Shown here in pieces: positions 1 through 20,000 of a stretch of DNA of 20,000 nucleotides. Numbering within the stretch: the stretch's first letter is position 1; each line of letters opens with the position of its first letter. Where the stretch lies: the sequence record SRR20825010_48; one strand, written 5' to 3'. The position numbers were made by a program, and so were the translations under genes. The notes beneath the pieces are model-generated. The model made no database searches, had not been told where the DNA came from, and was given only the letters and a program-made list of their open reading frames with translations.

Positions 1-378
1 CACCGGGTTGCCGTTCATATAAACACGTGGGTAAGACGGCACATTGCTGATGGACCGAAGGCGCGTGCGCACCTCATCACCCGGAAGCGTATCGGGCACG
101 CTCTTGAGGTCAAACATCGTCGGGTCACCGTCGATGCTGGAAGCGTTCATGGCCTTGATCTCATCAGTGGTGAGGATCACATCACCCGCCCCGCTCGGCA
201 GCGTGTCAACCCAATAGTCTGCGCTCAGGTGCTTTTCCTCGACCTCAATAACGTCTGAGACAAACGCATCATCAAGCCCGTTGGGCGGCGTGACCGTGTT
301 TTGTTTCTCTTCCTCGCTTCCGCAGGCGGCCAAGCCAAGCGCGAGCAACAACAGTAGTTTTGAACCCGGATTTTTCAT
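1..378 (-). CDS. Lipoprotein, N-terminal part only (runs off the left edge); resembles the N-terminus of SH3/NlpC-P60 (YkfC-like) gamma-D-glutamyl peptidases
   Basis: Not in the ORF track. Manual translation from ATG 378 (alternative ATG 390, in frame) is open to base 1: MKNPGSKLLLLLALGLAACGSEEEKQ...SDVIEVEEKHLSADYWV...VILTTDEIKAMNA...ISNVPSYPRVYMNGNPV. It has a LAAC lipobox and an AGGA RBS about 5 nt upstream, and starts just after the DUF819 stop. The NlpC/P60 call rests on recalled similarity and gene context; the catalytic domain is outside the window. Confidence 0.7.
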   Translation of the reverse strand, partial: MKNPGSKLLLLLALGLAACGSEEEKQNTVTPPNGLDDAFVSDVIEVEEKHLSADYWVDTLPSGAGDVILTTDEIKAMNASSIDGDPTMFDLKSVPDTLPGDEVRTRLRSISNVPSYPRVYMNGNPV

Positions 379-404
379 CACATTCCTCATAAGGGTACAG
401 CCTC

Positions 405-1565
405 TCAAGAGAGCAGGGACAATATTTTACCGACCAGCAACCCACCGCCGGTGCCAATGATATACCCAAGCATGGCCATCAGCACCCCGATAGGGATCAG
501 CATTTGTGAATAAGCAGCCGCAAGGATAGGCGCAGACGCCACCCCGCCAATATTGGCAAGTGAGGCGATACCGCAGGAAAACAGATCAAGTTTGAATACC
601 TTTGCCGCCGCCACCATGCAGAGGCCGTGAATGATCAGGATCATCAGGCCTGCAAACACATAAAGCGGTGCCTGCGTGAGGCCTGCGAAGTCTGCACGCG
701 ATGCGATGAGCGCGATAATGGCATAGAGCATGACATTCGCGAGCTCATTGGAACCGGCCATGCGCCCCATCGGTGTCATCGCCGCACTCACGCCCAAAAT
801 GGTGGCAATCAACACCGCCCATGTGGTGCCGGTGAAAAAGCTGGTGGCAGGCATCAGCCCAGCCAGGTTTTGCGATAGCGCGGATGCAGCCAGGCCCGCG
901 CCCAGCAGGAATACAAGCGCTGTGAAGTCGATCCTCTTATCCGCGTCTTCTCCCAGATCCAGTTTTTCACCAACCCGGTCGATGATGCCGGTGTCGCTTT
1001 TGGTCCAGCGGTTGAAAAGCTTGGCGTGCGGTACAAGAGCGAGCAGGAGGATAACCCAGATGGCGTAATCAATCGAATCCATCAGAAGCGTATAGCCCAT
1101 CGAGCTGTCAGGCACATTCAAGGCACCCTGAATGGCCACCATGTTGCCGGTGCCGCCCATCCAACTGCCGGAAAGAGCCGCAAATGCCTTCCAGGCGTCC
1201 GCTGGTAACCATGTATTCAGCACAGTATAAGTAATAACAAAACCAACACCGATACTGATGGCCGCGGCGGCAAAAGCCAGCAACATGCGCGGACCAAGGG
1301 CCGCGATCTTGCGCAGGTCACCCTTCAAAAGCATCAGGAAAATCATCGCAGGCAGGATGTTACCCTTCACCGTGCCGTAGGTCGCGTTCACGCTGGCGCT
1401 TTGTTGCCACAGCCCGAAGGTGCTGAGCATCATCACAATGATATAAAGCGCCACAACGCCGGGCAGATAGTTGAAAATTCGGTGGTTTGTTCCTGTCTCA
1501 AGCAAGCGAATAGCGCCCCCGATCAGAAGCAAAACCGCCAGATACGTGAAACCGTCTGTAATCAC
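405..1565 (-). CDS. DUF819 (YjcL-like) polytopic membrane protein, putative transporter
   Basis: 386 aa with about 10-11 hydrophobic segments. The motifs LSGSWMGGTGNM and IASLANIGGVASAP are typical of DUF819. GTG start preceded by a GGAG RBS. Confidence 0.85.
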   Translation of the reverse strand: MITDGFTYLAVLLLIGGAIRLLETGTNHRIFNYLPGVVALYIIVMMLSTFGLWQQSASVNATYGTVKGNILPAMIFLMLLKGDLRKIAALGPRMLLAFAAAAISIGVGFVITYTVLNTWLPADAWKAFAALSGSWMGGTGNMVAIQGALNVPDSSMGYTLLMDSIDYAIWVILLLALVPHAKLFNRWTKSDTGIIDRVGEKLDLGEDADKRIDFTALVFLLGAGLAASALSQNLAGLMPATSFFTGTTWAVLIATILGVSAAMTPMGRMAGSNELANVMLYAIIALIASRADFAGLTQAPLYVFAGLMILIIHGLCMVAAAKVFKLDLFSCGIASLANIGGVASAPILAAAYSQMLIPIGVLMAMLGYIIGTGGGLLVGKILSLLS

Positions 1566-1588
1566 CGCCCTATTCTCCCCTGACCAAC

Positions 1589-1812
1589 GAATTTATTCCT
1601 TTGGGTATACCCATAGATATAAGTTGTCTGTCATTAAGGCCTTTTTCCGGTCCAAAAGCCTCATAAAACCACAACGGAATTATTTATTCCATCTTCCCAA
1701 ACCGGTTCTACCAGATAGAAATGGAGCAGGGAAGCTTATTTTTTCGGCAATTTTGTGTCGCTTGGAATAAAAATTCTTTACAGAAGGAATAATTCATCGC
1801 ATAAATTATTCG
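1589..1812. promoter_or_regulatory. Cluster of GGAAT/ATTCC operator-like motifs in the divergent promoter region
   Basis: GAATTTATTCC 1589-1599, GGAATTATTTATTCC 1676-1690 (inverted repeat GGAAT-N5-ATTCC), GGAATAAAAATTC 1764-1776, GGAATAATTC 1786-1795 and CGCATAAATTATTCG 1798-1812. Confidence 0.5.
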
Positions 1813-1877
1813 TCAAGTATTCTTGCGACGAGGCGGAGGGGCTTCGTTGCACCAACAGAAAGCTTATGGGTGAGGAA

Positions 1878-4865
1878 ATGAACGCACGGAACTTGCGAAA
1901 ATTATCATTGATACTGGGGATGGGGGTCAGTTGTGCCGCTCTCTCCGTCAATTCAGCCTTCGCAGCCAACAGCGACGGCTCAATCCGGGGTATGGTGACA
2001 AGCGAAAGCAACACCGCCCTCTCCGGTGCTACAATTACGGTTACAAACACGGAAAACGGATTCCGCCGGGCTGTCACTGCTGGCAGCGATGGTCAGTTCC
2101 GTTTCGCCCGCCTGCCGGTGGGCACTTATAATGTAACGGTGTCCAAAGACGGTTATGAACGCACGCTGGTGGAAGACGTTCGCGTTTCCATTGGTGGTTC
2201 AACCGATCTGGACGTTGCGCTGTCAGCTGGCGACATGGCGATGGAAGAGATTATCGTCTCTGCCTCATCGCTTAGCGGCATCAACATGACATCAACCGAA
2301 TCGGCGCTTAACATCAGCGCGGCGATGCTTGAAGACCTGCCGATCGGCCGCTCAGCCGACGCGGTCGCCCTTCTGGCACCCGGCGTTGTACAGGGTCCTG
2401 CTTTTGGTGGCATCTCCTTCGGTGGTGCATCGGTTGGTGAAAACTCCATCTTCGTGAACGGCCTGAACGTGAGCGACGTTGAAACCGGGGTTGGTTTCTC
2501 TGACGTTCCTTTCTCCATGTTCAAGGAATTCCAGGTTAAGACCGGCGGTTATTCCGTTGAATTTGGTCGCACGACTGGTGGTGTTGTGAACGCCGTGCTG
2601 AAATCAGGCACCAACGAGTTCCATGGCGGCGCCGAGGTTTTCTATGAGCCTCAGTTCCTGCGTGGCAACGCAAATGACTTCTATAACCGCGACGGTGACA
2701 AAACCATCTACCGCTCGGACGATGAAACCAACAATTTCAGCGCCAACCTGCACCTGAGCGGGCCAATCATCAAAGACAAGGTCTTCTTCTATGCCTTGTT
2801 CCAGCCGCGTATCAACGACGGTTCGTTCTACAACACAACAGGGTCGTCGCTCAGCCAGTTTGACGACAACTCCTCCTTCTGGGGCGGTAAGGTTGACTGG
2901 TTCATCACCGATAACCACAGCATTGAGGCTTTCGTCTTCTCTGATGAGAACACGGAAGTGACAGACCGCTTCCAGGGCGGCACTTACGCTGAAACCGCAA
3001 CAAGCGAGCGCGGCGGTATCAACTGGGCGGCAACATACACCGGTCAGATCACCGATAATTTCACGGTGAAGGCCCTTTATGGCCGTAACAAGCGGAACTC
3101 CAACGACTACACAAACATCTCAACCGAGTGTAACCGGGTGTATGATGATCGTGACGGCGTGGACGAGCATATCGGCTGTACAACACAGACCCGGAACGAC
3201 AACCGCATCAACTCACGCGACGCCATGCGGCTTGATATGGAATGGCAGCTTGACCGCCATTTGCTCCGTTTCGGCTTTGACCACGAGAAGCGTACAACCT
3301 TCATGGAACGGGCGTCTGTAGGTCCAGAGCAGGCCAACTTCACCATCTATGACACCCAGCCGGGTGACAGCGTGAACGACACCACCGTGCCGGACGGTGT
3401 GAGCGCCTATGTGCTGGCGCGCCAGGAAATTCGTGGTGGTACGTTTGATGCCAACACATCAGCGGCTTATCTTGAAGACATCTGGTCCGTAACCGACGAT
3501 CTGACAGCAACGCTTGGCGTACGCTGGGACCGGTTTGACAGCAAGGACGCTGAAGGCAATTCCTTCATTAAAGTCTCCAACATGTTCTCGCCTCGCTTCG
3601 GCCTCGCGTGGGATGTGAAGGGCGACGGCAACATGAAGCTTTATGCCAACGCAGGTCGCTACTATTTCCCAATCGCCAACGGCCTGGCCGCGCGTGAGGG
3701 TGGTGGCACGATCGATACACGTACCTACTACGCCCTTCAGGGTTTGGTAGAGAATGAAACCAGCGCGGGCCTGACCAACATCACGCCTCAGCTGGGTGCT
3801 CAAATCGGTCAGGTGGTTCAGTTCGGTAGCGGTGAAGGCCGTGACGACAAAAACTTCGTCGTCGACCAGGATCTTGATGCATCATACCAGGACGAGTTCA
3901 TCCTCGGCTTCGAGATGGCCGTCAATGACGACTGGGATTTCGGCGTGCGCGGTATCTACCGTGAATTCCACGACGCGATCGAAGACATGCGCATTGATGT
4001 AGACGTGGCCGGTTGTGGCAACATCTCCAAGTGGGTGTTTGGTAACGTTGGTAAAGAACTGACCATCGACCACGACTGTGACACCGGCGGTGTTCAAACC
4101 GTGACAGTTGATCTCGGTGAAGCGCAAAGCTTCGGTTACGACCTTGACGGTGACGGCAACCCGGACCCAATTGGCTCTGATCGTCCGATCCGCAAATATA
4201 GTGCACTTGAGTTTGTCGCCAATCGCCACTGGGATGACACCTGGATGGCTCGCTTCTCCTACACCCTGTCAAAAAGCACAGGTAACTATGAGGGCGGCGT
4301 CAACTCGGATACCGGCAACGATATCCCGGGCTGGACCGAATCTGGCGATGATGTGATGTTCATCAACTCCAACTATGGCGTGTTGGCAAACGACCACCGG
4401 CACCAGTTCAAGATGTATGGCGCTTATGCCATCACACCTGAGCTGACAGCGGGTGCGAATATGTCCATTCTTTCCGGTGCACCCATCAACGCCCGGGCCT
4501 ATGGTAACCCGTTCAATACCCAAACCCGTAAGGAAGGCAACTATCTCTGCGTTGATAACTGCCTTGACCCGGGCGATGGCATCTGGACGAGCCAGGACCG
4601 TGTGTTTGAGTATATCGAGCGCGGCCAATATGGCACCACGCCTTGGCAGGTTCGCCTTGACCTGAGCCTTGACTACACAACTCAGATCAACGGGTTCGAT
4701 TTTTATGCCGGTCTAGATGTCTTCAACGTGCTGAACACCCAGAAGGCGTTCCGCTTGTATGAGATCATCACGGACAGCTTTGATGGCCCGAACGAGGACT
4801 TCCTCGCGGTCCGTACAGCGGCTCAGCCGCGCTCGGTCCGCCTTAATGTCGGTTTCAAGTTCTGA
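1878..4865 (+). CDS. TonB-dependent receptor, Oar-like, with an N-terminal carboxypeptidase-regulatory-like (prealbumin-fold) domain
   Basis: Signal peptide MNARNLRKLSLILG...SAFA, then GSIRG-V...G-Y-VTVSKDGY (N-terminal domain), TonB-box-like MEEIIVSAS, plug motifs VALLAPGV and EFQVKTGGYSVEFGRTTGGVVNAV, SPRFG, and C-terminal PRSVRLNVGFKF with terminal Phe. The ORF-track start at 1755 is too far upstream; ATG 1878 (or 1866) is more plausible. Confidence 0.93.
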   Translation: MNARNLRKLSLILGMGVSCAALSVNSAFAANSDGSIRGMVTSESNTALSGATITVTNTENGFRRAVTAGSDGQFRFARLPVGTYNVTVSKDGYERTLVEDVRVSIGGSTDLDVALSAGDMAMEEIIVSASSLSGINMTSTESALNISAAMLEDLPIGRSADAVALLAPGVVQGPAFGGISFGGASVGENSIFVNGLNVSDVETGVGFSDVPFSMFKEFQVKTGGYSVEFGRTTGGVVNAVLKSGTNEFHGGAEVFYEPQFLRGNANDFYNRDGDKTIYRSDDETNNFSANLHLSGPIIKDKVFFYALFQPRINDGSFYNTTGSSLSQFDDNSSFWGGKVDWFITDNHSIEAFVFSDENTEVTDRFQGGTYAETATSERGGINWAATYTGQITDNFTVKALYGRNKRNSNDYTNISTECNRVYDDRDGVDEHIGCTTQTRNDNRINSRDAMRLDMEWQLDRHLLRFGFDHEKRTTFMERASVGPEQANFTIYDTQPGDSVNDTTVPDGVSAYVLARQEIRGGTFDANTSAAYLEDIWSVTDDLTATLGVRWDRFDSKDAEGNSFIKVSNMFSPRFGLAWDVKGDGNMKLYANAGRYYFPIANGLAAREGGGTIDTRTYYALQGLVENETSAGLTNITPQLGAQIGQVVQFGSGEGRDDKNFVVDQDLDASYQDEFILGFEMAVNDDWDFGVRGIYREFHDAIEDMRIDVDVAGCGNISKWVFGNVGKELTIDHDCDTGGVQTVTVDLGEAQSFGYDLDGDGNPDPIGSDRPIRKYSALEFVANRHWDDTWMARFSYTLSKSTGNYEGGVNSDTGNDIPGWTESGDDVMFINSNYGVLANDHRHQFKMYGAYAITPELTAGANMSILSGAPINARAYGNPFNTQTRKEGNYLCVDNCLDPGDGIWTSQDRVFEYIERGQYGTTPWQVRLDLSLDYTTQINGFDFYAGLDVFNVLNTQKAFRLYEIITDSFDGPNEDFLAVRTAAQPRSVRLNVGFKF

Positions 4866-4892
4866 TCCGACCACTCCTGTGTTTCGAGTTTT

Positions 4893-4919
4893 GGGCGCCC
4901 TGCGGGGCGCCCTTTTTTT
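4893..4919 (+). terminator. Rho-independent terminator of the TonB-dependent receptor gene
   Basis: GGGCGCCC-TGCG-GGGCGCCC hairpin followed by a T run, 27 nt after the stop codon. Confidence 0.85.
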
Positions 4920-4929
4920 AAAGCTTTAG

Positions 4930-5376
4930 CTAGTTGTCAAGCCGCAGGTCATCGGGGGAATAGTCGGTCATACGCAACGTGCGATCTTCAATGCCGCCTA
5001 CAAACTTGCCGTGTACGGCGCCCGTGCGCTTCTTGATATCTTTCCACTCCTGATTGGCCATAAAGCCGGCCCAGGCTTCTTTCATCGCCGCTTCACTGGG
5101 CCACTTGAGCAGATAGACAAACTCTGTTTTCTCAGCCGTTTTGGCTTCCCACATCGCTACGATATTAAAGCCGTATTCTTTCATGATCCTGTCCGCATGG
5201 TCGCGAAAACGGTCATGAAACGCCTGTTTGTTATTCTCGAAAATCTGGTAGATGCGCAACTGGTGCACCGGGCCTTCAGATGTTGCCTCGTTAGCCTGCA
5301 CCATGGGTGCGCTGAGGCCGATGGTGGCAGAGATCAACAGGGCGATTGATAGTCGTTTGAGGGGAAGGTTGAACAT
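4930..5376 (-). CDS. NIPSNAP family protein with predicted Sec signal peptide
   Basis: HQLRIY...FHDRFRDH...YGF-IVAMW...FVYLLKWPS...AW-GF..-EW is the NIPSNAP pattern. ATG 5376 follows GGAGG. The N-terminus MFNLPLKRLSIALLISATIGLSAPMVQA looks cleavable. Confidence 0.85.
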   Translation of the reverse strand: MFNLPLKRLSIALLISATIGLSAPMVQANEATSEGPVHQLRIYQIFENNKQAFHDRFRDHADRIMKEYGFNIVAMWEAKTAEKTEFVYLLKWPSEAAMKEAWAGFMANQEWKDIKKRTGAVHGKFVGGIEDRTLRMTDYSPDDLRLDN

Positions 5377-5588
5377 ATTTTCCTCCGTTAACATTTGGTG
5401 GCATTCAATATGTAATGGGCGTGCGCCGACCCTTGCGTTTTATGATCTCTTTTTGGAGGGGTGTTGCGGCAGCCCGTGGCTTCGATGCGACAGGATACCG
5501 AACAGCGTGCTTTTTGGCAAAAACCCGCACGATGGCCCGAACGAGAAGAGGCTTTATCTTCACACCAAGCTATGGTTAGGCTACCTAC

Positions 5589-6458
5589 ATGATTAAGCCG
5601 ATAAGCGAAAAACTGATGACCCTGCAACCGGGGCTCAAGATGGCCAGCCCATCGGGGTTTGCCCGTGCCTATGGGCTGTCTGCCGTCATCTGGTTTTTGC
5701 TCGCACTTTTGTTTGCGGCTGAGGGTTATATCCTCAGTCGATACCGTGGTGGCGGGCAACCATGGTGGCCGTCTTTTGGTTATTCACTGGCAATATTCTC
5801 CATCTGGGCGCTGATCAGCCCGTTGCTGCTCAGGCTTATAGGCCTTATTGAGAAACAGGGCCTGAAGCCCATAAGCCGTGCCAGCCTTTATACGCTTGGT
5901 CTCGCCATTATCAACCCGCTGCATGTGATGCTTTTTGTGCTGGTTTACTGGCCGTTTTATAACGACGGCGGGCGCATCGCCACCCGGCTGGAAATGGGCG
6001 AACGCATGATTGTACAGAACCTGCATACAAACCTGATTTTCTATGCCGTGCTGGTGCTGATCGGGGTGGGCATGCACGCACTAAAAGTTCGTGAGCTAAG
6101 CAAACCAGATCGGCAAGCTGAGCCCACAACCCTGAGCCTTCGTACCAAGGGTAGTGTGCGCCTTCTCGCGCACTCTGATATCAACTGGATCGCGGCCGCA
6201 GGCAATTACGCCGAGGTGCACACAACAAACGGCGCCTTCCTCGCGGACGATAGCCTCAGCGCTCTTCAGGCACAGCTGCCTGCGAGCAGCTTCGCGCGCA
6301 TTCACCGGGGCCACCTTGTGCGCACCGCAGCGATCAGTGAAGTGAAGAGCCTTGGGCGGGGCGACGCCCGTGTCATGCTCAAGGGCGGTACCGAGTTACG
6401 CCTCAGCCGCCGCTACAGGGAAGCGCTCACGTCTCTTCTTGGCAAGGACAGCCGATAG
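5589..6458 (+). CDS. Membrane-anchored LytTR-domain transcriptional regulator (one-component)
   Basis: About 4 hydrophobic segments, then LytTR motifs WIAAAGNYAEVH, FARIHRGHLV and LSRRY. No receiver domain. The start is uncertain (ATG 5589, 5616 or 5640). Confidence 0.85.
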   Translation: MIKPISEKLMTLQPGLKMASPSGFARAYGLSAVIWFLLALLFAAEGYILSRYRGGGQPWWPSFGYSLAIFSIWALISPLLLRLIGLIEKQGLKPISRASLYTLGLAIINPLHVMLFVLVYWPFYNDGGRIATRLEMGERMIVQNLHTNLIFYAVLVLIGVGMHALKVRELSKPDRQAEPTTLSLRTKGSVRLLAHSDINWIAAAGNYAEVHTTNGAFLADDSLSALQAQLPASSFARIHRGHLVRTAAISEVKSLGRGDARVMLKGGTELRLSRRYREALTSLLGKDSR

Positions 6459-6467
6459 GCAACCCCG

Positions 6468-6499
6468 CCCGCTGGTCACGCCACCGGTCCCGCTCGTCA
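6468..6499 (+). promoter_or_regulatory. Putative LytTR-binding direct repeats
   Basis: CCCGCTGGTCA (6468-6478) and CCCGCTCGTCA (6489-6499) are 10/11 identical with a 21-bp period, between the LytTR gene and the next ORF. Confidence 0.7.
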
Positions 6500-6578
6500 T
6501 TTCTGACTGGCGGCGCATGCACTCACCGCATTAGCTGCTCGCGACCAAGCCCCCGGGGCACTACAGCGAGGACCCACA

Positions 6579-7343
6579 ATGGCAAGACTTATGAAGAGAC
6601 AATCCAACTGGTTAAACGCGGGCTTTGCAGCCCTGAGCATATTGACGTCGCTCCCCCTTATGGCAGAGCCGGATACCGGCAACGACGGTATTTATATCCT
6701 TGGTGCCCTGCACGGCCTGCACGAAAGCGAAGACAGCTTTACCTATGACGATCTGCGGGCCATCATCACGCGGCTCAACCCGGATATCATGGTGCTTGAG
6801 GTGCGGCCTGATGAACTTGCCGAATTTAAAGACACGCGCGGCAGGCCAGAGTATCCCGAAGTCATCTGGCCAATGCTCAGAGCCGGTGGCCGGGCGGCTG
6901 TGGCGATGGAGCCGGGCGGGGAAGACTTTGACCGCATGACAGGGCGGGCCGCAGCCGCGTTTAAGGCCCTGAATCAAGAGAACCCCGCCGGGGCTGCATT
7001 CCTCAGGCGTTACCGCAAAGCATTTGAAACGGCGCTGGTCTCGCATTGGGAAAGCCCGGCACAAAGCCATGATCAGGCCACCGCAGACCTTGTGGAAGGC
7101 TACAAACGTGTTCAGTTCAGCTTTTTTGACCACACCCAATCAGAAAACCAGGCCGAGTGGGACGGCTACATGGCCGATATCGCGCTTGAGACAGCGCGGG
7201 CCAACCCGCAAAAGCGCATTCTGGTGCTCGGGAGCTATAGAAACCGTCATGTGCTTGAAGCGATAGTGCAGGCTGGCGTGCCAGACCGCGTGAGGGACAT
7301 GAAAGCCTGGCTGGAACAGGATAACACAGCGCCCAGCCAGTAA
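6579..7343 (+). CDS. Secreted hypothetical protein, probable TraB/Tiki/EreA/ChaN-like fold
   Basis: 254 aa with a GAGG RBS and a signal peptide ending LPLMA. The motifs IYILGALHGLH, PDIMVLEVRP and C-terminal NPQKRILVLGS resemble that superfamily. The fold call is inference. Confidence 0.65.
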   Translation: MARLMKRQSNWLNAGFAALSILTSLPLMAEPDTGNDGIYILGALHGLHESEDSFTYDDLRAIITRLNPDIMVLEVRPDELAEFKDTRGRPEYPEVIWPMLRAGGRAAVAMEPGGEDFDRMTGRAAAAFKALNQENPAGAAFLRRYRKAFETALVSHWESPAQSHDQATADLVEGYKRVQFSFFDHTQSENQAEWDGYMADIALETARANPQKRILVLGSYRNRHVLEAIVQAGVPDRVRDMKAWLEQDNTAPSQ

Positions 7344-7346
7344 AGC

Positions 7347-8336
7347 CTATTGGTTGCGGGCTTCTTCCGGCGTGAAATCAAAGGTCTTGTTACAGAACTG
7401 ACAGTTCACGCCGATCTTGCCGTCTTCCAGCATATGGTCGATATCGTCCTCGCTGAACTGCGCCAGCACCGCCAGCAGGCGCTCACGGTCACAGCGGCAG
7501 CCCTTCATCAGGTGCGCGGCTTCAAACACGCGCACGCCGTCTTCATGATATAGCCGGTACAAAAGCTGGTCGAGATCAAGCGCAGGGTCGAGAAGCTCGA
7601 TCGGCTTCACACTGCTCATCAGGATGGAAGCACGTTCCCATTGCTCTTTGGTTTCACGGTCCAAAATCCGTTCCCGGCCCGTCTCGCCGCGCGCCAGATG
7701 CTGCACCATAATGCCGCCCGCGCGCCAGTTGCCGGTCACTGCGTCACGCTCACAGGTGAGGCGTAGCTCGGTCGGGGTTTGCTCGCTATTCATGAAATAG
7801 TTGCGTGCCACTTCGGCGAGGTTTTCGCCTTTGAGGTCAACAATGCCCTGGTAGCGGTCCATATCCTCGCCCTGATCAATCGTCAGCGCGAGGTAGCCGT
7901 TTTTAGTGCCAATAAGGCCGTTGAAGCTTGGGTTTTTGCCATAAGTCGCCAGTTTGGCCTCATCGATTTGTGCATAACCACGCAACCGCCCAATGCCATC
8001 GTCGCGCACTTCATAATCCACCACGACCATCGGTATGGCACCGCCGGATTTCGCCTGCAGTGTCACAATGCCCTTGAATTTGAGCATGGAGCCAAGAAGC
8101 CCCGCAAGTATAAGCATCTCGCCCAGTATACGCGCCACAGGATCAGGGTAATTGTGAGCAGAGAGTATCTGGTCCGCCACCGTGCCGAGGCGTACAGCAC
8201 GACCGCGCACGTCCATGCCTTCAATGGCAAAAGGGCGCACTTCATTATCACGGCTGCCTTCCGGGTCCGGGATCACGATGGGTCGCTGGATCGCTTCAAT
8301 TTTTGGTGCTTTAACCATGGCTATGCTTACACTCAC
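7347..8336 (-). CDS. hslO: Hsp33 redox-regulated chaperone
   Basis: HNYP, GYLALTIDQG, YQGIV, YF-NSEQ-PT, AGGIMVQ and the zinc centre CRC...CQFC. Located downstream of argF as usual in Alphaproteobacteria. The start may be ATG 8318. Confidence 0.95.
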   Translation of the reverse strand: MSVSIAMVKAPKIEAIQRPIVIPDPEGSRDNEVRPFAIEGMDVRGRAVRLGTVADQILSAHNYPDPVARILGEMLILAGLLGSMLKFKGIVTLQAKSGGAIPMVVVDYEVRDDGIGRLRGYAQIDEAKLATYGKNPSFNGLIGTKNGYLALTIDQGEDMDRYQGIVDLKGENLAEVARNYFMNSEQTPTELRLTCERDAVTGNWRAGGIMVQHLARGETGRERILDRETKEQWERASILMSSVKPIELLDPALDLDQLLYRLYHEDGVRVFEAAHLMKGCRCDRERLLAVLAQFSEDDIDHMLEDGKIGVNCQFCNKTFDFTPEEARNQ

Positions 8337-8363
8337 TCACAAAATGGCAGGTTGCGGCGGGTT

Positions 8364-9305
8364 TTAAAGCTTTCCGGCGCACCACGCAAGGATAGCTTTT
8401 TGCGCGTGAAGGCGGTTTTCCGCCTCGTCCCACACCACAGACTGTGGGCCATCGATCACCGCATTGGTGACCTCTTCGCCCCGGTGAGCAGGCAAACAGT
8501 GAAGGAAAAGCGCGTCATCTGCCGCTTTGGCCATCAGGTCGCGGTTCACCTGGAAGGGCTCAAGCGCCCGCACGCGGCTGCCGGTGCGGTCATCACCCAT
8601 GGAAACCCAAGTGTCGGTGATCACAGCGTCTGCGTCCCACACTGCTTCCTCGGCATCTGTTACCACGCGCACATCACCGCCTTCTGCCTCAGCCCACGAC
8701 AGCACATCGTCATAGGGTGCAAAAGCTTCAGGGCACCCAAGCACAAGGGAAAAGTCGAACTTCACTGCCGCCTCGATCAGCGAGGTAGCAACATTGTTGC
8801 CGTCGCCAAGCCAGGCAACCTTCTTGCCTTTGATCGGGCCACGGTGTTCCTCAATTGTCATGATATCCGCCATCAGCTGGCATGGGTGCGAACGGTCTGT
8901 GAGCGCATTGATCACAGGAACGTCTCCCTCCTCCGCCAGCTCAACCACCGCTTCGTGCGTGTTGGCACGTATCATGATGATATCCACATAACGGCTCATC
9001 ACCTTCGCGGTATCGGCAATGGTCTCACCACGGCCAAGCTGCATGGAGCCGCTGTGCAAAAACAGCGGTTTTGCCCCAAGCTGATGCGCGGCGGTTTCAA
9101 AGCTGATGCGAGTACGGGTGGACGATTTTTCAAAAATCATCGCCAGTGTATAACCCGCGAGCGGCGCACCAACGTCCACCGTGCCTTTTGGCATGCCACG
9201 TCGCGCTTCTTTCCACTCTTTCGCTACTTCAAGGATGTGCCGAAGCGTTGCTGCCGGAACATCCTTCAAATCGAGAAAGTGGTTGTTGTTTTTCGCGAGT
9301 GTCAT
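8364..9305 (-). CDS. argF: Ornithine carbamoyltransferase
   Basis: FEKSSTRTR, HPCQ, GDGNN, WVSMG, FLHCLP and EAENRLH motifs. Confidence 0.97.
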   Translation of the reverse strand: MTLAKNNNHFLDLKDVPAATLRHILEVAKEWKEARRGMPKGTVDVGAPLAGYTLAMIFEKSSTRTRISFETAAHQLGAKPLFLHSGSMQLGRGETIADTAKVMSRYVDIIMIRANTHEAVVELAEEGDVPVINALTDRSHPCQLMADIMTIEEHRGPIKGKKVAWLGDGNNVATSLIEAAVKFDFSLVLGCPEAFAPYDDVLSWAEAEGGDVRVVTDAEEAVWDADAVITDTWVSMGDDRTGSRVRALEPFQVNRDLMAKAADDALFLHCLPAHRGEEVTNAVIDGPQSVVWDEAENRLHAQKAILAWCAGKL

Positions 9306-9326
9306 GGTGTCAGATCCCTGTAAACT

Positions 9327-9362
9327 TCAAAATTAACAAAGGCCCGACACTCGCCGGGCCTT
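9327..9362 (-). terminator. Terminator-like hairpin between argD and argF
   Basis: On the minus strand, AAGGCCCGGC-GAGT-GTCGGGCCTT (one G-U pair) is followed by TGTTAATTTT. Confidence 0.55.
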
Positions 9363-9375
9363 CCCATGCCAGCGC

Positions 9376-10566
9376 CTACGCTGGCACACCCTTGTCGCGC
9401 CAGTCATTCATGGCGCTATCGAGAAGCTCCATCGCTTCATCGATATGGTCCTCATTAATAATCAGTGGCGGCAGCATGCGCAGCACCATGTCACCGGCCA
9501 CAGCCGGGCACATGCCGCGCTCAATCATGTCAACAACTGCGCCACGGGTTGGCACGTCCGGCATGCGGATGCCTGCCATAAGGCCAACGCCGCGCACTTC
9601 CTTGATGAAATCACCGTGGCGTTGCTGCAAGGCACCAAGGCGCGCCTGCAACAGGTCCCCCATTTCTGCCACGCGCGGCAGGAACTCAGGCTTGAGCATC
9701 TCATCAAGTACCGCGTTACCAACAGCCATACCCAGCGGGTTACCACCATAGGTGCTGCCGTGCGTGCCCACGGTCATGCCGCTTGCTGCTTCTTCTGTCG
9801 CGAGGCAGGCACCCAGCGGGAAGCCACCGCCGATACCTTTGGCTGCGGTTACGATATCAGGTTTCACGCCTGACCATTCGTGCGCGAACAGCTTGCCCGT
9901 GCGACCCATGCCGCACTGAATTTCGTCCAGAACCATCAGGAGGCCATTTTCGTCACAAAGATCACGAAGCGCCTGCATTTGCGCGTCAGACAGCGGCCGA
10001 ATGCCGCCTTCTCCCTGTACGGGCTCAATCATGATGCCACCCGTCTCGGGGCCAATGGCTGCTTTCACCGCTTCAATGTCGCCAAACGGCACGACATCGA
10101 AACCATCAGGAATTGGCTCGAACCCTTTGGTGAGCTTTTCCTGGCCCGCCGCCGCGATACCCGCAAGCGTGCGGCCATGGAAGGCATTTGCCATAGTAAT
10201 CAGGCGATATTTGCCCTTGTTGCCTTTGTCATAATGATATTTGCGCACCATCTTGATCGCGCATTCGATCGCCTCTGCGCCTGAGTTGGTGAAAAACACC
10301 GTGTCTGCGAAGGACGCACCACACAACCGTTCGGCCAGACGTGCGCCGTGCGGGATTTCATAGGTGTTGGCGGTGTGCCACAGCTTGGCAGCCTGATCCT
10401 GCAGCGCCTTCACAAGCGTCGGGTGACTATGGCCCAGGCACATCACACCGATGCCTGAATAGAAATCGAGATACTTCTTGCCGTTGGTATCATAGAGGTA
10501 CATGCCCTCGCCGCGCTCAAAAGCGACAGGAATCCGGGCGTAAACTGGCATCAGGGGCGTAATCAC
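9376..10566 (-). CDS. argD: Acetylornithine aminotransferase (class III PLP enzyme)
   Basis: FFTNSGAEA, FHGRT, EPVQGEGG, DEIQCGMGRTG, AAKGIGGG (PLP lysine) and HGSTYGGNP. Likely start is GTG 10566 after GGAGAG. Confidence 0.95.
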   Translation of the reverse strand: MITPLMPVYARIPVAFERGEGMYLYDTNGKKYLDFYSGIGVMCLGHSHPTLVKALQDQAAKLWHTANTYEIPHGARLAERLCGASFADTVFFTNSGAEAIECAIKMVRKYHYDKGNKGKYRLITMANAFHGRTLAGIAAAGQEKLTKGFEPIPDGFDVVPFGDIEAVKAAIGPETGGIMIEPVQGEGGIRPLSDAQMQALRDLCDENGLLMVLDEIQCGMGRTGKLFAHEWSGVKPDIVTAAKGIGGGFPLGACLATEEAASGMTVGTHGSTYGGNPLGMAVGNAVLDEMLKPEFLPRVAEMGDLLQARLGALQQRHGDFIKEVRGVGLMAGIRMPDVPTRGAVVDMIERGMCPAVAGDMVLRMLPPLIINEDHIDEAMELLDSAMNDWRDKGVPA

Positions 10567-10657
10567 TTCTCTCTCCTTGGGGACCTTGCTGGCTTTTCTC
10601 AAGCTCTAAAAAAGGCATTAGCCGGACCGCATTTCGCGCCCGGCTCAACAGGTCGTG

Positions 10658-10686
10658 AGGATGCCGCTACGGATGGCTTAAGTCAA
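10658..10686 (-). promoter_or_regulatory. Putative sigma70 promoter of argD-argF-hslO
   Basis: Minus strand TTGACT (10686-10681), 17-nt spacer, CATCCT (10663-10658). Confidence 0.5.
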
Positions 10687-10779
10687 TGGGGCACAACCCC
10701 ACTTTTTCGCCCAATTTGCGGGATAAGCTCGGTTTGCGGTACGCTTGTCAGGCAAGCACATCGAAATAAGGAGCCATTG

Positions 10780-12126
10780 ATGAAATTGACCATACGCTGG
10801 CCATCCTTTCCCATGCTCTTTCTGCTTGGATTGATGCTCTGTGCGGTACCGACCATCGCCTCTCAAGTGACAAGCGCAGAAACCACACCGGACTCAGAAA
10901 TTACTGCCCGAATTGAAGCTGTTTTTGAAAACTATGAACGGTTTAATACTGTAACGGTTGAGGCTGATGCGGGCGTGGTGACGTTACGCGGCACCGTTCT
11001 TGAAACCGAATGGACCCATGAAGCCGAGGCTCTCACCACAAAAGTCGAAGGGGTGGTCGCTGTACGCAACCTTATAGCCCTCGATACCTCTGTAAGCCGC
11101 CGCCTTAAACCGGCTCTTGAACGGCTGGATGACCGTGTCACCGAAACACTTGCGTTTGTGCCACTCATGGCCGTCGGCACCGCGATTTTCTTGGCTATTC
11201 TTCTTTTCGGATTTTTTATCACGCGGTTTGACTGGCCTTTCAACAGGCTGGCGCCCAACGCCTTTATCGAAAACCTTTTGCGTCAATTCATACGCATTCT
11301 TTTCACCATTATAGCTGTGGTTGTTTCGCTCGACATCATGGGCGCGACCGCTCTTCTGGGTACCATACTTGGGGCGGCGGGCATTGTTGGTCTGGCCATC
11401 GGCTTCGCGGTGCAGGACACGATTGAAAATTATATCGCCAGTATCATGCTGTCGCTCAGGCAACCGTTCAGGCCAAATGATCTGGTGCTGATTGATGAAT
11501 TTGAAGGCAGGGTGATGCGCCTCACCTCCCGTGCCACCATATTGATGACCCAGGAAGGCAACCATGTACGCATCCCTAATGCCAAGGTCTTTAAAGGGGT
11601 GATTGTCAATTATACCCGCGCACCGGAACGCCGGTTCGATTTCACGCTTGGCATTAACGCAGACGCAGACATCCAGAAAGCGATCCAGCTGGGGCATCAG
11701 GCGCTTGAAACACTCAGTTTTGTGCTACAGGACCCGCCCCCCATGGTGCGCGTGGAGGAAGTGGGCGATTCGAGTATCGTGATCTGGTTTGGTGGTTGGA
11801 TAGACCAGCGCAAAACCAACTTTTTTGCCGCCCGCGGTGAGGCGATCAGAGTGACAAAAAACGCAATGGAAGCAGGCGGGCTTGAACTACCTGAGCCGAT
11901 ATACCGCCTCAAGCTCGAGAGTACGCTGCCAGGCATCCCGGGCCTCGTCCCCCCCGACACAGCCGAGCCCAGCCAAATAACACCCGCACAGGAGGCAAGT
12001 GAGCCACTGTCTACCAGCCAGCTGACTCATGCCACTGAGGAAGACCCGGTAGAGGAACGTGTGGAGGCCGCGCGAAAACAGGACCGTCATGATGACCTGC
12101 TGAGCGAAAATGCTGCTCAGGAATAG
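10780..12126 (+). CDS. Mechanosensitive channel MscS family protein with N-terminal BON domain
   Basis: Signal peptide, BON domain (GVVTLRGTV...VEGVVAVRN), TM helices, GAAGIVGLAIGFAVQD, PFRPND-V and V-IPN, then an acidic Pro-rich tail. AAGGAG RBS. Confidence 0.9.
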   Translation: MKLTIRWPSFPMLFLLGLMLCAVPTIASQVTSAETTPDSEITARIEAVFENYERFNTVTVEADAGVVTLRGTVLETEWTHEAEALTTKVEGVVAVRNLIALDTSVSRRLKPALERLDDRVTETLAFVPLMAVGTAIFLAILLFGFFITRFDWPFNRLAPNAFIENLLRQFIRILFTIIAVVVSLDIMGATALLGTILGAAGIVGLAIGFAVQDTIENYIASIMLSLRQPFRPNDLVLIDEFEGRVMRLTSRATILMTQEGNHVRIPNAKVFKGVIVNYTRAPERRFDFTLGINADADIQKAIQLGHQALETLSFVLQDPPPMVRVEEVGDSSIVIWFGGWIDQRKTNFFAARGEAIRVTKNAMEAGGLELPEPIYRLKLESTLPGIPGLVPPDTAEPSQITPAQEASEPLSTSQLTHATEEDPVEERVEAARKQDRHDDLLSENAAQE

Positions 12127-12143
12127 GCTGCAAACCCACAGGT

Positions 12144-12569
12144 TCAGCGCTGCCAGAAGGTGACAGCGTCATCCGAGATTGCCTTGAGCGTGCGCTCAAA
12201 CGTTTCTTCACCAACGCATGCCTTCAGTGCAAACGCCACATCCGCCACCGGGTTTTCAGAAAGCTGGGACAGATTATGGTCAGGCCGGAGAGACTTGATC
12301 TCGGCCATCATGTCGGCCTGAGCATCAAAAGCTATGCGCGGCTCATTCGGGTTCCAGTCAGCGACAAAAAAGCCCCGCACCGCACCCGGCAAAATACCGG
12401 CAAACAGGATTGCTTCCTCAAGCGTAAGCCGTCGCCTGAACGCCTGCAAAACCGCCTGCGCCATAGTGTAGGCCACATTGCGGGTCGGCAGGCTTCCGTG
12501 GCTCATCACATCACCAAGGAAAGCCTTAAATTCGTCCGTCGCGCGTTGATATTCCTGCGGATAGGTCAT
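12144..12569 (-). CDS. DUF2267 family protein
   Basis: 141 aa. AY-MAQAVLQAFRRRLT-EEA--FAG-LP--VRG-F---W and the C-terminal FW match DUF2267 as I recall it. Confidence 0.75.
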   Translation of the reverse strand: MTYPQEYQRATDEFKAFLGDVMSHGSLPTRNVAYTMAQAVLQAFRRRLTLEEAILFAGILPGAVRGFFVADWNPNEPRIAFDAQADMMAEIKSLRPDHNLSQLSENPVADVAFALKACVGEETFERTLKAISDDAVTFWQR

Positions 12570-12586
12570 TCACATCTCGTCAGGCA

Positions 12587-13423
12587 TCAGGCTTTCAAGC
12601 GGTACCCGGTTTTAAACACCCGGTAAACAACCAGCGTGAGCACAAGGTTGATCGCGAGCGTATAGGCAAAGCCAGCCCAGAGGTCGCTGTCTGCCCGGCC
12701 AATGAACCCATAACGGAAGCCGTCGATCATATAGAAAAACGGGTTCACGTGCGAGAAGACCTGCCAACTGGTTGACAGCCGCTCAATGGAATAAAAGGTG
12801 CCTGAAAGCAGGCTGAGCGGCGCAATCACAAAATTGGTGATGGCGGCGGCGTGGTCAAATTTCTCCGCCCATACACCTGTGAGCACCCCGATAAGCGACA
12901 GCATGGTGCAAGCCGCAACCGAGAAATACAGGATCGGCCAGATATGCTCAATCACCATGGGCACGCCCGGCATCGCCGTGAATGCAAGCCCGACCGACAG
13001 GCCAACCAGAAGGCCGCGCGTTACACCGCCAAGTGCAAAACCAATAGTGAGCTCAAGCGCCGAAAGCGGCGGCATGAGCGTATCCACAATGTTGCCCTGT
13101 ACCTTGGAGATCAGGATCGAGCTTGACGTATTGGCAAAAGCGTTTTGCAGCATGGCCATCACGATAAGGCCCGGCGCCAGGAACTGTGCGTAGGGCATAT
13201 CCGCCACCAGCCGCCCACTGCCACCAAGCGCCAGTGTGAAAATGATCATGAACAAGATGGTGGTTACTGCCGGTGCCGCCAGGGTTTGCGCCCATACCTT
13301 CATGAAACGGCGGGTTTCACGCAGATACAGGGTCCACAGGCCAACCCAGTTTACAGCGCCAATGGTCCGGGCACCAAGGACCGGAAAATCAGGCTCATCG
13401 CTTTTATGCAAAGTCGCGGACAT
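12587..13423 (-). CDS. ABC-2 type transporter permease (YadH-like)
   Basis: NWVGLWTLYLRE-RRF-KV, FLAPGL, QNAFANTSSS, LSGTFYS and NPFFYMIDGFRYGF. This is the permease commonly found next to gcrA. Confidence 0.92.
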   Translation of the reverse strand: MSATLHKSDEPDFPVLGARTIGAVNWVGLWTLYLRETRRFMKVWAQTLAAPAVTTILFMIIFTLALGGSGRLVADMPYAQFLAPGLIVMAMLQNAFANTSSSILISKVQGNIVDTLMPPLSALELTIGFALGGVTRGLLVGLSVGLAFTAMPGVPMVIEHIWPILYFSVAACTMLSLIGVLTGVWAEKFDHAAAITNFVIAPLSLLSGTFYSIERLSTSWQVFSHVNPFFYMIDGFRYGFIGRADSDLWAGFAYTLAINLVLTLVVYRVFKTGYRLKA

Positions 13424-13529
13424 AAATAAGGGCTCCTCAAGGGTCAGATTTGGTGCACTCGGTCAGGCTTATATCAGAAAAAGATGGGTAGGCAGTACCC
13501 GGCTTCACCATATGGGGTCGATTGTTCCC

Positions 13530-13559
13530 TTGGCAAGAGGGTGCCATGGGCGATATAAG
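13530..13559 (+). promoter_or_regulatory. Putative gcrA promoter
   Basis: TTGGCA (13530-13535), 18 nt, TATAAG (13554-13559). A GANTC site (GACTC 13568-13572) lies just downstream. Confidence 0.4.
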
Positions 13560-13618
13560 CGGGGAGAGACTCGGGCGCGTGTGATCACCCGCCCCCAGAT
13601 AAAGACAAGGATAACATC

Positions 13619-14035
13619 ATGGCATGGACGGACGAGCGCATCGATCAGCTCAAGAAACTTTGGGACGACGGCTTGAGCGCAAGCCAGATCGCGAAGGAAC
13701 TGGGCGAAGGTGTGACGCGCAACGCTGTGATCGGCAAGGCGCACAGGCTGGGGCTTAAATCCCGCCCGTCACCGGTAAAGACCGATAAAGAAAAGAAAAA
13801 AGCCGCGCCAAAACGGGTGGTTAAGAAGGCAGACAAACAACTTGTCTCGCTTCTCGACTTGACGGACCGCATGTGCAAATGGCCGCTTGGGCACCCCGGT
13901 GACGCAGATTTCCACTTCTGTGGCAAGGCGTCTGAACCCGGCATGCCTTACTGCGCGGGCCACTGTGCAGAAGCGTACCAGGCGCAGCCACCACGGCGTG
14001 ATCGCCGCCAGACACCGCGGCCGCCGATTCTCTGA
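13619..14035 (+). CDS. gcrA: GcrA cell-cycle regulator
   Basis: WTDERI--LKKLW--GLSASQIA-ELG-GVTRNAVIGKAHRLGL and C-terminal CKWPLGHP...FHFCG...PYC--H. AAGGA RBS. Confidence 0.97.
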   Translation: MAWTDERIDQLKKLWDDGLSASQIAKELGEGVTRNAVIGKAHRLGLKSRPSPVKTDKEKKKAAPKRVVKKADKQLVSLLDLTDRMCKWPLGHPGDADFHFCGKASEPGMPYCAGHCAEAYQAQPPRRDRRQTPRPPIL

Positions 14036-14085
14036 TTCGAGTCGCAGCGACCGGCCTCAATCACAATTTTGTCAGGAAATCGCGC

Positions 14086-14113
14086 TTGCCCAATTTTGGG
14101 CGAGCGCTACTCT
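14086..14113 (+). promoter_or_regulatory. Putative promoter of the cytochrome c' gene
   Basis: TTGCCC (14086-14091), 16 nt, (GC)TACTCT (14108-14113), in the alphaproteobacterial TTG...GCTA style. Confidence 0.4.
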
Positions 14114-14207
14114 TGTGCGGCGCGCACTATGTATAAAGTCCGTATTGCGTGGTAGTGAGGCTGCAGCGTACTATATTTGTGCGTATTGTTATCAGGGGAG
14201 AGATCAT

Positions 14208-14681
14208 ATGCAGTTAAACCGTGCCCGTTCATTCTTCATTGGAGCTGTAGCTTGTTCAGCAATTGCTGTTTCAAGTGCGTCTGTCGCTGACGGCGATGAC
14301 GAAAAACGCTTCCCTGAATCGCAGTATCGTCACGACGTGATGGAATTTGTGAAATATGCCTACAGCAATATCGCACAGCTGATGAAAGGCACCGCCGAGC
14401 ACGAAGGCCATATGGTGAAACATGCGCAGATCATGGCAAGCGCTGCTTCCATGGCAAAAGCAGCGTTTGAAAAAGACACACGCGGCATGGAAGGCGCCAC
14501 TGAGGCCCGCGACGAAATCTGGGAAAACTGGGACGATTTCGCCCAGCGGCTGGACGAGTTTGAGGCAGACGCGGCGGCGCTGGCGACAGCTGCCGAAAGC
14601 GGGGACATGAGCAAGATTGGCCCGGCGTTCAAAAAGACCATGGGCAATTGCAAATCGTGCCATGACGACTACCGCGAGTAA
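14208..14681 (+). CDS. Class II cytochrome c (cytochrome c' / c556)
   Basis: GGGGAG RBS, signal peptide, R---M near the N-terminus, T-AR-EIWENWDDF and C-terminal CKSCHDDYR heme motif. Confidence 0.93.
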   Translation: MQLNRARSFFIGAVACSAIAVSSASVADGDDEKRFPESQYRHDVMEFVKYAYSNIAQLMKGTAEHEGHMVKHAQIMASAASMAKAAFEKDTRGMEGATEARDEIWENWDDFAQRLDEFEADAAALATAAESGDMSKIGPAFKKTMGNCKSCHDDYRE

Positions 14682-14711
14682 ACGTCAGGCTGGGCAAAAG
14701 TAAACGAAGCT

Positions 14712-14744
14712 AAGGCGTGCCGGTTGGTGCGCCTTTATGCTTTT
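14712..14744 (+). terminator. Rho-independent terminator after cytochrome c'
   Basis: AAGGCGTGCC-GGTT-GGTGCGCCTT (two G-U pairs, so it folds better on +), followed by TATGCTTTT. Confidence 0.6.
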
Positions 14745-14753
14745 GGCCCCCCG

Positions 14754-15434
14754 TTAGCCAAACACCCACCACCACACAGCCCCGCCAACCAGAAACAGCA
14801 GTGCAAAACCAAAGATGGCATTTGTCATTTTTAAAGGCTGTTCGGCATGACGGCTCCAGCCCGTGATCATGGGGCCAATGAGATTCACCCGCCGCACAAG
14901 CCCGTATAACGCAACCACAAGAATGTGCAGGCCAATAAGGCCGAGAAGAGTATAACCGGTCCATTCGTGCACTTCCGTGAGGTCTTCAGAAAGACGCGAC
15001 GAAATCGTGTGTGAGAACGGCCCCTCAAAAAACATAGCGTCTGTCGCATAAAGCCCGAGTGCTGCCTGCACCAGCAGCAGCAACAACATCAGCACGACCG
15101 ACACTGCCCCCAGCGGGTTATGCCCTGTGCTTCTATAGGGCACGCTATCAAACGCCGTTTTGGCATACTCAATTGTGGTTTTGGGGCCTTTGACAAACTG
15201 GCTGAAGCGCGCGGTGTCGCTGCCCACAAAACCCCACATAAGACGCCACACCACCAGCGAGAGCACACTAAGACCAGCATAAAGGTGGATATCGGCATAA
15301 ATGCCAAACTTGTCCTGAAACGCTGAAAAGGCTGAAAACGCAAAGGCGATCACTAACAGCCAATGAAAAACGCGCACCGGCGCGTCCCATACCTTCACTT
15401 TTTGTATTTGTTCATCGCTCACGGCGGGCCTCAC
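14754..15434 (-). CDS. Di-heme cytochrome b (Ni/Fe-hydrogenase cytochrome b / b561-like family)
   Basis: VWD-PVR-FHW, IHLYAG, WR--WGFVGS-TARF, GHNPLG, VHE and LHI give the four heme-ligand His positions. GTG 15434 overlaps the E1-beta stop (GTGA); GTG 15422 is an alternative start. Confidence 0.9.
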   Translation of the reverse strand: MRPAVSDEQIQKVKVWDAPVRVFHWLLVIAFAFSAFSAFQDKFGIYADIHLYAGLSVLSLVVWRLMWGFVGSDTARFSQFVKGPKTTIEYAKTAFDSVPYRSTGHNPLGAVSVVLMLLLLLVQAALGLYATDAMFFEGPFSHTISSRLSEDLTEVHEWTGYTLLGLIGLHILVVALYGLVRRVNLIGPMITGWSRHAEQPLKMTNAIFGFALLFLVGGAVWWWVFG

Positions 15435-16432
15435 TTCAGCATGGATTTTATGGTTGAGACGATATCATCTGTGGCGGGTAACCAGCTTGCCTCCGCCTTG
15501 CGGCCATAAGGCACCGGTGTATGGGGCGGGGTGAGCTTTTGCGGTGCTACCTTGAGCGATGCAAACCCTTCGCTGGCCGCAAGGCTCAACACCCTGTCGG
15601 CAAAGCCCATAAGGGCAGCGCCTTCATCCACCACCAAAAGCCGCCCGGTTTTCTTGAGACTCGCAAGAATCATATGCGAATCAAGCGGGTGTACGGTGCG
15701 GGGATCAATTACTTCAGTGGAAATGCCGTCAGCTTTCAAGCTCGCAGCGGCTTCCATGGCTTTAGGCACCATGGCGGATAGCGCAACGAGCGTTATGTCA
15801 TCCCCTGGCACCAGAATATTGCCTTTGCCAAGCGGCACTGCTGGCAGGTTGGCTTTCACCTCACCTTCGGCGCCATAAAGGCCCTTATGTTCAAACATCA
15901 CCACCGGGCCATCTGCCGCAACGGCGCTTTTCAGCAAGCCCGCTGCATCGGCGGGTGTTGATGGGCACACCACTGCAAGCCCCGGTATGCTGGCAAGCAT
16001 GCCGTGCAGCGATTGGCTGTGCATCGCGCCGGAGCTATCCCCCGCCCCCATGGTGGTGCGGATAACAAGCGGCAGCTTGAGCCGCCCGCCGGACAGAAAA
16101 CGCGCTTTTGCCGCCTGGTTGAAAACCTGATCGAAACACACGCCAAAAAAGTCACAGAACATGACCTCGACCACGGGCCTCAGGCCTGTCATCGCGGCGC
16201 CGGTGGCCATGCCCACGAACGCAGATTCGGATATGGGCGTATCAATCACCCGCTCCCGGCCAAATACCTGCGCGAGGCCTTTGGTCACCCCAAAAACACC
16301 GCCCAGCTCCTCGCTGCCCGAAAGCCCGCTACCGCCAACAATATCCTCACCGATGATCACAACGCGCTCATCCGCTTTCATGATCTCATGCAGCGCCGCG
16401 TTCAGGGCGGTCGCAATGGTCATGCTGGTCAT
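15431..16432 (-). CDS. TPP-dependent dehydrogenase E1 beta subunit, acetoin dehydrogenase AcoB-like
   Basis: GEDIVGG...GGVFGVTKGL (AcoB-type insertion), DTPISE, GLRPVVE-MF-DF, HSQ, EHK-LY, EVID-RT-PLD and KTGRL. ATG 16432 overlaps the alpha stop (TGATG). Confidence 0.88.
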   Translation of the reverse strand: MTSMTIATALNAALHEIMKADERVVIIGEDIVGGSGLSGSEELGGVFGVTKGLAQVFGRERVIDTPISESAFVGMATGAAMTGLRPVVEVMFCDFFGVCFDQVFNQAAKARFLSGGRLKLPLVIRTTMGAGDSSGAMHSQSLHGMLASIPGLAVVCPSTPADAAGLLKSAVAADGPVVMFEHKGLYGAEGEVKANLPAVPLGKGNILVPGDDITLVALSAMVPKAMEAAASLKADGISTEVIDPRTVHPLDSHMILASLKKTGRLLVVDEGAALMGFADRVLSLAASEGFASLKVAPQKLTPPHTPVPYGRKAEASWLPATDDIVSTIKSMLK

Positions 16433-17376
16433 CAGAAACCCCCACCCTGTTGCCACGCCATGAGCGCTTCATCGCTTTTGTCTTTTGTGCCTTCAGCCTT
16501 GCTGACGATATCTTCTGCTCGCAGTTTTGCGCCAAGTTCAAGCTCTTTGAGTTCGTCATTTTCGGAGCCGGTTTTTGCGAGAATTTCACGGAAGGAGACA
16601 AGCGGGTCCGCCACCTTCTGCAGGGCGCGATAGCCTTGTGCATCACCGTGATAATGGCCACTGATGCGCGGCACTTTCGCCTCGACAAACGCGGGGCTAC
16701 CAGTTTTGCGTACCCAGCCCACCAGCCTGTCCGCGGTGCGCAAAAGAAGCGGCATATCATTGCCGTCCACCTGTTCTGCCGCGATGCCAAAGGCGCGTGT
16801 GCGGCCTATTAGCGAGCCCGCTGTGGCGTATCCTGAACCGGTTGACTGGCCGAGGCCGTTGTTTTCCACCACAAACAACAAAGGCAGCTGCAAGCTCACC
16901 GCCAGGTTGATGGTCTCGAACACCGCCCCCTGGTTAACCGCCCCGTCGCCCATAAAGGCAACAGCAATACCGCCTGTGCGCAGTGTTTTGGCAGAAAGCG
17001 CGGCACCCGCCGCCAGCGGCACTTGCCCGCCCACAATACCATTTGAGGTGAGAAAACCGCTTTCGGGCGCGAGAAGATGCTGTGTACCGCCAAGCCCGTT
17101 CGAGAGGCCACCAGCCCGCCCGAGTATTTCACGCGCCAGCGCCAGCGGGTCTACCCCGCACGCCAGCGCAAGGCCATGGCTGCGGTGCGAGCCGCTGACC
17201 TGATCAAGCGGGCCTTCCAGCTGGTCGATAACCGCAAGCTCAACAAGCTCCGCACCGGATGCCAGATGCACGAGCCCCGGCACATGCCCCGCGTCGCTTG
17301 CGGCCGCAATGCGTTCCTCAAACGCGCGCATGAAAACAGCGCGCTCATATAATATTTTCAAATCCGTCAAATTCAT
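16432..17376 (-). CDS. TPP-dependent dehydrogenase E1 alpha subunit, AcoA-like
   Basis: PGLVHL, SHRSHG, NGIVG, TPP motif GDGAVNQG...ENN and RISGHYHGDAQGYR. Confidence 0.88.
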   Translation of the reverse strand: MNLTDLKILYERAVFMRAFEERIAAASDAGHVPGLVHLASGAELVELAVIDQLEGPLDQVSGSHRSHGLALACGVDPLALAREILGRAGGLSNGLGGTQHLLAPESGFLTSNGIVGGQVPLAAGAALSAKTLRTGGIAVAFMGDGAVNQGAVFETINLAVSLQLPLLFVVENNGLGQSTGSGYATAGSLIGRTRAFGIAAEQVDGNDMPLLLRTADRLVGWVRKTGSPAFVEAKVPRISGHYHGDAQGYRALQKVADPLVSFREILAKTGSENDELKELELGAKLRAEDIVSKAEGTKDKSDEALMAWQQGGGF

Positions 17377-17594
17377 CCTGGCATGTATAACAGCACCGGG
17401 CGGCCTGTGTCATCGTGTGTCGTCGGCTGTGTAGATGACTTTTTTGCGCGTATCGTGTGAACAGACACCAAGAAATTGGTGCATTCGACACCAAAATGCG
17501 CCATAAGCCCCCAAGCTCCCTGATCAGCCTCTCATTCTGGCTTGAAAACGGCGGATATCACCGGATTGTGTCACTCCAGTATATCATTCTGGCA

Positions 17595-17621
17595 TTGACT
17601 CAAGGGTATCACTGCCCATAT
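17595..17621 (+). promoter_or_regulatory. Putative RpoH (sigma32)-type promoter of the suf operon
   Basis: TTG (17595-17597), 17 nt, CCCATAT (17615-17621), matching the alphaproteobacterial RpoH pattern TTG-N17/18-CCYATAT. Confidence 0.6.
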
Positions 17622-17624
17622 GTA

Positions 17625-17649
17625 AAACCTGAGTAATTTGGTAAGATTT
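17625..17649. promoter_or_regulatory. IscR/Rrf2-type operator
   Basis: AAACCTGAGTAATTTGGTAAGATTT is an imperfect palindrome. By hand it matches 19/25 positions of the type-1 IscR consensus ATASYYGACTRWWWYAGTCRRSTAT, and it sits upstream of the Rrf2 gene. Confidence 0.7.
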
Positions 17650-17741
17650 ATAAGGCCTGCCTCTAGCGTCGGTAAAAAGCGCAGTTTTCCGCCAAAAAAT
17701 CGACCAGAAAACAGAGATGCAGCCAGCAAGGACCGATCACA

Positions 17742-18194
17742 ATGATTCGGCTAACCAATTTAGCAGACTATGCCGTGGTGTTGATGTGCGAAATGTCGCA
17801 CACCGACGGTCGTGTCAGTGCACAAGACCTGGCGACAGCCACCAGCATCCCCGCACCAACAGTTGCGAAGATATTGAACGCACTGGGGCGGGCGGAACTT
17901 TTGCAGTCCCATCGCGGTTTGAAGGGTGGTTTTGCGCTCTCAAAAAGCACGGACGACATTACGGTTGCCGATATCATTGAGGCGATTGATGGTCCGATCT
18001 CGCTGACCCACTGTGCCGACACCGGCACGAGCGACTGCTGTTACGATGATATCTGCCAGATGCGGCCGCGCTGGCAGGTGATCAACAGCGCGGTGAAAAA
18101 TGCGCTGGCGGATGTGAAGCTTTCATCTATCGCCGCGTTCGGAAGCCCGGAAGAAATGGCCGCACGTTTTGAAAAGCGTGCAAAATCGGCCTGA
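17742..18194 (+). CDS. Rrf2-family SUF-system Fe-S cluster assembly regulator (IscR-like)
   Basis: MIRLTNLADYAVV, IP-PTVAKIL, S-RG-KGGF-L, IIEAIDGPI and the Cys cluster CADTGTSDCCYDDIC. Directly upstream of sufB. Confidence 0.93.
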   Translation: MIRLTNLADYAVVLMCEMSHTDGRVSAQDLATATSIPAPTVAKILNALGRAELLQSHRGLKGGFALSKSTDDITVADIIEAIDGPISLTHCADTGTSDCCYDDICQMRPRWQVINSAVKNALADVKLSSIAAFGSPEEMAARFEKRAKSA

Positions 18195-18240
18195 AAGATC
18201 GGCCTGAGTATAGTTTAAACAATGTCAAGGAGCCGCCATT

Positions 18241-19710
18241 ATGGCTGGAACCGCCGAAGCCCAAAAACAGATCGCAGAAGTCACTGGTGACTATAAGTAT
18301 GGTTTTGTCACCGACATCGACATGGACATGGCCCCCAAAGGCTTGTCCGAAGATGTGATCCGTTTCATTTCCGCCAAGAAAGAAGAGCCCGAGTGGATGC
18401 TCGAGTGGCGGCTGAAGGCTTACCGTGCGTGGCTGAAGATGGACGAGCCTGATTGGGCGAAGGTCAATTACCCCAAGATCGACTATAACGACATCTATTA
18501 TTACGCCGCACCAAAGAAGAAGGACGGTCCCAAAAGCCTTGATGAGGTGGACCCGGAACTTCTGCGCACATACGAGAAACTTGGCATCCCCATCCGCGAG
18601 CAGGAAGTGCTGGCGGGCGTTGAGGGTTCCGCCAAGGTTGCGGTTGATGCGGTGTTTGACAGCGTATCTGTTGCCACCACCTTCCGCGAAGAGCTTAAAA
18701 AAGCCGGCGTGATTTTCATGTCGATCTCGGAAGCCGTGCGTGAATACCCGGACATGGTGAAAAAATACCTGGCGACCGTGGTACCGGTCAGGGACAATTA
18801 TTTCGCTGCGCTCAACTGCGCTGTGTTCACCGACGGCACCTTTGTTTATGTGCCCAAGGGGGTGCGCTGTCCGATGGAGCTTTCTACCTATTTCCGTATC
18901 AACGCCGAGAATACCGGCCAGTTTGAGCGCACGCTCATTGTGGCCGATGAAGGCTCCTACGTATCTTATCTTGAGGGCTGTACCGCCCCGATGCGGGACG
19001 AAAACCAGCTGCACGCAGCCGTGGTTGAACTGGTAGCGCTTGATGACGCCGAGATTAAATATTCAACGGTGCAAAACTGGTATCCAGGCGACAAAAACGG
19101 CAAGGGCGGTATTTATAATTTCGTGACCAAACGTGCGCTCTGCAAAGGTAAAAACTCGAAAGTAAGCTGGACCCAGGTTGAGACAGGCTCCGCCGTTACC
19201 TGGAAATACCCAAGCTGTGTGCTGGCGGGTGAAGGCAGCGTGGGTGAGTTCTACTCTGTTGCTGTCACCAACAATTACCAGCAGGCGGACACCGGCACCA
19301 AAATGATCCATATGGCGCCCAACACACGCTCTACCATTATCTCCAAGGGTATTTCTGCGGGCAAGTCCCAGAACACTTATCGCGGGCTGGTACGGGTGAT
19401 GTCGGGGGCTGAGAATGTACGTAATTACACCCAGTGCGATTCGCTTCTGGTGTCGTCGGAATGCGGCGCCCACACCGTGCCTTATATTGAAGTGAAAAAC
19501 CCGACCGCGCAGATCGAGCATGAGGCCACCACCTCCAAGATCTCTGAAGACCAGATGTTCTATTGCCGCGCGCGGGGGCTGGATGAAGAAGAAGCGGTCG
19601 CCATGATCGTTAACGGTTTCTGTAAAGAAGTTATGCAACACTTGCCGATGGAATTTGCTGTGGAAGCCCAGAAGCTTCTCGGTATCTCCCTTGAAGGCAG
19701 TGTTGGTTAA
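18241..19710 (+). CDS. sufB: Fe-S cluster assembly protein SufB
   Basis: [69 protein letters not shown] and LEGSVG. AAGGAG RBS. Confidence 0.98.
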
Positions 19711-19724
19711 AGTTGGAAAAAGTG

Positions 19725-20000
19725 ATGCTTAAAATCAAAGACCTCCATATCAATGTCGCCGAAAAAGAGATCGTCAAAGGCCTGAGCCTTGAGATCAAGG
19801 CAGGCGAAACCCATGCGATCATGGGCCTGAACGGTGCGGGTAAATCCACGCTGGCAGCTGCCATCGCAGGGCGCGACGACTATGAAGTCACCTCAGGCTC
19901 GATCGAGTTTAACGGCAAGGATTTCCTCGCCCTTGAACCGCACGAACGTGTGGGCGAAGGCCTGTTCCTTGGCTTCCAGTATCCGGTGGAAATTCCTGGT
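19725..20000 (+). CDS. sufC: Fe-S cluster assembly ATPase SufC (5' part; runs off the right edge)
   Basis: Not in the ORF track. Manual translation gives MLKIKDLHINVAEKEIVKGLSLEIKAGETHAIMGLNGAGKSTL...GLFLGFQYPVEIPG, with a Walker A motif and the SufC FQYPVEIPG signature. Confidence 0.96.
   Translation, partial: MLKIKDLHINVAEKEIVKGLSLEIKAGETHAIMGLNGAGKSTLAAAIAGRDDYEVTSGSIEFNGKDFLALEPHERVGEGLFLGFQYPVEIPG

Follow-up and report, generated by a model that had tools for sequence, protein, structure and literature searches.

A putative RpiR-controlled regulon for the use of peptidoglycan stem peptides in a Kordiimonas-like alphaproteobacterium, with a DUF819 protein as candidate L-Ala-D-Glu importer

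The ykfABCD system of Bacillus subtilis and B. cereus comprises two core reactions, catalyzed by the gamma-D-Glu-diamino-acid endopeptidase YkfC and the epimerase YkfB; ykfA encodes an LD-carboxypeptidase and ykfD a component of an ABC peptide transporter. Murein tripeptide recycling of E. coli (MppA-Opp, MpaA, YcjG, LdcA, Mpl) also includes an L-Ala-D/L-Glu epimerase (YcjG), and its metallo-amidase MpaA is cytoplasmic. The gamma-D-Glu-diaminopimelate amidase DvLysin (DVU_0896, PDB 3m1u) is a lysin acting on whole peptidoglycan. According to the accessible part of PMC4600125, the exchange A211Y makes DvLysin stem-peptide-specific, i.e. directed to free peptides, with the variant being specific for the free tetrapeptide. 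The same part of that source contains a proposal for Bacteroides BT1313-BT1314, in which L-Ala-L-Glu is imported after epimerization via an oligopeptide permease. Uptake of peptidoglycan degradation products has been proposed, on indirect genetic evidence, for the TonB-dependent transporter NixC of the GlcNAc regulon of Xanthomonas campestris (accessible part of PMC4173781).

The window analyzed here, a stretch of 20,000 nt from sequence record SRR20825010_48, belongs to a marine Kordiimonas-like alphaproteobacterium, and its gene set (Table 1) is an accessory module. The locus very probably handles murein peptides. As a whole, it is read here with moderate confidence, on sequence grounds, as a regulon under RpiR control with which the cell would feed on peptidoglycan stem peptides and in which DUF819 would import L-Ala-D-Glu. 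Utilization of murein stem peptides had been proposed in a sequence-only reading; computational refutation checks were run on domains, downstream genes and linkage, none of which refuted it. ORF and Pfam data placed the gene of the TonB-dependent receptor (TBDR, +) divergently from those of DUF819 and the lipoprotein (both -), as in that reading. The lipoprotein gene, described there as missed by the ORF track, leaves the window and is listed only with open ends. The proposed DUF819-lipoprotein operon agrees with the overlap of the DUF819 stop (405) with the start of the lipoprotein ORF (408); given this overlap and a gap of 21 nt between lipoprotein stop and epimerase start, all three genes fit one operon. 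Peptidoglycan-peptide genes, for which the proposal called downstream, are indeed present there, namely those of a YkfB-type epimerase, an S12 D-peptidase-like hydrolase, a second LysA and the regulator RpiR; the same stretch encodes an NhaC-type carrier. The upstream side holds a D-aminoacylase-like gene, several genes for S12 hydrolases and one for a DAO-type oxidoreductase.

Table 1. Features of the window (., no strand)
Feature	Position	Strand	Basis or remark
Lipoprotein gene, 5' part	1..408	-	first 136 codons of the ORF; remainder beyond the window edge
DUF819 membrane protein, 386 aa, first gene of the operon	405..1565	-	PF05684
Divergent regulatory region, 312 nt, DUF819 to TBDR	1566..1877	.	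sequence
Palindrome GGAATTATTTATTCC, candidate RpiR operator, core GAAT-W5-ATTC	1676..1690	.	motif counts
Second palindrome TTCTACCAGATAGAA	1706..1720	.	one genome-wide match, conservation in relatives
GGAATAAAAATTC, half-site pair, 4-nt spacing	1764..1776	.	sequence read
Oar-like TBDR, 995 aa from ATG 1878	1878..4865	+	Pfam

In the proposed pathway, the Oar-like TBDR would allow outer-membrane entry of peptidoglycan-derived peptides or muropeptides. In the periplasm, the S12 enzyme and an M19 lipoprotein dipeptidase, perhaps with a D-aminoacylase-like enzyme, would trim the D-Ala end, and the NlpC/P60 lipoprotein would then cleave the gamma-D-Glu-mDAP bond of the free stem peptides. DUF819, as a secondary carrier of the CitS fold, would bring L-Ala-D-Glu into the cell, and the NhaC-type carrier probably mDAP or mDAP-D-Ala. 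In the cytoplasm, the epimerase would form L-Ala-L-Glu, a substrate for ordinary dipeptidases, and the second LysA would convert mDAP to lysine. If this is true, fragments of other bacteria's walls are taken up and unusual peptides turned into ordinary amino acids, and an uncharacterized transporter of one DUF819 subfamily and an orphan outer-membrane receptor each gain a testable role.

The 136 amino acids of the lipoprotein encoded in the window matched no Pfam family. The whole gene, read from the genome (L002, 14951-16408), encodes 485 amino acids with a c-clip-like N-terminal part, two SH3b domains (SH3_6, 6e-14) and an NlpC/P60 domain (NLPC_P60, 5.9e-10), so that the SH3/NlpC-P60 type proposed from its N-terminus stood after leftward extension. 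The true start is likely ATG 390 or 378, and a lipobox (LGLAAC) is present. DvLysin 3m1u is the best match both by sequence (E 1.6e-15) and by fold (AF2 model with pLDDT 82; E 7e-26, target-normalised TM 0.77-0.78), followed in fold by the Photobacterium NlpC/P60 endopeptidase 6sqx (E 4e-21). Cys360/His420/His436 and the motifs YGWG, RDC, PRNS and GH are conserved. Tyr222 occupies the position of DvLysin A211 in pairwise and profile alignments, and the natural Tyr/Asn of the lipoprotein equals the engineered combination of the A211Y variant. The residue at Cys+18 is Asn instead of the Asp of YkfC-type recycling enzymes, which counts against our reading. A Tyr-gated peptidase needs peptides previously freed from MurNAc; no amidase for this step is encoded in the locus, and the sole Amidase_2 homologue found is unlinked, a further point against it. 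The protein shares its SH3b1+NlpC/P60 core with YkfC (3h41) but is a four-domain DvLysin-type lipoprotein, and it differs from MpaA as a cysteine peptidase for which the N-terminus predicts a periplasmic location.

The epimerase matches B. subtilis YkfB (1jpm/1tkk) over its full length from residue 1 (331.9 bits, E 4.4e-98) and YcjG (1jpd) with an E-value of 3.3e-22. It keeps Arg24, both catalytic Lys, three metal ligands and D321-x-D323, but stays under the NCBIfam equivalog cut-off, which speaks against our reading. Inspection of the N-termini revealed signal or lipobox sequences in the lipoprotein, S12, M19 and D-aminoacylase proteins, and no signal sequence on the epimerase or LysA. With an exported peptidase and an unexported epimerase, a carrier must stand between the peptidase product and the epimerase, and the D-form dipeptide must be imported, unlike in the Bacteroides proposal. 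The S12 hydrolase consists of S12 and DUF3471, and the M19 dipeptidase is encoded away from the locus. The second lysA in the genome is 49.9% identical. Genome searches yielded a match for AnmK, nothing for MurQ or an S66 LD-carboxypeptidase (LdcA), and no Mpl hit that passed the cut-off, which makes peptide re-ligation as in E. coli impossible; mDAP would instead be channelled to the dedicated second LysA. The missing S66 enzyme also distinguishes the system from ykfABCD, as do its transporters (DUF819, NhaC-type carrier and outer-membrane TBDR).

DUF819 was assigned to PF05684 with 325 bits (E 7.6e-97). The best solved match of its AF2 model (pLDDT 86.2) is the Na+/citrate symporter CitS of the CPA/AT clan, which includes 2-hydroxycarboxylate and glutamate:Na+ symporters (E 1.5e-5, TMq 0.67-0.68), at merely 15-17% identity. 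In the accessible part of PMC8396727, DUF819 is modelled on a CitS template with 10 helices and two re-entrant hairpins, and the glutamate:Na+ symporter family is listed in the same clan. G137-G138 and G340-G341 fall in short inter-helix breaks of our model (residues 138 and 340-344) and might, by our own reading, form the hairpin tips. L-Ala-D-Glu is moderately probable as the cargo, an assignment limited to one DUF819 subfamily. The literature searched contained no DUF819 member with a known substrate and no published statement that DUF819 imports L-Ala-D-Glu within a murein-peptide regulon. The homologues from 80 fetched loci of several phyla are 59-96% identical to the window's protein; other subfamilies (21-29% identity) lie in unrelated gene contexts. 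The earlier statement that DUF819 often neighbours NlpC/P60 peptidases, epimerases and RpiR regulators holds for one highly conserved subfamily only: of 401 evenly sampled Pseudomonadota genomes, 25 encode DUF819, and just two of these, the window's and one other, show a context like that of the window.

The census covers the best 80 of 516 DUF819 relatives from at least six phyla, with counts that are not independent, 38 of the 80 loci being Campylobacterota MAGs. An epimerase was found anywhere in 51 and an epimerase or NlpC/P60 gene in 64 of the 80 loci. The downstream flank covers 5 kb or more in 56 loci, of which 39 encode an epimerase within 5 kb of DUF819, all but one of them (38) downstream on the same strand. 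Arg24 and the DxD motif are kept by all 50 aligned DUF819-linked epimerases (at least 300 bits), as by the window's own. A minimal pair of DUF819 and a cytoplasmic, Arg24-keeping epimerase, often without lysA or any peptidase, occurs in Clostridia, Campylobacterota, Desulfobacterota and one Fusobacteriaceae MAG. Against our reading, 17 of the 56 loci have no epimerase within 5 kb (10 of them of Hyphomonadales type, five with a lipoprotein D-aminoacylase instead), and seven full-flank loci lack both epimerase and peptidase. In Hyphomonadales/Maricaulaceae, DUF819-NlpC is combined with Amidase_2+PG_binding, NamZ, M19, MurQ-like, BadF/G kinase and SSF genes, and these sets sit behind an Oar-type TBDR.

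The promoter region shared by TBDR and DUF819, already noted in the sequence-only reading, is marked by the palindrome GGAATTATTTATTCC, a candidate operator for the locus's RpiR. The whole 4.18-Mb genome contains just four copies of its core, which lie at the promoters of TBDR/DUF819, lysA/nhaC, S12 and the M19 dipeptidase (three in L002 versus 0.01 expected); the motif also sits at equivalent promoters in L003, L004, L012, L046, L021, L024 and L077. It is present in 7/7 fetched loci with RpiR versus 1/73 others. TTCTACCAGATAGAA is kept in L003, differs by a single change in L004 and likewise in L046, and is partially retained in L012. GGAATAAAAATTC adjoins a hand-read -35/-10 candidate of the TBDR gene (TTTACA, 1777-1782; CATAAA, 1800-1805), which is absent from the promoter-scan results; scan matches in the divergent region were not above shuffled-sequence level. 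This region contains blocks conserved across four Kordiimonadales loci and gave no Rfam match at E <= 1. The RpiR regulator, found in 7 of the 23 loci having the large peptidase, shares the HTH_6 + SIS architecture of E. coli MurR and rhizobial IolR. Its best NCBIfam match is a MurR/RpiR model, but it falls short of the two MurR equivalog cut-offs (185 vs 355 and 126 vs 408), and the genome has no MurQ. The GGAA-N6-TTCC site of rhizobial IolR resembles the palindromic operator here, in which the spacing is 5 nt. Sugar phosphates are the usual signals of RpiR/SIS regulators, and no sugar enzyme is encoded in the locus, which argues against our reading. The genome's second RpiR belongs to an inositol/phytate locus with 4-nt-spaced sites.

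In the TBDR ORF (1755-4865, +), CarboxypepD_reg (77.7 bits), Plug (32.7), TonB_dep_Rec_b-barrel (64.3) and OMP_b-brl_4 (97.8) were detected. The likely start, ATG 1878, is preceded by GGTGAGGA and followed by a signal peptide. The protein has the Oar-type architecture, in which a carboxypeptidase-regulatory-like domain at the N-terminus comes after the signal peptide and before the plug and the barrel. Homologues (1377-2325 bits) adjoin DUF819 in L003, L004, L012, L046 and L021. The divergent pair repeats in four related loci, and close TBDR and close DUF819 are encoded, adjacent, in the same three of 61 sampled genomes of the order, with neither encountered alone at that similarity level in the sample; the arrangement therefore exceeds chance, and the postulated receptor-DUF819 linkage is conserved. 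The TBDR fairly probably belongs to the murein-peptide system and imports. It is comparable to NixC by proposed role; the NixC system is sugar-centred (GlcNAc, NagP, NagA), and the Oar-like TBDR goes with the peptide branch. Tri- and tetrapeptides are small enough to pass porins, so the TBDR would not be strictly needed, a point against our reading. Four sequencing runs, guessed to be RNA, hold contigs identical to 1844-4530.

The locus might instead salvage the cell's own peptidoglycan turnover in the periplasm, with the TBDR recapturing leakage or serving another substrate under the same regulator. All hydrolases are periplasmic, where such peptides arise, a genome without Mpl and LdcA needs some peptide salvage route, and AnmK shows recycling of own sugar fragments. 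We regard this as unlikely, as DUF819 and the close TBDR are both absent from three of four other genomes of the genus and seven of nine other sampled genomes of the family, which points to an accessory module, unlike housekeeping recycling. Furthermore, an operator-bearing Oar-type importer is co-localized in 14 of the 23 loci having the large peptidase, and the Hyphomonadales versions additionally encode NamZ, an exo-muramidase, and MurQ-like catabolic functions. Also doubtful, to a similar degree, is that DUF819 moves another peptidoglycan-derived solute, such as D-Glu, mDAP or a whole tri-/tetrapeptide, and that the dipeptide takes a different way into the cell, e.g. through a general permease for peptides or through the NhaC-type carrier. 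The D-aminoacylase of the five Hyphomonadales loci has PDB relatives that include 3gip, an N-acyl-D-glutamate deacylase (E 8.8e-51); should it cleave L-Ala-D-Glu before import, in the periplasm, D-Glu would be the cargo there. Glutamate:Na+ symporters are members of the clan (accessible part of PMC8396727); lysA, moreover, lies 19 nt upstream of DUF819 in Hyphomonadales. The minimal DUF819-epimerase pair speaks for the dipeptide instead, and in Kordiimonadales lysA shares its promoter region with nhaC, not DUF819.

An outward-working TBDR that helps to export or expose the lipoprotein for attacks on bacteria nearby is very improbable. Myxococcus Oar has a role in protease secretion, and both the Oar-type architecture and the fold match to 6sqx fit this idea, but Tyr222 points to free peptides rather than intact wall and the regulon is otherwise catabolic (epimerase, lysA, dipeptidase). 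It is just as hard to credit that the substrates are other D-amino-acid peptides (non-ribosomal peptides, poly-gamma-glutamate fragments): the upstream S12, D-aminoacylase-like and DAO-type genes represent generic D-amino-acid chemistry, whereas the gamma-D-Glu-mDAP amidase fold, the L-Ala-D/L-Glu epimerase and the mDAP decarboxylase match the stem peptide residue by residue, and MurNAc-specific genes are present in related loci.

The window corresponds to G000:C1:1888103-1908102 of a complete genome (4,179,304 bp), in which 16 kb to the left of the window were additionally read (locus L002; window position = L002 position minus 16000). ORF and Pfam searches placed the genes at window coordinates and confirmed the arrangement noticed in the sequence-only reading, an Oar-like TonB-dependent receptor (TBDR) divergent from DUF819 and a lipoprotein, with a spacer of 312 nt between the DUF819 and receptor genes. 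That reading had also supposed peptidoglycan-related genes beyond the window edge. The leftward extension indeed revealed NLPC_P60 and SH3_6 domains in the lipoprotein, followed by an MR_MLE epimerase of the YkfB type, S12 hydrolases, lysA and an RpiR/MurR-type regulator. About 10-14 kb left of the window (L002 2229-6138) lies a D-amino-acid-flavored block, which encodes a DAO-type flavoprotein and two exported enzymes, an S12 hydrolase and a D-aminoacylase-like amidohydrolase, with a LysR regulator alongside. On the other side, downstream of the receptor (window 4930-6458), a convergent gene for an exported NIPSNAP-domain protein and a gene for a membrane LytTR-domain protein follow. The related locus L003 keeps the LytTR gene, which is hardly kept in L004, and a NIPSNAP gene was found in L046 alone; neither gene gave a sign of connection to the regulon.

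Features of the locus and candidate operator copies (window positions, L002 positions or genome positions as indicated)
Feature	Position	Strand	Remarks
DUF819	window 405-1565	-	PF05684, 325.1 bits (cut-off 27), model positions 2-377 of 379 covered
Lipoprotein ORF	window 1-408	-	after DUF819, extends past window edge; lipobox
TBDR	window, likely start ATG 1878	+	carboxypeptidase-regulatory-like N-terminal domain, plug, barrel
Lipoprotein, whole	L002 14951-16408		485 aa; SH3_6 + NLPC_P60
Epimerase (enolase superfamily)	L002 13832-14929		365 aa; 21 nt downstream of lipoprotein
S12 beta-lactamase-fold hydrolase with DUF3471	L002 12190-13746	+	exported
NhaC-family carrier	L002 10718-12160	+	
lysA	L002 9310-10590	-	divergent from nhaC; TIGR01048
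RpiR/MurR-type regulator	L002 8456-9313	+	
Second S12 hydrolase	L002 6905-8320		exported
RibD_C protein, exported D-aminoacylase-like amidohydrolase, third S12 hydrolase, DAO-type flavoprotein, LysR regulator	L002, farther left		
Candidate operator, copy 1	TBDR/DUF819 spacer		
Candidate operator, copy 2	L002 10626		between lysA and nhaC
Candidate operator, copy 3	L002 6814		79 nt upstream of second S12 gene
Candidate operator, copy 4	G000 3326732		about 30 nt upstream of M19 dipeptidase lipoprotein gene

The 136 lipoprotein residues encoded within the window matched no Pfam family, and the assignment came only from the full protein read from the genome, for which NLPC_P60 (39.5 bits, cut-off 23) and SH3_6 (51.8 bits) were found, bearing out the NlpC/P60 and SH3 domains suggested by its N-terminus. 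The protein matched DvLysin (DVU_0896, PDB 3m1u) by sequence (E 1.6e-15) and, as an AF2 model (pLDDT 82), by fold (E 7e-26, TMt 0.77-0.78, 440-464 alignment columns), followed by the Photobacterium endopeptidase 6sqx and then by YkfC orthologues. In the model, the predicted SH3b1 domain is docked on the catalytic domain in the four-domain architecture of DvLysin. Of the catalytic residues, Cys360 and His420 occur in every one of the 24 large homologues (hereafter large peptidases) and His436 in 23, the remaining one having a gap at this position. The S2/S1 subsite motifs RYGWG, RDCTG, PRNS and PGH are all present and conserved; the reference list YGWG, RDC(S), PRNS, GH is that of PMC4600125. 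According to the same paper, a Tyr/Asp pair characterizes recycling enzymes limited to free stem peptides; in DvLysin the residues are Ala211/Asn, and the A211Y exchange alone renders it specific for the free tetrapeptide (PMC4600125). Tyr222 of the lipoprotein falls on DvLysin A211 in both the phmmer pairwise and the profile alignments, a Tyr is found here in all 24 large homologues, and from the alignment it would be the SH3b1 Tyr that blocks anything N-terminal of L-Ala, as in YkfC and AvPCP. Position Cys+18 is Asn378 (PRNS), as in DvLysin, YkfC 3h41 having PRDS; all 24 large homologues share both the Tyr and the Asn. A classification as YkfC orthologue was rejected, since the Asp at Cys+18, which binds the free amine of L-Ala, is replaced by Asn378. 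For this reason, the lipoprotein was filed as a DvLysin-type enzyme with a Tyr gate, and with Tyr222 on A211 together with Asn378 it naturally carries the A211Y combination. It is predicted to be a gamma-D-Glu-A2pm (gamma-D-Glu-mDAP) amidase of the DvLysin/YkfC group.

The epimerase (MR_MLE_C 178.6 bits, MR_MLE_N 54.2 bits) aligned with YkfB of B. subtilis (1jpm/1tkk) over residues 1-355 of both proteins (331.9 bits, E 4.4e-98), and as the match begins at residue 1, it is without a signal peptide. K160/K162, D190, E218, D243 and K267 align to YkfB, so that the two catalytic lysines and three metal ligands are kept. R24, D321 and D323 are present in the window epimerase and in all 50 aligned DUF819-linked epimerases (at least 300 bits); we take Arg24 to be the contact for the Glu side-chain carboxylate and the D-x-D motif to be that for the dipeptide amine. 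The scores are below the NCBIfam equivalog cut-offs of NF041118 (241.5 vs 500) and NF011708 (105.9 vs 343), models built on Thermotoga- and E. coli-type enzymes. Among the other enzymes, the S12 hydrolase with DUF3471 has 2qmi as best solved relative, followed by D-Ala-D-Ala carboxypeptidases and D-peptidases, the D-aminoacylase-like protein matched the N-acyl-D-glutamate deacylase 3gip and D-aminoacylases, and LysA reached 449 bits with TIGR01048 (cut-off 297.9).

An AF2 model of the DUF819 protein (33 sequences, pLDDT 86.2, pTM 0.83) found its best PDB matches in chains of the Na+/citrate symporter CitS (E 1.5e-5, TMq 0.67-0.68, 15-17% identity). The modeled protein has a predicted CPA/AT re-entrant transporter fold, and its likeness to CitS agrees with published CPA/AT modeling (PMC8396727). 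DUF819 is 81% identical to the DUF819 protein of Kordiimonas aestuarii and 59-96% identical to the best 80 of its 516 confirmed relatives. It is unusually conserved, with 59-68% identity to proteins of Clostridia, Campylobacterota, Desulfobacterota, Synergistaceae and Fusobacteriaceae. A search of NCBIfam found no family for DUF819, the TBDR or the lipoprotein.

For a census of gene neighborhoods, these best 80 of 516 relatives were analyzed, each with up to 10 kb flank; ORFs were called with our own script and compared to the window proteins by phmmer, and neighbor clusters were named by Pfam. By record title, the loci belong to Campylobacterota (38), Alphaproteobacteria (19), Clostridia-type bacteria (12), other Pseudomonadota (5), Desulfobacterota (2), Synergistaceae (1) and Fusobacteriaceae (1), with two unplaced. 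Because of the kinship among many of them, the counts lack independence and describe the best-scoring relatives only. The downstream flank reaches at least 5 kb in 56 loci, and 39 of these have an epimerase gene within 5 kb, in 38 cases downstream on the same strand. An epimerase was found somewhere in 51 of the best 80 loci, and an epimerase or NlpC/P60 gene in 64; the remaining 16 comprise nine whose downstream flank is shorter than 5 kb and seven with full flanks. The usual order in Clostridia is DUF819, DUF3870, epimerase and often an M20 peptidase. The DUF3870 protein (about 110 aa, cluster of 14), whose gene separates DUF819 from the epimerase gene in Clostridia-type loci and a few others (L019, L026, L027, L029, L049, L050, L054, L059, L060, L071, L073, L075 and L082), may serve as an accessory subunit or act as a small enzyme in the dipeptide route. 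In Sulfurovum-type MAGs (Campylobacterota; for example L022, L028, L043 and L048), a patatin-like phospholipase gene (cluster of 25) precedes DUF819, often with PLD and endonuclease/exonuclease/phosphatase-family genes upstream of it. The peptidase of these loci is a small NlpC/P60 protein (54-77 bits) without the Tyr.

The large peptidase is encoded in 23 loci (Alpha- and Gammaproteobacteria and Clostridium tetanomorphum), directly downstream of DUF819 in 21 of them. In Hyphomonadales/Maricaulaceae, the gene order is <TBDR >Amidase_2+PG_binding [>NamZ] >M19 [>lysA] >DUF819 >NlpC [>epimerase] >D-aminoacylase <S12-DUF3471 <SSF >MurQ-like, with a BadF/G-type kinase gene nearby; judged by their gene content, these are complete peptidoglycan utilization loci. 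Their amidase, M19, D-aminoacylase and peptidase mostly carry a lipobox or signal peptide (7 of 7 for the D-aminoacylases), and their epimerases begin like YkfB. D-aminoacylase lipoprotein homologues follow right after the peptidase in seven Hyphomonadales loci.

When 401 evenly sampled Pseudomonadota genomes were searched, 25 encoded a DUF819 protein. All of these except for the window's genome and L104, a locus from another class, have DUF819 proteins of 21-29% identity in unrelated contexts (such as hemA-prfA-prmC...kdsA, CstA and KefC-like), which narrows the DUF819-epimerase association to one subfamily. We assign to this peptidoglycan-linked subfamily proteins that share about 59% identity or more with the window protein and whose genes lie within a few kb of an epimerase or NlpC/P60 gene; the window DUF819 fits it, and the DUF819 proteins at 21-29% lack such a context. 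The earlier statement that DUF819 often neighbors such genes therefore holds for one subfamily (64 of the best 80 of 516), and fails for the other subfamilies in the 401-genome sample. A different subfamily, about 28-29% identical, is found in a conserved, housekeeping-looking row in Pseudomonadota (L089-L093, L097, L100), which in L092 comprises, by Pfam, hemA, prfA, prmC, an HD-domain response regulator, sirB, a TPR/transglutaminase-like protein, DUF819 and a DAHP-synthase-family gene. In Neisseria meningitidis, an M15 peptidase gene is the partner of a DUF819 gene (PMC12671195), which hints at D-amino-acid peptides for another DUF819 branch.

The use of murein peptides proposed in the sequence-only reading is supported by this comparative evidence. 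The exported peptidase would yield L-Ala-D-Glu and the cytoplasmic epimerase would consume it; DUF819, the only membrane protein to accompany the epimerase across phyla, would be the carrier between them. Exported producer, cytoplasmic consumer and linkage to DUF819 form the core of this compartment argument. Several points stand against the mechanism. The locus encodes no amidase, porins can pass small peptides, and the peptidase has Asn instead of Asp. Moreover, seven loci with full flanks have no epimerase or NlpC/P60 gene nearby, and some loci lack the epimerase but encode a periplasmic D-aminoacylase. Should the latter cleave the dipeptide, the solute carried by DUF819 in these loci would be D-Glu; the periplasmic D-aminoacylase could equally be the missing LD-carboxypeptidase.

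Returning to import of L-Ala-D-Glu, our joint reading, tentative and at somewhat below an even chance, is that the conserved DUF819 subfamily would be the missing L-Ala-D-Glu importer, a Na+- or H+-coupled elevator-type carrier of CitS fold, spread by transfer with the YkfB-type epimerase over at least six phyla. It would be part of peptidoglycan utilization loci in marine Alpha- and Gammaproteobacteria; the Oar-type TBDRs heading these loci would be the first transporters of the outer membrane with a dedicated role for cell-wall peptides or muropeptides, and the Kordiimonadales loci would be switched by a MurR-like RpiR repressor at GGAAT-N5-ATTCC. The core chemistry (YkfC/YkfB-type) is already known; the transport and regulatory parts are new, and the proposal extends a known pathway. 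Peptidoglycan is one of the largest marine pools of organic nitrogen and D-amino acids, and the carriers known for its fragments in the literature covered are AmpG, Opp/MppA and MurNAc carriers. To our knowledge, uptake and consumption of other cells' wall fragments by Gram-negative bacteria are poorly mapped. No link of DUF819, PF05684 or YjcL to peptidoglycan was found in titles, abstracts or passages of the CC-licensed PubMed Central and bioRxiv literature, nor any account of such a locus in that literature, and the word 'TonB' is absent from a review on transporters of muropeptides published in 2024. Closest to the present proposal is the Xanthomonas TBDT NixC, for which uptake of peptidoglycan degradation products has been proposed (PMC4173781). 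If the joint reading is true, the DUF819 subfamily gains a substrate, the Oar-like receptor family a substrate class, and a simple operator defines a regulon traceable in marine metagenomes.

The receptor exceeded the Pfam cut-offs for Plug (32.7 bits, cut-off 23.9), TonB_dep_Rec_b-barrel (64.3, cut-off 27) and OMP_b-brl_4 (97.8, cut-off 30), in line with predicted plug and 22-strand barrel domains. A CarboxypepD_reg domain (77.7 bits, ORF residues 76-157) is located ahead of the plug, and a candidate TonB box, EEIIVSA, was read by eye from the translation between this N-terminal domain and the plug. 'Oar-like' refers to this domain architecture only, not to orthology with Myxococcus Oar. The likely start codon is preceded by the Shine-Dalgarno sequence GGTGAGGA. 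Within about 5 kb, an Oar-type TBDR is encoded in 14 of the 23 large-peptidase loci among the best 80 of 516. Five of these are close homologues of the window receptor (1377-2325 bits), divergent from and adjacent to the operon in four Kordiimonadales loci and convergent behind the peptidase in L021, a gammaproteobacterial MAG. The other nine are distant Oar-type receptors, seven at 69-94 bits in phmmer and two (L015, L080) joined by blastp clustering; in L007 and L080, one member of each distant group, CarboxypepD_reg was the sole Pfam domain. The nine large-peptidase loci without a TBDR are three short or truncated contigs, a further locus cut exactly where its sister locus has the receptor, one Gram-positive locus, one interrupted by a HEPN/DUF499 insertion and three Robiginitomaculum MAGs related to each other. 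The insertion (L037 3975-7274) encodes a defense-like HEPN_Swt1 and DUF499 protein of 1099 aa at the TBDR position of related loci. In L012, the TBDR is flanked by a DAO gene and an S66 LD-carboxypeptidase gene.

Close relatives of TBDR and DUF819 (66-100% identity each) were found in the same three of 61 genomes of the order, including the window's own. The distance between both genes is 313 and 259 nt in the other two. As these show the identities of L004 and L012 and probably represent the same species, they add no further evidence on adjacency; new information comes from the joint absences. Neither protein has a close relative in three of the four other genomes of the genus, and in four genomes of the order the receptors are only 32-35% identical and no DUF819 was found at E 1e-50. 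In L104, which came from the phylum sample, a TBDR (699 bits) is divergent from an operon with DUF819 (315 bits), epimerase (572 bits) and RpiR. The linkage of receptor and DUF819 is thus conserved, both as divergent neighbors in the four Kordiimonadales loci and as co-occurrence in three of 61 genomes. Four public runs from two studies, labeled as RNA only by guess, contain short contigs that match the TBDR gene identically within 1844-4530; over 1-1793 there are none, and an uncovered stretch carries no weight here. Each run also has one longer contig in which only two patches of 26-37 nt are shared (2601-2626, 2758-2794); these longer contigs probably derive from another organism's homologue.

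Elsewhere in the genome, a second lysA (49.9% identical) is located at 2.64 Mb and an AnmK match was found. Mpl (best hit in the mur cluster) and MurQ were not found over the cut-offs, nor was an S66 LD-carboxypeptidase; re-ligation of the tripeptide in the manner of E. coli is thus not possible. Searching the genome by tblastn with NamZ, MurQ-like, BadF/G, DUF3870 and M20 queries from related loci gave nothing at E 1e-8. Lacking homologues of the first three, the genome shows no Hyphomonadales sugar branch in this search, and its module is peptide-centered.

The RpiR protein (HTH_6 83.7 bits, SIS 53.2 bits) is below the MurR equivalog cut-offs (PRK15482 126.1 vs 408; PRK11557 185.1 vs 355). 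The spacer between DUF819 and the TBDR contains the palindrome GGAATTATTTATTCC (window 1676-1690), which recurs in the Kordiimonas-type loci L003, L004 and L046 and, nearly unchanged, in L012. Its core, GAAT-W5-ATTC, occurs four times in the whole genome, three times within L002 (0.01 expected; 0 of 200 shuffles reached 3). The M19 dipeptidase gene behind the fourth copy (PF01244, 329 bits) encodes the best own-genome homologue of the M19 protein of the Hyphomonadales loci. Among the best 80 of 516, the core motif was found in all seven loci with RpiR, at corresponding promoters, and in one of the 73 others. We infer that the RpiR of the locus binds the GAAT-W5-ATTC site. Rfam gave no match at E <= 1 for the 551-nt promoter region, hence no known riboswitch, and a promoter and terminator scan (4 and 4 sites vs 3.8 and 3.9 in shuffles) was not informative; a candidate -35/-10 of the TBDR was read by eye only.

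A perfect palindrome, TTCTACCAGATAGAA, lies between two RpiR-type sites (window 1706-1720) and occurs nowhere else in the 4.18-Mb genome. L003 has the identical sequence, L004 and L046 each show a one-base difference and L012 keeps part of it; the palindrome may be the site of a second regulator. At the distant operator copy (L110, G000:C1:3323229-3326703), the M19 gene is followed by a gene for a 712-aa exported PD40/DPPIV_N beta-propeller protein, possibly another periplasmic peptidase belonging to the regulon; FeoB is encoded upstream. Another region of the genome (L111, G000:C1:3507000-3525000) harbors a locus of phytase, TBDR, iolG/B/C/D/E-like and SSF genes with its own RpiR and four GAAT-W4-ATTC sites. 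These consist of the half-sites of the regulon operator, spaced one base closer (4 nt). With this variant at the own RpiR of L111, the half-site looks family-typical and the spacing looks specific.
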